Sequence record: MW845759.1
Length of the DNA stretch: 64,000 bases
Direction: 5' to 3' (one strand)
This document shows positions 1-64,000 of this stretch, piece after piece. Below the pieces are notes generated by a model. That model saw only the letters and a list, made by a program, of their open reading frames with translations, searched no databases and had not been told where the DNA came from. Both the position numbers and the translations under genes were made by a program. Positions within the stretch are counted from its first letter, which is position 1, and each line of letters starts with the position of its first letter.

Positions 1-1
1 C

Positions 2-973
2 ACTGAAGCGACACATTACTTGCGGGAAAAACTCCAGCTGGAGAAGACTCGTGAGGAGTGGGCAGAGATTGCACGGGCACAGGGTAATGTCGACACCACA
101 CTGGAAGCACGGCTGGCTGTACAACGTGATGCAGTAAATGAAGCACTGCAATCCAAGTACAATGTCGAAGGTTCTCTCAAGCACGCACAGGCACAACTCG
201 ACAGTCTACTGCGTACCAAAGCAGCAGTAGAGAATTTCAAAGTGTTGGAAGGTCGTTTAGAATCAGCAATGCGTCTGTATTCAAACAACCTTGCGGTCAA
301 AGAAGTCGAGGACTTCCGCGACATGCGCTGGGACCAGTATTCGGTTGCCCGTGAACGCTACCGTTTAATGCAACAGGAGCTGGACAAACTCGCGGAACTT
401 GAGAAAGAGCTGGAGCGGTTATTAAAGCACCAACACACTGCCAAGTTAATGGTCACCAGTTTCTCTCCGGAGAAAGGGGTATTGCGTCGTCACTTCTTTA
501 ACTCGATTGCGCGCGTCACCGAGATGATGTCGAGTTATATTGAACACGTCTGGGCGTACCCGATGCAGGTGCTGCCGTGCGACATGTCAGAAGGGGATTT
601 GGACTACCGTTTCCCGTATCGCCTGAAAGACAATCCAGAACCAGTGTTCGATATCTGCAAAGGGTCAGCGGCACAGCGGGATATCTTTGACTTGACCTTC
701 CGTTTAACGGCGTACCGTTGCCTCGGTCTGAAACAGTATCCGTTGCTGTTAGACGAACCGGGTGCCACCTTCGATGAAGCACACCGTAATGAACTGGTGG
801 ACTTCTTGAAAATGCTGTTAAACTCCGATGAGTTCTCACAAATCATCGTGATTTCTCACAACTCGGAAGTTCACTCTAAACTCGTAGGTGCCGATTATTG
901 CGTACTGGAATCGGAAGGGATTACCCCTCCACCGGTTTATAATCAGAACGTGAAAATAACTTATACCGATTAA
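2..973 (+). CDS. sbcC: SbcC/Rad50-like ABC ATPase, C-terminal part (5' end lies outside the window)
   Basis: Coiled coil, degenerate signature KGSAAQRDIF, Walker B PLLLDEPGATFD, H-loop VISHN; frame is open from base 2. Confidence 0.9.
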   Translation, partial: TEATHYLREKLQLEKTREEWAEIARAQGNVDTTLEARLAVQRDAVNEALQSKYNVEGSLKHAQAQLDSLLRTKAAVENFKVLEGRLESAMRLYSNNLAVKEVEDFRDMRWDQYSVARERYRLMQQELDKLAELEKELERLLKHQHTAKLMVTSFSPEKGVLRRHFFNSIARVTEMMSSYIEHVWAYPMQVLPCDMSEGDLDYRFPYRLKDNPEPVFDICKGSAAQRDIFDLTFRLTAYRCLGLKQYPLLLDEPGATFDEAHRNELVDFLKMLLNSDEFSQIIVISHNSEVHSKLVGADYCVLESEGITPPPVYNQNVKITYTD

Positions 974-982
974 GGAGCTATC

Positions 983-1312
983 ATGGGTGGGGCCGTTGTC
1001 ATCGTAACGACGGCTGCTGCTAACGCGGCAGCCAGTGCATCCATTGCAGCCAGTAATGCAGCCAACAACTTCAGATACTCCGGTGCCGATGGGGACGTCG
1101 GGCTGGAAATGGTGTTTGTCATTTTGTTTATGCTGGTTCTCATTGGTGGCGGTGTGCGTGTTACTGACTCAAAATGGGAACGTGACTGGGCGCGGGGACA
1201 TGACCATGCAAAGTACGTGCACTTTCACAATCAAATGGTTTTACGGGGTGTGTGCTTAGCCATTGCGTTGAGCATCATTGCTATTCTTGGCATTTTAACG
1301 GTGGCACTATAA
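983..1312 (+). CDS. Small membrane protein with 2 hydrophobic segments and an Ala-rich N-terminus
   Basis: RBS aaggag; hydrophobic segments MVFVILFMLVLIGG and VCLAIALSIIAILGILTVAL. Confidence 0.8.
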   Translation: MGGAVVIVTTAAANAAASASIAASNAANNFRYSGADGDVGLEMVFVILFMLVLIGGGVRVTDSKWERDWARGHDHAKYVHFHNQMVLRGVCLAIALSIIAILGILTVAL

Positions 1313-1398
1313 TGAATATCATGACTCTGGTAGGACGTGTGATTAAAGCAATTATCCGTTCCATGTTCACACGGAAGAAAGAGCAACAAGAAAAATAA
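1312..1398 (+). CDS. 28-aa peptide MNIMTLVGRVIKAIIRSMFTRKKEQQEK (not in ORF track)
   Basis: TAATG stop/start overlap with the upstream gene; fills the gap up to the next promoter motif. Confidence 0.55.
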   Translation: MNIMTLVGRVIKAIIRSMFTRKKEQQEK

Positions 1399-1403
1399 TT
1401 TCA

Positions 1404-1422
1404 GATATATATCATCTTCATG
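1404..1422 (+). promoter_or_regulatory. Putative early phage promoter motif
   Basis: gATATATATCATCttcATG; related copies at 4871, 12190, 46487, 47212, 59119, 61175 and 63415; resembles the phiKZ early TATATTAC element. Confidence 0.6.
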
Positions 1423-1447
1423 CTAATCAATCCATTTGGAGTTAATC

Positions 1448-2188
1448 ATGTACCAGTTTTTAAGACAGCTTGGAGATGAGCGTTCGCAGACAGCCCGTGA
1501 CAGTTGGCTGGACGAGTTTGATAAGTTCTACTTCCCCGTGCGGGAAAGAGGGGTAACCATCCAACGCACGATTCATACTTGGAACGGTGTAGCCCTTCCG
1601 AACATCATGTGGCGACTGCGCGCATTTGATGCGTTGGAGAAGTGGTGGGTTGGCTCTGGTTATGCAGATTGCCCTGTAGCAACTTATGCCCCGTCGTGGG
1701 ACGAGCATGTCTATCGACAGGCGTATGAAGAGATGCAGTTCCATGCACCGTTTGATACGGCGGCGTTCTTAGCTGCCATCGACGCCAAGACTGGGCGTGA
1801 CCTGTTGATATTTAAAAGCATCATTCTGCCTGAGTGGACACTCTCACCGTCGTACAATTACGTTGATGAACCGTCCAAGCTTTATCGCGTGATGCGCGAC
1901 ATCTGGTACGGCCCTCGCGCACCGAGTGTTCGTTTGGAATTCAGTGACTGTGCCATTCAATACGCGTGGCACCAGAACCACTATTTCCTGTACCAGCCTG
2001 AACCGGAGCTGTGGATGTGGATAGCCCATCATGCTAAACCGTCCTACGCTAAAGGCCGTTTGTATGCACTCAACGTCAAAAACGATCTGAGTGTATTAGA
2101 GGAGCGCTACTTGCATTCTCTGGTGAATATACAAGTCACTAAACCAAACGGGAAGAAGGCATTATGGATGGGTGGACGGCCGAGCTAA
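1448..2188 (+). CDS. Hypothetical Trp/Tyr-rich protein
   Basis: Long ORF; GGAG RBS before ATG 1448 (track uses TTG 1436). Confidence 0.8.
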   Translation: MYQFLRQLGDERSQTARDSWLDEFDKFYFPVRERGVTIQRTIHTWNGVALPNIMWRLRAFDALEKWWVGSGYADCPVATYAPSWDEHVYRQAYEEMQFHAPFDTAAFLAAIDAKTGRDLLIFKSIILPEWTLSPSYNYVDEPSKLYRVMRDIWYGPRAPSVRLEFSDCAIQYAWHQNHYFLYQPEPELWMWIAHHAKPSYAKGRLYALNVKNDLSVLEERYLHSLVNIQVTKPNGKKALWMGGRPS

Positions 2189-2272
2189 TCGGTAGTGGTA
2201 TATTTTTAGCTACTTCGTTTTTATTTCTCTACATTATTCATCGTCGGGACAGGAAGTCCAGAAGGGGTTCGA

Positions 2273-2419
2273 ATGAAAAATCCTAAAGTTATTTTTGGCG
2301 TTGTCATGTTGGGTCTGTTCCTCATGAAGCAGTGGTGGTTATTCTTACCGATGTTCGGTTTCGCGCTGGGCTATCTGATGCGTCGAGAGATTGACCGTCA
2401 GGCGAGTAAGAAGTCATGA
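2273..2419 (+). CDS. 48-aa membrane protein MKNPKVIFGVVMLGLFLMKQWWLFLPMFGFALGYLMRREIDRQASKKS (not in ORF track)
   Basis: AAGGGG RBS; ATGA overlap with the next gene; hydrophobic core with a basic tail. Confidence 0.7.
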   Translation: MKNPKVIFGVVMLGLFLMKQWWLFLPMFGFALGYLMRREIDRQASKKS

Positions 2420-2715
2420 ACCCGTTCTTTAAGCCGGTGGAGAATCCGGCTTTACTCCCCGTAGTGGTCAAACATCCGCAGCTGCTTTCTGCTGACTTTG
2501 ATGGGGATTCTCCAAACGGACTAATCAGTCCGTACGACCCATTGTGCGTCTGGGTAATGAATCACATTGTTCCGGGTATGCGTGCTATTGTTGGCGCATT
2601 CCGAGACATTGTTACCAGTCACGGTTTCAAAGTGGCGGTAGCTAAAGCACGTAAACAAAAACGGTTGAAAAACCAAAGACGACGTCGCAAAACTAAAGCG
2701 ATGCGTAAAAAGTAA
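2416..2715 (+). CDS. Hypothetical protein with an Arg/Lys-rich C-terminal tail
   Basis: ATGA coupling; ends KQKRLKNQRRRRKTKAMRKK. Confidence 0.75.
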   Translation: MNPFFKPVENPALLPVVVKHPQLLSADFDGDSPNGLISPYDPLCVWVMNHIVPGMRAIVGAFRDIVTSHGFKVAVAKARKQKRLKNQRRRRKTKAMRKK

Positions 2716-2760
2716 TAACCCAAAAGACATATCTATCAAACATACCGTGGAGCATTCAAA

Positions 2761-3726
2761 ATGAACGAACAAAAGAAAGTTACTTTACCAGGCAGCATCT
2801 CTAACATCCCAACCACCAACTACGGTCGTGCGTATTCTATCATGAGCACGTGGGGACACATGTACACCGCTGATGAAATGAAGCGCATGCTTATTGGGCG
2901 CGGGGTTGATATCACCGATATCGATGTTGATGCGCTGCACAAAGCCTGCACCGCTTCTCTAGAAGGCTTAACTGAGCCTAACGCGTCGCTCGAAATCACG
3001 TACGAAGACGGCACGAAAGAATCACGTTCTGCCTCTGCGTCTCTGATGAAGCCTAAAACTCCCGAAGAGCAGGAGAACGCGTGGACTGAACGTAAACGTG
3101 GTTTAATCGTTGCGGCATTGGCCAGACATCAAAACGACCCCGCTAAACTGATTGATGTTGAGAATCTGACTCAGCGTCTGTTTAGCAAGGACCGTAGCTT
3201 CTCCGAACGGGGAAGAGATATGATGGAACTCTCATCACTACTGGGCGTAGGCACGCTGAACGAAGACCCGGCATGGGAAACGTTTAAATCTCAACTGGTA
3301 GAATCGGTACCGGGGATGCATCGGCCGACACCTAATCGTTGGTCCGGTGAGTCTGAGTTGGCGCGTCTTAGCGATTACGATGGCCGTACCCGTTTTAATC
3401 CGGGTAATGACTTGGTCAATCGCTTACTGACCCAAGGGTATCATTCGGACGAAGTTAAGCTTGCTGATTTGGGCGTGGGTAAATTGTTGGACGCTGCTGC
3501 TTTCATGGCACCGCATCACATGACCATTCATACGAGCACTCCGGGTGAAGATCAAGTTCTTATTGTCCCTAAACCAGCGATTACACGTCAGCGCCTTTCC
3601 CATCCTTACGGTCATGCGTTCCGCACTTACAGCGATGACTATCTGCGCGAACTGGCCATTAAACGTAAAGCGAAACGCATTAAGAATCAACGTCGTCGTC
3701 GTAATGCGAAAGCTCGGAGAAAATAA
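2761..3726 (+). CDS. Hypothetical protein with an Arg/Lys-rich C-terminal tail
   Basis: GGAG RBS; ends KAKRIKNQRRRRNAKARRK. Confidence 0.8.
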   Translation: MNEQKKVTLPGSISNIPTTNYGRAYSIMSTWGHMYTADEMKRMLIGRGVDITDIDVDALHKACTASLEGLTEPNASLEITYEDGTKESRSASASLMKPKTPEEQENAWTERKRGLIVAALARHQNDPAKLIDVENLTQRLFSKDRSFSERGRDMMELSSLLGVGTLNEDPAWETFKSQLVESVPGMHRPTPNRWSGESELARLSDYDGRTRFNPGNDLVNRLLTQGYHSDEVKLADLGVGKLLDAAAFMAPHHMTIHTSTPGEDQVLIVPKPAITRQRLSHPYGHAFRTYSDDYLRELAIKRKAKRIKNQRRRRNAKARRK

Positions 3727-3908
3727 TGGAAAAGGAATTTCAGTTGCAACCCGTACCTTTTATCGTGCGTCCTCCTGAGGAGCCTGAAGGTACGGTACTG
3801 CGCTACCGGACAAAGACCACCATTGCCGGTAAAGACTATCTGTTATACACACCGGGCCCGCAAGACGACACGTCCGAGCTCGTCGAGGTAAAGTTAAATG
3901 AATGCTGA
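3726..3908 (+). CDS. Small hypothetical protein
   Basis: TAATG coupling; lies within the operon. Confidence 0.6.
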   Translation: MEKEFQLQPVPFIVRPPEEPEGTVLRYRTKTTIAGKDYLLYTPGPQDDTSELVEVKLNEC

Positions 3909-4098
3909 TGATTTGATTCTGTTTCAGAAGTTTCTCGGTGTGCTCAGTATTGGCGTCGCCCTGATTGTTGTGGTACTGGCAATCAAAGTGGGGATCGATA
4001 AATACGTTGACCGCAATAACTACTTTGAAGAGGAAGAGGGTTCAAGTAATGACGATGATGTGGCACACGAAACACGAACATTACCACACTCTAAATAA
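3898..4098 (+). CDS. Small single-TM membrane protein
   Basis: GAGG RBS; TM FLGVLSIGVALIVVVLAI; acidic tail. Confidence 0.65.
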   Translation: MNADDLILFQKFLGVLSIGVALIVVVLAIKVGIDKYVDRNNYFEEEEGSSNDDDVAHETRTLPHSK

Positions 4099-4366
4099 CG
4101 AGATTGCGGAATGGGCGAAAGTGAACGTAGGGCCAAACTGGGATTTGGAAACCACCTATACGTTCATCTGGTTTGATGGGGAAGAGCGTCTGTTCCGTGA
4201 AGATGTTCGTGAGAAAGTGATGTCGAAGATGGAAGGGCATCCGCCTATTCCAGAGAACCATCGCCGTCTTTACAACCTCTATCAAAACTACAATCACAAT
4301 CCGGTGAAGACGTACTTCACGTACATCGACGTACCGGCTGAAGACTGTTACGAGAAAGAGCGGTAA
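4049..4366 (+). CDS. Hypothetical protein
   Basis: Purine-rich RBS before ATG 4049; overlaps the upstream gene; exact start among 4049, 4055 and 4058 is uncertain. Confidence 0.65.
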   Translation: MTMMWHTKHEHYHTLNNEIAEWAKVNVGPNWDLETTYTFIWFDGEERLFREDVREKVMSKMEGHPPIPENHRRLYNLYQNYNHNPVKTYFTYIDVPAEDCYEKER

Positions 4367-4368
4367 TC

Positions 4369-4866
4369 ATGCTATCATTAAAGTTTCTTCGCGAGTCGAC
4401 TATCGACGGGAATTTGTTCAACGCACCGGAGACGTATAAAGTCGTTACGGTGAATCAAGTCGGGGCTATGGGTCGGGGCATAGCACTCTCTTGCAAAGAA
4501 CGTTATCCCAATGTCTATCGGGAGTACCGTAAGGCATGTCGTGAGAAACTTTATTTCCCCGACGATGTCATGGTGTTCGAAGAGGAGAAGATTATTCTCC
4601 TCGCCACTAAAGACGACTGGAAAGCCCCATCCACGGTTGAAATTATTACACGTGGGTTATATGGTTTGAGTCGTCAACTCCCGAACCTTAACGCCTCCAT
4701 TGCCATTCCGCCGTTGGGAATGGTTAATGGGTGGCTGAAGAAATCCCAGCGTGCTGAGATTTTTTCTTTGGTCGTTGAACTTTTCCACAAACAAGACTGT
4801 AACGTGAGAGTGTACCTCCCGGACGTTTTGTATGAGGAGGTACGTGAGTTGTACCATTCCAAATAG
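4369..4866 (+). CDS. Macrodomain ADP-ribosylhydrolase, DarG/TARG1-like
   Basis: GNLFNA, TVNQVGAMGRGIAL, ATKDDWK (Lys at the DarG catalytic position), SIAIPPLG..NGWL. Confidence 0.88.
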   Translation: MLSLKFLRESTIDGNLFNAPETYKVVTVNQVGAMGRGIALSCKERYPNVYREYRKACREKLYFPDDVMVFEEEKIILLATKDDWKAPSTVEIITRGLYGLSRQLPNLNASIAIPPLGMVNGWLKKSQRAEIFSLVVELFHKQDCNVRVYLPDVLYEEVRELYHSK

Positions 4867-4870
4867 GCAT

Positions 4871-4890
4871 GGATATATATTCTCATTGTG
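4871..4890 (+). promoter_or_regulatory. Putative early phage promoter motif
   Basis: ggATATATATTCTCattGTG. Confidence 0.55.
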
Positions 4891-5018
4891 GCTAATAGAT
4901 TAGTCCGAGAACATCACTTTATTAATTTCCGCAGGAGGCAGACTTAGGAACACCACGCCATTGGGGTAGTAGCATTACTACAAACCAGCGTCAACCACTC
5001 TCACGAGGAACACGTTAA

Positions 5019-5876
5019 ATGAAACATTTACTTTTAGGCTTAGCAATCCTGCTGACAAGCCTGCCCGCATTAGCATCAACATCCACGAGCGCTTCATGGG
5101 ACCGCCATAAGCAGACGGTAGCCAAAGCAGCACACAAAGTTGGAGTGTCACCCAAATTAGCCACCGCCATTGCCGGCCGTGAATCCGGCGGTAACGCCAA
5201 GGCAAGAAATCCACACTCCTCGGCCTCGGGCCTGATGGGTGTCACGCGACCGACCGCTCGCTCCATGCTGCGTAAATACGGTAAAGAGTTAGGGCTCTCC
5301 CGTAATGCGGATATCATGAACCCAAAGGTCAACGCGCTGTTAGGGACTGTCTATTTAAGAGAAGTCCGTCAGGAAATGAATCAACGCTTGGGTCGTCCAG
5401 CCCGGGATCACGAAGTGTATCTTGCATATCACTTTTCTCCCGCAAAAGCTGAACGCATTATTAAAGCGCGCCCTTCGAAACGCATGGTAGATATCTATCC
5501 CTCCGCAGCACGCGGTAACAAGGCATGGTATTACCACAAAGGCGGAAAGGCGAAATCTGCTGCTGATGTGATTAGCATGGCACGAAACAAAGTCGGCAAA
5601 GAGTCGAAGTATGGTCACGAAGCTGTGTCAATAGCCGAGAATACACAGAAGGCTAAAGCCGCTCCTACAACGTTAGCGAGTATGGCTACCACCACACCGG
5701 TCTGCATGGCAGACGTGGTATCTGAGTCGTCTCAGCCTCGTGAACACCCTTTATTGGTGAAAGGTACGTTAGGCACAAGCGTGATGTCACGCTGCCGTGA
5801 CACCTCCACCTTGGACCCGGAGTTTGATACTGCGATGGTGCGGTACTCCCTAAAAGAACAGTATTTGCGTTATTAA
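5019..5876 (+). CDS. Lytic transglycosylase (SLT family) with a Sec signal peptide; endolysin candidate
   Basis: Signal peptide MKHLLLGLAILLTSLPALA; catalytic E in AIAGRESGG (5181); GLMG motif; NALLGTVYL. Confidence 0.85.
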   Translation: MKHLLLGLAILLTSLPALASTSTSASWDRHKQTVAKAAHKVGVSPKLATAIAGRESGGNAKARNPHSSASGLMGVTRPTARSMLRKYGKELGLSRNADIMNPKVNALLGTVYLREVRQEMNQRLGRPARDHEVYLAYHFSPAKAERIIKARPSKRMVDIYPSAARGNKAWYYHKGGKAKSAADVISMARNKVGKESKYGHEAVSIAENTQKAKAAPTTLASMATTTPVCMADVVSESSQPREHPLLVKGTLGTSVMSRCRDTSTLDPEFDTAMVRYSLKEQYLRY

Positions 5877-5889
5877 TCAGGAGCAGACG

Positions 5890-6363
5890 GTGAAACAGAA
5901 ACAGCCGGCTTATTATCGCCCTATCGCGGAAGCATTACGCCTTACCGCGAACCAGGCAGTGAGTCAGACGTTGAAGAGTAACTTTGGCGTGAAGAGCACG
6001 TTTTATCGTGTGCATGATTGCCAGCATACGTTAGAGCATGCCTTAGAACGCCGTCATTTTGACTTTGACACAGCGTACGGATTGCTTTATCTGATGGGTT
6101 ATCGCCCGTCGTTATTAGAAACGGCTGACGGCCATGCGTTGTTGCTGCTCCCGTCTACGACCTATAACCGAACCATCACACTGGAAATTGCGACTCAGGA
6201 AGCGAAAGTGTATCTGGCCAGAACACTGAAGCTCTCTGATGAAACGCTTTCTATTAAGAAGCAGTTGGCAGCTTTCGGCGACGGCCGTCAGATTCTGCGC
6301 GATACTTCACTTCCACGTGAGAAGTTCTTACTTGAGTACAAACGTTATGAAGACGCTGCTTGA
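5890..6363 (+). CDS. Hypothetical protein
   Basis: AGGAG RBS before GTG; 157 codons. Confidence 0.7.
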   Translation: MKQKQPAYYRPIAEALRLTANQAVSQTLKSNFGVKSTFYRVHDCQHTLEHALERRHFDFDTAYGLLYLMGYRPSLLETADGHALLLLPSTTYNRTITLEIATQEAKVYLARTLKLSDETLSIKKQLAAFGDGRQILRDTSLPREKFLLEYKRYEDAA

Positions 6364-6856
6364 CCTGACCCGCTTTTACAACCAGCCAGACAGCAAGGAA
6401 GTGTTAGCGCTGACTATGCCGGTATTGGTCGAGGCGTGTCGTCTTGACGTCTCTGTGGAAACTGCACTCATCTCCTCAACCGCCATTACGGACTACGATG
6501 TCGAAGCGTATCTAAATTCGCAACATATCGTCGTACCGTATAACATGCACGTGGTGATTGCGCCGGAACATCGGATGGTGTATCAAACAGCCACACCGGT
6601 TCCGTTGTTTGGGGATGCCTTATCCTACGACCTGACAGCAGCAACCTTTTTCAAAACCGGTGTTGGCATGTCCTATCGCAAGTGGGCTCTTGCGGTGTGG
6701 GAAGACAACGCGGATGCGATTACGGTGCTCGCAGTCATGGACGAAGAACGGCTGGACCCTGAGGTGATTACTGTTACCAATGTTGAAGGGCGGACGAACG
6801 CGTGCATCTTTACGCCAGAGATGTGTTACGTGCGAATCGACCCAAGCAAACAATAA
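6347..6856 (+). CDS. Hypothetical protein
   Basis: ATG 6347 overlaps the end of the upstream gene; followed by a terminator. Confidence 0.7.
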   Translation: MKTLLDLTRFYNQPDSKEVLALTMPVLVEACRLDVSVETALISSTAITDYDVEAYLNSQHIVVPYNMHVVIAPEHRMVYQTATPVPLFGDALSYDLTAATFFKTGVGMSYRKWALAVWEDNADAITVLAVMDEERLDPEVITVTNVEGRTNACIFTPEMCYVRIDPSKQ

Positions 6857-6864
6857 AAAGGTAC

Positions 6865-6885
6865 CCTACCCCCGACGGGGGTAGG
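6865..6885. terminator. Bidirectional intrinsic terminator
   Basis: cctaccccc-gac-gggggtagg between convergent genes, with flanking A and T runs. Confidence 0.8.
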
Positions 6886-6901
6886 TCCTTAGTTTATTTT
6901 T

Positions 6902-7513
6902 TTAGCCCTTACTTGCCGCAATTTTCATCAGCTCATCATTGAGCTTTTGCAAGTCGTCAGCACGCTTCTGTAAAGTCGCCACTTGTTCCTCCAGTGGCAC
7001 CGCGTCACGAATGTTCTGTTTACGCTTACTTTCCATTTCCACGTGCTGGGCGTTGTCGACCTGACCTTCGTAGCGCATTGTGGAGATATACGGCGTAGGG
7101 AGAATACCCAACTTACCCTGCAGGTAGTTCGTGAAGTCCCCAGTAAAGGCTTGCACATCCACATAGTCAGGCAGGAGGGCTAAGTCCACCACCAACACAT
7201 TCCGGTTGTACTTTAACCCGGTTAATCCCGGGTAAGAAGACAGGTACGTGTTCGGCACATAACGTACTTCGCCGTCGTTTGCCTTGAACACCAGAATCGA
7301 TGCACTCGCCGCCGCATCGGCCTTGTAATCGGCCTGAGTGATGTTATGAGGCGCATAGTACGTGTCGTATACCGGCTTATTGTTGCGTTCTAACTCCGGG
7401 AAGGTACGAATCGCGTCTAAGCGATAGATAACCCCTTGCGGTAATTCAAACGGCGAGAGACAGATAAATGTCCCTTCGCAGTTGATGGGGGGCGTTAGTG
7501 GTTTACGCGCCAT
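6902..7513 (-). CDS. Conserved phiKZ-like protein, probable virion structural protein
   Basis: GGAG RBS; C-terminal coiled coil; co-transcribed with 7523..8860; structural role inferred from synteny. Confidence 0.6.
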   Translation of the reverse strand: MARKPLTPPINCEGTFICLSPFELPQGVIYRLDAIRTFPELERNNKPVYDTYYAPHNITQADYKADAAASASILVFKANDGEVRYVPNTYLSSYPGLTGLKYNRNVLVVDLALLPDYVDVQAFTGDFTNYLQGKLGILPTPYISTMRYEGQVDNAQHVEMESKRKQNIRDAVPLEEQVATLQKRADDLQKLNDELMKIAASKG

Positions 7514-7522
7514 TTATTCTCC

Positions 7523-8860
7523 TTAGACGACTTCAGGCCAGACCGAAGTGCGACTGAGCACACGGTATTCCACGTTCTCATGTTCGAAGACGTAGAAGGC
7601 CAGCTCTTTGTTGTTTTCATCAACAACCTTCACCACATCGGTGGTGCCGGCATACGGATGGTACTCTTCAGCTGCAATCAAAGCCTGAATGTACAGACGA
7701 ATCCACTCGGTGGTGGGTTTCGATACGCGTGAGATTTCACTGGACGACGTAGAGATTAACGCGTAGTCCTTGATGGTCTCATGCAGTGTCTTTTTATTGT
7801 CTGCGTTTTCAGGTCCGCTGATGCACACTGCACTCAGCGATTTGTACTGGGCAGGGACGAGACAAACATCGGTGGTTGGGAGTTTGTGCGGATTATCTTC
7901 ATCGATAGCCGCCGTAGACCATTCACCAAACGTGTCAATCGACTTCAGGATGAAATCGTATGGCAGCATCGGGGAGTACAGTGAAGCGACATCTTCCATG
8001 TTTGGAATGCCGCGAATCTTCCACCCCGGAATAAAGGTAAAGCGTGTGGTCGAGAACAAATCTGGGAAGACTTTTGCCCAGTCCTTTCGGCTATACCCCG
8101 ACTGCGACAGAACCGCATCTTGATACGCTTCTTTGACGTAGGTCGGATTGCGACCCTGTGGGCCGTAAATGATACAGGTAAAGACAATATTCGGGATAGT
8201 GGATTCACTGTCCTCACGGTCATGCCAGGTGTAGTAGTTTGTCTGGATGGCCGTATAGGGGAACTTGTTTGCCATCTCGTTCACTTTATCGTGATGGTCA
8301 GGCAACGTCCACCCTGCTAATGCTTTTTCGACCACTGTCTTAACTGACTGGAAAGTGTCGATAGGATTCAACATCAAAATGACTTCGATGTCATAGCCAC
8401 GGTAATCCTTGGCAAAATCTGCATCGGAGAACCAGAGACGGATTTCGTTCTCTTCCTGCCCTTCGAGCGTGTAGGCAATCCAACGTGGGAACCAGTTCCC
8501 CTTGCCTTCCACCATCGCGCCGGTAGAAACCTTAGAAATTTTGGATGAAAACTGTCCGACCAGCAGACGTTGGAACTCGACCTCGTCGTTTTTCAACACG
8601 CCGTTAATCGCTTGTGAGTAGATCCACTGCGTAACTGTTAAAACGTTATCGGAGAACGACGACGGAACAGTAATGGCTACCTTATCTCGTTTTGAGGTGA
8701 AGGCAACCAGTTCCACCTGGGCGTTTGCTTTACTAAACCATTGTTTATCTTTAGCAAAGCTGGTAGCATACTCTGAGAGCTCCCCTACAGGAGCTGTAAC
8801 ACCGCCGGGTGTATTGTCTTTCAGCGGGCCAATATTGATGAACCCTTGTAAATCGTACAT
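7523..8860 (-). CDS. Conserved phiKZ-like virion structural protein
   Basis: 445-aa ORF with GGAG RBS; syntenic next to the RNase H region as in phiKZ-like phages. Confidence 0.65.
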   Translation of the reverse strand: MYDLQGFINIGPLKDNTPGGVTAPVGELSEYATSFAKDKQWFSKANAQVELVAFTSKRDKVAITVPSSFSDNVLTVTQWIYSQAINGVLKNDEVEFQRLLVGQFSSKISKVSTGAMVEGKGNWFPRWIAYTLEGQEENEIRLWFSDADFAKDYRGYDIEVILMLNPIDTFQSVKTVVEKALAGWTLPDHHDKVNEMANKFPYTAIQTNYYTWHDREDSESTIPNIVFTCIIYGPQGRNPTYVKEAYQDAVLSQSGYSRKDWAKVFPDLFSTTRFTFIPGWKIRGIPNMEDVASLYSPMLPYDFILKSIDTFGEWSTAAIDEDNPHKLPTTDVCLVPAQYKSLSAVCISGPENADNKKTLHETIKDYALISTSSSEISRVSKPTTEWIRLYIQALIAAEEYHPYAGTTDVVKVVDENNKELAFYVFEHENVEYRVLSRTSVWPEVV

Positions 8861-8880
8861 ATAACTACTCCGAGGTAAAT

Positions 8881-9393
8881 ATGGTAGCGGGTATAATTAA
8901 GCTCCTACCACTATTGACGTTTCTGCTGGAAGTATTCAAAACTGACGACGGGAAATTCACCGCGAAAGCTAAGGCGTTTTGTCTCGCCATGTTCGCAGTA
9001 TTCAGTTTCGCTGCTTACGTTTCGTACGCATACGTTCAGCAGTTTCACGCTTTAGTGGAACTGAAAGCTCATCAGCAGTACCTGATAAAGTCCGAAGGTG
9101 AGGCAGTCGGTCGTGCTCTGCGTTTAGAGAACAGGATAACCGAGTTGGAAAACAAACTCGATATCTGCCGCTCCCGGCCGCCATATGAAGGTGCGTCGTT
9201 AAAGCAACCACCTCCCAAAGCGGCGGACATTGTCCCTATCCCGGTCGTAACAAAACCCGCCCCGATTCCCAAACGTCCCATTCCTTTCACGCCCGACGCC
9301 GTCACTCATGTGACAGCCATCCCTCCTCGTGAGGATAAAGAGAAAGGGATTGCCGACCGTATGGATAAAATCACAAGGCACATTAATAATTAG
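8881..9393 (+). CDS. Putative inner-membrane spanin (i-spanin)
   Basis: TM AFCLAMFAVFSFAAYVSYAY, then a coiled coil with Cys and a Pro-rich segment; directly upstream of a lipoprotein gene. Confidence 0.6.
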   Translation: MVAGIIKLLPLLTFLLEVFKTDDGKFTAKAKAFCLAMFAVFSFAAYVSYAYVQQFHALVELKAHQQYLIKSEGEAVGRALRLENRITELENKLDICRSRPPYEGASLKQPPPKAADIVPIPVVTKPAPIPKRPIPFTPDAVTHVTAIPPREDKEKGIADRMDKITRHINN

Positions 9394-9401
9394 AGGTTTG
9401 T

Positions 9402-9848
9402 ATGCCGTGGGTAATTTTGTTTTTAGCAATGGCAGTGTCAAGTTGTTCGCAGTTTGGTGGTCGCTATACGGGTCCAGTTCAGCAGCTCAAGGATGGGCCG
9501 AACGTCTCGGAATACCAGACCAGCCAGCGTAACGACGCCGCGTTGCGTGAATACGTCACCGCGGTCAATCTTTATGCCTTCTATGTTTTCAACTACACGA
9601 AGTCCCTGAACGAGTATGCCGCCAGTCACGGCTGGAAAGCATTGCCCATGTCTCCACTGTGTGAGCAATACCAAATGCCGGGTTTGATGGACATTCCCGA
9701 TTTCATGTTCCGGCGTGGGATTAAAACTGATGAAGAGGTAGACTTGGCACTAGCCGACTACATTCGTCGATTGCGGATACGCATGGAAGAAAATGCCCAG
9801 CGGGTTAATGATGCATTTGTTAAACACCGTGATGCGTGCATGTACTGA
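9402..9848 (+). CDS. Putative outer-membrane lipoprotein spanin (o-spanin)
   Basis: Lipobox VSSC at Cys15; Ser at +2 (consistent with outer-membrane sorting); two further Cys. Confidence 0.65.
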   Translation: MPWVILFLAMAVSSCSQFGGRYTGPVQQLKDGPNVSEYQTSQRNDAALREYVTAVNLYAFYVFNYTKSLNEYAASHGWKALPMSPLCEQYQMPGLMDIPDFMFRRGIKTDEEVDLALADYIRRLRIRMEENAQRVNDAFVKHRDACMY

Positions 9849-9854
9849 AAAATG

Positions 9855-9890
9855 GGGACTGTCCTTCGGGGCAGTCCCTTTTACTTTTTT
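9855..9890 (+). terminator. Intrinsic terminator, UUCG loop
   Basis: gggactgtcc-ttcg-gggcagtccc followed by a T tract. Confidence 0.85.
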
Positions 9891-9932
9891 ACGCTATGAC
9901 CTAATAGTGTGTATACAATAAGGAGACTGCCA

Positions 9933-10661
9933 ATGGCGATTTATATTCCCAAACTTCCGGTCATCATTCATGCTTTTGACTGCGAAACCAAAGCGTTACG
10001 TCCTAACGCCTACATCCTGAGCATGGGTGGTTCAACGTTCGATGTGGCCACCCTGACTATGCTGGGTTGCACCTACGTTGCGGTTGACCCGAATGACCCT
10101 GAGGCAGATAAAATCTTCGACACTGACTCGGGCACAGTCGCGTGGTGGAACGGCGAAGGTAATCCGGACTACGCACCGACCCCCGAGGCTAAGAAAGCGG
10201 CATGGGAAGGCACCACCAAAATTGACGTGGCCCTGAAAATCGTCGTCGAATACTTCGAAGGCTTTAAGAAGTTCGACTCGGTGTTGGTGAGCCGCGGACC
10301 AGAGTTTGATATGCCGATTGTCTGTAATGCGCTGGTTGCCTGTAATCAGTTCCAAGGCATCTTCCGTAAGTTCTCCGCCTGTGAGTCTGACCGGACTGTA
10401 GAACGTTTGATGCTGGCGTTCGGCATTGACATGGACGAAGCGGTGGAAGGGCATAACTGGCTGAAGAAAGGTGAGTGGGTTGAGCATCACCCAAGCTTTG
10501 ACTCGGCACGCAGTGCATATCGTACGGCGCGTGCTTATCATTTGGCACACATCGCCAAGAACTACGGGTTTGATAAAATGCTGTTAGCGCATAATGCGCT
10601 GCGCGCAGGGAACTATAACCCGGCCTTAGGATTCAAAGGGGAATTCAATGGAGCAGGCTGA
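9933..10661 (+). CDS. DEDDh 3'-5' exonuclease (phage exoribonuclease/Rv2179c-like)
   Basis: AFDCETK (ExoI), RGPEFDMPI (ExoII), HHPSFDS (ExoIII); AGGAG RBS before ATG 9933. Confidence 0.8.
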   Translation: MAIYIPKLPVIIHAFDCETKALRPNAYILSMGGSTFDVATLTMLGCTYVAVDPNDPEADKIFDTDSGTVAWWNGEGNPDYAPTPEAKKAAWEGTTKIDVALKIVVEYFEGFKKFDSVLVSRGPEFDMPIVCNALVACNQFQGIFRKFSACESDRTVERLMLAFGIDMDEAVEGHNWLKKGEWVEHHPSFDSARSAYRTARAYHLAHIAKNYGFDKMLLAHNALRAGNYNPALGFKGEFNGAG

Positions 10662-12189
10662 TTTAGCGGTTCTGTATACGGACGGTAGCCACTTCCCTGA
10701 CCCACTGGGGTCAGGTGCCGGTATCTTCGTGTACACCGTTGACAAAGTGGATGAAGGGTTTGCAAACGGGTACAGTTTCCCGGGTATTCCCGAAGCTATC
10801 ACGTCGGAGGGGCTTGTCCCCATGACGTTGTCTGACCCGAAACCGCTTTTACCGGAAGGACGGGTCAAGTTTTACGAAGCCGTGATTCCAGTACGTCCCT
10901 CCTCAGCGCAGGTCGGTGAACTGGTGGCATTCATCGCGGCTTTTGACCAGACGCCGTTCAAAGCGAAGAAGTACATTATCTACGCTGACTCCAACTACAT
11001 GATTAATACGGTCACAGACTGGATTTGGGGCTGGGAGCGTAAAGGTTGGATGCGTGCTGATGGTACACCGTGTGCTAACCTTGACTTGCTCAAACGCATG
11101 ATTGTCATTCTGCGGGCGATTAAAGAGCAGGGTATCACGTTGATTGTGCGCAAGATTAAAGCGCACAACGGTCACTTCGGTAATGAAGCGGCTGACCAAT
11201 TAGCCAAGCAAGGTGCAGCAGCGTCGGCGTTGACGAACGAACATAACTTCACCCCGTTCTGGCGTGAAGCGTATAATGACGTTGCCGATGAAGAGGACGT
11301 GCCGGAGGTCTTCAACAAACCGGAACTGCCGGGTGGCGGAATGGACATTACGTCTCTGCCGTCTATCATGTCGCACAAATGGCATTATCTGCTTTCCGAA
11401 GAAGAAATGCCGAGCTTTACTTTAGCGAACGGTGAGCGGTGGGAGTATGTGTTGTCTGGGCATCATGCTAAGGACAAGAACGACTTGGTGCTGGTTGGGA
11501 AGTTCCTGCCGGATGCCATGTTCTCCGTGACAATGCATAAAAGCGCGCCGAAGAATTTGAAGTTCATTGTGGACGAACATGCCAAACGTGCATGGGACGG
11601 CGTGCCGATGCTGAAACAGTTCCGTGCCATTACCATGGTGAACGGGGACTACCTCAAACGTAAGAAATTTGTGGAAGCAGCGAAAGACGGCCTGCCGGTT
11701 GACCAGATGGAGTTCAAGTCCGACGGTAACGCGTGGATGTTTGAAGACACCTGTATCAGCTACATGTTGCGACCAGCTCTGCTGTCGTACCGTGCGCTGG
11801 AGATTCGTGATGAACTGGCTGCAATGTTGAAAGACGTTGTAGAAGGACATCCGAGCGTGGTGTTCAATGACATCACGTCGAACTTCTTTGACGACGACCA
11901 TAAACCGAAAAAGGATTACTACCGTAACGTTGACCGCAGCATTAAATTGCCGGTGAGCTATCCGGGCAGTGATAAAACTATCGATGTGATTCTGTCACGG
12001 TCTATCGATATGCCGTCTCGTACTGAACTCAACCGCATCTATGAACCGGGTGGGCGATTCGGGATTGCGACATGGCGTCGGGATACCCATTTAACGGTCT
12101 ACGCTCTGGTGTATTTGGGCAAAGACTCACACGGCCTATGGATGGGATACTACAGCGCTAAACGTATCCTAACAACAGAACAAATTTAA
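10648..12189 (+). CDS. rnhA: Ribonuclease HI with an insertion and a long C-terminal extension
   Basis: YTDGS, QVGELVAF, YADSNY, WERKGW, NLDL, KAHNGHFGNEAADQLAKQGA. Confidence 0.92.
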   Translation: MEQADLAVLYTDGSHFPDPLGSGAGIFVYTVDKVDEGFANGYSFPGIPEAITSEGLVPMTLSDPKPLLPEGRVKFYEAVIPVRPSSAQVGELVAFIAAFDQTPFKAKKYIIYADSNYMINTVTDWIWGWERKGWMRADGTPCANLDLLKRMIVILRAIKEQGITLIVRKIKAHNGHFGNEAADQLAKQGAAASALTNEHNFTPFWREAYNDVADEEDVPEVFNKPELPGGGMDITSLPSIMSHKWHYLLSEEEMPSFTLANGERWEYVLSGHHAKDKNDLVLVGKFLPDAMFSVTMHKSAPKNLKFIVDEHAKRAWDGVPMLKQFRAITMVNGDYLKRKKFVEAAKDGLPVDQMEFKSDGNAWMFEDTCISYMLRPALLSYRALEIRDELAAMLKDVVEGHPSVVFNDITSNFFDDDHKPKKDYYRNVDRSIKLPVSYPGSDKTIDVILSRSIDMPSRTELNRIYEPGGRFGIATWRRDTHLTVYALVYLGKDSHGLWMGYYSAKRILTTEQI

Positions 12190-12207
12190 AATATATGTTA
12201 TCGCGTG
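12190..12207 (+). promoter_or_regulatory. Putative early phage promoter motif
   Basis: aATATATGTTATCgcGTG heading a 4-gene cluster. Confidence 0.6.
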
Positions 12208-12230
12208 ATACCATTTGAGGAGTAATAACA

Positions 12231-13007
12231 ATGCAAGTAGTAATGAGTTACGAGTTGTCGAAACTGAACGTTGCGTTTCGCAACCGCTTAATGAAACACC
12301 TCATCACGCGATACTTTGAGGAAAACAAAATCCCCGATACGTGGGCCGAAGAAAAAGAAACGATTGTTGACGAGCTGGATATTCCAGCGCAGTTGATTAT
12401 CAGCCGTCTGTTTGGCGGTTGGTTAGACGCTGCCATTAACTGCGCGAACAGTGGCGACCCTGTATTCAGTCCAGAGTCGTTGGTCGAGTACCCGCACAAC
12501 ATCGATGACCTGTACGATATGTACAGCTTCGAAAGTGAGAAAGAGTACCACCGTGACTTCTCCGGTTACATGGACCAGACCGCGTGGGAGTTCATGACTC
12601 GCGCCTCTGAATTCCTGACCGAAGACGCGATGTTGGGTTCTATCCACAAATACCTTGTGAATATTGTAGTTGAGCTATACGGCACCATCTCAGCTTTACG
12701 TGGCGGCGGGTGTGCTGGTGTTTGGCACACTCTTGAACAATACGAGCAGCAGGTTTGGATGGGTAGACCGGTTCTGTTTGCGATTTACCCGGAAGACTAT
12801 ACGGTTCTGCATGAAGGGCCGAAACCAGAAGTGTTCGTCGGGTCTGAGCAGGCTAAAGCCACAGCAGGACAGGGCGAATATTTCTTCCTCTGGGATGGGC
12901 ATATGTTCACATTGTCGAAGATTGACGAGGTCCCTACCGGGTCGGTCATTCGTACTTGTGAGTTGACCGATGAAGCAGTTAGCTGGATTGAAGGAAACTG
13001 TGAATGA
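12231..13007 (+). CDS. Hypothetical acidic protein
   Basis: GAGGAG RBS; 258 codons. Confidence 0.8.
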   Translation: MQVVMSYELSKLNVAFRNRLMKHLITRYFEENKIPDTWAEEKETIVDELDIPAQLIISRLFGGWLDAAINCANSGDPVFSPESLVEYPHNIDDLYDMYSFESEKEYHRDFSGYMDQTAWEFMTRASEFLTEDAMLGSIHKYLVNIVVELYGTISALRGGGCAGVWHTLEQYEQQVWMGRPVLFAIYPEDYTVLHEGPKPEVFVGSEQAKATAGQGEYFFLWDGHMFTLSKIDEVPTGSVIRTCELTDEAVSWIEGNCE

Positions 13008-13810
13008 AGAAAGTCATCAGTGGCGTAATCACTTCGCTCAAAACGTCCATTCGTAACGAATGGGATACGTGGTGGGAGAGTGAATTCAGTGTGGCAACAC
13101 CTGAGCATTATCGTCCGTATGTTGATGGCATCAATGTCTCTGGTCAGTTAGGTATCGAGCAGACGAAAAGTCTGCCGTACTGGACAATGGCTAACGATGC
13201 GGTGCAGGAGTTTCAGGTTCGGCTCTTTGAAGCATTGTTTAAAGAGTACAACCTGTCCGACACGTACGACCATTCGCATTTCATGCATGTGTTGATGGAT
13301 GTGTTCGGTGAGACGTGGGATAACGACCTGCAAGTGCTGCTCGACAAAGTGGACACCAACGACTGGGAACATCGTGATGCGTGTGACACGTTCGTTAAGA
13401 ACATGCTTACAACGTTCATGGATCAGCTCGTGGAAATCATGACCTCGGAATGGTCGGAAGCCTTCTACTTCGGTTTCTTCGAAGAGATGGACGGCATCAA
13501 GGAAAGCTTGCCAGCGTTAGGGATTACGCCGCAAGTCGACCTGCGTGACTTCGCGGCTGATCCGCAATGCCGTATCTGTATTATCGAAAGTGATGACGTG
13601 TCCTACGAATCGATTAAGACGTGGGACGGTTCGCAGGAGGTAATCGAATGGCTCCGTCAGGGGCTGGAGAATGCCCATCTGCAACGAGTCATCTGGCTGG
13701 TTAACGGTCAGGTGGAACTCGACATGGCACACCGTACGTTGAACTCCGGTGACGTCGTTAAGAAATGTCTTTTAAAATTAGGAGCTAACCCAAGTGCAGT
13801 TAATCATTGA
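13004..13810 (+). CDS. Hypothetical acidic protein
   Basis: ATGA coupling; 268 codons. Confidence 0.8.
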   Translation: MKKVISGVITSLKTSIRNEWDTWWESEFSVATPEHYRPYVDGINVSGQLGIEQTKSLPYWTMANDAVQEFQVRLFEALFKEYNLSDTYDHSHFMHVLMDVFGETWDNDLQVLLDKVDTNDWEHRDACDTFVKNMLTTFMDQLVEIMTSEWSEAFYFGFFEEMDGIKESLPALGITPQVDLRDFAADPQCRICIIESDDVSYESIKTWDGSQEVIEWLRQGLENAHLQRVIWLVNGQVELDMAHRTLNSGDVVKKCLLKLGANPSAVNH

Positions 13811-14327
13811 TTTTCGTAACCACGATGTATCCGAGGCGCTGCGCAATCTCAGCAACGGCATGAAGACCAATGTTATGCTTCTGATTGAAGAAGCATTGAG
13901 CATGTCGGAAATCAACCTGTCCGTATCGACGGGTAACGATCATGTGTTTATCAACAACGCTAATTTGGCTGACATTGTAGAGGATGTCATCACCCGCGAA
14001 CTGCAGCGTATTTTCGGACAGGCGGTAACCATTAACACCGGTAATTTCAGCGACGTGAGTGAGTTCCTTGAACTCTGTTCACAACGTTTCGGTGAAATCT
14101 TTAATCGACTGGTTACCGAAGCGCAAGCAACGGAGCTAACCGCGAAGATGTTGGTCGATGGTCAACCCGCGGGCAACTTCAAAGATACCTTAACCAATCT
14201 TATTCCTGCGGAAACGTGGGCTGGTATTGAGAAAGAGTTCGATGAAGGTCGTCAGCAAGCTCTCCGCATTATGCGTACTTCGCTGGAAAGTTTGATGGCA
14301 TCCCTTGAACCGGGGTCAGTCATGTAA
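13794..14327 (+). CDS. Hypothetical protein
   Basis: AGGAG RBS before GTG. Confidence 0.75.
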   Translation: MQLIIDFRNHDVSEALRNLSNGMKTNVMLLIEEALSMSEINLSVSTGNDHVFINNANLADIVEDVITRELQRIFGQAVTINTGNFSDVSEFLELCSQRFGEIFNRLVTEAQATELTAKMLVDGQPAGNFKDTLTNLIPAETWAGIEKEFDEGRQQALRIMRTSLESLMASLEPGSVM

Positions 14328-14337
14328 GGAGTGGCGT

Positions 14338-14793
14338 ATGCAATACGTCTTCTCGTTATCGTACGACCAACTCTCGATTGCCCATCGGCGCGATCTGCGT
14401 AACGCTATTGCTCGGCTTCGTCGGGCGTTAGCATCAGGGATTGTGTTTTCGCATGGAAAGGGAAGTTGGCGAGGGTGTAGTAAAGCAGTGACTCATCAAG
14501 CTGTGGGGGAAATTCAACCCCACTTAAAGAAAACACACACAGTTGAGATTAAGCGCGTGGGGACTGCGGAAGCGGTCTTCAAAATCCTTCGGGATGCTGC
14601 AAACCTTGAAGTCGTATTGCCTGACAATATCCAGTTCGCTGAAAAGACCACGCGTGAGCTCTCGCCTGAAGCGAAAGGTCGCATGCAGGGTGCTTGGCAT
14701 TACTTCCGGGACACCATTAAGTGGATTACCGATGAAGAACTGCACGAGCAAGCGGAGCGGATATACGCTCAGTTGATTGCTAACAAAAAATAA
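14338..14793 (+). CDS. Hypothetical protein
   Basis: AAGGAG RBS before ATG 14338. Confidence 0.75.
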   Translation: MQYVFSLSYDQLSIAHRRDLRNAIARLRRALASGIVFSHGKGSWRGCSKAVTHQAVGEIQPHLKKTHTVEIKRVGTAEAVFKILRDAANLEVVLPDNIQFAEKTTRELSPEAKGRMQGAWHYFRDTIKWITDEELHEQAERIYAQLIANKK

Positions 14794-14800
14794 GAAACTG

Positions 14801-14824
14801 CCTACTACCCTCGCGGGTAGTAGG
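14801..14824. terminator. Bidirectional terminator between convergent genes
   Basis: cctactaccc-tcgc-gggtagtagg. Confidence 0.75.
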
Positions 14825-14830
14825 TCGGTT

Positions 14831-15592
14831 TTATGCTTTATCTTTTTTTGCCAGCGTTTTAATCTGGTCGGTGGTACCGTTAATGCAGTTGGTCATCTCG
14901 TCAATCTGACGCATGAACAGACCGAGCAACTGTACCCACGCATCACACATGTCCACGAGCTTCACCAGTTCTTTTGCAACGGTCGGGTTGACGTCTGCTT
15001 CACTGATGATTTCACACGAACCGGAAATGGACTCTACCAGATTCAGGGTGTCGTTACGTACGGACTTGCTGATGGAGTCACGCAGAATCTTCGCTCGGTG
15101 GAAGGTGGTTTCCAGTTCACCGGCGGAACGGTAGGTCTTTTCAAACGCACGTTGGTCAATGTTAGCAGCCACGTAGTTCTTAGACAGCTTACCAGTCAGG
15201 TCATCTGGGTTGACGTTGGACAGCGGGTATTTAAAGCCCGACATGCGGAAAGACACCGGCACGGTTAACATCGCAGGGGCGTTAGCCAGACCTGCCAGTT
15301 CGTTATTGACAGGTTTCAGCACCCCATCAACAATCCCTTCCAGCACTTTCCACACATCTTCCAGTTGTTTGATGTGGTCGAACATGTACGCATTAAAACC
15401 CGGCGGGACTGGAACCTGCATGCCAAGGAAGTTGGCGTACTGCTCACGCTTAATCCATTTGCTAACTTCCTCGACATCGGTGTGGGTGGCCAGTACGACG
15501 TCGTCTTTCGTGCCGCTGAAGAAACGCGGAACGATGGTGGTCACGTTACTGACCATGGTCGCCATTGCTGGCGCGATGTCACGGATATTCAT
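14831..15592 (-). CDS. Conserved phiKZ-like virion structural protein
   Basis: 253-aa helical ORF divergent from uvsX, as in phiKZ-like synteny. Confidence 0.6.
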   Translation of the reverse strand: MNIRDIAPAMATMVSNVTTIVPRFFSGTKDDVVLATHTDVEEVSKWIKREQYANFLGMQVPVPPGFNAYMFDHIKQLEDVWKVLEGIVDGVLKPVNNELAGLANAPAMLTVPVSFRMSGFKYPLSNVNPDDLTGKLSKNYVAANIDQRAFEKTYRSAGELETTFHRAKILRDSISKSVRNDTLNLVESISGSCEIISEADVNPTVAKELVKLVDMCDAWVQLLGLFMRQIDEMTNCINGTTDQIKTLAKKDKA

Positions 15593-15695
15593 TATAAATC
15601 CTTGTGGTTAAGGGTCCGAATCATACTAATGATACTTTTTACAACTCAACGATAAGATATGTATAACTAACCCACATTTCAAATGGAGCACTACG

Positions 15696-17174
15696 ATGGC
15701 TGGTCCGAAGAAGGCTACTCAAGGTGAGGCTATTCGCCCACGTTTTAACATCTGGACAATTTTTGACCATGCGCTGGGCGAGTACGTAAAGGGCGATGAC
15801 GGCCTGTGGTACCTCAACGGTGGCTTTGGGCACATCATGGGCTTCGCAGGGCGCGGTAACACCTTTAAGTCGTTCCTGCTCGATTACTGCATCATGACCA
15901 TTCTGTTGCGTTACCGTGCCGAGTGGGCATCAAAGTACGACACCGAAGTGTCTGCCCAGCTCTCCCGTATGCAAACCGTCGTCCGTTGTGTGTGTATTGC
16001 CAACGGCTGGACGTACGACCATGCTGAGCATGCGGTCGAAGTGATGATGGAGAAAGGTTGCTTTAACATGCAATCTTCCGAGCTGGTGCCGGGCGAACAA
16101 TGGTGGGCCGACTACATCCGTGATGAAGTTGAAGACCGCTATAAGCAATACATGGGTAAAAAGAACCTGCGTGAAACGCCGTTCCCTGACCCAATCCGTA
16201 AAGAAAACAAAAAGATGCTCAACCCGTGGGCGTACGGTTGCGATTCTCTGTCTGAGTGGAAAACCTCGAAGATGGAAGATGCCCGTGACGACTCCAACGT
16301 GGGTGACTCTGAGCAGAACGCCTTGGCAGCACAGGATGCCAAACAGAAGTCCGATATGATGGGTCGTTGGCCGAATGCCTTAGCGCGTGGTCACTTCTAC
16401 ATGGGCTTTGTGGTCCACATTACCGACAACATGCAAATGGGTCGTATTGAACCGGGTAAGAAACTCGACGAGTTCAAAGGCAACATCAAGTTCGCTAACG
16501 TGCCGGGTCGTGCGGTTACCTTCCTGACGAACTCCCTGTTGGTTGCTACTCACTCCGGCGACTGTAAACAGCCGGGCACCTTTAACAGTAAGACCGGTAC
16601 CGAAGAGCCGATGTTCCCGTCCTCGAAACTTAAGGGCAAGAGCAGTTCGGTTAACGACCTGAAGATTATCCGTTACACTCAGTTCCGTGCGAAGTCTGGC
16701 CCGACTGGTGTCAAGATGGACATGATCTATTCTCAGGAACTCGGTTTCATGCCGCACCTGTCATTGTGGTACTACCTGAAAGAAACCTTGCAGGGCGATT
16801 ACGGCTTTAACCGCTCAGGACATTTCTATGAGCTCCAAATCCTGCCGGGTGTGAAATTCGGTCGTACGACTATCTTTGACATGGCGTTAGAGAACCGTCG
16901 TTTACAGCGTGCATTAGAAATTACTGCGGGCTTAGCCTACATGCAGAACAACTGGTTCCGTCTGGAGCCGGAGTACCACATCACGCCACAAGAGCTTTAC
17001 GATAAGGTGAAGGAAGCCGGATACGACTGGGAACAAATCCTTGACGATACGGTTGAATATTGGCAGTTCAAAGACCAAGAGACAAAAACGTCTAAGCGTT
17101 GCGTCACTGTGAAGACGCTGTTAGACATGGCGTTGAAAGGTCTTAAGCCGAAGTTCCTCACTGCGAAAAAATAA
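15696..17174 (+). CDS. uvsX: UvsX/RecA-like recombinase
   Basis: Walker A variant GFAGRGNTFKS, YDTE, Walker B GCDSLS, RAKSGPTG; GGAG RBS. Confidence 0.85.
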   Translation: MAGPKKATQGEAIRPRFNIWTIFDHALGEYVKGDDGLWYLNGGFGHIMGFAGRGNTFKSFLLDYCIMTILLRYRAEWASKYDTEVSAQLSRMQTVVRCVCIANGWTYDHAEHAVEVMMEKGCFNMQSSELVPGEQWWADYIRDEVEDRYKQYMGKKNLRETPFPDPIRKENKKMLNPWAYGCDSLSEWKTSKMEDARDDSNVGDSEQNALAAQDAKQKSDMMGRWPNALARGHFYMGFVVHITDNMQMGRIEPGKKLDEFKGNIKFANVPGRAVTFLTNSLLVATHSGDCKQPGTFNSKTGTEEPMFPSSKLKGKSSSVNDLKIIRYTQFRAKSGPTGVKMDMIYSQELGFMPHLSLWYYLKETLQGDYGFNRSGHFYELQILPGVKFGRTTIFDMALENRRLQRALEITAGLAYMQNNWFRLEPEYHITPQELYDKVKEAGYDWEQILDDTVEYWQFKDQETKTSKRCVTVKTLLDMALKGLKPKFLTAKK

Positions 17175-17183
17175 CTTTTGGCC

Positions 17184-17205
17184 GGGTAGGGGGCAACCCC
17201 TACCC
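17184..17205 (+). other. Intra-operon hairpin with a GCAA loop and no U tract
   Basis: gggtagggg-gcaa-cccctaccc. Confidence 0.7.
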
Positions 17206-17220
17206 TAAAGGACTTTAAAC

Positions 17221-17532
17221 ATGCGTTATCAAGACGTGATAGTAGAGCGGTTGCGTCAAGGTCTTGCAGGCGTTGACCACAGCCTCGCTCAGGAATTTGT
17301 TGATTGTTGTAGTCCACCGGCGACCACCCTGTATGAATTCTCTGACCGTGTGAACCAGCACTTTGCTGGGTTATTAAAAGCACACGGCGTGAAGCCACAG
17401 GCAAAGGACTTCGAAGTGCCGGAGGACAATGACGCCATTCCGTACTGGGTGGAAGATTTGGAGAACCGTGTACACCCGGTATTAAAAGCTGCGCAGGGGA
17501 AGAAAGATGGCACTGAATCAACAGCTGCGTAG
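17221..17532 (+). CDS. Conserved hypothetical protein
   Basis: AAGGA RBS; overlaps the start of the RNAP beta-C gene. Confidence 0.7.
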   Translation: MRYQDVIVERLRQGLAGVDHSLAQEFVDCCSPPATTLYEFSDRVNQHFAGLLKAHGVKPQAKDFEVPEDNDAIPYWVEDLENRVHPVLKAAQGKKDGTESTAA

Positions 17533-18178
17533 AAAAGCCGAGGCGTATATCTATTCGGTACTGGATGCGGTTGACCCGTCCGGTATCAATACGAAAATCG
17601 CCAAGGAATGTATTCCGGCTATGTCTGACGACAAGTTCGTTGAAATGGCAGGCTTAGGCATTCCGATATATCAACCCGTCGGCGGTAAGACACAAATCTC
17701 GTATCAGAACAACATCAAAGTGGCTGAGAAGATGGGGATTCCCCTGTCTGAGAAACTGTGGCTGACCGAACCGAAAACCGGTATTACCACTCTGACCCGT
17801 CATCCTCATCTGGTACTGCTGCTGCCGATTCGTCGTCAAACGCAGATGCTGGAAAAGAAAATGTCGGTGTCCAAGCACGATAAAATTCGTGACAAACTCA
17901 CCGGACAGGTGACCGGGCCGTCAAAAGCCTCAGGAATCTCATTCCCGGAAGCCTACATTATCTATTCCGATAAACTCGATGAGTCGCTGCAGGAGTTTCT
18001 GCATGCACGTGGCGGTAACGAAGCTGTTAACCGTTCTTTCTATCAGGCGTTACGCATGACCGGCCGTGGGCGTATCCATATTCCGGGGGCTGAGCGCACT
18101 TCTGCAAAATCCACCCGTACATGGGCTGCGTATTATACCGCCATGCACATTGGTAGTAACATAGGGAAACCGCAATGA
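17507..18178 (+). CDS. rpoB: Virion RNA polymerase beta subunit, C-terminal piece (phiKZ gp149-like)
   Basis: LLLPIRRQTQMLEKKMS and RDKLTGQVTG..SGISFPE resemble the beta C-terminal hybrid-binding/clamp region; located near uvsX as in phiKZ-like phages. Confidence 0.75.
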   Translation: MALNQQLRRKAEAYIYSVLDAVDPSGINTKIAKECIPAMSDDKFVEMAGLGIPIYQPVGGKTQISYQNNIKVAEKMGIPLSEKLWLTEPKTGITTLTRHPHLVLLLPIRRQTQMLEKKMSVSKHDKIRDKLTGQVTGPSKASGISFPEAYIIYSDKLDESLQEFLHARGGNEAVNRSFYQALRMTGRGRIHIPGAERTSAKSTRTWAAYYTAMHIGSNIGKPQ

Positions 18179-18897
18179 TATTCACGCGTCGGAGTTTGGT
18201 AGACATTAGTTGTTTGGTAGACGACCGTCTGGGTCTGGTCGCCGTCCGTTATCCAGAGTTGCTGGAGAAGCTTGATGTGGATGCGTACCGTTTACGCATT
18301 ACGGAAGTGTGGGCCAAAATCATCGGTATCGATAATTTCGTGGAGGAGTACGCTACCCGAGATATCGAGGTACTGAAAGCATCCCTGCCGACGCAATTTA
18401 TCAAAGCATTCCGCGAACGTCTCGAAGAAGACCTGCTGGCCATTAAGCTGTCCGCCCCTATCGAGCGTCCCACCGTTACCATCAACCTTTATCCGTACAG
18501 TCATCTCAACGTGACTGAACGTAACGAATTCAAACAGGTGTTCACGGAACTGTTTCCAATGGTGCAAGTTAATGTAGTCTGCATTTCATTGGAAGACTTG
18601 ACGCCGGAATACTTGCGTTCTACATGGGATGGGTGGTTCACGTATGACTTTTATCCGTGGATGAAAGCCAATGCGAAACGTCTGGGTAATCGCATACCTC
18701 GCTTTGTGATTCATCGCCCCGGTATCCTGACTGACGAGTTGACGCCAGAAACGATTGAAGCCATTAAACGTGATAAGGCTGACCCGTTCACCGAGTCAAA
18801 AAAATTCCTTGCCGAGTACGTAGCTGTTGAAACGCTCAAAGCTGAGCTTTTCTGCCACGTACCCGGGTTGGACATTATGCCGAAACGTTCGATTTGA
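18175..18897 (+). CDS. Conserved hypothetical protein, possibly a degenerate HAD fold
   Basis: ATGA coupling; N-terminal SLVDISCLVDDRLG. Confidence 0.7.
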   Translation: MIFTRRSLVDISCLVDDRLGLVAVRYPELLEKLDVDAYRLRITEVWAKIIGIDNFVEEYATRDIEVLKASLPTQFIKAFRERLEEDLLAIKLSAPIERPTVTINLYPYSHLNVTERNEFKQVFTELFPMVQVNVVCISLEDLTPEYLRSTWDGWFTYDFYPWMKANAKRLGNRIPRFVIHRPGILTDELTPETIEAIKRDKADPFTESKKFLAEYVAVETLKAELFCHVPGLDIMPKRSI

Positions 18898-19342
18898 TTT
18901 TGCTGAATTCGTTTTCCATGATTTGCTCTACGTCGATAGATTCACCGACCGCGGATAATTCGCCGTCAATGTGATTCGCCGCCGGGATATCTGGAATCTC
19001 AGGATGGTAATCACCGGGAACGTCGGCAGGTTCGTCGTGGCGTTGTATCTTCGCGCCCAGACGCTCACCAAGAATTTGGTTAATGGCGTTGGCCAAATCG
19101 CCGACTTTATCTGCTGATTTCTCTTGTGCCGCGATGCGACGACGGTTTGTGATTTGCCCATCAATACCTGACAGCATTTTATTGAGACTGTTAATCTCGT
19201 CTTTGTCTAATGAACTGGCAGGCTTGGCCATAATCGCATCGGCAACGACGACACGTATACCCTGAGTATGGCGCTCAAGCGCAACATCGTCAGCAACGTC
19301 ACCTTCGAAGCTTTGATGCTTCAGCTTTATTTCCTCGCTCAT
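18875..19342 (-). CDS. Hypothetical protein
   Basis: GAGG RBS before ATG 19342 (MSEEIKL). Confidence 0.7.
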   Translation of the reverse strand: MSEEIKLKHQSFEGDVADDVALERHTQGIRVVVADAIMAKPASSLDKDEINSLNKMLSGIDGQITNRRRIAAQEKSADKVGDLANAINQILGERLGAKIQRHDEPADVPGDYHPEIPDIPAANHIDGELSAVGESIDVEQIMENEFSKIKSNVSA

Positions 19343-19371
19343 ACAGCACCTCTCTAAAAGGAAACGGATAT

Positions 19372-19893
19372 ATGTTATCAATGTGCATGGGGTGGTTTAG
19401 AAAGCGTCTCTATAAACGTCGTAGAGAGCAGCTGCTAGCCACGTTTCATAATAACAGTAACAATCTATACCTGCACGTGATTACTGGCTTAGAACTGCTT
19501 ACAGAGCCGTTAGAATATGGTTCTGAAAACTATGCTCCGTTGCCATTATTTGGCCGGATTGACAGTAGCGTTGCCGACTTCAATATTCTGCAATTGCGAC
19601 TGGAATGGCACCTTGAAAACTTTGAACGCGTGATACGAGGAGGAGATTACCACACTATCCCTGATGCGTTATCGCGTCAGAAAGATTTACCCCTGCCACG
19701 TTGGAAAGACCAGTTCTTTCAGACAACCTCTTCTGATATAGTCCGTCAGCAGCTGGCAGTTATTAGACAACTTCTGGTTACGTACGAAGCTGTGTACTTC
19801 AATCGGCATAGTCGATCAGAAGAAGACGTGCTGTGGCGACAAACCCAACCCGTCTTACGAGAGTTAGAGATTATAGTGGAACACTTTCTCTGA
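19372..19893 (+). CDS. Hypothetical protein
   Basis: AAGGA RBS; start may instead be 19387. Confidence 0.7.
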   Translation: MLSMCMGWFRKRLYKRRREQLLATFHNNSNNLYLHVITGLELLTEPLEYGSENYAPLPLFGRIDSSVADFNILQLRLEWHLENFERVIRGGDYHTIPDALSRQKDLPLPRWKDQFFQTTSSDIVRQQLAVIRQLLVTYEAVYFNRHSRSEEDVLWRQTQPVLRELEIIVEHFL

Positions 19894-19925
19894 CATCACC
19901 GCCAACCTTGGAGCAAGGATGGAAA

Positions 19926-20747
19926 ATGGACGACTTACAAAACTCGATAGAAGCCGGGCCACCGCAAGACCCGCCTACAGGCCGATATCTACAGAAGTGT
20001 TTCTGGGATCTCAACGATACGTTAGTCATTACCCCAGCTATCTGGAAACGTCTCGTAAAGGAGTATGTGGAAGATGAGCGGTTCGTCGGCAAGTCGACGG
20101 CGACACCCGAAGAACGCATGTCTCGTCTCACCACCGCATTGAGTCGCGGTAGCATTAAGCACCTGCAACCTGATTTAACATGGAAGCGGTTTATTGAAGG
20201 CTTAGTGTTTCTCAAGATTCAGTCATTACGTGTCACGGCAACCGCGAAACGCGGGAACTGGGGCGAGTCAAAGACGGTCTCTGCCATCACCCGTCCGGAA
20301 ACGGACCATCTGAGAGCAGTGAATAAAGAAGATGAAGAAGTCTCGACCGAATCGGTGGGACGGACGCTGAATCGGTTCTTTGACAACCCGGATAAAACCG
20401 CGACTCGGGTCATGGAACACATCTTACTGAAATTGTTCTGGCAGTTCATTGCTGCGTACAAGATTGATAGCCGTCGGTGGAAGGAGTTGTTAATCGCTTA
20501 TGTGAACAACCCGAAAAACTGCCCGCAAATTAAATCGCGCCGTAACGATGCACGTCATAACCTTCAACAATCCATTCGTCGAACCAAGAAGTTAACATGG
20601 CGCTTCTTCCTGAAAGCTCTGCAGGCTATTGATGTCCGCGAGTTGAAGATGGCGTTTCTCTTTACCACCGAAAGCGGGAAAGAGATCGAGTGTTACTTCA
20701 AAATTGATTTGACGAAGCATACGTTTAAGAGTGGTAAAGATGAGTAA
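19926..20747 (+). CDS. Conserved hypothetical protein made of two internal repeats
   Basis: Motifs L.K.FW......I....WK.L...YV and LTW..F...L each occur twice. Confidence 0.75.
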   Translation: MDDLQNSIEAGPPQDPPTGRYLQKCFWDLNDTLVITPAIWKRLVKEYVEDERFVGKSTATPEERMSRLTTALSRGSIKHLQPDLTWKRFIEGLVFLKIQSLRVTATAKRGNWGESKTVSAITRPETDHLRAVNKEDEEVSTESVGRTLNRFFDNPDKTATRVMEHILLKLFWQFIAAYKIDSRRWKELLIAYVNNPKNCPQIKSRRNDARHNLQQSIRRTKKLTWRFFLKALQAIDVRELKMAFLFTTESGKEIECYFKIDLTKHTFKSGKDE

Positions 20748-21942
20748 TACTGTTCAGCCTGACCCGCGGCTAGTACAGGCCATGACCGAACTGCAAGACT
20801 ATCAGGACAAGCTCGGCGAACGTATTAAAGCCGCGTCTGTTCGTGGTGCCGGCAGCGGTACTGGCCCAACTACCCGACCCACCATCTTTGAAACTGACCC
20901 GAAAGGTTTACTGCCCGACTTAGACCCGTTGCTGCGCAAGGTAGCAACACCGTTTGAGGGGATGGATAAACTCGGGGACAGCGTACTGAAGTATTTTGAC
21001 CCCACTGGAAAGTTGGGGAGCTTTGCGAAGAAGGCGGTTAACGCTTTACCGAGCGAGTTAAAAGAGGCCGGTACCAAACTGGCCCGTGGCGACGTCGTCG
21101 ACGCTGCAAAAGGTATTACGGGGCTTAACAACTTCCGCGATTTGAAAAGTCTGGTCACCACAAAAGACGGTTCCTTCGGTTTAGACTTCTCTTCAGTGAA
21201 AGGTCGCATCGAGAAATCGTTTGGACTGGGTGGCAATGGTTTAGGTGGACTCTCTCCGGACGTGCAGAACCTCATTGGCAAAGCCGCGAATGAAGTGATG
21301 GGCGAAGGGAGTATGGGGATGGTGTGGAATGAAGTCTTCACGGCGGTACAGGGAGCGGACTTTGCTTCTGTCTCCAGCGTGACGGACGTCATTAACCGCA
21401 TCACAAAACAGTCCGACCTCTGGGATGTGTTTGACCTTAGCGGTGCCGCGGCATTGATTTACGGCTTGTCTGATAAGCTTATCGAGTGGGATGCCCCCGA
21501 TATGCTCGACGACGTGCTGGATAAAATCAAAGATGTGAATGCGCAGAAAGCGATGCTCGATGAGCTGGCGATACGTGCGTCTGCATCCGGTTCATTGTCC
21601 TCGACAGAACATTACGTCGGTCGACTGGATGCAAACCGTAAAGCCGCGATTGCTGACTTGGTCATCACGAACATGATGCGTAGCGTCAGTTTCTGGGCCT
21701 CGGATTCTCGTGACACCTCGTATGCTGAATACGGGAGTCGTCTGAAGAAACTGTTCGATAGCCTCGATCCGAACTGGGATAAAGACCCCTACGACAACAC
21801 CGGGCACAGCTGCTATTACTTCACCCTGATGAACGATACGGCGTATCAGGCGTTCTTAACGACCGACAAACGTCCGTTCTGTGCCGTCTTCGGCATCGTT
21901 CGTAGAGAAGATGTGGACACCATCATCTCTAACAACTTTTAG
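20740..21942 (+). CDS. Probable virion structural protein
   Basis: 400-aa Gly-rich/helical ORF; structural role inferred from context. Confidence 0.55.
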   Translation: MSNTVQPDPRLVQAMTELQDYQDKLGERIKAASVRGAGSGTGPTTRPTIFETDPKGLLPDLDPLLRKVATPFEGMDKLGDSVLKYFDPTGKLGSFAKKAVNALPSELKEAGTKLARGDVVDAAKGITGLNNFRDLKSLVTTKDGSFGLDFSSVKGRIEKSFGLGGNGLGGLSPDVQNLIGKAANEVMGEGSMGMVWNEVFTAVQGADFASVSSVTDVINRITKQSDLWDVFDLSGAAALIYGLSDKLIEWDAPDMLDDVLDKIKDVNAQKAMLDELAIRASASGSLSSTEHYVGRLDANRKAAIADLVITNMMRSVSFWASDSRDTSYAEYGSRLKKLFDSLDPNWDKDPYDNTGHSCYYFTLMNDTAYQAFLTTDKRPFCAVFGIVRREDVDTIISNNF

Positions 21943-21953
21943 TGGGAACGAGT

Positions 21954-22970
21954 ATGACTACAATTGACCCGAAAGTAGTACCGTTAACCCGTCTTGCAGG
22001 ACTGTTGAGAGTGTTAACGCTGGGTACGCGCTACGACCAGACTTGCCAAGGAACAGGTAAAGAGAAAGTCATTGCGCGTATCAGGCACGATATGCTGTTA
22101 GAGCAGGTCTTCCCGTCAAAGTTCGAAGAGGGGATGTCTGAGCTAATGCTACTCGAGATTTATAAAACGGGGAAATACGACGCGAACTACGGCGTGGCGA
22201 TGGCGCAACGTAACGGCTTAAATATACCGAAAGCGAATGCCAATGACTACGATGTCACCAAATGCAGTGTGAAGTTACTGAGTCACTATCCCGGCCCTGT
22301 TCGTCACGATCGCGATACGGAATTTTTCATTCACATGCGCCGCATCGGTGCCGTACCCATTACGGGCGAGAAAGATGACAGCACTGACGGGGTTAACCAT
22401 GTCAATATCTATTCGGACGGTCGCACCACCGTAGGTCGTCTGGCAAGCAATTTCAGTGAAGGCCCCTTTGACACATTGGACGGTACGTTCTTTACACTTG
22501 AAGGCTACTACCACTGGCTGCGCATTCGTGACTGGACACTGACCACCAAATACGCTTTTAACATGGCGGCGATGGAGGACATGTATCCGGGTCTACGAAA
22601 ATTGCGGGTCGTGACAGGTACGGAAGCAATTCGCTTAGGGCGCACACTCAAGTCCAACATCTACGGCGGCACGAAATACCGCACGGGACCCTTCTCGAAA
22701 GAGTCGCTGGAGCGTTTTCGTTGGGCGTTGGCCGGGAAGTTACACGAGCTGCGTTACAATAATGTGACACTGGGTAACTATTTGTCGATGATGGTGTATT
22801 GTGGTTTCACGTTGACGCATTACTACGTGTACAACGGTAAAGCGAAATACCCGGACTTCCGCGAGTGGTTGCCTAACTTATTGTCTGGCTTGTTGGAACA
22901 TATCGACCCCAATGATTCGGACTTTGATTTGGCTGCGCTACAAGCGAAAATAACTGAGGGTTCCGTATGA
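21954..22970 (+). CDS. NADAR-family (T4 gp30.3-like) ADP-ribosylhydrolase with an N-terminal extension
   Basis: NHVNIYSDGRTTVGRLASNFSEGPF..LDGTFFTLEGYYHWL matches the phage NADAR consensus as recalled. Confidence 0.65.
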   Translation: MTTIDPKVVPLTRLAGLLRVLTLGTRYDQTCQGTGKEKVIARIRHDMLLEQVFPSKFEEGMSELMLLEIYKTGKYDANYGVAMAQRNGLNIPKANANDYDVTKCSVKLLSHYPGPVRHDRDTEFFIHMRRIGAVPITGEKDDSTDGVNHVNIYSDGRTTVGRLASNFSEGPFDTLDGTFFTLEGYYHWLRIRDWTLTTKYAFNMAAMEDMYPGLRKLRVVTGTEAIRLGRTLKSNIYGGTKYRTGPFSKESLERFRWALAGKLHELRYNNVTLGNYLSMMVYCGFTLTHYYVYNGKAKYPDFREWLPNLLSGLLEHIDPNDSDFDLAALQAKITEGSV

Positions 22971-23635
22971 GTGGTTTCAGTCTGAATAGCCTGCTACAAG
23001 GGCTGGAAAAAGACAAGGAGTGGGGTCATCAACAAGCTGCTCAAGAATCAATCTCCACGGAGAAAGAGAAAGAGTATTGCCTGTGGGTGAAGCCGACGTC
23101 GGCCGGGTGGCAGTGGTTGGGTGAGCAACAGAGCACACCGACACTGGATATCCTGATGCCTATTGAAGGCGCACGGCGGCGTTGCCGTATCCGTCCGGAC
23201 GGGGCACAGCTGACGTACAAGCAGCGGGTGAACAACGAGACCGTGGAAGAGAACAGCGATGTCGGTTTTGCGATGGCGTTGTCGTTCTATGCGGATGGGT
23301 TTAACTCGCACCTGTTCCGTCGGGTTCGTCTGGAGGCCAGTCCCGAGCTGATGGGTCAGGGCGCGAAGCATTGGGACATCGATATTTTCCATATCGTGCC
23401 TCAGCATCCTAACCTGCCGGATATTCAGGCGCTGAACGAGCTGTCTGACACCTTACGTCAAACTACCGCGTACGGTGATTTGGTCAAAGTGGAGCTGGAG
23501 GTAGAGAAGTTCTTTACTGACAGTATCCGTGACCTGATTCCGTTTGAAGTGGAAGCGGTGTATTCCTCTCGTCCGAAAGACGAAGAGACGCAAGTGATGC
23601 TTGCGGATTACTGGGATAACGTCACCAGCATTTAA
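22967..23635 (+). CDS. CYTH (triphosphate tunnel) family enzyme, probable head protein
   Basis: EKEKEY, RCRIR, LTYK, VEEN, WDIDIF, VELEVE; N-terminal GLE/AQE/STE sites. Confidence 0.7.
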   Translation: MSGFSLNSLLQGLEKDKEWGHQQAAQESISTEKEKEYCLWVKPTSAGWQWLGEQQSTPTLDILMPIEGARRRCRIRPDGAQLTYKQRVNNETVEENSDVGFAMALSFYADGFNSHLFRRVRLEASPELMGQGAKHWDIDIFHIVPQHPNLPDIQALNELSDTLRQTTAYGDLVKVELEVEKFFTDSIRDLIPFEVEAVYSSRPKDEETQVMLADYWDNVTSI

Positions 23636-23641
23636 TGAGCA

Positions 23642-23674
23642 CCCAACCCTTCGGGGTTGGGGCTTTCTATTTTT
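23642..23674 (+). terminator. Intrinsic terminator, UUCG loop
   Basis: cccaaccc-ttcg-gggttggg followed by a T-rich tail. Confidence 0.75.
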
Positions 23675-23689
23675 ACCTGTGGAGCTTTC

Positions 23690-24058
23690 ATGAAGAAAAT
23701 AAGCTGTAACAATCGGGCTGTGTTGGTTGACGGTAAACCACGCTACGCCCCAAACGTATTAGGACATCTGCATTTCTTTGAAGGGATTACTGAGGCGGTG
23801 ATTATCGCCCCCGAAAACCCAGGCAATCTACTCAGTCCCCCGATGACCGATGCCAGCATCCAGCATGTCAGCTTTATCCGCATTACCGAAGGGGCACGAC
23901 TGGCCCTGCTGAACGATGTGGAAGAACTGCCAACGAACTGGCGCGAATTGACCGTGCTGATTCTCCACCGCCGTAAATACGACGGGGTCGTTATCGATGA
24001 GCTGTTCCGCGTTGAGTCCCGTGACCCTGTTGCGGATGAGGACGACGTGGAAGAGTAA
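23690..24058 (+). CDS. Hypothetical protein
   Basis: GGAG RBS before ATG 23690; acidic end. Confidence 0.7.
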   Translation: MKKISCNNRAVLVDGKPRYAPNVLGHLHFFEGITEAVIIAPENPGNLLSPPMTDASIQHVSFIRITEGARLALLNDVEELPTNWRELTVLILHRRKYDGVVIDELFRVESRDPVADEDDVEE

Positions 24059-24112
24059 TTTTTTAACGTTACACCCGTTAGTTATGTAAACCTTCCTGAG
24101 GCCCCAATTTAA

Positions 24113-24259
24113 ATGCGCAAAAAGTTCTGGCGTTCGGTTCTAACCTTATTAGTTCTCCTGTCGATTATCGGCTACGGTTGTACCCTTGTACAGTCACTAA
24201 TTTGGTCAGGTGTCGTACGAACGTCTAACGCCAATTACTTCCGAGGATACGATGAATAA
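24113..24259 (+). CDS. 48-aa single-TM protein MRKKFWRSVLTLLVLLSIIGYGCTLVQSLIWSGVVRTSNANYFRGYDE (not in ORF track)
   Basis: GAGG upstream; basic N-terminus plus TM; overlaps the next start. Confidence 0.6.
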   Translation: MRKKFWRSVLTLLVLLSIIGYGCTLVQSLIWSGVVRTSNANYFRGYDE

Positions 24260-24710
24260 ATTCGATTTTACTGAAGACCACCGAATGGTACTGAACGGAA
24301 TGACCTCCGAGCCGGTAGCGGAAGAAATCGTTGGCATCTGTGAGCGCCTTCGTGAATTTGCGAAAGACCGCGAATTCAAAATTCTCCTGACCACCAACCC
24401 GTTGGCCCCGTTGCCGAAAGAAGTGGACGATCAGATTCTGATGCCGATGTACGAGCCGATACCGCTGTATGCTGCTGACTTTATCCTGGCCATAGGCAAT
24501 CTGACCAACGACATCGACGGTCACTACGGGTTAGCCTGTGTAAAGGCGCGCGTACCGTCGACTGAAAAGTGGGAAGTGCGTGAAGACGGCCGTGAGCTGT
24601 TGACTGGCCGTGACCTCGTGCTGTCGTACATTCCGGGGGAGAACGAAGACCCGCGCACTTTCGTTACTTACTGGGGAGCCGGAGACAATGCCGAACAAAC
24701 TGAAGATTGA
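24252..24710 (+). CDS. Tandem paralog 1 (possible DUF1874/AcrIII-1-like fold)
   Basis: GAGGA RBS before ATG 24252; colinear motif pattern with the next two ORFs; the fold call is inference. Confidence 0.7.
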   Translation: MNKFDFTEDHRMVLNGMTSEPVAEEIVGICERLREFAKDREFKILLTTNPLAPLPKEVDDQILMPMYEPIPLYAADFILAIGNLTNDIDGHYGLACVKARVPSTEKWEVREDGRELLTGRDLVLSYIPGENEDPRTFVTYWGAGDNAEQTED

Positions 24711-25086
24711 AAACGACCAGATTGTTATCAATGACAAACCCATTGGTAACCTCGGACTGGCTCGTTGGGTACTGGACGAGTTAGGTAGCAAGTTCGAACA
24801 CGATTTCTATTTGACAGTTATCGGTACTCCACCGACGAACGAACACTGGAAAAACCGTCTGCCGGTGATGCGTCAAATCAGCGAAGAGCAATTCGTGACG
24901 CTGTACAAAGCCGCGACTATCCGCGGGTGGATCACCGACCCGGAAGTGGCTGCGCACCTTGCTATGGTCGCGCAAAAGGCTGTCCCGTTTGCACAGGGGC
25001 CTGTCCCGGCCGGTGCAGACGATATGTTGTTGTGGGCTAACCACGACATTGAAAACAAAACCACAACCTATTTTATCGTTTATTAA
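24688..25086 (+). CDS. Tandem paralog 2 (possible DUF1874/AcrIII-1-like fold)
   Basis: GGAG RBS before ATG 24688; QISEEQF..LY, WITDPEVAAHLA, DDMLLW. Confidence 0.7.
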   Translation: MPNKLKIENDQIVINDKPIGNLGLARWVLDELGSKFEHDFYLTVIGTPPTNEHWKNRLPVMRQISEEQFVTLYKAATIRGWITDPEVAAHLAMVAQKAVPFAQGPVPAGADDMLLWANHDIENKTTTYFIVY

Positions 25087-25095
25087 GGAAGCGTC

Positions 25096-25527
25096 ATGGA
25101 GCAGTCAATGCTAAACACCCTCGAGTACAGCGACGAAGACCTGTACGTTAATAACCTGACCATCGTGCTGGACAAACTCGATCCTGAGTACCTCACTGGT
25201 CTGATAAAGCGCTTCCCTGAACCGGTGGCGATTGTGCAGTTGTCGCGTCTGGCCCAACTCCCTGTTGAAGGTGTGGTTGGTCAGCTTGAAGTGAAACCGA
25301 TCGCCTCCTACGAAGCGTCCGGGATTGTGAACTCGTCCAGTGCTTATTCTCTGGTTGATGACCCATCAATCAAGAAAGTCGTCTGCAAAGAGCTCATCGG
25401 TTCCCCGCATGATATGGTGATGGCCGCACCACAGCCTCCTGCAGACTTTGATTACAAGAACGCGTTGTACATTGTCTTTACGGCGACAGACGCCGGAATC
25501 GAATACGCGTTAGCGTATTTTAAATAA
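25096..25527 (+). CDS. Tandem paralog 3 (possible DUF1874/AcrIII-1-like fold)
   Basis: AAGGA RBS; LEVKPIASYEA, SLVDDPSIKKVV, NALYIV. Confidence 0.7.
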   Translation: MEQSMLNTLEYSDEDLYVNNLTIVLDKLDPEYLTGLIKRFPEPVAIVQLSRLAQLPVEGVVGQLEVKPIASYEASGIVNSSSAYSLVDDPSIKKVVCKELIGSPHDMVMAAPQPPADFDYKNALYIVFTATDAGIEYALAYFK

Positions 25528-25533
25528 CACAGT

Positions 25534-25560
25534 GGTGTCTCTTCGGGGACACCGTTTTTA
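25534..25560 (+). terminator. Intrinsic terminator, UUCG loop
   Basis: ggtgtctc-ttcg-gggacacc followed by gttttt. Confidence 0.75.
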
Positions 25561-25584
25561 ATTATTTTTCGTGAGGTACTCATC

Positions 25585-25968
25585 ATGTTGAAGAAACTCC
25601 TGGTCGTCATGTGTTTATCGCTGTTCAGTTTCTCTAGCCACGCGTTGGCGCTCTCGTTTAAAGAAGTGGCAAGTTGGCCTGAGCCCATGCGTCCGCAGTT
25701 TAAAACCGTCGTAGGAATGAACGACAACAAGGTTGCAATTCAGGCCGGTAGCTTTATGCTGATTCGCGCTTATGCTGGGGATGCTTGTCCTGCGGGGCAG
25801 TATTTCTTAGCGAACCTTGAACTGCGTACCGTCACCGCGGTGGAGATTGGCACCTGTGACGAAGAAGAACTTACCTTCGGCGTGAACAAAGCCAAAGGAA
25901 CCACTACCAATAAATCGATTGATGTGTTTAGCCACGGTGACTTGGCTGCTCGTATTCCGGTCTATTGA
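25585..25968 (+). CDS. Secreted/periplasmic protein
   Basis: Signal peptide MLKKLLVVMCLSLFSFSSHALA; two mature Cys (GDACPA, IGTCD); GAGG RBS. Confidence 0.75.
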   Translation: MLKKLLVVMCLSLFSFSSHALALSFKEVASWPEPMRPQFKTVVGMNDNKVAIQAGSFMLIRAYAGDACPAGQYFLANLELRTVTAVEIGTCDEEELTFGVNKAKGTTTNKSIDVFSHGDLAARIPVY

Positions 25969-25983
25969 TAAAAAAATAAAAGG

Positions 25984-26015
25984 TACACCCCCGGTGGGGG
26001 TGTATTCTTTTTTTT
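25984..26015. terminator. Bidirectional terminator
   Basis: tacaccccc-ggt-gggggtgta flanked by A and T runs. Confidence 0.8.
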
Positions 26016-26020
26016 GTTTC

Positions 26021-28207
26021 TTACAGTCGAGATGGGCCGCCCATGAACGCTGCCACGATACGGGCAGGCGGGGTGTCCATTACGGCGTTGGTGATATTAC
26101 TCACTGACGCAGCAGACTTCCAGCTCATCAACCATTTGTTCCAGTTCATGTTCAGCATCTCAATCCCTTTGGTACGCTGATGTAATGACGCACCACCCAA
26201 CACCGCCATAAAGTCTGAGAACTTGTTATCGTCATCAAACACGGACGGGTCGGTTACCAGCGGCATGTGCATTACACGAGACAGGTCTTTAATGGTCACG
26301 CTGATATCGACACTCAACGGGATACCGTCTTTACGCCAACCCAAGTTACCTACCCCGAAGGTCATACTGACGTTGGTCACCATCGCATTACGGAAAGCAA
26401 AGCGACCACGGGAATAACACTCAAGGTAGAACGGGTGGATGTACGACTGTTTACCGGTCGACAGCGGACAAACTGCTGCAATCCAGAACGCGATAGGTAC
26501 GATGATTTCTTGGAACACGTCCAAGTCGTTACCCGACCAAGCACGCAACGGGATGTTAAGCGTCAGGTCATCGCCCGAGGTGTCAGAGGAATCCCACACT
26601 TCCGGGAAGTCAACCACCGACTGACTGTAGAGTGCGGCCAGTCCGGTTAAGTGCAGCGTATCGAGTGCCCCACCTAACGCCGACTTCACCCCCTCAATTG
26701 CCCCATCGACAAAGTCCGCACCGGTTTTCCCGCCGGAGGTATTGACGTCCAAACTACGGGCGGCCGAGGTCATGCTGTTAACTTTGCCAGAGATTTCCGG
26801 TTCTTTGGTGGAGTTTGACCAACTACGCTGTGTGGTGTCACGTCCATCAATGCGCCATGTAACCCACTGTGCGCCGTCTTGCAGCTCAGACAAGGCTTGG
26901 GTACCGATTTGTGTTTTGAGCTTGTTGACGGCCTCTGCAGCGCCATCTACGAAGCTACCAAACAAGTCACCCATGGATTTCCCGCCGGTTTCATCAGCGT
27001 ACTTCGAAATCTCCTCATCGGTTAAGCCACCGGTCGCCAATTTCTCGACGCCACTGGTGGTCATTACCGGTTCAGGCGCGGCACCGTCTGCTGAAGGGGT
27101 CTGCTGCTGCGTGTAGTTCTGGCGCAGCTGATTCAGGGTACCTTCGGCTTCTGCCGCTTTCGCATCGTCAATCCCTAAATAACCGGCGTTGGATTTGTGG
27201 TACAGTTCCAAATCCGCCAGTGAGACTTCGTACTTCTGCGCTGACTCACGCACCTGCTGGGTATAACGGGCATTACGGTAGAAACGTTCCAGCTTAGCTT
27301 CGACGTCTTCCGTGTTACTGCCATCGTTGTAAATCTGCTCCAGCATGCTCGCCTGATAGTTCGCCAAGGTCTGGTAGCGGTTAATCATCTTGTAGATGTC
27401 AAACTCACCACTCGACTTCCAAATGCCCGGCAACATACCGTACAGGTCTTTACGGTCATTGAAGTATTTGTTCTCTGGCTTATCAATCCCCTTCATCTGC
27501 GCTTGCTGGCGTTTGTCATCGTACACGTTCCACTGTCCTAAGGACTGAATAGGGACGAGGCGGCGATACAAGAGCTGGGTGTTGACGATGTTCTGTACCG
27601 CACGCAAGTACAGGTGCATCGTGGGTCGTACGTAGTAATACTTCGACGACTGTTTGTTCAACACCATTTTGATGATGCGTGGGATAATCAGAATCGCTGC
27701 GAACGCAACAGTACCAGTAGCGGCCCAAATAGCTGCCCCCGTCACCCATGACGCGACGGTACGAATGATACGGGTGTAATCACCGGTACGGGCCAGATAC
27801 GCCAAGTTCGAATCGTACATGTTCGCAAAGAACGCGACGACCCCAAGGTACTTCGGCTTACCGTATCGACAGTGAACGTAGAAGGCGTTCTCTTCAATCG
27901 ACTCCTGATAATAGGTGCCCATCGTGTACGAGCCGACTTCCGCTTGTGCTTGAATCTTCTCTTGTTGGTCCCCGCGTGAGTAGTTAAGCGGGTTAGCAAA
28001 AAGGCCACCTACAGAAGGGTCAGCAAAGCGAGTAAACTGCGGTGGCGCATTGAGCGCTTGGTTACCACCCATGGTCGTATCAGATGATGCGAAGTACGCA
28101 GAACTGTACATTCGCAAGTTACGTAACCGGTTGTCCCCCATTTGCGGCGCCAACCCAAACACGGAACGCACCCAAGATTGGTCCGATAATCTTTCTGTGG
28201 TTGCCAT
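26021..28207 (-). CDS. Virion tail/baseplate hub-type protein (phiKZ gp182-like)
   Basis: 728 aa, immediately downstream of the tape-measure/lysozyme gene; GGAG RBS. Confidence 0.7.
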   Translation of the reverse strand: MATTERLSDQSWVRSVFGLAPQMGDNRLRNLRMYSSAYFASSDTTMGGNQALNAPPQFTRFADPSVGGLFANPLNYSRGDQQEKIQAQAEVGSYTMGTYYQESIEENAFYVHCRYGKPKYLGVVAFFANMYDSNLAYLARTGDYTRIIRTVASWVTGAAIWAATGTVAFAAILIIPRIIKMVLNKQSSKYYYVRPTMHLYLRAVQNIVNTQLLYRRLVPIQSLGQWNVYDDKRQQAQMKGIDKPENKYFNDRKDLYGMLPGIWKSSGEFDIYKMINRYQTLANYQASMLEQIYNDGSNTEDVEAKLERFYRNARYTQQVRESAQKYEVSLADLELYHKSNAGYLGIDDAKAAEAEGTLNQLRQNYTQQQTPSADGAAPEPVMTTSGVEKLATGGLTDEEISKYADETGGKSMGDLFGSFVDGAAEAVNKLKTQIGTQALSELQDGAQWVTWRIDGRDTTQRSWSNSTKEPEISGKVNSMTSAARSLDVNTSGGKTGADFVDGAIEGVKSALGGALDTLHLTGLAALYSQSVVDFPEVWDSSDTSGDDLTLNIPLRAWSGNDLDVFQEIIVPIAFWIAAVCPLSTGKQSYIHPFYLECYSRGRFAFRNAMVTNVSMTFGVGNLGWRKDGIPLSVDISVTIKDLSRVMHMPLVTDPSVFDDDNKFSDFMAVLGGASLHQRTKGIEMLNMNWNKWLMSWKSAASVSNITNAVMDTPPARIVAAFMGGPSRL

Positions 28208-28224
28208 TTTAGACTCCAGTTAAA

Positions 28225-28244
28225 GGGGGAGGTTGCCCTCCCCC
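28225..28244 (-). other. Intra-operon hairpin with a GCAA loop
   Basis: Minus strand gggggagg-gcaa-cctccccc. Confidence 0.7.
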
Positions 28245-28251
28245 AAGATTA

Positions 28252-31200
28252 CTACTGTGTGGTGATACGGTTTGTCGCGATGGTCGGTTCCCCATGCACA
28301 ACTTTTGCACCCGGTGTGGCAGATGGCTGAGCCCCTGCGGTGCGGTTATTTACCCCGCCCATAGACGCTCCACTGGTAACGGCCGTGGCAATCGTAATGA
28401 GTTGCTTCAACATATCGCGCTGAACGTTCAGAGACTGCTGCGGAATGGACAGAGAGTTGTCGTTAACCGACGGCGGTGTCTCAGTTGGCGCTGAAGACAC
28501 TGGGTCGCTGCCGACAGCCGCAGTTTGCGCTGCAGCTTGGTACTTCTCTTTCTGTTCCGGCGACACGGTTGGATACGATTGAGACACGCCTTCTGCCGCG
28601 GTGGACATTGGCTGACTCATATCCGGCGGCGCATCGTTTGCTTTCACCCCAGCAGGGTTAGGCACACTGCTCGCCCCCGCGCTCTCCGCAATGGCTTGAC
28701 CATCACGGGCCCCTTTCTGTTCAATTACCTCATCACGACGCTCGGCGTTCTCTGCCGGAACGTTCCCCATTTCCGGACCCGACAGCGAGGTACTGCCCGG
28801 TGCGAACTGCCGCACGTTCGCTTCAGCAGCCGATACTTTCTGACGCATCAGATTGTAGACCTGTGCAAACGACCGCGGGTTACCCGATTTATCGTAGAAG
28901 ATAGATGGGTTCGCTGTCGCTGCTTTCGGCATGGCTGCGGCCGCACTTCCGTTAGGGTTTTGACGCATCGCATTCAAGAACTGCGATACCCCGCCCGCCC
29001 CTAAGAAGTGGTGCATGTAGATAGACGTGGCCGATGGGTCTGAACCTGTCTTCTGCTTAACCACCGAGTGGCCTTCTTTCAGGTACAGCGCTCCCAGAAT
29101 GGCGTTCGCTACCGGGTCTTTTGGCGAAGTCCCTGCAGGTATGCCATACTGGTTGGCGTAACGCTTCATCATGTCATCCCACGTACCAGATGTGAACTGG
29201 AACAGACCGGTTGCACTCGAGCCTTTGGCTTTAATGCTTGGGTTCATCCCCGATTCAATCATCGCGATAGTCAAGCCGAGTAATGGCGGAATCCCCACTA
29301 AACGACAGGCCGCGGTAATGATGTCCTGAATCGAACGGCCGGACTGACGGATAGACATGTAGTCGCCTTGTCCGCCCTCGCCCATGGTGAGTCCTTGGTC
29401 ACGCATAAACGCATCGTTACCAATGTCAGGCACACTACCGCCTGTCACCCCACCATTCCCACTGATACCGGTATTGGCTGCACTGATGGTATTACTGACG
29501 TTATTACGCAGTGCATCCGCGCTACCCCCGGTTTGGTCAGAGTTGTACATCGACGAGTCGAGACGCTCACGTTCCCCACCACCTCCGTTCTCGTATACCT
29601 TCCCGCCTTTCGACCCCATTCGTTTTGCCAGCGATTTGGCATCAAGCACGTTGCGAATAGCCATGTCTGCTTTCTTCGACAACTCTTTTAAAGTTGCGAG
29701 CTCGTCAGTAATGGTACCTGCATCATCATTCGCTGGACCACCGAACGGGTTAATTGGGATGGTCCATACCGACTCTTTAAAGCCGTTACGGTCAGCCTGT
29801 GCACGCGAGGTCATTAAAGCCACTTCGTACAGATAGCCACCACTCAGTACCAGACGGTTCGGGTTAGCAGCCGGCGCATATCGCGCAACCGCCAGCACAT
29901 ACGTCACGTACGCCGGGAGGAAACGGAAGGTGAACCATGTCACCAAGTCACTCTTACGGTTGGTTTGCATTACACCCGGAACGAGACCGTTAAGCAGGTT
30001 CTCAATCTTGCCTTCAAACTTCCCACTGCGTTTATCAATACACGGTAACACCGCATCTTCAAACAGCAGCAGGGATTTCACCTGAGCAGGCTCAAGGGTT
30101 TTCAGACCGTACGTTTTCAGACGTACCGATTGCAGCGCATCCAAGTCTTTCTTCTGCGCTTGTACCTGTTCAACTTGCATCTCGATAATGTCGGTTGATT
30201 TCCCGTCACCATCTTTGACCTCGTTCTCTTTGCGTTTCTCATCGTCTTTACGAATCTCAGCGAACTGATCAGAGACCGCTGTGGATTCTTTGATGAACGT
30301 CTCTTTGTTCGCTAAACGTTTGATACGGTCGGCGCGACGTTCACGGCGACGTTTAATGTCGCTTTCAACCTCTTTCTGTACACTGATAACTTCATCGGCG
30401 TTTAACAGGTCAGGGTCGCTGAACGTCACCGCATCCCACGTTTTCGACATCCAACCGCGGTCCACTTTACGTGGGTCGGTCAAAGTCTTCAGGAACGGCG
30501 AGTCTTTGTCCAATGCCAATTTACCGAAGAGGGTTTTCATGTCCTCTTTGGAAACTTTCTTATCATCGCCCAAATCTTCTAAGCGAGGAGCCGATTGTAA
30601 TTGACGAATGGCCGTTAACCAACGTAAATAAATAGGAATGAAACGCTGTTGAGCAAAGGCGTGGAACGCAATCAGTTCCCCTTTGTTTTCCGGGTCAATA
30701 CCAAAGCCGACCGAGACCTTCTCGGCCTCTTGCGCACTCAGACCACGCAGAGAAGCTTCACCGTTGGCCGCGAACGCCACGTACTTGCGCAGCTGGTCTT
30801 CCAGATACTTCGCTTTCGCGCCGTCATCAGATGACCACAGGTCGTAGTCACGGAAGCCGTACTGCGCTAAACGCATGCGGTCGAGATAACGGGTGGGTTC
30901 ACGGGTTGCGAGTTTATACGCACCCCACAGTGCAGCACCGGCCGCAGCAACACCCAGAATGACCGGCCAACCTACGGCGGTCACAATGGCACTGCCCGCA
31001 GCTAACGCCCCACGTCCCAACCACGCTAATGGTGAGAGTAACGCCCCGCCAATCTTCGTTGCCGCTTTCCATGCCCCACCCAAGGCAAACTTGGAGACGA
31101 TTTTGGTCAGGCCCCAAATCCCTTTGCTGAGTCCAGAGATGGCTGTCCACAGGCCACCCATGATAGTCATGAGCATACCTTTACCGCCTTCCTCTTTCTT

Positions 31201-34200
31201 ACCGAACAGTCCTGAGAAGAACCCTTTCTTCTTCTCGCCGTCTTCCCGCTGTTCTTTACGACGACGGAACCAACGGAAGTAGTCACGCTTCTCCCCATCC
31301 TTGTTGAATTTCACACGTTGTCCAAACTTACTGAACATTCCGCGGAGCATTCCTTCCGGCATCCCGGCTTCCTCTGAAGATTGGCGCATGGTGTTGAACC
31401 ATGAAGCTTCAGAGATATCGACCAGACGGGTGAGTTTCGCGAGAATACCCTCAGACTTCTTCGGCCCCACAAAATCATCAGAACGGGAATGACGCCATGC
31501 GTCTAACCGTCCTTTCGCCCCATCGAGATAACCCCCGATCCCCCCTTTCACACGACCGGCCCGTTGACCCAGTCGTTTCAGAATACCGTGTGTTTGACGC
31601 CGCGGTCCCATGAAGTCATCGGAGTTCTCGTAACGCAGTGCCCCCATACGGCCCCGGAAGCGGTCAGCCAAGTTAGCCAAATCCTCATCCAAATCTTGGC
31701 GGATTAGTTTCGGATTGATTTTTCCTTTGGCCATCAAACGTTCACGATAATATTCAGCAACATCATCGTCACGCCCTTCCAGTGACTCGAGGATACGTTG
31801 TTTGGTTTCATCGTCGAACCGGTCTGGACGGTAGGAATCGATTGCCCCGCGCACACGCCCTGCAAAGCCCTGACCTTTTGCTTTCGCCCGGTTAAACCAG
31901 CCTGAGTTGCCAACCTTATCACGGAAAGCCACCCCTTCACGTTGCGCCCGTCGGCGCGCAATGCGGGCAAGCCTTCTCGCACGTTGGAGCACCTCTTTGG
32001 CACGCTTACCGTTAGCGCCCGGCTCCTCACCCATCTCCTTAATCCAGCTCTCGTCTTCCGGTTCCCCGGTCATCCGCGTATTCAGGAGTTTGTAGATACG
32101 GATAAGGATATGATTGGTCTTCTTCGCAGGCCCACCACCAAAGATGGTGTTGTTGCGGAACCAGCCGTTGTTGTCCCCACTGCCAGAGTCTTTGTTCAGC
32201 CATCGGGTAATGAAGTTGTCACCGAGGGATTTCTTAACCCCTGTGACCCACTTGCTATTACGGATGCGATTGTTCATGCCACGCACGTAACCGGGTATCT
32301 TACTCAGCTTATCCAAAGCGAAACGACCTACCCCGGTTATACGCCCCACCATGCGTCCCAGCGGTGTGCGCACGGCGCGACCCCAACGGTCAACCAGTTT
32401 AAAGTTAGGGTTAGCGACTTCAGCCTCGCTGATAATCACATCACCTTTCCGGTTAACCACAGCGCCTGTAATATCATCCGGACGGTAGATGACCTTCCCG
32501 CCCTTTTGCAGCATGTACTCGCCTTCACGCATCATATTCGCACGAATACGAGGACTCTGCTCATTCCCGACGTACATGTCAGGGTAGTTGGTGAACCAGT
32601 CTTTGCCGCGCTTAGCAATATTGCCTACACCGCCAAAACCTTTCCCCAGTCCTGTGACCAGCTTGTTAGCCAGCCCCCCGACCTTCGACCCCAGCACCTC
32701 TGTGACTTTCCACCACCGTCCACCTTTGTAGTAAGACAGTTCCCCGCCAGCTTGTAGGGTTTGTTTGGTGACCACCACTTTCCCGTCTGGGTCGTAGATG
32801 TTCCCATTAAGGTTGATGTCGTCGATTTTGTAGACGGCTTTAGTGACGTTGTTAATCTTCTGGAAATACTGCCCATTTTTGAGCTTGTTCCCTTCCAATA
32901 CCACATCGCCGTTAGAGTTGTAGATGTCTCGTGCACCGATGGCGGCTTTCGCCATTGCCCCGACACCCCGGAAACCTGACAACACCCCGTCCTTACCAAA
33001 CTTCAGGGCTTTCGAGAAGAAGCCCGGACCTTCCGCCCCGAACATCTTATCACCGAGCGATCGCAGCCCACGGTAGCCGCCACGGATACCACGGCCAATC
33101 CCTTCAACCCCTTTACCGGCTGTCTCGCCCATCAGACCGAACCATTGACTAATCAGTCCACCGGTACGGTGTAAGGCAATGCGACGGCGTTTAGCACGAC
33201 GCTTCGCCCGACGGCGACGAGAGTTACGCTGGTCACTGGTCTCCCCGCTTCCGTCTTCGTCCGGACCCTCATCAACGTAGTCCGGTTCACCGGAGTTAAG
33301 GAGAATCCCTTGCTCGTCCATCGACTTCACATGCTCGAGGATTTGCTGAACCAAGTCTTTGCTGGAATGCATGCGGATGGCTTCGACAATCGCCTCACTA
33401 CCGCCGGCACCTGTGCCGCTCTCCTGACTTAAGGCGCGCTCACGCATCAAGGTTGGGAAGTTGGTCATCTCCCCGCCATACAGTATCCCGGAGAGTTCCT
33501 GCACAGACAGGCCGATGCCACCGCCTTTGCTCGGACGTCCTTTCTGTCGTTTGCCTTTGCCTTTCGGTCCGCTGCCGGCACCTAAGTCTTCGCCCGAACT
33601 ACCAAAGCGGTTGCGCAGTAAATCGCCTAAGGCCGAACCGTTTCCTAACTTACGGGCAATCTCTTGCTCACGGGAGAGGGAACGGCCGGATTTGGTTTTA
33701 CCGCTTTCCAGCGTGCCAAAGGTAGTATAGATGTCAGTCAAGTCCCCATCGGGAACCAGCTCATCTTTAATCGGGTCATAACGGAAGAGACCGGAATCAA
33801 TCAATGCCCTGTCGCCGTAAATGGCGCGGGCTTCTTCCACACGTTTCTGATAAGACGTGGCACCCGCACGCAACCCTCTCATCTCTGAGTTGATTTTGTT
33901 CGAGAACTCCGCCGCACCGCCGGTCCCGTTCGACTGTTTCTGAATCAGGTCTTTCACCTTCATCGTGCCTTCAGCACCCATGAAGCGACCGAGCACATGG
34001 TCGTCTTTCAATAAGGCTTCGGCATTGAACTCACGGGCCGTGGAGATACGGTCTTCTAAGAAGGCACCGAGTTTCTGGCGCTGGTCATTGGTCATTGACT
34101 TGTCAGTATCGAACATGTCAATCACTTCGTTGATACGGGTACGTTGACGCTCACGCTGTGCATCGGCTGCAACGTGTTTACGCACACGGTTACCGACCAC

Positions 34201-35685
34201 TTTCTTGTCCACGAAGCCGCGGGTCGTCAAGTCGTAGGTTTGGTTAACCGTTTCACCGTAACCCCAACGAATGGAGCGGTTGATTTCTGCCAGCCATGCC
34301 GGGATGACCTCGTTAATAGAGAGCCATGTACGGCGGTCGAACTTCGCGACCCCGGCCAGCATCTCCCCATCACGTCCGCCGATGTCAATTTTCTCACGTT
34401 TGTAGCTCGGGGCAATACCCAGCTCATTCATGACTTTAAAGACATTCCCTAACCCGGACTCGCGCTCACCTGAAATCGCAGAGTTCGCAATCATCGGCAG
34501 GTTCATCAGGTTATACGCCGCACGGTTAGCAAACGTATTCGCGCCCTGATGGTCCTCTAAGCGACCGCGCACCTTGCCGAGCATCTTATCACGCAGGGGG
34601 TTGATGAAGCGCTTAGAGAGGTAGCCCACGCCCAACCCGACCCCTTTCTGAGTCAAGTTAGATTTTTGCTTATCCGGGGAGAGTTCCGACTGGTCGTCCA
34701 GGTCCATGTCGTCTTCAACCATTGACCCCATGAGCATATCGGAAAGGCCACGACCTTCTGTGAGCACATTCGATATCTTTTTCTTCATGTTGTCACGGAC
34801 TTGCTCAATGAACGTCTCCGCATAGCGAGCGGGGGAAATCCACTCGGCTATCTTACGTTTCATTAAGGCCCCGGTAATCTCACCAAACTCTTCTTTGGCG
34901 TAGTCCGGTAACGCCGTGTTTTTCACGATGGCTTCGAGAGCCGGCGTGTTACGGTCGAACTCGGACTGCTTGAGTTTGGCGATATCCTGCAACGCAAACA
35001 GCTGACGGTAGGACAGCTCTAACTGTTTACGCTGGACATTAATCATCACCCCTTTCTGCAGATTGGTGGTGAGGCGAATGTCTTTGGCAATCTGAATCAG
35101 GATGCTCTGATTCTGGTCACCTTTCATGGTTTCGATGGTGTTACGCAGTTTGTCTTCTACTGCGTCTTCTTGCATCTCCCGCTGTTCAGCTTGTGACTGC
35201 GGGGCATCACCCCCGCCACTGAACACATCCGACATCATGCGATCGATGGCCGCTTGCTGAGGATCGTAGTCTGGACCGCCTTGACCGAGGTCGACGTTCT
35301 TTGCCCATTTCTCTACCGGATTAACCAACATCTTCGGCAGATACTTGCGCATCGTCGGAACCATCTGACGCGTCTGCATTTTCAGCGCGCGTTCAGTCTT
35401 GACAAGCTCCTCTTTTGTATGAGAGAAGACGTCCGACGCAGCGTCCGCGACATTTTTATAGCCTTCGTACGCATCCTCGGTTGCCTTCGGCATCCCCTTC
35501 ATGATTATGCGGGTACGTTCACCATCAGGGAAAACCGAATCGAGCGCAGACTTCCTCGCGGTACGCGCGGTGTCTAATATTGGATTGCGACTCTTCCCGT
35601 TTTGTTGACGGGGCGGTTCGTCGAAATCATCGAAGTCGTCCATGTTGTCGAGATCGATATCGTCAATACCATTTTTCTTTGCCAT
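28252..35685 (-). CDS. Tail tape-measure protein with a C-terminal lytic transglycosylase (phiKZ gp181-like)
   Basis: 2477 aa; SLT motifs IAMIESGMNP, ATGLFQFT, NAILGALYL; divergent from the RNAP genes as in phiKZ. Confidence 0.9.
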   Translation of the reverse strand: MAKKNGIDDIDLDNMDDFDDFDEPPRQQNGKSRNPILDTARTARKSALDSVFPDGERTRIIMKGMPKATEDAYEGYKNVADAASDVFSHTKEELVKTERALKMQTRQMVPTMRKYLPKMLVNPVEKWAKNVDLGQGGPDYDPQQAAIDRMMSDVFSGGGDAPQSQAEQREMQEDAVEDKLRNTIETMKGDQNQSILIQIAKDIRLTTNLQKGVMINVQRKQLELSYRQLFALQDIAKLKQSEFDRNTPALEAIVKNTALPDYAKEEFGEITGALMKRKIAEWISPARYAETFIEQVRDNMKKKISNVLTEGRGLSDMLMGSMVEDDMDLDDQSELSPDKQKSNLTQKGVGLGVGYLSKRFINPLRDKMLGKVRGRLEDHQGANTFANRAAYNLMNLPMIANSAISGERESGLGNVFKVMNELGIAPSYKREKIDIGGRDGEMLAGVAKFDRRTWLSINEVIPAWLAEINRSIRWGYGETVNQTYDLTTRGFVDKKVVGNRVRKHVAADAQRERQRTRINEVIDMFDTDKSMTNDQRQKLGAFLEDRISTAREFNAEALLKDDHVLGRFMGAEGTMKVKDLIQKQSNGTGGAAEFSNKINSEMRGLRAGATSYQKRVEEARAIYGDRALIDSGLFRYDPIKDELVPDGDLTDIYTTFGTLESGKTKSGRSLSREQEIARKLGNGSALGDLLRNRFGSSGEDLGAGSGPKGKGKRQKGRPSKGGGIGLSVQELSGILYGGEMTNFPTLMRERALSQESGTGAGGSEAIVEAIRMHSSKDLVQQILEHVKSMDEQGILLNSGEPDYVDEGPDEDGSGETSDQRNSRRRRAKRRAKRRRIALHRTGGLISQWFGLMGETAGKGVEGIGRGIRGGYRGLRSLGDKMFGAEGPGFFSKALKFGKDGVLSGFRGVGAMAKAAIGARDIYNSNGDVVLEGNKLKNGQYFQKINNVTKAVYKIDDINLNGNIYDPDGKVVVTKQTLQAGGELSYYKGGRWWKVTEVLGSKVGGLANKLVTGLGKGFGGVGNIAKRGKDWFTNYPDMYVGNEQSPRIRANMMREGEYMLQKGGKVIYRPDDITGAVVNRKGDVIISEAEVANPNFKLVDRWGRAVRTPLGRMVGRITGVGRFALDKLSKIPGYVRGMNNRIRNSKWVTGVKKSLGDNFITRWLNKDSGSGDNNGWFRNNTIFGGGPAKKTNHILIRIYKLLNTRMTGEPEDESWIKEMGEEPGANGKRAKEVLQRARRLARIARRRAQREGVAFRDKVGNSGWFNRAKAKGQGFAGRVRGAIDSYRPDRFDDETKQRILESLEGRDDDVAEYYRERLMAKGKINPKLIRQDLDEDLANLADRFRGRMGALRYENSDDFMGPRRQTHGILKRLGQRAGRVKGGIGGYLDGAKGRLDAWRHSRSDDFVGPKKSEGILAKLTRLVDISEASWFNTMRQSSEEAGMPEGMLRGMFSKFGQRVKFNKDGEKRDYFRWFRRRKEQREDGEKKKGFFSGLFGKKEEGGKGMLMTIMGGLWTAISGLSKGIWGLTKIVSKFALGGAWKAATKIGGALLSPLAWLGRGALAAGSAIVTAVGWPVILGVAAAGAALWGAYKLATREPTRYLDRMRLAQYGFRDYDLWSSDDGAKAKYLEDQLRKYVAFAANGEASLRGLSAQEAEKVSVGFGIDPENKGELIAFHAFAQQRFIPIYLRWLTAIRQLQSAPRLEDLGDDKKVSKEDMKTLFGKLALDKDSPFLKTLTDPRKVDRGWMSKTWDAVTFSDPDLLNADEVISVQKEVESDIKRRRERRADRIKRLANKETFIKESTAVSDQFAEIRKDDEKRKENEVKDGDGKSTDIIEMQVEQVQAQKKDLDALQSVRLKTYGLKTLEPAQVKSLLLFEDAVLPCIDKRSGKFEGKIENLLNGLVPGVMQTNRKSDLVTWFTFRFLPAYVTYVLAVARYAPAANPNRLVLSGGYLYEVALMTSRAQADRNGFKESVWTIPINPFGGPANDDAGTITDELATLKELSKKADMAIRNVLDAKSLAKRMGSKGGKVYENGGGGERERLDSSMYNSDQTGGSADALRNNVSNTISAANTGISGNGGVTGGSVPDIGNDAFMRDQGLTMGEGGQGDYMSIRQSGRSIQDIITAACRLVGIPPLLGLTIAMIESGMNPSIKAKGSSATGLFQFTSGTWDDMMKRYANQYGIPAGTSPKDPVANAILGALYLKEGHSVVKQKTGSDPSATSIYMHHFLGAGGVSQFLNAMRQNPNGSAAAAMPKAATANPSIFYDKSGNPRSFAQVYNLMRQKVSAAEANVRQFAPGSTSLSGPEMGNVPAENAERRDEVIEQKGARDGQAIAESAGASSVPNPAGVKANDAPPDMSQPMSTAAEGVSQSYPTVSPEQKEKYQAAAQTAAVGSDPVSSAPTETPPSVNDNSLSIPQQSLNVQRDMLKQLITIATAVTSGASMGGVNNRTAGAQPSATPGAKVVHGEPTIATNRITTQ

Positions 35686-35708
35686 AACGATTTTCCGTGG
35701 AGTAGACA

Positions 35709-37340
35709 GTGAGAAAGCTGAACTGGGTAGACTTCTATTTGTTGAACGTCAACAAAAGTCTGGTATCGACCCTAAAACCGATAACCACCACCGACACCTT
35801 CGCGGGGATGACCAAGAACTTTCACCCTGAGGGATTGTATTCGACCGAAGTATTCGGGCCTGTAGGAAAAGAAGAGCGTGATGCGACATTCGCCTACATC
35901 GACGTTAAGCTGGAGATTATCTCGCCAACCGTTGCGCTGGCACTCTTCGGTCTTAAACAACTTTATGAAGAAATTTGTTCCGGTCGCCGTTATGCCACGT
36001 GGAACGAAAAAGAAAAGGACTTCGAGCCTGCCCTGCCGACGGATGCGGGCGCGGATACAGGCTACACGTTTTTCATGAAGCACTACCTTGAATTGACTCC
36101 GGCACGCAATACGTCCTTACGGCGTGATGACACGCTGGACTTCTTTTTTAAATTTCGCCAATACTCACTGAGCCGCTATGTGCTGGTGCTTCCAGCCGGG
36201 CTGCGTGACCTGATGATTCGTCAGGATGGGCGAGATCAAGAAGAAGAGATTAACCCCATTTACCGTCGTCTGATTACGCTGGCGCGTGCTGTCCCTGAAA
36301 AGGCACAGGCGTCAACGATTACTGACCCGGTACGCTGGAGGATTCAGTCCACCTTTAATGAAATCTGGGAATACTTCTTCACGCTGATGGACGGTAAACG
36401 AGGCTACGCGCGCTCGAAAGTTACCAGCCGTAAAATCATGAACGGTACGCGAAACGTACTGTCCTCAGCGCAAGTCGGCTCCATCGAAATGGGCCGAGAT
36501 GACCAGATTCGTGCAACCGATACCCGTCAGGGTTTGTTGCAGACCTTAAAGGCGTTGCTCCCGGTTGCCCAGCATTACATTCGTGAACGCTATCTGGCCA
36601 ACATTCGAGCAGGCGACGGAAACCTCTACGGGGTGAATGTCAAATCATTAAAACGTGAGTTTCTGGAAGTGTCGGGCAAGGTCTATGACCAGTATGCCAC
36701 GGACGACGGGATTGAAAAACTCATCAACCGTTTGGAAGACCGCACTGCCAGACACCAACCTCTTTATATCGATAAGAATCACTACGTGGCCCTGATTTAT
36801 CAGGACGAGTCACGCTTTAAAGTGTTCTACGATATTGATGAATTACCTTTGGACTTCAAGCGCGAGAACGTCAGCGGGATTACCCTCGTTGAGTTACTCT
36901 ACCTGTCGGGGTATGACATCTGGAACGACTACTTCACATTTGTTACCCGTTATCCAGTCGCAGGCCGAGGCTCGACCTACAGCTCGACCATAAGATTGGA
37001 AACCACCACCCCGTCTGCCTTGAAAACAGAGCTTGATGAGAACTGGGAACCGAAATCAGGTAAGCCTGCTATTTCGTTTCCGCTGCGTCACATTAACGAC
37101 TTTGTTGAGTCGATGGCGGTACACCCTTCACGTCTGAATGGGTTGGGTGGCGACTACGACGGGGACATGACATCCAGCAACGCCGTGATGAGTGAAGAAG
37201 CTTTGGAAGAGAACCGTAAATGGCTTGATAGCCGCGAATACTGGTTCGATACTTCCGGTCGTTTCAAGATGAACCCGACCAACGACATCATTGACCGAAC
37301 GCTCGCTGCGCTATTGAAGCCCCCGGTCAAAAGGACCTAG
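35709..37340 (+). CDS. rpoC: Virion RNA polymerase beta' subunit, N-terminal/catalytic piece (phiKZ gp180-like)
   Basis: GLYSTEVFGP, VLPAGLRD, catalytic GGDYDGD; GGAG RBS before GTG. Confidence 0.92.
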   Translation: MRKLNWVDFYLLNVNKSLVSTLKPITTTDTFAGMTKNFHPEGLYSTEVFGPVGKEERDATFAYIDVKLEIISPTVALALFGLKQLYEEICSGRRYATWNEKEKDFEPALPTDAGADTGYTFFMKHYLELTPARNTSLRRDDTLDFFFKFRQYSLSRYVLVLPAGLRDLMIRQDGRDQEEEINPIYRRLITLARAVPEKAQASTITDPVRWRIQSTFNEIWEYFFTLMDGKRGYARSKVTSRKIMNGTRNVLSSAQVGSIEMGRDDQIRATDTRQGLLQTLKALLPVAQHYIRERYLANIRAGDGNLYGVNVKSLKREFLEVSGKVYDQYATDDGIEKLINRLEDRTARHQPLYIDKNHYVALIYQDESRFKVFYDIDELPLDFKRENVSGITLVELLYLSGYDIWNDYFTFVTRYPVAGRGSTYSSTIRLETTTPSALKTELDENWEPKSGKPAISFPLRHINDFVESMAVHPSRLNGLGGDYDGDMTSSNAVMSEEALEENRKWLDSREYWFDTSGRFKMNPTNDIIDRTLAALLKPPVKRT

Positions 37341-37342
37341 TC

Positions 37343-40300
37343 ATGTTGCTGATTAAACAGTTTAATAGAATGTTCTCGGTGCGTATGTTGCAAGAGTACG
37401 GCGCGCCGCGAATTATCTCGCTGGATAAACTTAAAATCCCGCGCGGTTCCATTTACCATAGCTTTGACATGTCGGGGGAGATTGCTCCCCCGCAAACCCT
37501 GCCGATTCTGGAACTGGAAAAACCAGCCCAGATTCGCCACCACGCTAAACTGGCAGCCGAAGGGTTAGTCGGTCGCCCTATCCCGGTACCGGTGCAGGGA
37601 CAAGAGCGTACCATTCTACAGTATCACCGTAACAACCGCCAAATGCGCCGCATGAAGTCTGAAGAAGTCATCATGAAGGATATGCGTACGCTGCTGGTTG
37701 AGAACTATGCGCCGATTCTGCCCCGTTACCGTTATGCGGACACCATCTTTGCGTGGTACGACCGCCTGCGTAACTTGATGATTACCATGCGTGACCAGAT
37801 TGCCGAAGATGCTGAGAAGTTCCCGCGTCAGAACTACATCATGATTGATGTGGGTGACACGATGCCGGCCTTCAACCGTTTTCGCAACACGTATGCGGAC
37901 CGCACGAACAAAGGGAAGATGGAGAACTTCCAGTCGTGGAACCTGCTGTGGCTGTTAGAGTTGTTTGCTTGGGCGGACGGTGACCGTGACAACTCCCTGA
38001 TTGGGCAGATGGACATGACCCAGCTGTCCCGTATCAATATCATTCTGACCCACAACCAAGCGTTCACCACCATTAACCTTGGCATGTTGGAACGTCTGCG
38101 TGATGGCGATAAAGGCAAGCTGTCTGATGACCAGATGGCGCGTCGTTTCTACCGCACCGTGGTAGCCGTGATGACTCAGCCACCGATTCAGAACATCGAC
38201 ACCGACTTCGTCACGCCGCTGGGTGATGAGTTGCACGTTGAGCGTCATGACCCGGCGGAAGACATTACCCCGATTCAGGATTTGGATGATTCTGAACTGG
38301 AAGCCGAAATTGCCCGCTTCGACCAGCAGATGTTTGATGTGGAAGAAGAAGTCAAAGTCAGCAAACCGAAAGAAGACCAGAAACCGACCACCATTGTGGT
38401 GGAAAAGGCTATCAGTCACGAAGCCATTATTCAGCAAGAGCTGGATAAGTTGGCCGAAGCCGGACGTCTGTCGGCAAAAGCCTATCAGGTACTGAAAGAG
38501 GCGCCGGGCAAATTCAAACAGCTGCCGAACCCGTATAACCCGAAAGAGACGTACGGTGATGCCCTGGTGATTAAAGACGAAGAACTGGAAGTGGTCCCGG
38601 AAGTGGTCTTCAAGGACGCCACGCTTGTCGAAGACTCATGGGTCGAGAACACGACTGATGAGATGATTCGTCGCTACAACAAAACCATGCTGCCAAAAGA
38701 CATCTTAGGCGCAGTTGCTTCAGCACAACGTCTGGGCTTGGTGATTCATGACCACCGAGTTGAGAAAGAGTATGCGGTGACCGGTAACGTTGAGCATCAC
38801 AGCCTGCGTATTCAGCCCGTGGGTGGCGAACCAACAACGGTTCACTTCTCAATGCCGATTCTTGACCGTGATGGGAACTGGCGTGCGAACGGCGTGGATT
38901 ACACTATGCGTCGTCAGCGTGTTGATATCCCGATTCGTAAAGTGGCACACGATACGGTAGCCCTGACTACGGCTTACGGTAAGAACTTTGTGACCCGCAG
39001 TGAGAAAGTGGTCAACGACTACGGCCGTTGGTTAACCAACGAAGTCGTGATTCGTGCCATTGACATCAAAGACACGCACATCAGCGATGCGCGTCTGGCG
39101 AACGTGTTTGACCCTGCGTATGTCTTGCCGAAACAGTACACCATGATGGCGCGCCGTGTGGCGACCTTCAACTCCATGGGGTACATGTGGAACTTCGACG
39201 TCAAGAAGATGGACGAGTTCTTTGGCAAAGAAATCATGGCGGACATGGCGAAGAAGAAACTTACGCCAGTGGCCAAAGGGAAAGCGGGGCAGATCGCGAT
39301 GGACGATCAGTCTCAACTGTACATTGTCAAAGGCGACAAAGTCGAGGCGCAGGGGACACTTACCGACCTGTTGGCTATCGATGCAACCAAAGCGCCGAAG
39401 GAAGTCAGCGAGTTGTCTCTCATGGGCAAATCTATCTCGCTCGGCTTTGTGTTCTCTTACTACCTTGGCCTAACCGGAATGCTCAAACACTTCGGGGTTC
39501 GCTATGAGGTGCTCCCGCCGGGTCAACGACTTGACAAATCTGAATACGACATGATTATCCGTCTGGCGGACGCGAAGATTGTCGTGATGTGTGACAGCGA
39601 CCAGCAACGTATGGTCGTGAACGGGATGGACAAATACCTCAAGCACATGACCACGTACACCGAGTCGGAAATGGAGCGTGAAGACGTCTACCTGAACCTG
39701 CTCATGGAAGGAGATAAACTGACTGCCCGCTACGTGAACGAACTGACGCTGATGCGTAAAGGTTTCGTTGACGATATGCATGCACGTATCTTGCGGCGGA
39801 TGGGTGAACCTGAAACCTTTATCGGCCTGCTGGAACGGGCAAACGAAATGCTGACCAACGACCACACCAAGCCGGAGATTAACGGCGAAGAGATGATGTT
39901 CGTGGGCAATGCGCGCTTGGCCTACCACCTGTACGGGGCACTGGCCAAAGCTAACCGTAACTATCTGAACGCACCGGTTTCACAACGCCGCTTCGAGCTG
40001 CCGAATGAACTGGTCTGGGGAGCGATTAACTCCGACCCGTCTGTGTTGGTGACACAGGGGGCGAACCCAATCCAATCGATTAAAGAGAAAGACGTCATTA
40101 CCATGGGCGGTACCGGTGGTCGTGACCGTAAGACTATGGTGAAGCACACGCGTGCCTTTACCAAGTCAGATTTGGGTGTGGTATCTGGCGACACCGTCGA
40201 TAACGGTGACGTAGGGATTACCTCCTTCCTGTCGGCGAATCCACAGTTTGCAACGGTGGACGGGTTGACGAAACCACGGGAATTGGACGGACAGCCTATC

Positions 40301-41500
40301 GGGAGTCTGATGTCGTTTTGTGTTGGGTTGGCGCCTGACTCACTTATCGACGATGACAAACGTTGGAACTTCGTGAATATCCAAATGGGGTCTGCACAAG
40401 CTGCAGAGGGGCACGTAGTTACTCCTTACCAAACCGGTCAGGGGAAACTTGTGGCACACCGTACCTCAACCAAACATGCGCGCATTCTGGACAAAGACGC
40501 AACGGTGTTAGACGTAACCCCTGATGCGATTCGCGTTCGTTATACAGACAAGACTGAAGAGTCGTTCCCACTAGGACGCTGGTTCGGAGCACACGAAGGT
40601 CAACTCTATCCGCATGACATGGTTACCAATTGGAAGAAGGGCGACAAGCTCAAAGCCAAAACCGTGATGACGTACAACAGCAAACACTTTGCCCCGGACT
40701 ATTATAACCCGACGCAAGTCAACTGGAAGAATGGCGCTTTGGCGACCGTCGTTCTGATAGAGGGTGAAGAGACGTACGAGGACTCCAACGCAATTGACAG
40801 TACCATTGCGAAGCAGTTAGAGGCAGAGACAACCAAGCCTAAGGAAGTGGTCATCGGCTTTAACCAGAACATCCTCGAGGTTATCAAAGAGGGCAGTGAG
40901 GTGGACATCGATACCATCCTATGCACCTTTAGCGACAACCTGTCTGGCGATATGGAGAACTTCTCAGAAGAGTCCGCAGCGACGCTGCATGACTTGAGTG
41001 CCTTTGCACCGCGTGCTGGCGTGCGCGGTCGAGTGGACAAAATCGAGATTGTCTATCATGGCGAAATCGAAGAGATGTCTCCGTCTGTCGGTGAGCAGGT
41101 TCGTAAGTACGACCGGATACGCAAGCGTGAAGCTGCGGCTTCGAATGAAGAGCTGGCCTCCTCTGGCGCGGTAACAGGCGATTACCGTGTTGACGGGGTG
41201 CCACTGGCGTATCAGTCTGTCTGTGTGAAATTCTACATCTCGCATTTAACGGAGATGGCGGCAGGCGATAAAGCGGTGGTCGCAAACCAGCTGAAAACCA
41301 CGGTGCAGTATCGCATGGTCGGTACGAACGAAACTTATTCAGGTCGTCCTATCAACGTGTACTTTGGCCGTAACTCGGTTGAGGCACGTATCGTGGGCTC
41401 GCTCTACAACATCGGTACGTCGAACTTCATTGCTGTTGAAAGCGGGAAGAACGTGCTGAAGATTCTTGCCGGGGAGAATATCCCACTGCTGAGAATGTAA
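37343..41500 (+). CDS. rpoB: Virion RNA polymerase beta subunit, large N-terminal piece (phiKZ gp178-like)
   Basis: 1385 aa; GGTGG, NGDVG, RWNFVNIQMGSAQ, TYEDS, GDKAVVANQLKT (both conserved Lys present). Confidence 0.92.
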   Translation: MLLIKQFNRMFSVRMLQEYGAPRIISLDKLKIPRGSIYHSFDMSGEIAPPQTLPILELEKPAQIRHHAKLAAEGLVGRPIPVPVQGQERTILQYHRNNRQMRRMKSEEVIMKDMRTLLVENYAPILPRYRYADTIFAWYDRLRNLMITMRDQIAEDAEKFPRQNYIMIDVGDTMPAFNRFRNTYADRTNKGKMENFQSWNLLWLLELFAWADGDRDNSLIGQMDMTQLSRINIILTHNQAFTTINLGMLERLRDGDKGKLSDDQMARRFYRTVVAVMTQPPIQNIDTDFVTPLGDELHVERHDPAEDITPIQDLDDSELEAEIARFDQQMFDVEEEVKVSKPKEDQKPTTIVVEKAISHEAIIQQELDKLAEAGRLSAKAYQVLKEAPGKFKQLPNPYNPKETYGDALVIKDEELEVVPEVVFKDATLVEDSWVENTTDEMIRRYNKTMLPKDILGAVASAQRLGLVIHDHRVEKEYAVTGNVEHHSLRIQPVGGEPTTVHFSMPILDRDGNWRANGVDYTMRRQRVDIPIRKVAHDTVALTTAYGKNFVTRSEKVVNDYGRWLTNEVVIRAIDIKDTHISDARLANVFDPAYVLPKQYTMMARRVATFNSMGYMWNFDVKKMDEFFGKEIMADMAKKKLTPVAKGKAGQIAMDDQSQLYIVKGDKVEAQGTLTDLLAIDATKAPKEVSELSLMGKSISLGFVFSYYLGLTGMLKHFGVRYEVLPPGQRLDKSEYDMIIRLADAKIVVMCDSDQQRMVVNGMDKYLKHMTTYTESEMEREDVYLNLLMEGDKLTARYVNELTLMRKGFVDDMHARILRRMGEPETFIGLLERANEMLTNDHTKPEINGEEMMFVGNARLAYHLYGALAKANRNYLNAPVSQRRFELPNELVWGAINSDPSVLVTQGANPIQSIKEKDVITMGGTGGRDRKTMVKHTRAFTKSDLGVVSGDTVDNGDVGITSFLSANPQFATVDGLTKPRELDGQPIGSLMSFCVGLAPDSLIDDDKRWNFVNIQMGSAQAAEGHVVTPYQTGQGKLVAHRTSTKHARILDKDATVLDVTPDAIRVRYTDKTEESFPLGRWFGAHEGQLYPHDMVTNWKKGDKLKAKTVMTYNSKHFAPDYYNPTQVNWKNGALATVVLIEGEETYEDSNAIDSTIAKQLEAETTKPKEVVIGFNQNILEVIKEGSEVDIDTILCTFSDNLSGDMENFSEESAATLHDLSAFAPRAGVRGRVDKIEIVYHGEIEEMSPSVGEQVRKYDRIRKREAAASNEELASSGAVTGDYRVDGVPLAYQSVCVKFYISHLTEMAAGDKAVVANQLKTTVQYRMVGTNETYSGRPINVYFGRNSVEARIVGSLYNIGTSNFIAVESGKNVLKILAGENIPLLRM

Positions 41501-41551
41501 ATCACCCTGCCGGGTCGCTCCCGGCAGGTTATCTAACTTCCGGAGTTAACC

Positions 41552-41842
41552 ATGGATATTATTCAACAGATTAAACTGCGTTCGGGTCAGGCAGCGTCTA
41601 ACCCGCAGCAGACTACGGACACCGCAAGCTACAACCCTAAGATGCGTTTGAACTATCTCACCATGGCCAACGCCGTTGAGTTGTCAACCGAAATCATTGC
41701 CGCGGTTATCAAAGGTAGCAATGGGGTCAGTGGTGAAGTGGGCGGCGCGCGTTTACTTAAACGCGATATCGCAGATATGGCAGCAGCACGCATGGCAGCA
41801 CGTCTGTCGGAAGCAGCGGCATCCGAAGGGGATAACCAATAA
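41552..41842 (+). CDS. Small conserved protein in the RNAP/head operon
   Basis: GGAG RBS; TAATG coupling to the next gene. Confidence 0.65.
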   Translation: MDIIQQIKLRSGQAASNPQQTTDTASYNPKMRLNYLTMANAVELSTEIIAAVIKGSNGVSGEVGGARLLKRDIADMAAARMAARLSEAAASEGDNQ

Positions 41843-43284
41843 TGATTAACGTCTACTCTTTTAATGCCATTACGCAAGCGATGGACGTCGCGAAGGCAAA
41901 CAATTTGAAAGTGGTGACCTGTCAGGACAGCCCGGTTGATTTACTGAACCGTGCGGCATCTGGCCCGTCTCTGCTGAACGCCGCTATTACCGATGAAGAG
42001 TTTATTCATCGTCTGCCGGAGGAGCTGAAAATCGGTGCTATCCTCGGCGAAGGGAAAGAAGTGGCCTTTGTTAAAGACGGTGCACATTCTTCACTCGTCC
42101 CAATCAGCGAGCATGAAATGACGCTGAAAGAACTGGTGAAAATGGCCAGCGGTCGTATTGCCGGTTTACTGGACTTCTCCCGTAACGTGGCACAGCCGTT
42201 TGTCCGTTCCGTGATTGAACAGATTAACGAACCGACCCCAACCGAAGTCGTCGAAGAGTGGTCTCTGGTGCCTATCGCGCTGGACTCTATCTTTGATGCG
42301 CCGGTCGTCCAAGGTCTGCTGAAATCTGTCCCGAACCTGCAAGTGGCAAGCTATGAGTACGATCGCTTAGACGGTCTGCAAGTGCCTGCTAACCTGCCAG
42401 TGCCGGTGACCGGTTCTAAAGCGTACGATGACCTGATTGTCATCCTGCTGAACGACCTGAAAGTCACCCCGGCCGAACTGATGACGCAGGCCATCGCCGG
42501 TTGTGGTATGAACCCGTTCCGTCCTGAAGCGTGGCGTGTGGTGAAAGAGCGTGTAGCAACCATGTTACTGGCGGCGTACTACGTCGAAAACCCGTGGGCG
42601 GACTCCGGTATCACCTCGACCAAATGGGATCTGTACCTGCCGCGTGTGTCCGTTGCGAACATTGCGTGGTTGATGACTTACCTGAACCAGTTGAACGATA
42701 AAGTGAAAGCTGGCCAGACCGTTCTGTCTATTGACGGCGATAGCATGAACGTGTATGTGTGTCAGGAAGTCTATTCTGCGTATGTGGAGAAAGGCGGTTG
42801 TGCGGAAGCGCTGCTGGGTGCTGTGTACTCGCAGGAAGACGAAGACGCCGGTCCGGTCTCCACCAACATCGCGTATCTGCTGGAAAATCAGAACCAGCTG
42901 GTTGCGGCATGGTCACGTCGCAGTGCGGTCACTAAAGCGGCACAGGAAACTGACTGGGTTAACCTGCACCGTACCAACCTGAAGAACTCGTTCTATCAGC
43001 AGATTGGTGCCGCTGAGCAGGGACATCTGGGCTTCCCGGCAGACCTCGCCCGTAAGCAGTGCTCTGAGTCCATTGACAAGTGCTTTGGCCGCCAGACTAC
43101 CGACATTACCGAGTTTGCCATTGAAGTGGCAGCCCGCGATGTGTTCGGTGATGAGTCGGTGGGACGTATCCTCAAAGCGATTCACCGCGGCATGAAAGAC
43201 GGCGTTGAGCCAGATGTGGCTGCCCGTGATGAAGTGGTCGAGTACGTACTGGACTGGGTGCTGGGTAGCCTGTATTTAGAATAA
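41842..43284 (+). CDS. Probable virion (head) structural protein
   Basis: 480 aa with strong codon bias; lies between RNAP beta-N and beta'-C as in phiKZ-like phages. Confidence 0.65.
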   Translation: MINVYSFNAITQAMDVAKANNLKVVTCQDSPVDLLNRAASGPSLLNAAITDEEFIHRLPEELKIGAILGEGKEVAFVKDGAHSSLVPISEHEMTLKELVKMASGRIAGLLDFSRNVAQPFVRSVIEQINEPTPTEVVEEWSLVPIALDSIFDAPVVQGLLKSVPNLQVASYEYDRLDGLQVPANLPVPVTGSKAYDDLIVILLNDLKVTPAELMTQAIAGCGMNPFRPEAWRVVKERVATMLLAAYYVENPWADSGITSTKWDLYLPRVSVANIAWLMTYLNQLNDKVKAGQTVLSIDGDSMNVYVCQEVYSAYVEKGGCAEALLGAVYSQEDEDAGPVSTNIAYLLENQNQLVAAWSRRSAVTKAAQETDWVNLHRTNLKNSFYQQIGAAEQGHLGFPADLARKQCSESIDKCFGRQTTDITEFAIEVAARDVFGDESVGRILKAIHRGMKDGVEPDVAARDEVVEYVLDWVLGSLYLE

Positions 43285-43294
43285 GGAAGAGAGA

Positions 43295-44017
43295 ATGAAC
43301 GCCATTGAAACAGCTTCGCGTGACCCGAAGAAGGTGCATGCGGATTTAGTAGACCGGGACAATATGACCATCACCAAAGGTGGTTGTTACATTTACATCC
43401 CGGTTGGGTTTGCATCGAAAGAGATGGCGTTCATCTCTTCTGAAGTTCTTATCATGGGGATGTTTGCCATCTCCACTGACCGTAAAACGTACGGCGTTTC
43501 CAACGTTACGACGTTGATTGAAATTACCCCCACCACATTTGAACAGGTGGATTTATTTGGGGAGCCGTATTACGAGTTTCGATTTGACCCGGGCACTGTG
43601 GTGTTCCCGAACCGGATGCTTTCTTGTCTACCCGGTCACGTGTACAACATTGTCTCGTATCTTTACGATTACGGGAATGTGCCTTTTTGGATGAATGCTG
43701 TCGACCACGCCGAATTACTTGCTGATGTGCCGTTGTGGAATACCTTCCGAGTATTCAACGACCAAATAGACCGCGACGTTTACGCCGCCCACATCCAACG
43801 TAACCCTAAAAACGTCCGTGAGTTTTTCCGCGCCAGTCTGAAAAAGGATAGCGATATTTATAACCCGGTGCAATTCATTCCTCTACGTGACGGTTCTTTG
43901 AACAAAACGTCTCGGCTGGCGAAACTGTCCGACACGGAACTTCGCCGTGGTATCCGGTCAGCCTTAACCAACGACCCGGTTCGTGCCGAGCCGCTCGAAG
44001 ACATCTTTATGCGATAA
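43295..44017 (+). CDS. rpoC: Virion RNA polymerase beta' subunit, C-terminal piece (phiKZ gp176-like)
   Basis: 240 aa directly upstream of the prohead protease; C-terminal FIPL....LNKTSRLAKL....L..GI..AL.....EPLEDI resembles the beta' C-terminus. Confidence 0.7.
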   Translation: MNAIETASRDPKKVHADLVDRDNMTITKGGCYIYIPVGFASKEMAFISSEVLIMGMFAISTDRKTYGVSNVTTLIEITPTTFEQVDLFGEPYYEFRFDPGTVVFPNRMLSCLPGHVYNIVSYLYDYGNVPFWMNAVDHAELLADVPLWNTFRVFNDQIDRDVYAAHIQRNPKNVREFFRASLKKDSDIYNPVQFIPLRDGSLNKTSRLAKLSDTELRRGIRSALTNDPVRAEPLEDIFMR

Positions 44018-44032
44018 AATTTGGAGGATTGC

Positions 44033-44836
44033 ATGGAAAACATGACGTTGCGCTATAACTGCGTAGCGCTGGCAGGGGTGAATAACCCTCAGCAACTGCA
44101 GCGTGACGGCGACTACTACCGCGTGCTGTTAGGCGCATTGAACGTGTTCAACTCTGAGAACATCTTCTACACCTACAACGAATCGAAACACGTATTCGAG
44201 CGTTCCAGTGTGTTCATGCGCAAGATTGCTGCCGGTAACCTGTTCGGGGAGTGTGACCACCCGGAATGGGCACAGGGTATGACCGAAGCCGAATTCATGG
44301 AGCGCAATGAGTGGATTGAAATCACCAACACGGCGTTCCATATTCGTGACGTGGATGTCATCACGACCGATGAGATGTGCAATGGCCAGCCGGTCGTGGA
44401 AATCTGGGGATGGATTAAACCAGAAGACAACGACCTCGGCCGTCGCCTGCGCGCCGGTCTGGACAACCCGCACCAAAACGTGTGCTTCTCTCTGCGCGCA
44501 ATTGTACGTCAGGGCGTCATCGGTGGCGTACGTACCCGTCGTATTGATAAGCTGGTTACTTTTGACTGGGTTATTGAAGACGGGCTGCGTATCTGTAACA
44601 AATACTCCAGCATGGTTCGTGGGTCTACTGTTGCGCAAGAGTCTACGCGTACGTATATCGACCGTCCGGTGAGTCGTGAAGCTTGTGAGCAATTGATTGC
44701 CACGGGTGCCAGACAACTGGCTGTCGCTACGGAGTCCCGCCGCGCGTCGGTGGTGAGCTCAGCGCGAGAGTACCTCAAAACGATTGACAGTCGTCCTACG
44801 GTGAAACATGTTGGCATGGGAGCGAGGGCTTGGTAA
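44033..44836 (+). CDS. Prohead serine protease (phiKZ gp175-like)
   Basis: GECDHP (His), CFSLRA (Ser), VTFDWV; C-terminal AQE and ATE sites; GGAGGA RBS. Confidence 0.88.
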   Translation: MENMTLRYNCVALAGVNNPQQLQRDGDYYRVLLGALNVFNSENIFYTYNESKHVFERSSVFMRKIAAGNLFGECDHPEWAQGMTEAEFMERNEWIEITNTAFHIRDVDVITTDEMCNGQPVVEIWGWIKPEDNDLGRRLRAGLDNPHQNVCFSLRAIVRQGVIGGVRTRRIDKLVTFDWVIEDGLRICNKYSSMVRGSTVAQESTRTYIDRPVSREACEQLIATGARQLAVATESRRASVVSSAREYLKTIDSRPTVKHVGMGARAW

Positions 44837-45451
44837 ATGGCGTTGTTATCGTCGTTGGAATTATGGCGTAACGGACAGAATCCCAAGCTTTACTCGCGAT
44901 TGCGGCCTCGCGGGATTGAGACCGCGCCTTTGCACATCAGTGCAAACCCTGTTCGTAAATTTATACCTCGTATTCCGTTGTCCTGTGCACCGGGCGAAGA
45001 CCAAACGGTCGCTCGTGTCTGTTGTGCATTATCGTTGGAGAACTGTTTCAAGGGTGCAGCCTGGAATTTCAAAGGAGTCCCTCCGAAGAGATTCCACGTG
45101 TATGGTTTCAATGAAGACGCGGTGATTGACCCCACCCCGACTCTGACTCAGGAACCGTCTCGGAACGGTGAGGTTTGGATTGTGCCTCACCGTTTATCGA
45201 ATTGGGATTTAACACCAGAAGCCGTAGGGCAGATGCGCTTGCATTCGCATACGGAAAATTTGGGTCGCTTTACTTACATCTTGCAGACCTACACGGATGT
45301 GATTCTCAATGATGAACAGACCCTCGGCGCCGGATGGTGGAAAATCGTTGTCCGTTTTAACGGCAATAACGGTATCACCCTATCTTACGACGGGGAATCA
45401 AACAGTAATGAATTTGGTAACGCGGCAAATGTTTATTCGGTCATTAGCTAG
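44837..45451 (+). CDS. Hypothetical protein, possible ADP-ribosyltransferase fold
   Basis: LHIS..FIPRIP...ED..RVCCALSLENC..FHVY..NGEVW pattern; the ART call is inference. Confidence 0.55.
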   Translation: MALLSSLELWRNGQNPKLYSRLRPRGIETAPLHISANPVRKFIPRIPLSCAPGEDQTVARVCCALSLENCFKGAAWNFKGVPPKRFHVYGFNEDAVIDPTPTLTQEPSRNGEVWIVPHRLSNWDLTPEAVGQMRLHSHTENLGRFTYILQTYTDVILNDEQTLGAGWWKIVVRFNGNNGITLSYDGESNSNEFGNAANVYSVIS

Positions 45452-45504
45452 GCTCATCTGGAGCGGTATTCGCGGTCTGCACCCCTTGAATACAGGAGTC
45501 CTCC

Positions 45505-45801
45505 ATGAAATCAGTGAACATCGAGATACCTCCAACTTTGCGCACGCTTACGACTGGTGAACTGGAGAGTTTGGTTATCCACACGGTCAACGGTCGAGCC
45601 GGGAAGCCGGTTTTAAGTGAAATCCTGAGTGAGCGATTCGACACCAAACGAAAAGTAAACTCAGCAGTCAACCATCTCGCACAGGACGAGCTGATTAAGT
45701 TCTATTGTGATGTGGATGCTGCGAAAGCCAAGATTGACTTCGGAAGAGGTTACTTCTTGTTGACTGAGCCGCACCGGAGTTTTTTCGCTATTAAGCAGTA
45801 A
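45505..45801 (+). CDS. Small hypothetical protein
   Basis: AGGAG RBS; followed by a terminator. Confidence 0.7.
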   Translation: MKSVNIEIPPTLRTLTTGELESLVIHTVNGRAGKPVLSEILSERFDTKRKVNSAVNHLAQDELIKFYCDVDAAKAKIDFGRGYFLLTEPHRSFFAIKQ

Positions 45802-45807
45802 GTGAAC

Positions 45808-45845
45808 TACCCTCCTTCGGGAGGGTATTCCCTTTTCTTTTTTCA
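45808..45845 (+). terminator. Intrinsic terminator, UUCG loop
   Basis: taccctcc-ttcg-ggagggta followed by a T tract. Confidence 0.8.
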
Positions 45846-45885
45846 CATGTATTCCTAGGTATGTAGATTACACCTGTTTAGGAAT

Positions 45886-46443
45886 ATGAATGAGATGATA
45901 CACTTGGACTGTGACGGCGTAATTGCCGACTGGCGTTTGTATATGGAAACGCACCATTTTAAAGAATTCACTGTGGCGCAATTTAATGCAATGGACCCGT
46001 GCCGTCGTAGCACTATCCTGCAAGAAGTGTACCGCAAAGACAAAGACCTGTTCGCCAAACTGCCGGTGATTCCGAAGATTGGCCGCCTCATTTATCACCT
46101 GAACAAAACCGGCGAACCGTGGGGTATTCTGACTTCTGCGGGTGAAGACCATCCGGACTATAACCACGCCGCGGAGTCGAAGCGCCAGTGGCTGTATAAC
46201 CGCTTTGGTATTCCACGTCACAATGTTATCGTGACCGAGAACTCCCATCAGAAAGTACAGTACGCTGACCCGGAGTCGTTATTGATTGATGACTTTGGTC
46301 GTAACTGCCGGGAATGGGTAGAGGCAGGCGGTAAAGCGATTTGGGTACATACTGGTGCGCCTAACGTAGACGCCGTCATTGACGCTGTGGACGACTTTAT
46401 CCACGACCGTGCCATGTTTACTGAATCCCTGATTAGCGTCTGA
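45886..46443 (+). CDS. HAD-superfamily 5'(3')-deoxyribonucleotidase (NT5C-like)
   Basis: LDCDGVIADW, ILTSA, KRQWL, K.QYA, LIDD. Confidence 0.88.
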   Translation: MNEMIHLDCDGVIADWRLYMETHHFKEFTVAQFNAMDPCRRSTILQEVYRKDKDLFAKLPVIPKIGRLIYHLNKTGEPWGILTSAGEDHPDYNHAAESKRQWLYNRFGIPRHNVIVTENSHQKVQYADPESLLIDDFGRNCREWVEAGGKAIWVHTGAPNVDAVIDAVDDFIHDRAMFTESLISV

Positions 46444-46450
46444 TACACGC

Positions 46451-46482
46451 GCCTACGCTTCGGCGTAGGCTCTATTATTTTT
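46451..46482 (+). terminator. Intrinsic terminator, UUCG loop
   Basis: gcctacgc-ttcg-gcgtaggc followed by a T-rich tail. Confidence 0.8.
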
Positions 46483-46486
46483 CACA

Positions 46487-46504
46487 AATATATCATCTTT
46501 TATG
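46487..46504 (+). promoter_or_regulatory. Putative early phage promoter motif
   Basis: aATATATCATCTTttATG, nearly identical to the copy at 1404. Confidence 0.6.
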
Positions 46505-46531
46505 ATGACCACCATTTAGATAGGAATAAGG

Positions 46532-47200
46532 ATGTCAAGTTTACGGCAGCGAATACTTGATGATGTGGCTGAGTATTATCAATACACTGACCCTGCTCAC
46601 CGCATAGACCACATTGTAAAAACCATGAATAACGCAGAGATTCTTTTCGACAAGCTGAATCTGCGTCACGATAAAGCACTGATGAAGAAAGTGCTCATCG
46701 CCATCGGTTATCACGATGTCTGGTCACAGAACCGTAAGTATCACCACGTCGATGCGTACTTAGAAGTCTGTAAGCACACGCGTCGTATCCAGGAACATTA
46801 CGGCATCTCGCAAGAGGATGTCTGGAGGATTGCCCATGCCTGCTTGGAACATCGCGCGTCGTTCAAAGGGACGTACGACTCAATTATCTCGGAGATTACT
46901 GCGGCGGCTGACCGTGGCATCCCGAGCCTTGACGTCGCCTCGCTCTTCTACCGCTCCTACGTCTACGCTCGCGGCATCGGTAAAGTAAGGGAGCTTGCGA
47001 AGATACACTGTGTCCAGCACATCAAAGAGAAATACGGCGACGGTGGGTATGGTGCTGTACCTGTGTGGTACAATGAAAAGTTTGCAGCAGAGTTAGCGCA
47101 ACGCAAAGTTCTGATTGCTGACTTTACTGTAAACGATTTAGATGACAGTAAGCTGGATGCGTTAGAAGATGTGATTGCTGGATATCAGCCTGCATCCTAA
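46532..47200 (+). CDS. HD-domain phosphohydrolase
   Basis: HRIDH, YHDV, YHH, EHR, AAADR. Confidence 0.88.
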   Translation: MSSLRQRILDDVAEYYQYTDPAHRIDHIVKTMNNAEILFDKLNLRHDKALMKKVLIAIGYHDVWSQNRKYHHVDAYLEVCKHTRRIQEHYGISQEDVWRIAHACLEHRASFKGTYDSIISEITAAADRGIPSLDVASLFYRSYVYARGIGKVRELAKIHCVQHIKEKYGDGGYGAVPVWYNEKFAAELAQRKVLIADFTVNDLDDSKLDALEDVIAGYQPAS

Positions 47201-47211
47201 ATAATTTCAGC

Positions 47212-47228
47212 AATATATTATCATTGTG
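47212..47228 (+). promoter_or_regulatory. Putative early phage promoter motif
   Basis: ataatttcagc-aATATATTATCattGTG; shares the ataatttcag flank with the copy at 1404. Confidence 0.6.
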
Positions 47229-47278
47229 AACATTACCATCTAATGTTGTAAACCTAAACTATAATTGTGGAGAAAGAC

Positions 47279-47743
47279 ATGTCAACTAAAACTCGTGAAG
47301 ACCTGATTGTTGAGCGCCTGTTCGGTAAACTGGAACTGGACGACAGCAAGAAGCTGGTGCAAGCACCGCTGACTGAGGTCTACACCGCGGCAGTGGCTGA
47401 AGACGATCGCGTTAAGCACCTGTCTATCGAAGACATCCAAAACGTCGGCGAATTCAACCGTGACTTCCTCGGCGCATTCGGTCGCGTGGGTGCTGACTTT
47501 ATTATTGAGCAGGCCAAAGCTGACGACGATCTGGGCGCAATGGATTTGACTGCGGACATCGCAGGCAATCTGTTCAGCGTAACCTTCTCCCGTCCGACCG
47601 GTGAGAACCCAACTGAAAACGACTGGGCTGCTTCTTTCGGTCTGGGTATGGGCGTGCCGAAGCCAACGGGCTTTGAAGCCGAACTGCGTAAGAAAACGCG
47701 CGATGCCTTCTTCTCATCTGACGAAGATGAAGACGAAGAGTAA
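47279..47743 (+). CDS. Acidic protein with a DEDEDEE C-terminus
   Basis: GGAG RBS before ATG 47279; strong codon bias; followed by a terminator. Confidence 0.75.
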   Translation: MSTKTREDLIVERLFGKLELDDSKKLVQAPLTEVYTAAVAEDDRVKHLSIEDIQNVGEFNRDFLGAFGRVGADFIIEQAKADDDLGAMDLTADIAGNLFSVTFSRPTGENPTENDWAASFGLGMGVPKPTGFEAELRKKTRDAFFSSDEDEDEE

Positions 47744-47757
47744 TCGTCTAAATTCAC

Positions 47758-47784
47758 AAGGGGCCTAGCGCCCCTTATTTTTTT
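47758..47784 (+). terminator. Intrinsic terminator
   Basis: aaggggc-ctagc-gcccctt followed by a T tract. Confidence 0.7.
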
Positions 47785-47797
47785 GTTAGAGGTGTCT

Positions 47798-48322
47798 ATG
47801 TTTCCGGAAAAGAAACCGTTAACGCTTGAACAGCGCGACTTTATCATGCAGCGTTTAGAGAACATGTTGTATCCGTTGTACACACAACTTCGTACCGCGG
47901 TGATTGATGAGGCATCCTTTGAAGCCTTGGCCCGTGAACCGCAGGATGCGATACTGACGACTCCCAACGGGTACGAACGTTTCCTGACCAACCTGCACAA
48001 CAACGACCACAAAGGCGGGGCGATTATCTCGGTCATCATTAACTTCAAGTCTTCCGCTGTCTTGCAGTTTGGCCGTGATGTACTGGAAGAACTCGAACGT
48101 GACCTGTTCCGCTTTACCGTTACTCCTGAAGACCTGAAATCACAAGCAGGTCTGGCAGCATTCCCTGCGGCCGGAAATCCGTTGAACGTTCAGCGTAACA
48201 GCTATCAACAGTTCGATGCACTGGCGACCTATCTGTTCCTCATGTTCCTCAAGTTCTACGTGTACGGTCTGAAAATTGACCCGCGTAAAGCTGCGCAGGA
48301 AGATGACAAAGATAAAAAATAA
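47798..48322 (+). CDS. Hypothetical protein
   Basis: GAGG RBS before ATG 47798. Confidence 0.75.
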   Translation: MFPEKKPLTLEQRDFIMQRLENMLYPLYTQLRTAVIDEASFEALAREPQDAILTTPNGYERFLTNLHNNDHKGGAIISVIINFKSSAVLQFGRDVLEELERDLFRFTVTPEDLKSQAGLAAFPAAGNPLNVQRNSYQQFDALATYLFLMFLKFYVYGLKIDPRKAAQEDDKDKK

Positions 48323-48333
48323 AAGAGCACCAA

Positions 48334-48369
48334 CCGACCCCCAGTGGGGGTCGGAAGGCTTCTTTTTTT
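48334..48369. terminator. Bidirectional terminator
   Basis: ccgaccccc-agt-gggggtcgg between convergent genes. Confidence 0.8.
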
Positions 48370-48377
48370 GTCGCAGA

Positions 48378-49256
48378 TTACATCTGATTGCTCATGAATT
48401 CGTCTGCAACGGTGCGGTAACCACCGACAGTACCGTCGACATCCGGATTCGGACCGCCTTCAGTATTCTGGCCAGGGGTAGCCCACATTTTACGCGTCAT
48501 CGGACGCAGGCCGTTGAGCTTCATGCGCTGCAGCTCTTGCTGAGCCGCCTGCATGACACCCCAACCGGTTTGCTGCTGACTGGTGAAGCTGATGGACAGC
48601 TCATTCGTCTGCGGACCGGAGTTAGGGTCACGCTCACCGATATCCGGACCGTTCGATTCCGGAGCCATGTTAGTACACCACCAGGCGTTAACAACTTTAC
48701 GCTGATACGCATCTGGTTCGAAGTACAGCACGGTCATGGAATACATGTCGGGCAGGAAGTCGGGGACGTTAGGGTTGATTGCCGCAATACCCGGGTGGCC
48801 GGTCTGCGGGTCACAGACCCCGTAAATCAGCCATGCTGAGAACATGTTCTGGAAGACCTTGCCGTCTTTATCCACACCGGTGTGCGTGATAGAAGACTGC
48901 GCTTCGGTAACCAGACCAGCTTCAGATTGCTGACGGTTGTTACGGCCCTGTTGGGTCTGCACGTATTCGGCGGTCAGACCTTTATCCAGACCTGAGAAGG
49001 TGGTGTGCACCTCAATAAAGGTCTTGATAGCCTGACGCCAAACCGCTGGGTTTGGCATGTAGTCAACCCAGCGCGGGTACTCCATCACACGCGCGATGAG
49101 GTTACGACGCAGACGGCTGGCGTTGGTGACAAACTTACCAGTCTGGTTCGCCGGGCCCTGCATACCCGAGTCGAACGGACGCACCATCTGGTAGTCGCCG
49201 CCGTCAATGTGCAGCCCGTCAGCAGGGAGAATCAAGCGTTCAGAAAGTCCAGCCAT
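48378..49256 (-). CDS. Tail tube protein (phiKZ gp30-like)
   Basis: 292 aa directly downstream of the sheath gene; LYFEPD...VVNAWWCTNMAP pattern. Confidence 0.85.
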   Translation of the reverse strand: MAGLSERLILPADGLHIDGGDYQMVRPFDSGMQGPANQTGKFVTNASRLRRNLIARVMEYPRWVDYMPNPAVWRQAIKTFIEVHTTFSGLDKGLTAEYVQTQQGRNNRQQSEAGLVTEAQSSITHTGVDKDGKVFQNMFSAWLIYGVCDPQTGHPGIAAINPNVPDFLPDMYSMTVLYFEPDAYQRKVVNAWWCTNMAPESNGPDIGERDPNSGPQTNELSISFTSQQQTGWGVMQAAQQELQRMKLNGLRPMTRKMWATPGQNTEGGPNPDVDGTVGGYRTVADEFMSNQM

Positions 49257-49262
49257 TTCTCA

Positions 49263-51302
49263 TTACTCCTGACGATAAACACGGATGGTAGTGTTGAACT
49301 GAGTCAACAGCGTACCGCCTTCGCAACGCAGGTCAACAGTTACGGAGTTACCGGAACTGATGTCTTCGTCGGTGAATCGCGCCGTTGGGATAACGTTGGC
49401 GTTACCATCCAGACGGTTAGCGAGACGCGCGATGATATTGTTTTCAATATCCTTCGCGGCTTCTGCACGGGTCATACCGCTCAGACCGGTGGTGTCAGCC
49501 CATACGCGATCCGTTACACGGTACACGTAAGTCATCAGGAAGTTGAACAGTGCGTTGTTCAGCACAGAACGTTCTTCCGGATAGATAGACTGAATCGCCG
49601 GGATGAAGACACGGTAGTAATCGTAGCTGCGGGCAGAGATAAGTGACACATCCCAGTCGGACGCATACACTTCGTTCCCTTTCCACGGCAGGCTTACATC
49701 GGTCACATCTTCGATGATAGTTCTGCTACCACGGTTGAAGCGGTATTCCGGTTTGCAGTACCCGTCTTTCGCACCCATGTACTTCGAGAAGAAGTTCGCG
49801 ATTGAGTAAATCAGCGGCACTGCTTCTTTATAGGAGCTGTTACGGATTTTCCCGGTCTGACCCATGATGAGGCCACGGGCAGCTGGGGTGCCGAACTTGT
49901 CGGATTCCGGCACGGCGGACACCATTTCCATCAGCGCAACTTTTGCCGACTCTTCAGCCTGCAGGTCGTTGCGGCCTTCGTTGTATACGTGAGTACACAG
50001 GCCGAGGAAGGTGTTACGGCTACGGCCAATGAAGTTACAGAGCACTTCTTTGGTTTCGAAGCTGAAGCCGGAGTCCCAGAAGCAGCCCAGGGAATATTTC
50101 AGTTCGTTGTCGTAACGAACTTTACCGTCTTCCGGGAACAGGGACATTTCGCGACGAACGAGTTCATCGAAGACGTCGTTGTTCAGCGTACCATCGCTAC
50201 CGCCGCTCAGATAATGAACGTGCTGGGAGCTGAAAGTGGCTTTACCGGTCACGGTTCCCGGGTTGACGATCAGACCATCATATGGGTTCCCGTTGAGATC
50301 CAGACCGTTGAAAATGTCAACTAAGTATGGGTCAGCCGGAGCGTTGTCAATCAGACCCGCCGCCTGCGTGAGCAGAGCTTCGAGGTTATCCTGATAAACA
50401 TAGAACTCTTCGAACGGGCCGTAATCTGGCAGTGCGCCGATTTCCGGGATGGTGTTGCGCCATGCGGGCGTGACGATGTTCGCGAAGTCCAGGTCCGTCG
50501 CCATCGGCTCGTAGTAAGCTTTCGGTTTGAAGCTGAAGTTCAGCGTGGTCATACCCTTCAAGGTTTTCCAGATAACTGGAGACGAGACGCCAGCAAGCGT
50601 TTCGAACCATTGCATGGTATAAACACGACCACCCACCTTCTGCTGGTAAGCCGCAGACAAGGCAGGTGAAGATTTCGCGGTCGGGACGGTCAGCTTGTAG
50701 CCGAAACCGTTCACGTCGCCAGAAGCAAATGGTCCTTTGATATCCCACAGCGGGATAACTGTCGATTTCTCGCCACCGCTACCGGTCAAGGTGCCCTGCA
50801 TCTGTTTGCCGTCTTTGAACAGGCCGTTCGTGGCATTAACTTCAATGACACGGAATACGATCTGCAGACCCATGCGCTTCTCTTTGACGAGAGCCTGACC
50901 GGTCTGATCGTACTTGACGCTACCGTCAGTGTTGCGCTCGTAGATGTCCACTTCAGTCAGTAAGACTTCGGCGGCCATACGCTGCGTGGCAACTTCGGCA
51001 TCATCAGGACGGACTACCTGAACCATCATTTCGTTGCCATTGGCATTGAACATGTTCAGGAACGGGGTGTTGAACGTAGCGTATTTGCTACGATAATCGA
51101 CGACATCACGGCCTACCAAAGAAAGCAGGTTATCGCCCGAAAGCGGGAATGCCTCGTTATCGACACAACGTCCGCCGAAAGTAAACATCAGCGGCTTGTG
51201 AATCGGGTCGCCGATCGCTTGCCGCACAAGCTCAGGGACGGAGTTATCCTGCCATCCCTGCTTGTTATTCAGCGGCGAGCTGTTTCGTGGGATATAAGTC
51301 AT
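49263..51302 (-). CDS. Tail sheath protein (phiKZ gp29-like)
   Basis: 679 aa; YLSGGSDG, FWDSGFS and a C-terminal sheath-like segment; synteny with tube and terminase. Confidence 0.88.
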   Translation of the reverse strand: MTYIPRNSSPLNNKQGWQDNSVPELVRQAIGDPIHKPLMFTFGGRCVDNEAFPLSGDNLLSLVGRDVVDYRSKYATFNTPFLNMFNANGNEMMVQVVRPDDAEVATQRMAAEVLLTEVDIYERNTDGSVKYDQTGQALVKEKRMGLQIVFRVIEVNATNGLFKDGKQMQGTLTGSGGEKSTVIPLWDIKGPFASGDVNGFGYKLTVPTAKSSPALSAAYQQKVGGRVYTMQWFETLAGVSSPVIWKTLKGMTTLNFSFKPKAYYEPMATDLDFANIVTPAWRNTIPEIGALPDYGPFEEFYVYQDNLEALLTQAAGLIDNAPADPYLVDIFNGLDLNGNPYDGLIVNPGTVTGKATFSSQHVHYLSGGSDGTLNNDVFDELVRREMSLFPEDGKVRYDNELKYSLGCFWDSGFSFETKEVLCNFIGRSRNTFLGLCTHVYNEGRNDLQAEESAKVALMEMVSAVPESDKFGTPAARGLIMGQTGKIRNSSYKEAVPLIYSIANFFSKYMGAKDGYCKPEYRFNRGSRTIIEDVTDVSLPWKGNEVYASDWDVSLISARSYDYYRVFIPAIQSIYPEERSVLNNALFNFLMTYVYRVTDRVWADTTGLSGMTRAEAAKDIENNIIARLANRLDGNANVIPTARFTDEDISSGNSVTVDLRCEGGTLLTQFNTTIRVYRQE

Positions 51303-51361
51303 GGATCAGAGTCTCCATACATTGTTTTGAAAGACCAGATGGTCATACTAAGGATTTTCTC

Positions 51362-52276
51362 ATGGCACTTGAAAACGCATATAAGGGCTTTCATTTCACC
51401 AGCTTCAATCTGGAAAAGATTAAAGCCGACCTCGATTTAGCCCGTGTTCAGAACCAAACGATCGCAATGTCGGAGCAGATTCACTACGTCATTGAGACAG
51501 CGACGGTCGCCGGATTCCCGTTACCGATTGTTCACGACGGTATTGTGTACGTCGATGCTCGCCCGTTCACAAAACTGGACCGTGAAGGTAAACTGCAGAT
51601 TCGTGACGTGCTTGAACACGACCTTCGTCTGGATGAAGCGCGGTGGGAGCTGGTCTGGACAAACCCGGCTGTTAACCGTCAAACGCTCATGTCGCAGTTC
51701 CCTTACTACCATGAGATTTTCAGTACGTGGGTGGCAGATGCTATCTCCCATACCTACGGACTAACCCCATATCAAAGTAGCCAGATAAAAGCACTCGCGG
51801 CTTTATTCAGTATTGGGCACTTTTATAATGGCGTTCCCGACGAGTTAACTGCCTACCGCTTGCAAGAGATGGTAGGGAAAGAGCTTTATTTACCGATGCA
51901 AATCTTTGAGTCGGTGACCGGCCGTACCGAGTTCTTTATTCCTCGTGACGCAGCGGAGTTTGTGGAAATGGTCGTGAAAGCGGACGTGACCCCACGCCTG
52001 CGCGAGTTCAACATTTCTGCACTGCTGCAAAACCTGTCCGGGGCATTCTTCGGGGTGTCGTTCGCCAAACAGCTCACCAGCTCTGCAGTGGAATACGCGC
52101 CGAGCATGCTGGTCATTATGAAAGCATGTCTGGAAAACTCTACCTATAACCGTACCCGTCTGGGGCAAGTGGTGAAGCGTTCGAAAGTGACGAAGGTGCA
52201 CGACAAGTTTGTGCGCTCCTACGAAATCACTCTGAACGAACACACCAAACCTCCGGTGGACTTTAAGGAGTTCTAA
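51362..52276 (+). CDS. Virion structural protein (phiKZ gp28-like)
   Basis: AAGGA RBS before ATG 51362; divergent from the sheath gene. Confidence 0.65.
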   Translation: MALENAYKGFHFTSFNLEKIKADLDLARVQNQTIAMSEQIHYVIETATVAGFPLPIVHDGIVYVDARPFTKLDREGKLQIRDVLEHDLRLDEARWELVWTNPAVNRQTLMSQFPYYHEIFSTWVADAISHTYGLTPYQSSQIKALAALFSIGHFYNGVPDELTAYRLQEMVGKELYLPMQIFESVTGRTEFFIPRDAAEFVEMVVKADVTPRLREFNISALLQNLSGAFFGVSFAKQLTSSAVEYAPSMLVIMKACLENSTYNRTRLGQVVKRSKVTKVHDKFVRSYEITLNEHTKPPVDFKEF

Positions 52277-54786
52277 TGGATAACTGGCTTGTAGCTCATG
52301 CGCAGCAATACGCATGGCAACGTCCGGGTGCGGATGGCACGCTGATTATCGCCCCGCACAAAATCACGCAGAAGACCGGGGCTATAGGCCATGTCCGTGA
52401 CGGACTCTCCGACATCCCACTGCCGGGGTCCGGATGGTGGCATGCATACCACCTCGGCAAACTGCATGCGCGGGAAGGTAACCTCAACATCCCGGCGGGG
52501 ATTTGGTATAAAGTCTCCGCGGTGATTAATAAGTTAAGTGCCTTTATCCTTGTCTATAATGAAAAGGGTATTGGCATGCCAACTGACCGGATGTATTTCT
52601 ACCGTGACCGCAGCGGGGCCATTCTGCTGGCCATGCAGCAAAACGGGAAATACGCGTGGCCGGAAACGGACACCCTGTACATCAAGTTCTACCCGGGCTG
52701 GTCCGGTGGCGAAAACGCCCCGTCTATTCCTGCCACTACCACCGAATACATGACGGTGCCGAACCTGTTAGCGCGTCAAGCGGTGATTGACCGGATTGCC
52801 AAACTGAAGGCCGAGCGTCAGGGTTATGTGGCGGTGTGGGTTAACGGAGAACTGCGTGACAACCTGAAAGTGGATGACTTGGTCACATGGGATGATATCG
52901 AACTGCGAGTTGACGGCCGTGTCCGTCGCGTGGTCGATTACGTACTCGGTGATGTGAAGTCGTTTACCTCGACGCTTGATAACAAGCGCAAGTATTTACT
53001 GCACCTCCCGAAAGGGGATGATAAGTGGACGTTCAACGACGATGTGGAGATTCACGTCTACTACAAAAACCGCGGACGCTATTACCACCATCACCGTAGT
53101 GAAGCGATGCGTAACCTGACGTACAATGACCTCAGTATCCCAACCGAGCGCGTAAAAGACTTGCGTGTGACGTGGGGGCAGTTGACGAACATCGACGAGG
53201 TGATTGTGCGCGTGTTGATTCGCGACGATTACATGGAGCAGCAAGCCCTCTTTAATACCGACCGTCTGTTCGATTTGTATCGTCTCAGCGACGAAGATAT
53301 CGTGGCAGCGATGGTAGGGGCAAATGCCAACGTGGTCGAATGGCAGGCTGCCAGTCTGGAACAATCTGCAGCGAACCGTTTAGCCGCCGCAAAGCCGAAG
53401 AACATTACTCGCAAGCTTTGTACGGATGCTTACGGTTACAATGCCGTTTCCGTGTATGCCGCCAATACCCCACAGAAACTGGAATTAAATGAACAGGGCT
53501 GGTTCTGTCGTTTACCGGATTTGTTAGCCCGTCGCTCGACTGTGTACGAGTACGATGCGAATGGCAAACTGTTAGGTTCGTATCCGCACAACGACGATGC
53601 ATTCTACTACGCACGTAACCCGGCAGCTCGTCTGGTTGAAGCGTTAGCCAGTGTGCAGAACACAGCAATGGACATCACTGACGATGCGCCAGACTTCCAA
53701 CTGGAAGAAGGGTTGAACTACACGTTCTACCTGCAGAAGTTGAAGTCAGGGGCAATAACGGGCGAGTATATTCTCGCGGAAGAAGGCGTGGACTATACCA
53801 ACACTGCGGGTTATATCGAGTGGAAGGTAGACCGGACTCGTCGACGTCCTACGGTTATTACTGACCGTTATCATCTCTTCTCCTCTACCACCTTTAAAGT
53901 GGAAGACGGGGAGATTCGCATTGGTGTGACGTCTCGCGGCACCGACGGTATTGACCGTCCGTTATTCGTGCCTATGGAAACTGTCGAAGCATGGCTGAAC
54001 GGCTACCCACTGGTACACGGGGTGGACTTTACCGTTCAATGGCCGGCGGTGACTGTCGTGAACAAAGTGTTCATTAACGACGGGGCAGTGAACAAGCTCG
54101 AACTGCGTGCGCGGGGCGTCACTGGGACCTTACGGGTACCAGAACATGGTTTTGTAACAAGTGGCGTGTTGTCGAACAACGACCGCTACGATATCCGTGA
54201 GGATAAAGTGGTTCGCATTGTAGCCGGTGGGCGGCTGATGCACCGTGACGACGTTGTCTTTCGCGAAGACAGCGCATTGGGCGTGTCGACGATTCCCGAT
54301 GGGGTTCCGTACTCCATTGACGACCCGACCGTTCCGTTGCGGACATTGGTAGAGGGAGACACGTACTCCTTGAGAGATAAAGCGCGGGATATGGATAGTC
54401 GCATTGAAGACTACCTGTCTGCGTGGTTCCCTACTCCGCCCCCGGCCGACATTGTGCCGCTCCCAACGTGGTATCACTTGTACAGCCCTGTGTTAAATAA
54501 GGTCATGTGGGATATCCAGATGAAACGGTTGACGGTGGTTGAGGACGATGAAACCAATCGTATCTCCACCACTCAGCTCGATGACATCATGGTGGCCTAC
54601 GAAGACCTGTTGGCGTTTGACCCCGCCTTTATCGGTTATGACCGGCGCTTCGTTCGTGTGCATCCGCATCTGCAGTACAAAACTGTGGAGGTTGCCGAGT
54701 TGACGTACGCCCTGCTCGACCGCATTAATGCGCGTTATCTCAATAACGCGGTAACGCTCAATCAGTATCTGAAAATTAAGGGTTGA
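52276..54786 (+). CDS. Virion baseplate-type structural protein (phiKZ gp27-like)
   Basis: 836 aa; TAATG coupling; synteny. Confidence 0.7.
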   Translation: MDNWLVAHAQQYAWQRPGADGTLIIAPHKITQKTGAIGHVRDGLSDIPLPGSGWWHAYHLGKLHAREGNLNIPAGIWYKVSAVINKLSAFILVYNEKGIGMPTDRMYFYRDRSGAILLAMQQNGKYAWPETDTLYIKFYPGWSGGENAPSIPATTTEYMTVPNLLARQAVIDRIAKLKAERQGYVAVWVNGELRDNLKVDDLVTWDDIELRVDGRVRRVVDYVLGDVKSFTSTLDNKRKYLLHLPKGDDKWTFNDDVEIHVYYKNRGRYYHHHRSEAMRNLTYNDLSIPTERVKDLRVTWGQLTNIDEVIVRVLIRDDYMEQQALFNTDRLFDLYRLSDEDIVAAMVGANANVVEWQAASLEQSAANRLAAAKPKNITRKLCTDAYGYNAVSVYAANTPQKLELNEQGWFCRLPDLLARRSTVYEYDANGKLLGSYPHNDDAFYYARNPAARLVEALASVQNTAMDITDDAPDFQLEEGLNYTFYLQKLKSGAITGEYILAEEGVDYTNTAGYIEWKVDRTRRRPTVITDRYHLFSSTTFKVEDGEIRIGVTSRGTDGIDRPLFVPMETVEAWLNGYPLVHGVDFTVQWPAVTVVNKVFINDGAVNKLELRARGVTGTLRVPEHGFVTSGVLSNNDRYDIREDKVVRIVAGGRLMHRDDVVFREDSALGVSTIPDGVPYSIDDPTVPLRTLVEGDTYSLRDKARDMDSRIEDYLSAWFPTPPPADIVPLPTWYHLYSPVLNKVMWDIQMKRLTVVEDDETNRISTTQLDDIMVAYEDLLAFDPAFIGYDRRFVRVHPHLQYKTVEVAELTYALLDRINARYLNNAVTLNQYLKIKG

Positions 54787-54788
54787 CA

Positions 54789-56435
54789 ATGGCGACGACT
54801 ATTACAACCGGTATCGTGGATAAAGACCGTGGGATGCGCTTGTGGGACCCCTCGGAGCTTTACAACAAGGAAACGGGGACAGGCTTTGTCCCCAACAACC
54901 TTGACTTAGTAAAGAACGACGTATACCGCATGTTGTTCGAAATCTACGATGTGGACTACACCAACTTCACGTGGAAATCGAAGCCTTACGGTACGGTACA
55001 GATTTACAACGACAGTGAGCGCTTAGGTGGCCACTATCCGTTGAAATCTGACAAATACCGTATCTACGTGGATAGCAGCAAACATCCGGCCACGCTGGAC
55101 TTCCATGACCATCTGACCTTTAACGGGCCAGATGTGTTAGGGGTGCGTTTGTTCCGCGGGGTGGACATCGACGACAATGCTGAAGTCCTTTCGGGGTTCT
55201 ACAAAAACGGCAAACTCGACGAGACGTTGCTTCCGGTTCGTCCGGTGCGGAACGAAGGGCTGGACACCCAAGTCAACACCGTGCTGCCGGGGTATTGCAC
55301 AGCGGAGGTAGAGGACGGTGAGAATGTCTCGTTCGTGGCGTATGCTGACAACGACCGGGTGATTCTGGTTGGGGTGGCAAAAATCATCAAGACCAATTTG
55401 GTGATGGCGGCAGAAACGCCGGCACGTACTATCGTGGATGTCAAACTCGAGTCGCCGTTCATTCTGGACACCGACTCCCGGGTACTGACCCTACCGATTA
55501 ACTTGCCTATCGAAGACATTCCGTTGAACGCCCTGATTATCTACACCGACGGGCAGAAGCGTTTACCGATTGACGGTAGCCGAGTTATGTTAAACGGCCT
55601 GCGTAACGCGGGCAGTCACGACACGTACTACATCGCGTCGAATGCCGGGCAGGAACTGCCGCTGGTACTCAGTTATCGCATGGCGAAAGGGGAAACGTAT
55701 GCGGGTGAAGGCTATGTCAATGGCGCGATTGTGCGCGATTATAAAGCAGCGACGGAAGCAGTCGATGGCGGTTACTCGCTGAAACTGTTTGCGGTTCCTA
55801 CGTGGCTCGACGTCAACCGTGGGTATCGTCTGTCGTTCTTCCTGTACAACTTGACACGTGGGCAGGTGTATGACGCCTCCGCTTTTGTTGAGTATACGGC
55901 GAACACTTCGTTCGACCCGTTACTGTACGGGGTGAAGCAGCGCTTGAATGTGCAGGTCGACGTCAGTAAGGTCAATCCGACTTACCGGGCATTTGTCCAT
56001 GCGCAGTCCTTCCACATTACCCTGATTAACCCGGGTAACGAACTGAACACGAACTTCTATCTGGAGTACGTGCAGGATGGTAAACGTTACGGCGAAAACG
56101 TGTATGCGAAATTCAAATACTCGAACGTGTCGTATTCCGATATCGACCTGAAGTGTGGGGCGCTGACGCAAGCCGAATGGATTGCGAAACTGTACGATAC
56201 CAGTTATCCACTTTATGACCGTCGCACGGAGGCTAATGCGCCGACCCCTACCCACTTTGAATTGCATGTGGGTGGGCAGGTACAGACGTACGCCGTGGGT
56301 GAATGGCTCAACAAGTTGACCGTTCCGTACAAAGTGCCGGAAGGGGGTACCGTTGTCATTCGTTGGCTGGCGCGTACGCCGACCGATACGTTGCAGTTAG
56401 GTTTGTCTCCGCTACTCGCTCATTTAACAACATAA
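54789..56435 (+). CDS. Virion baseplate-type structural protein (phiKZ gp26-like)
   Basis: 548 aa, beta-rich; directly upstream of the terminase. Confidence 0.7.
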   Translation: MATTITTGIVDKDRGMRLWDPSELYNKETGTGFVPNNLDLVKNDVYRMLFEIYDVDYTNFTWKSKPYGTVQIYNDSERLGGHYPLKSDKYRIYVDSSKHPATLDFHDHLTFNGPDVLGVRLFRGVDIDDNAEVLSGFYKNGKLDETLLPVRPVRNEGLDTQVNTVLPGYCTAEVEDGENVSFVAYADNDRVILVGVAKIIKTNLVMAAETPARTIVDVKLESPFILDTDSRVLTLPINLPIEDIPLNALIIYTDGQKRLPIDGSRVMLNGLRNAGSHDTYYIASNAGQELPLVLSYRMAKGETYAGEGYVNGAIVRDYKAATEAVDGGYSLKLFAVPTWLDVNRGYRLSFFLYNLTRGQVYDASAFVEYTANTSFDPLLYGVKQRLNVQVDVSKVNPTYRAFVHAQSFHITLINPGNELNTNFYLEYVQDGKRYGENVYAKFKYSNVSYSDIDLKCGALTQAEWIAKLYDTSYPLYDRRTEANAPTPTHFELHVGGQVQTYAVGEWLNKLTVPYKVPEGGTVVIRWLARTPTDTLQLGLSPLLAHLTT

Positions 56436-56444
56436 TCTCGACAC

Positions 56445-56470
56445 AGGTCTAGGGGGCAACCCCTAGACCT
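56445..56470 (+). other. Intra-operon hairpin with a GCAA loop and no U tract
   Basis: aggtctagggg-gcaa-cccctagacct (11-bp stem). Confidence 0.75.
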
Positions 56471-56490
56471 ACACCGGGAGGTATCGCAGC

Positions 56491-58596
56491 ATGATTCTAC
56501 GTAAAGGTGACTGGGCCCGATATCCCGGTGCCATCATTCACAACACCACACGCAACAAGCACTTCTTGAAATTCGCCGACACGTTAAAGAAACTGAACGT
56601 GGAGCACTGGTATGTTCACTTGGCGCTGCATAACCCAGCGTTGGCAAACCTGAACCCGCATGACCCGAACCTGACTGTGAAAGAACAGATTATGGTGACG
56701 GAAGAATGCGCGGTCAACCCATGGTATTACTTCCGCGAATGTGTGCGTATCCCGGCGGACGGTTCAAACGGCGTGCCGTTCCGTATCGACCGTGGTAACT
56801 TCGCGATGTACTGGATTTTCTTTAACAACATTGACTCCGGGGTCGAGTTCCTGCGTCAGCACGGTAAGACCATCGGTATCTGTGGGTTAGAGAGCTGGCT
56901 GATTCGTTTCTTAGAGAACTCCCGTACCATTCACGTTACTCGTGGTCCTATCCTGCGCGAGGAAACGATTGTTACCCTGAAACGTATCCGTGATAACTTA
57001 CCGCCGTACTTGTGGCCACACCATCCTGATGACCCGGACAACAAAGAAGCATTCGCATGTCTGGCGCAAGGCAACAAACTGATTACCGCTATCGGTCAAA
57101 ACGACATCCCCTCTGCTAACGGCGTGGGTCGTGGACTGACTGCCGGTCGTCTTATCTCGGATGAAGGTCCGTTCACCAACAACATTCACCACATCTTACC
57201 TGCCGCCTTCGGTTCGGGTACAGCGGCCCGTCGTATCAACGAAGAGCACGGTGTGCCATATGGCAACGTCATCGCGACAACGCCGGGTGACCTTGCAACC
57301 GAAGAAGGGGTGTACATTCACAACCTGATGACATCAGGTATCGTATGGGACGAGCGTTACATTGACATCCCATCCCGTAAGATGTTGATTGACCTTATCA
57401 TCCGCAACGCAACATGTGAGCAACCCCGCTTGATCTTCTACGTCAAGTTGAACCACCGACAGCTGGGTACCTCGGATGCTGAATTAGCGGGAATGATATC
57501 GAACGCCACAGGTACACGTGACCAGATCCTCCGTGACTACGGTGGTACGTGGACAACAGGCGGGCTTAACAAGCCGTATAGCGAAGAAGATGCGCGTCGT
57601 ATGACGCAGTCGAGAATGTCTCCCGCATTCAAGGAAATCTCTTCGTCCGGTTATGTGTTAGATTGGTTCTACAAAGAATCTGAGCATGCGTCTAAGATGC
57701 GCACACGGCACATCATCGGTCTGGATACCTCGGAAGCTGTCGGGCGAGATGCCATTGGCTTTACGATGATCAATTCAGAGACCGCTGAGACTGCCGCAAA
57801 ACTGAACGTGAAAGAAACCAACGTCATCGGTTTTGCTAACTGGCTTGCTGGTTTCATGGAGAAATATACCAGCACAGTGTTAATCCTTGAGCGACGTTCT
57901 ACGGGGTCGTCTGTGGCAGACGCGTTATTGCTTGTGCTACAGAATAAAGTCCGCGACCTGCATCGTCGTATATTTGTTCGTGTTACTCAGGACTCGTCAC
58001 GTTACGATGACTTGTTCACGGAGTTCCGTCGAGGGCCGGGGTCAGTGCCTGAGAGGTTCTGGGATAAGTTCCGCAAATATATTGGATTCTCTACGGACCA
58101 GGATAAACGTCGTAAGCTTTACGGTGAAGTCTTCACCATGGCTCTACGCATTTCGGCCCACTTAATAAGGTCCGGTGAGTTAATCGACCAGATCTTAGGC
58201 TTAGTGGAAAGAGGCGGCCGCATCGACCACGTACGTTCGGGGCACGATGACTTGGTAATCTCTTGGCTGTTGGCTATGTGGCTTTTAATCTTCGGCAAGA
58301 ACCTCGGACATTATGAGATTTCTAACCACCGTGTGATGATACGTCATCAGAACATGGTTACCGGGCGGAAAGATGATGATGAAGAGAAACAACTGCAGGA
58401 AGAGCAAGAGCAGCGGGAGCTGATGGTTAAGATTGAAGCTTTGTCACGTGATATTCAGGCAACCCGGTGCCCAGTGAAAACCATGAGTCTGCGAGCGAAA
58501 CTGCAGTCGCTGGTTGGGGACCTCAACACTGACCTTCAGAATGTCGCAACGATGGAGTCCTTAAAAGAGCTCCTCGCACGGCAGAGGATGAAATGA
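56491..58596 (+). CDS. terL: Terminase large subunit
   Basis: Walker A RQHGKT, GRG, Walker B LISDE, nuclease IGLDTS and HDDLVIS. Confidence 0.93.
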   Translation: MILRKGDWARYPGAIIHNTTRNKHFLKFADTLKKLNVEHWYVHLALHNPALANLNPHDPNLTVKEQIMVTEECAVNPWYYFRECVRIPADGSNGVPFRIDRGNFAMYWIFFNNIDSGVEFLRQHGKTIGICGLESWLIRFLENSRTIHVTRGPILREETIVTLKRIRDNLPPYLWPHHPDDPDNKEAFACLAQGNKLITAIGQNDIPSANGVGRGLTAGRLISDEGPFTNNIHHILPAAFGSGTAARRINEEHGVPYGNVIATTPGDLATEEGVYIHNLMTSGIVWDERYIDIPSRKMLIDLIIRNATCEQPRLIFYVKLNHRQLGTSDAELAGMISNATGTRDQILRDYGGTWTTGGLNKPYSEEDARRMTQSRMSPAFKEISSSGYVLDWFYKESEHASKMRTRHIIGLDTSEAVGRDAIGFTMINSETAETAAKLNVKETNVIGFANWLAGFMEKYTSTVLILERRSTGSSVADALLLVLQNKVRDLHRRIFVRVTQDSSRYDDLFTEFRRGPGSVPERFWDKFRKYIGFSTDQDKRRKLYGEVFTMALRISAHLIRSGELIDQILGLVERGGRIDHVRSGHDDLVISWLLAMWLLIFGKNLGHYEISNHRVMIRHQNMVTGRKDDDEEKQLQEEQEQRELMVKIEALSRDIQATRCPVKTMSLRAKLQSLVGDLNTDLQNVATMESLKELLARQRMK

Positions 58597-58838
58597 TGAC
58601 TACAGCTTTTGTATCTGCGATATTAGTGATTTGGCTTTGTGTCGCTTTTGGGTTACGTCACTCGGTCGGGATTATCCGAGCGGGCGAAGTGGCCATTGGA
58701 CGCACGAAAGAACAGCTTAATCGCAAAGCATTAACGTTAGTCGTTTTTACAATCAGTACGAGCGCGGGCATGACGTACGTTATGACGCAAATCTACTTCC
58801 TGCATCAGACCACCTTACAGCTTGCGGGAAATATGTAA
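58593..58838 (+). CDS. Small 2-TM membrane protein
   Basis: ATGA coupling to terL; two hydrophobic segments. Confidence 0.65.
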   Translation: MMTTAFVSAILVIWLCVAFGLRHSVGIIRAGEVAIGRTKEQLNRKALTLVVFTISTSAGMTYVMTQIYFLHQTTLQLAGNM

Positions 58839-58884
58839 TTTCCCTTTAAAAACAACTGGTTCCTCTATTATGGAGGAATAACAG

Positions 58885-59076
58885 ATGTTATTGTACTTGA
58901 ACGTCTGGCTTTGGCTCTACTGCACTTCGGTGTTGGTTTGGCTCGGGTTGGAACAAGCTGCAGACATGGTGAAGCCCACACCGCCTCCTGATAACTACTC
59001 GTTGCGAAAAGCGCGTAACCTTCTGGGGATAAAGTACCGCGTGCCTAAGGTGTACGTATGGACTTGTGGGCACTAA
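58885..59076 (+). CDS. Small membrane protein
   Basis: GGAGGA RBS; hydrophobic N-terminus; followed by a terminator. Confidence 0.65.
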   Translation: MLLYLNVWLWLYCTSVLVWLGLEQAADMVKPTPPPDNYSLRKARNLLGIKYRVPKVYVWTCGH

Positions 59077-59077
59077 G

Positions 59078-59116
59078 AGAGAGGACTTCGGTCCTCTCTT
59101 CTTATTTTATTTTTTT
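59078..59116 (+). terminator. Intrinsic terminator, UUCG loop
   Basis: agagaggac-ttcg-gtcctctct followed by a T tract. Confidence 0.85.
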
Positions 59117-59118
59117 AC

Positions 59119-59138
59119 GGATATATGTTACAGGTATG
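59119..59138 (+). promoter_or_regulatory. Putative early phage promoter motif
   Basis: ggATATATGTTACaggtATG. Confidence 0.6.
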
Positions 59139-59164
59139 ACAAGTAATATTTATTTGGAGAAATC

Positions 59165-59752
59165 ATGTTAACTCATCTGACTGCTAAGTACATTTATTTT
59201 AAAGACAAGGTAGACCTGCTAGCCTGCGAACTGGATTACATGTCCGCTGTCAATTGGGGCACCATCAAAGGACACCACCCGAAAGCAATCATGGGTACGC
59301 AATACCAGTACCTACTGGGTCAGCGTAAAGACGGGGAGTTGGAAATTATACCGATGATTTACAGTGGTAGTCGACACCATTTGAATATCGACCCGCGTGA
59401 ACACGATGTCGCGAGTTTGTTCAGTTCACTACTGTTGGTGCAAGAGAGTATGGTCCTTGAGATTTCTCACCCTATTGATACCACCATCATGGACACGCCT
59501 ATCAACCAGCAGGAGTTCACTAACGCACATACCGCGGCGGTTGACCACAGCAGACCTCAGACCTTTATGTTCATTGACGCGCGCTCATGGATGACCGACC
59601 TGATGGAAGTTATTACCTGCCACCGGAAACACAGACACCTCCATGTTAATGTGTCCCACGACTACCTTGACCCGGGTGGAGCAGTGATGCGCAACCTCGA
59701 CCAAATGGGTTTTGTTGGTCGTCGTTCTTTCACGACCATGATTCTAACTTAG
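59165..59752 (+). CDS. Hypothetical protein
   Basis: GGAG RBS; monocistronic between a promoter motif and a terminator. Confidence 0.75.
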   Translation: MLTHLTAKYIYFKDKVDLLACELDYMSAVNWGTIKGHHPKAIMGTQYQYLLGQRKDGELEIIPMIYSGSRHHLNIDPREHDVASLFSSLLLVQESMVLEISHPIDTTIMDTPINQQEFTNAHTAAVDHSRPQTFMFIDARSWMTDLMEVITCHRKHRHLHVNVSHDYLDPGGAVMRNLDQMGFVGRRSFTTMILT

Positions 59753-59775
59753 GGGCTTCGGCCCCTTTCTTTTTT
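59751..59775 (+). terminator. Intrinsic terminator, UUCG loop
   Basis: aggggc-ttcg-gcccct followed by a T tract. Confidence 0.8.
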
Positions 59776-59780
59776 GCCTG

Positions 59781-59815
59781 AAAAAAGAAAAGCCCTACCT
59801 CACGAAGAGGTAGGG
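59781..59815 (-). terminator. Intrinsic terminator for the 59823..61145 gene
   Basis: Minus strand ccctacctc-ttcgt-gaggtaggg followed by a T tract. Confidence 0.8.
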
Positions 59816-59822
59816 TGTGGCA

Positions 59823-61145
59823 TCAATGGTTAACTGATGCCAAGGCGCGTATCATGAAATAAAGCAGCAAGGCGTTTCGCAAAGCCGCAAGGTCTGCGTC
59901 ACGACGCAAGTGCGTGTGTTTCTTGGCTAACTTTTCAATCCTGCTACGGAGGGTCAGAATATAGGGATCGGTTGTTTTCGATGCCATGTATAAAGCGCGC
60001 AGCTTATTCAACAGGAAAGCCACGTCGGTAAAGTTAACGCGGTTGGTGGTCACATAGTCAAACGCATGAGTGAGGGTGTCAATCATGATTTGTTCTATCT
60101 CACCACGTTCTTTACCATACGGCAGACTGGTGATATAAACGATGATGGTCTTCAGAGCGTTTGGGGACGCCTTAGGGACGATTTCTAACACAACCCGGGC
60201 TAACTCCTCCTTGTACATGTTTGAAAGCGACATAGAGGCTTCCAGGAGGTTTTGCTTAGCGGTGTTAAACGCGCTGACCTTATCACGCAGGATAGTCTCC
60301 CCGTTAACGTCCACCATTGCCGACTGAACCAACATACGTGAGTTATCACGACGCACCACATCGAGGATGGCGTAGTAGTCTTTCACGGTCTGTTTGGTTC
60401 GCGTGTTCAAGTCCGAAATAAAGTAGATAATCTTCGGGGTGTCCTGAAAACGCTTGATGTTGTCGTAGTGTGGCGATTCCTTCGACACGAAATACTCAGC
60501 ACGGGCACGGATGTGTTTACCCCACGCGCCGACCTGTTTGATATCGAACTTCATGGAGAGCGCAGCGTACGTGGCTTCTGCCGCCGGTAAGTCTACCGGG
60601 CGCTTAAAGAAGTGCGAGTAGATAGACGTGTAGAATTTAAACTGCAGCAATTCGACTAACGACACGATGGCATCATATGCTAATTTGTCTTTGTCGATTA
60701 TCGACAAATAACGATGCACTAGATACACCACAGTTAAGTTAAAGACGTCCCCGGTAACATTCCATTCCATCACCATGTCTGAAAGCTTTTTATCATTCAG
60801 TAATTCGGTCAGGTAATCTTCATCGACTTGGATTACTTCATCAAAGAAACGGTCACGGTCAGTGTCGTAGAAACGGATGGTGTGCACGCCTAACAAGGCG
60901 GAACCAAACCACTCCACGTTCGTATCACGGCTAAAGATGGTTGACACGTAATGCAGAATGCGTTTGTGCAGACGAACATCAATGGTTATTTTGCTGAACA
61001 ACTGGTCGTAGATTTTGCGCACGGAAGACGGCATCGCCGATTCGGTGCCGAGTACCCGATTTGATAACTCGTACAAACCTGTCGTAAAGTTGTAGCGTAG
61101 CGGCTCGTCTTGGGTATCCCAAGACGGCGGGTCGTAAGTGCGCAT
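59823..61145 (-). CDS. Conserved phiKZ-like virion (head) protein
   Basis: 440-aa helical ORF; N-terminal GTE site compatible with protease processing; synteny near the terminase. Confidence 0.65.
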   Translation of the reverse strand: MRTYDPPSWDTQDEPLRYNFTTGLYELSNRVLGTESAMPSSVRKIYDQLFSKITIDVRLHKRILHYVSTIFSRDTNVEWFGSALLGVHTIRFYDTDRDRFFDEVIQVDEDYLTELLNDKKLSDMVMEWNVTGDVFNLTVVYLVHRYLSIIDKDKLAYDAIVSLVELLQFKFYTSIYSHFFKRPVDLPAAEATYAALSMKFDIKQVGAWGKHIRARAEYFVSKESPHYDNIKRFQDTPKIIYFISDLNTRTKQTVKDYYAILDVVRRDNSRMLVQSAMVDVNGETILRDKVSAFNTAKQNLLEASMSLSNMYKEELARVVLEIVPKASPNALKTIIVYITSLPYGKERGEIEQIMIDTLTHAFDYVTTNRVNFTDVAFLLNKLRALYMASKTTDPYILTLRSRIEKLAKKHTHLRRDADLAALRNALLLYFMIRALASVNH

Positions 61146-61174
61146 AGCTTACCCTTAATTGTGAAAAGATTTTC

Positions 61175-61193
61175 GGATATATGTAATTACGTG
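61175..61193 (+). promoter_or_regulatory. Putative early phage promoter motif
   Basis: ggATATATGTAATtacGTG. Confidence 0.55.
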
Positions 61194-61215
61194 ACATTCA
61201 ATTGGAGCTATTAAA

Positions 61216-62391
61216 ATGATTAGAGATTACTTGAAGAAAACTGACTGGTCCAACCGCGTTGGAAACATCATTCCTGAAAACGAACCGGTTGAACTCTGGG
61301 TCTATCCCCATGGTTGCGTCTGCTCTGTAAAACGGGTAGACGGCATCTCTGTTATTCAGAACGGGCATTACACCGCGGTTAATACGACGTTGGGTAACAT
61401 GCTCCTCGACGCTGGCATCGAAGGCGAGTTCATTCTGTACTCGACTGAAGCCATTCCACAGAACACCTCCCGTTGGCTGACTTGGTGGTTAAGCAATCAG
61501 CCGGGCCCTGACGATGAAAAGCTGCCGACTATTCAGGTTACCACGTTTGGCACCATTCCGAAGAAAACCTTGCCGTTCCAAGTGACGGTGATTCGTCCAC
61601 AACTGATGCGTGCCACGGAAGTCACCCCAACGGTGATGACTAAATCTCGTGACCGTCGGGTGAGCATCTTCATTGTGAAACGCAGCAATGGCGAAGCGTA
61701 CGAGCTGGAACCAACCCGTCGTGTGGATGCAACGATTCTGTCGTACACCGACTACGGGTTCATTGTGCGCTGTGCAGCAGACAACGCCATCTTCCGGGTT
61801 CCGCGTATTGCCCGTCGGGTCATGGATGCGCTGAACCGTGCCCGGGTCTCCGCAAAAGACCTGTGCGGTCAGAAGGTTACCGTGCAGTACACCATGAAGA
61901 CGGAAGGGCTGCGCCTGTCCAGTTATAAGTCACCGCTGTTGCTGCGGGCGCACGGTCTCGACGAAATTGAAGTCGACGAAACCGATGTTCCCTCATACGA
62001 AAAACAATACCCGTTTAATTACGCCCCGAGCGTAAAATCGGGTAGCCTGACCCCGACCCGTTGCTCTCGTGCTTCTATCCGTAAAACGGAGAACGGCATT
62101 GAAGGTTACGAAGACGGGACCAGTACAATTCTGTTCACCCTGAAGCCAACGGTTGAGTTTGGGCAGTACGCCACGACCATGTCCAAAGGCGATGGATTAG
62201 AAGTGTGGGCCTTCGAAAGCGACTTCGCTATCGACAGCTTAAACCCGAAAGCCTTCGCACGTTGTGTGTCGGACGCTATCTTCCAAGAGACCGGCTATTC
62301 GCTGGACGCCTTGGGCCTGTACTACTCGACTCCGGAAGGCACCTGGATTGGTGACCGTTCTCTGGCAAGCGAAGCAGTCGCTGTCGCTTAA
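61216..62391 (+). CDS. Conserved hypothetical protein, possible inactive ATP-dependent ligase fold
   Basis: GGAG RBS; degenerate ligase motifs and an OB-like segment; the fold call is inference. Confidence 0.7.
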   Translation: MIRDYLKKTDWSNRVGNIIPENEPVELWVYPHGCVCSVKRVDGISVIQNGHYTAVNTTLGNMLLDAGIEGEFILYSTEAIPQNTSRWLTWWLSNQPGPDDEKLPTIQVTTFGTIPKKTLPFQVTVIRPQLMRATEVTPTVMTKSRDRRVSIFIVKRSNGEAYELEPTRRVDATILSYTDYGFIVRCAADNAIFRVPRIARRVMDALNRARVSAKDLCGQKVTVQYTMKTEGLRLSSYKSPLLLRAHGLDEIEVDETDVPSYEKQYPFNYAPSVKSGSLTPTRCSRASIRKTENGIEGYEDGTSTILFTLKPTVEFGQYATTMSKGDGLEVWAFESDFAIDSLNPKAFARCVSDAIFQETGYSLDALGLYYSTPEGTWIGDRSLASEAVAVA

Positions 62392-62415
62392 CCCCTATTA
62401 GATATCGAGGTTTCT

Positions 62416-62937
62416 ATGACTATCGCCCTGAGTGTTGGCTCTGAACACTTTAAACTGAAAACGGCTATTAGCTTTAAATTCAATCCTAACTGGATGCTGT
62501 TCAATAACCGCGCTAATCGTAAGGCGGTCATTAGCAAGTTCACTGATGTTATCGAAGGCGGTGATTTCGTCATTGTCGAGCGCACCATGGTTGTTGATGG
62601 TGACTGCACCAGTGATTCGTTTATCTTTGAGAAAGCATTCTTTAAGAAGCTTCCAGTGCAAGACTTCATCTTGTGGGATGAATCTAAGCAGCAACATAAA
62701 GTGGATGGGATTTGGCGCAACATCGGTAACGTGAGTTATCGCCTGCGTTACATTCTGGTTACCACGCTGCATCGCGAGCGTATTCACACCCAGCCGTTTG
62801 CAGGGGCGAGTTACATCGATTCATTAGTCATGAATACCGTGGTCAAGGAACTCTCTTACACTAAAGCAATGGAGCAGCTTCAGCTTACTGAAGACCAGCG
62901 CCACGCATTAGCAAAGAAAGCAGGCTGTAAAAAGTAA
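62416..62937 (+). CDS. Hypothetical protein
   Basis: GAGG RBS; followed by a terminator. Confidence 0.75.
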   Translation: MTIALSVGSEHFKLKTAISFKFNPNWMLFNNRANRKAVISKFTDVIEGGDFVIVERTMVVDGDCTSDSFIFEKAFFKKLPVQDFILWDESKQQHKVDGIWRNIGNVSYRLRYILVTTLHRERIHTQPFAGASYIDSLVMNTVVKELSYTKAMEQLQLTEDQRHALAKKAGCKK

Positions 62938-62943
62938 TTGGAC

Positions 62944-62973
62944 AGGTACCCTTCGGGGTACCTTTCTTTTTTT
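62944..62973 (+). terminator. Intrinsic terminator, UUCG loop
   Basis: aggtaccc-ttcg-gggtacct followed by a T tract. Confidence 0.85.
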
Positions 62974-62981
62974 GATCTGAC

Positions 62982-63014
62982 AAAAAAGAAAGTCCTCCCC
63001 AAGAAGGGGAGGAC
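62982..63014 (-). terminator. Minus-strand intrinsic terminator with no annotated upstream gene
   Basis: Minus strand gtcctcccc-ttctt-ggggaggac-tttctttttt. Confidence 0.75.
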
Positions 63015-63071
63015 AGTTCCCGGTAAGCGAGGGAACATTTGAAAAAGACATATCTCGAAGTTCACCTGCTG

Positions 63072-63209
63072 CTACAGGCTCACTCCTATACCGGCTAGAA
63101 GCAACGCAATACTTCCAGCATAATAAGCAGAACAGTTGTAAAAAAAGTTCTGGGACTTCACCGTCCCGGTGTCCCGTTTCGTCTGTTTCTTACATTTTTT
63201 ACAACACAT
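63072..63209 (-). CDS. Candidate 45-aa peptide MCCKKCKKQTKRDTGTVKSQNFFYNCSAYYAGSIALLLAGIGVSL
   Basis: AAGGA RBS just upstream of ATG; C-terminal hydrophobic helix; would account for the orphan minus-strand terminator. Confidence 0.4.
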   Translation of the reverse strand: MCCKKCKKQTKRDTGTVKSQNFFYNCSAYYAGSIALLLAGIGVSL

Positions 63210-63376
63210 TCTTATCCTTTGGAAGGGGGGATCAAGGGGGGATGGATAAATTTGTTATTAGTTATAATGGATAATTAGATTGAAATGAATGAGTAATTGA
63301 TTGTATCAATTAGGAATGAATGGTAATCGTAATTAGACAGTTAACTAATACCCTACGTGAAGAGTTGGTTAAGTAA

Positions 63377-63413
63377 GGTATCCTGTAAGGGATACCGTTA
63401 TTGCTTATTTTTT
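63377..63413 (+). terminator. Plus-strand terminator-like hairpin preceding a promoter motif
   Basis: ggtatcct-gtaa-gggatacc followed by gttattgcttatttttt. Confidence 0.55.
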
Positions 63414-63414
63414 C

Positions 63415-63434
63415 GGATATATGTTACTTCCATG
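63415..63434 (+). promoter_or_regulatory. Putative early phage promoter motif
   Basis: ggATATATGTTACttccATG. Confidence 0.6.
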
Positions 63435-63479
63435 AGAACTAACCTTCTTAACCTATCAAACAACATGGAGATTTCACTT

Positions 63480-63923
63480 ATGAAACTATACTTAGTAACC
63501 AACGACGAACAAACCCAAATCATCGAGTCCTGTTTCACTGCGAACATCAGTAAGCGCGGTGACCTTTACAAAGAAACCTTACTGGCGGCGGAGCGTAAGC
63601 TTGCTCGTCTGTCACTGCAGCCTACCTGTCGTCAGATTTACCTGTTACAGGAAGTGCTGGACAAAGAAGGGAACTACCGCTATACGCTGTTCGTTCCTAC
63701 CGAACCTCGTGTCGAGTTAACCAACATCGATACTGACCGTACGTATATTGAGCAGGGGGAAGAAGTTCTCTGGTGCAAAGGAGACGAAAACCGTGCCTGT
63801 CGTTTCTTTGCTCTCATCCGTACACCTTTTAATCAAGTCCGCGAACACGGGTTTGGTGAAGCCATGGGCGAAGGTTTGCATTCTACTCAGTTGCTGGTTC
63901 ACATCGCAGACAACTGGAATTAA
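63480..63923 (+). CDS. Hypothetical protein
   Basis: GGAG RBS before ATG 63480; the track's upstream extension runs through the promoter motif. Confidence 0.75.
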   Translation: MKLYLVTNDEQTQIIESCFTANISKRGDLYKETLLAAERKLARLSLQPTCRQIYLLQEVLDKEGNYRYTLFVPTEPRVELTNIDTDRTYIEQGEEVLWCKGDENRACRFFALIRTPFNQVREHGFGEAMGEGLHSTQLLVHIADNWN

Positions 63924-63929
63924 TACCCC

Positions 63930-63952
63930 GGGGTAGCAATACCCCTTTTTCT
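63930..63952 (+). terminator. Intrinsic terminator, GCAA loop
   Basis: ggggta-gcaa-tacccc-tttttct. Confidence 0.7.
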
Positions 63953-64000
63953 ATTCTTAAACTTGGAGCATTCAATTATGTTACTTAATCTTGTTACTCC

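What the first reader, a model, noticed from the sequence alone, without database searches (positions are those of the whole stretch)
24060..25560. Operon of one small TM peptide plus three tandem divergent paralogs resembling the DUF1874/AcrIII-1 ring-nuclease fold
Seen: three coupled ORFs (152, 132 and 143 aa) with colinear blocks. N-termini FDFTEDHRMVLNG / LKIENDQIVIND / LEYSDEDLYVNN; then KILLTT..LP / FYLTVI / VAIVQL..LP; YEPIPLYAA / MRQISEEQF / VKPIASYEA; NLTND / WITDP / LVDDP plus a helix; GRDLVLSY / DDMLLWA / KNALYIV. The unit starts with an AT-rich promoter-like region and ends at a UUCG terminator. From recall, this block order matches DUF1874 (STIV B116/SIRV1 gp29 = AcrIII-1, a cA4 ring nuclease), but the catalytic His of its SAIGH motif maps to TN/TD/DD. 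Established: nucleus-forming phages escape DNA-targeting defences but remain exposed to type III CRISPR and nucleotide-signalling systems. Inference: an expanded family of signal-binding sponges or retargeted nucleases, possibly forming heterodimers with different ligand specificities. This is the best candidate for an undescribed anti-defence system, but the fold call is unverified.
Basis: partly seen in the sequence, partly recalled or inferred. Interest (0 to 1): 0.78.

Follow-up and report, generated by a model that had tools for sequence, protein, structure and literature searches.

The report
Diverged AcrIII-1-fold gene trio in jumbo phage
A giant, nucleus-forming phage of the fire-blight bacterium carries a small operon whose three unrecognisable proteins are predicted to share the fold of a viral enzyme that destroys a bacterial alarm molecule, but they lack that enzyme's catalytic histidine, so they are a good but untested lead for a new way phages silence host alarm signals.

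Summary
The window is Erwinia phage pEa_SNUABM_38, a 224-kb Derbicusvirus whose close relatives are listed among chimallin-encoding phages. At 24113-25527 (+) lie a 48-aa membrane peptide gene, which is not annotated in GenBank, and three coupled genes: A (152 aa), B (132 aa) and C (143 aa). A conserved TTCG-loop hairpin follows them. All four genes are under purifying selection. BLASTP, HMM searches, Pfam, PHROGs and NCBIfam show no similarity among A, B and C or to any named family. AlphaFold2 models of A and C, which have no detectable sequence similarity to each other, have the same order of helices and strands. In Foldseek against PDB, each model returns only DUF1874 structures as top hits (AcrIII-1/SIRV1 gp29, AFV3-109, STIV B116, Csx1-Crn2). 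B was not modelled. It links to A, to C and to a Wellington/Kwan A-like family by weak colinear profile matches that beat every decoy comparison. Families A and B have no invariant histidine; C has one, late in the chain. The anti-defence (sponge) function remains inference. I rate this a new variant of a known kind, interest about 0.62.

The parts
23642..23661 (+). Terminator-like hairpin with a TTCG loop that closes the preceding gene block
   Evidence: Scan hit with 8 pairs and 6 G-C pairs.
23690..24058 (+). Gene U (122 aa, acidic). A possible fourth, very diverged member of the family.
   Evidence: Annotated CDS. It carries the N-terminal motif shared with A, B and C (a post-hoc pattern). 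The profile comparison is not significant. It is replaced, or extremely diverged, in CR5 and Phobos.
24059..24112 (+). AT-rich intergenic region with a conserved block. Promoter-like, unverified.
   Evidence: Alignment of five phages. No sigma-70-like site on the + strand. The block does not recur in the window.
24113..24259 (+). 48-aa membrane peptide gene: basic N-terminus, one hydrophobic helix. Not annotated in GenBank.
   Evidence: ORF. tblastn conservation of 58-94% in five relatives. dN/dS 0.15-0.21. The best 19-residue Kyte-Doolittle hydropathy mean is 2.20, starting at residue 8.
24252..24710 (+). Gene A, 152 aa, pI 4.4, phrog_22250. Predicted DUF1874 (AcrIII-1/Crn2) fold. No invariant His.
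   Evidence: AlphaFold2 model with pLDDT 62.6 and pTM 0.61. The top 12 Foldseek PDB hits are all DUF1874 structures. BFVD hits. Family alignment.
24688..25086 (+). Gene B, 132 aa, phrog_9256. Inferred member of the same fold family; not modelled.
   Evidence: hhalign gives A vs B+Wellington P 2.3e-4, B vs the Kwan/Wellington gp262 family P 3.2e-4, and B vs C P 2.3e-3. All three are colinear from the N-terminus. The best of 115 decoy comparisons is P 0.0075. A distant homologue, Wellington gp263, exists.
25096..25527 (+). Gene C, 143 aa, pI 4.35, phrog_26547. Predicted DUF1874 fold. One invariant His (H105).
   Evidence: AlphaFold2 model with pLDDT 77.1 and pTM 0.74. The top 14 Foldseek PDB hits are all DUF1874 structures, then probability falls to 0.04. 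Family alignment.
25531..25566 (+). Intrinsic-terminator-like hairpin (8-bp core stem, TTCG loop) plus T-run, ending the TM-A-B-C unit
   Evidence: Scan hit. Stem and loop are invariant in five phages, including Phobos.
25585..25968 (+). Neighbour gene D, 127 aa with a signal peptide, phrog_5248, followed by its own hairpin at 25982-26006. Not shown to belong to the unit.
   Evidence: ORF. PHROG match. The best 19-residue Kyte-Doolittle hydropathy mean is 2.02, starting at residue 5. Hairpin.

Best explanation
This is an accessory, co-transcribed and translationally coupled cassette of a Chimalliviridae-type jumbo phage. It encodes a small membrane peptide and three paralogues, possibly four with gene U, that have diverged beyond sequence recognition. 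[quoted passage not shown] Shown: the genes are real and constrained, A and C are predicted to have this fold, and the family's catalytic histidine is not conserved. Inferred: like DUF1874 proteins, they form dimers through the N-terminal strands. That segment is the only one with a motif shared by all three, and it is the one part the monomer models cannot place. Further inferred: the dimers bind a nucleotide-derived messenger in the cradle between subunits. Without the general-acid histidine they most likely sequester the messenger, or process it by different chemistry, rather than cleave cyclic tetra-adenylate in the AcrIII-1 way. This would blunt host immune signalling that acts in the cytoplasm, outside the phage nucleus. 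The different conserved loop residues in A, B and C suggest different ligands or obligate hetero-pairs.
For: The A model's top 12 PDB hits are only Csx1-Crn2, AFV3-109 and SIRV1 gp29/AcrIII-1 (E 2.8e-4 to 3e-2, target-normalised TM 0.53-0.62), followed by a sharp drop. The C model's top 14 hits are only SIRV1 gp29, AcrIII-1, AFV3-109, Csx1-Crn2 and STIV B116 (target TM 0.53-0.63, rmsd about 4 A), after which probability falls to 0.04. The two models list helices and strands in the same order, within 6 residues of each other. That order matches the published AFV3-109 topology plus extra strands (PMC1796864). The A model also hits an archaeal rudivirus protein and many small Erwinia jumbo-phage proteins in BFVD. 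These include KWAN_262 (accession confirmed), which sits in A's position in Kwan/Wellington. B links to A, C and the gp262 family above every decoy. A's invariant polar residues cluster in loops after strands (TTNPL 47-51; N86, D87, D89, G90, Y92, G93). In DUF1874 the loops after strands line the dimer cradle. A, B and C are acidic (pI 4.35-5.5), which argues against DNA binding. The genes are not in the Chimalliviridae core tables searched, so they are accessory.
Against: There is no sequence-level link to DUF1874: Pfam at E<=10, NCBIfam, and PDB sequence and profile searches all find nothing. Model confidence is moderate (A pLDDT 62.6), the alignments are shallow (7-8 sequences), and Foldseek E-values are modest (1e-2 to 3e-4). 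B has no model. The absolutely conserved catalytic His of the family is absent from A and B. No dimer, ligand or phenotype was tested. To my knowledge (not tested here) the known hosts, Erwinia, Cronobacter and Salmonella, mostly lack type III CRISPR, so the classic ligand is unlikely. A bona fide DUF1874 protein, SIRV2 gp37, is expressed middle/late. It shows no anti-CRISPR effect in its native infection and binds a host methyltransferase (bioRxiv 10.1101/2023.01.10.523387). Fold therefore does not fix function. Expression timing here is unknown.
Confidence: 0.4

Rival explanations
1. The fold is the same but the job is different. The three proteins are small acidic binders of host or phage proteins, for example inhibitors of a host enzyme. 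They use the DUF1874 scaffold without binding any nucleotide messenger.
For: SIRV2 gp37, a true DUF1874 member, binds and inhibits a host lysine methyltransferase and shows no anti-CRISPR effect in its native infection. A, B and C lack the catalytic His. They are strongly acidic. Each family has its own conserved residues.
Against: In A the invariant polar residues sit in loops after strands, as expected for a small-molecule pocket. The tandem expansion and rapid divergence also fit a ligand arms race. No partner protein is known.
Confidence: 0.27
2. They are still enzymes: ring nucleases or phosphodiesterases that use other catalytic residues, for example the invariant His105 of C or acidic and hydroxyl residues in A. 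They would act on messengers other than cyclic tetra-adenylate.
For: The fold is shared with a very fast ring nuclease. C keeps one invariant His, and A keeps invariant Thr, Asn and Asp clusters.
Against: In AcrIII-1, loss of the conserved His lowers catalysis more than 2500-fold. No invariant His exists in A or B. There is no evidence of metal-binding motifs.
Confidence: 0.13
3. The fold match comes from moderate-quality models of small alpha/beta proteins. The three genes are unrelated ORFans with some other role, for example in assembly, given the neighbouring virion and tail-fibre genes, or a membrane-linked role together with the TM peptide and the secreted protein D.
For: There is no significant pairwise sequence similarity. 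With three-sequence profiles, A-B and B-C rank only 17th and 13th of 325 pairs. Foldseek E-values are modest. The neighbours on the minus strand are structural genes.
Against: Two independent models from unrelated alignments give the same exclusive list of DUF1874 top hits with a sharp drop afterwards. Their secondary-structure order is the same. Larger profiles beat all decoys. None of the three is annotated as a virion protein in relatives.
Confidence: 0.1

Closest known systems
AcrIII-1 / Crn2 (DUF1874): SIRV1 gp29 (PDB 6scf, 2x4i), AFV3-109 (2j6b), STIV B116 (2j85), Marinitoga Csx1-Crn2 (8y7f, 8y7g)
   Same: The predicted fold of A and C is the same, and these structures are the only high-probability PDB matches. 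Both groups are small, virus-encoded, accessory genes. The order of core strands and helices matches the published beta1-beta2-alpha1-beta3-alpha2-beta4-alpha3-beta5 topology.
   Different: No sequence or HMM similarity was found. A, B and C are 20-40 residues longer, with extra strands. The absolutely conserved catalytic His is absent in A and B. They occur as three or four tandem diverged copies rather than one gene. They sit in a nucleus-forming jumbo phage of Enterobacterales rather than in archaeal viruses or type III CRISPR loci. Dimer formation and cA4 binding are untested.
Phage messenger sponges (Tad1, Tad2, Acb2, Acb4)
   Same: The proposed mode of action is the same: small oligomeric phage proteins that bind immune nucleotide messengers without cleaving them. 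The proteins are also small and the genes accessory.
   Different: The folds are unrelated. None of these proteins appears among the listed top 50 PDB hits of either model, and no family match was found. No binding has been shown for A, B or C.
Wellington/Kwan gp262-gp263 pair and other small proteins of Erwinia jumbo phages (phiEaH2, Asesino)
   Same: gp263 is a sequence homologue of B (30% identity). KWAN_262 is a fold match of A. The pair sits at the same genomic position, just before the ~730-aa virion protein and tail-fibre genes.
   Different: Only two genes are present there, with no TM peptide gene, no C and no D. All are annotated as hypothetical, and none has been studied.

Membership tests
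DUF1874 (AcrIII-1 / Crn2 ring nucleases) | Match to the family's sequence profile (Pfam DUF1874) or to sequences of its solved members | tested here: not met
   No Pfam hit at E<=10 for A, B or C. No NCBIfam hit. phmmer and profile searches of PDB sequences return no DUF1874 chain.
DUF1874 (AcrIII-1 / Crn2 ring nucleases) | Fold: mixed five-stranded sheet with three helices on one face (beta1-beta2-alpha1-beta3-alpha2-beta4-alpha3-beta5) | tested here: met
   Met for A and C. The top 12 and top 14 Foldseek PDB hits are exclusively DUF1874 structures, with probability 0.72-1.00 and target TM 0.53-0.63, followed by a sharp drop. The secondary-structure order is compatible, with extra strands. 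It is linked only by weak profile matches and by likely BFVD hits.
DUF1874 (AcrIII-1 / Crn2 ring nucleases) | Absolutely conserved catalytic histidine (H47 of SIRV1 gp29, the general acid) | tested here: not met
   The A family (8 sequences) and the B family (5-7 sequences) have no invariant His at any position. C has one invariant His (H105), about three quarters along the chain, whereas H47 lies about 40% along a 114-aa protein. Equivalence could not be checked residue by residue.
DUF1874 (AcrIII-1 / Crn2 ring nucleases) | Homodimer forming a ten-stranded cradle that encloses the ligand | not testable with these tools
   No multimer prediction is available here. Indirect evidence only: the N-terminal ~20 residues form the dimer contact in AFV3-109. 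In C they are the best-conserved part, and in both monomer models they have pLDDT <50.
DUF1874 (AcrIII-1 / Crn2 ring nucleases) | Binds and cleaves cyclic tetra-adenylate; neutralises type III CRISPR signalling | not testable with these tools
   This is a biochemical and biological property. Nothing here bears on it directly.
Known phage messenger sponges (Tad1, Tad2, Acb2, Acb4) | Sequence or fold similarity to a founding member | tested here: not met
   No family hits. None appears among the listed top 50 PDB fold matches of A or C.
Kelch-type beta-propeller (raised by a PDB sequence hit of A to designed SAKe proteins) | Repeated Kelch blades | tested here: not met
   One 33-residue stretch of A (76-109) matched each of six near-identical blades, so the score was summed over the repeats. 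The hit vanishes with the family profile. The A model is alpha/beta.

The most novel reading that the evidence does not exclude
The cassette is a multi-specificity decoy array. Three or four DUF1874-fold paralogues have lost ring-nuclease chemistry. They pair as homo- and heterodimers through their shared N-terminal strands, and together they sequester several different immune nucleotide messengers, such as CBASS-type cyclic tri- and dinucleotides. If so, they would be the first non-catalytic members of this fold and the first messenger-directed counter-defence described in nucleus-forming phages. The family would be expanded across Erwinia jumbo phages yet invisible to sequence searches.
Probability: 0.17. 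Interest if true: 0.85.

Novelty: new variant of a known kind. Interest (0 to 1): 0.62.

Why it matters
Profile-HMM searches of 28,114 phage genomes found AcrIII-1 in only 36 of them (PMC12409355). If A, B and C really have this fold, the family is much wider than such searches show. It would reach into Chimalliviridae, whose nucleus shields DNA but leaves cytoplasmic signalling defences as an open flank. A tandem, histidine-less expansion in hosts that mostly lack type III CRISPR would point to new ligands or a new, non-catalytic use of the fold. It would also give a concrete set of small proteins, in Derbicus-, Wellington-, phiEaH2- and Asesino-type phages, on which the open question of how nucleus-forming phages handle nucleotide-signalling immunity could be examined. 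I found no paper in the searched library that links AcrIII-1/Crn2 to these phages.

Tried and rejected
**Sequence searches that found nothing**
- Pairwise BLASTP among A, B and C found nothing.
- HMMs of each family against all 445 window ORFs gave no cross hits.
- Pfam, PHROGs and NCBIfam returned only three separate unknown-function PHROGs.
- PDB sequence and profile searches returned no DUF1874 chain. The SAKe/Kelch, antibody, gephyrin and pilus-chaperone hits are chance or repeat artefacts.
- The exhaustive profile search with B against 1.84 billion proteins gave one true relative plus a spurious repeat protein, P0020.
- An IMG/VR scan returned only the three known isolates.

**Calibration of profile comparisons**
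- With three-sequence profiles, A-B and B-C are not above background; they rank 17th and 13th of 325 pairs.
- Only the larger profiles beat the decoys.

**Other leads that failed**
- U as a fourth paralogue: a post-hoc motif only; hhalign is not significant.
- The N-terminus of Wellington gp261 (MazG-like) as a fused member: no support.
- Homology between the upstream 400-aa protein and gp261: none.
- Recurrence of the conserved upstream block as a promoter motif: none.

**Could not be done**
- Residue-level mapping of the AcrIII-1 active site was not possible. No tool gives a structural alignment, and the motif letters quoted from memory in the finding were not used.

- In one search I nevertheless passed two of those sequences (CR5 B and Wellington gp263), with other locus-derived proteins, to the listing of cluster members for an accession look-up.
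- I noticed this afterwards, recorded it, and did not use the resulting protein ids in any remote job.
- The hhalign text printed included the program's own consensus lines.
Full report
**Identity of the window.** The region 23600-26100 is 100% identical to Erwinia phage pEa_SNUABM_38 (MW845759.1, 224,179 bp, genus Derbicusvirus). It is 93.7% identical to Derbicus and EarlPhillipIV and 77.6% identical to Cronobacter phage CR5. Window base 23600 is record base 183779. The window also carries split RNA-polymerase beta-subunit genes typical of phiKZ-like phages. Derbicus, CR5, Phobos, Wellington, phiEaH2 and Asesino are all in the supplementary phage lists of the paper that defines the core genome of the chimallin-encoding, nucleus-forming family (PMC10299810). 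I did not test pEa_SNUABM_38 itself for chimallin.

**Check of the observation.**
- The ORFs are as described: a 48-aa ORF at 24113-24259, A at 24252-24710 (152 aa), B at 24688-25086 (132 aa) and C at 25096-25527 (143 aa).
- TM and A overlap by 8 nt. A and B overlap by 23 nt. B and C are 9 nt apart, with AAGGAAG before the ATG.
- GenBank annotates A, B and C as hypothetical proteins and does not annotate the 48-aa ORF at all.
- That ORF is conserved in Derbicus, CR5, Phobos and ~224-kb contigs from Salmonella assemblies at 58-94% identity. Its dN/dS is 0.15-0.21.
- It has a basic N-terminus and one strongly hydrophobic helix, so it is a real small membrane-protein gene.
- A, B, C and the downstream gene D are also under purifying selection, with dN/dS from 0 to 0.23. 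A evolves fastest (59% identity to CR5, 40% to Phobos) and C slowest.
- The hairpin at 25531-25556 has a TTCG loop and a T-run. Its stem and loop are invariant in five phages.
- A similar TTCG hairpin at 23642-23661 ends the preceding block.
- The AT-rich spacer before the TM gene contains a block conserved in four of five phages. No sigma-70-like site lies on the + strand and the block does not recur in the window. The promoter is therefore unverified.

**Are A, B and C related to each other? Sequence evidence.**
- BLASTP finds nothing between any pair.
- The three proteins fall in three different unknown-function PHROGs.
- HMMs of each family do not hit the other two among 445 window ORFs.
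- First profile-profile comparisons gave weak, colinear N-terminal alignments: A-B P 0.003 and B-C P 0.01.
- To calibrate these, I built 26 three-phage families from the window, CR5 and Phobos and ran all 325 pairs. The best unrelated pair reached P 0.003. On that footing A-B and B-C ranked only 17th and 13th.
- With larger profiles the picture sharpens. A against B plus the Wellington gp263 family gives P 2.3e-4 over 78 colinear columns. B against the Wellington/Kwan gp262 family gives P 3.2e-4 over 78 columns. B against C gives P 2.3e-3 over 48 columns. A against C gives nothing.
- The same large profiles against 23 decoy families (115 comparisons) reach at best P 0.0075. That best 'decoy', the 177-aa protein at 13794-14327, aligns through the same N-terminal motif and may itself be a distant member.
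- Sequence evidence for paralogy is therefore weak but above background, with B as the hub.

**Structure evidence.**
- A was modelled with an alignment of 8 sequences. The model is of moderate quality (pLDDT 62.6, pTM 0.61).
- C was modelled with 7 sequences and is better (pLDDT 77.1, pTM 0.74).
- The two models list the same elements in the same order, within six residues of each other:

| Element | A | C |
|---|---|---|
| helix | 24-37 | 30-39 |
| strand | 42-47 | 45-49 |
| strand | 61-69 | 64-69 |
| helix | 72-81 | 71-81 |
| strand | 84-86 | 82-85 |
| helix | 91-100 | 90-101 |
| strand | 121-127 | 123-131 |
| strand | 135-143 | 134-142 |

- Foldseek against PDB with A returned, as its top 12 hits, only Csx1-Crn2 (8y7f, 8y7g), AFV3-109 (2j6b) and SIRV1 gp29/AcrIII-1 (6scf, 2x4i). 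E-values ran from 2.8e-4 to 3e-2 and target-normalised TM from 0.53 to 0.62. Below them came methyltransferases at probability <0.6.
- With C the top 14 hits were again only these proteins plus STIV B116 (2j85), with rmsd about 4 A and target TM 0.53-0.63. Probability then fell to 0.04.
- Two proteins with no detectable mutual similarity thus converge on one small family of solved structures.
- The published AFV3-109 topology is beta1-beta2-alpha1-beta3-alpha2-beta4-alpha3-beta5, with a dimer formed by beta2-beta2 pairing and the beta1-beta2 loop (PMC1796864). It matches the core order of the models. A and C are 20-40 residues longer and have extra strands.

**The wider family.**
- In BFVD the A model hit its CR5 orthologue (58% identity). 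It then hit a series of small proteins at probability about 1.0: three from Kwan (133, 165 and 136 aa), one from phiEaH2 (145 aa), one from Asesino (178 aa), an archaeal rudivirus protein (Stygiolobus rod-shaped virus, 148 aa) and several unnamed entries.
- The 165-aa Kwan entry is KWAN_262 by accession. It is the orthologue of Wellington gp262.
- gp262 lies directly upstream of gp263, the sequence homologue of B. Both sit at the same place in the genome, before the ~730-aa virion protein and the tail-fibre gene.
- The unnamed 132-aa and 139-aa entries are probably Phobos gp217 (a B orthologue) and CR5_204 (a C orthologue), judged by length and accession series. I could not confirm this.
- By sequence, A, B and C occur only in Derbicus-type phages and in ~224-kb contigs of Salmonella and E. 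coli assemblies.
- They are absent from the Chimalliviridae core-gene tables searched.

**Catalytic residue.**
- AcrIII-1 is a dimer that buries cyclic tetra-adenylate at its interface.
- His47 is absolutely conserved and acts as the general acid. The H47A change lowers catalysis more than 2500-fold.
- Contacts come from N8, S11, N13, S49, T50, R66, Q81 and R85, and from a lid loop at 82-94 (bioRxiv 10.1101/778746).
- The A and B family alignments contain no invariant histidine at any position.
- C has one, H105, late in the chain.
- Each family has its own invariant polar residues. In A they cluster after strands (TTNPL 47-51; N86, D87, D89, G90, Y92, G93). In C they lie at 72-82 and 93-120.
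- The only motif common to A, B and C (and to Wellington gp262/gp263 and U) is N-terminal: acidic or amide residues followed by a hydrophobic-x-hydrophobic-Asn-Gly/Asp/Asn turn.
- A post-hoc pattern for this motif hits exactly four adjacent genes (U, A, B, C) among 70 window ORFs.
- This N-terminal segment is the dimer contact in AFV3-109. In C it is the most conserved part of the protein. Both monomer models place it at pLDDT <50, which fits an interface element.

**Interpretation.**
- Shown: this is a conserved, coupled cassette; A and C share the predicted DUF1874 fold; the catalytic histidine is not conserved.
- Probable: B belongs to the same fold family.
- Possible: U, and the 177-aa protein at 13794-14327, are further members.
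- Inferred: the proteins dimerise through the N-terminal strands and bind a nucleotide-derived ligand in the cradle. Their most likely role is sequestering, or differently processing, immune messengers in the cytoplasm.
- A, B and C are acidic (pI 4.35-5.5), which argues against the older DNA-binding idea for this fold.
- Caution is needed. SIRV2 gp37, a true DUF1874 protein, is expressed middle/late. It shows no anti-CRISPR effect in its native infection and binds a host methyltransferase.
- To my knowledge (not tested here) the hosts of these phages mostly lack type III CRISPR.
- The roles of the TM peptide and of the secreted neighbour D are unexplained.

**Comparison with what is known, and novelty.**
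- A survey using profile HMMs finds AcrIII-1 in 36 of 28,114 phage genomes (PMC12409355). Proteins like A, B and C are invisible to that approach.
- Literature searches found no paper linking AcrIII-1/Crn2 or DUF1874 with jumbo, Chimalliviridae or Erwinia phages.
- I therefore rate this a new variant of a known kind. It has the same fold, but no sequence membership, no catalytic histidine, a tandem expansion and a new host setting.

I noted this and did not use the resulting ids in remote jobs.
- The hhalign text printed contains that program's own consensus lines, which I did not use.

Noticed in passing
window 24113-24259 (+): A conserved 48-aa membrane-peptide gene is missing from the GenBank annotation of pEa_SNUABM_38, Derbicus, CR5 and Phobos. 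It overlaps the start of A by 8 nt. Its dN/dS is 0.15-0.21.
   Followed up: yes
window 23690-24058 (+); L003:2626-3009; L004:2489-2857: Gene U and its positional counterparts CR5_201 and Phobos gp215 are barely alignable to each other. They carry the same N-terminal motif as A, B and C. A post-hoc pattern for the motif hits only these four adjacent genes among 70 window ORFs. U may be a fourth paralogue, but profile comparison is not significant.
   Followed up: partly
window 13794-14327 (+): This 177-aa protein (phrog_8379, unknown function) was the best 'decoy' hit of the B profile (P 0.0075). It aligns through the same Asn-rich strand-turn motif followed by a helix, so it may be a distant member of the same fold family elsewhere in the genome.
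   Followed up: partly
window 25585-25968 (+) and 25982-26006: Gene D encodes a conserved 127-aa protein with a clear signal peptide (phrog_5248, unknown function). It is followed by a bidirectional G+C-rich hairpin that also serves the convergent 728-aa virion-protein gene.
   Followed up: partly
L005 (Erwinia phage Wellington) 1596-3881: Wellington and Kwan have only a pair of these genes at the syntenic site: gp262, A-like by fold, and gp263, B-like by sequence. The pair lies directly after a 460-aa protein that the depositors call a MazG-type nucleotide pyrophosphohydrolase. Pfam supports MazG only weakly (E 0.027).
   Followed up: partly
L006-L009 and clusters: Near-identical CR5-like contigs of about 223-225 kb occur in dozens of Salmonella enterica and some E. 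coli genome assemblies. This fits the reported persistence of virulent jumbo phages in bacterial isolates (bioRxiv 10.1101/2024.12.31.630880).
   Followed up: partly
window 23642-23661 and 25531-25556: Both terminator-like hairpins flanking the region use a TTCG tetraloop. The downstream one is invariant across phages whose flanking sequence has diverged.
   Followed up: yes
protein A residues 76-109: One stretch of A matches each blade of the designed Kelch-like SAKe proteins in PDB, giving a misleading summed E-value of 1e-12. The hit disappears with the family profile.
   Followed up: yes
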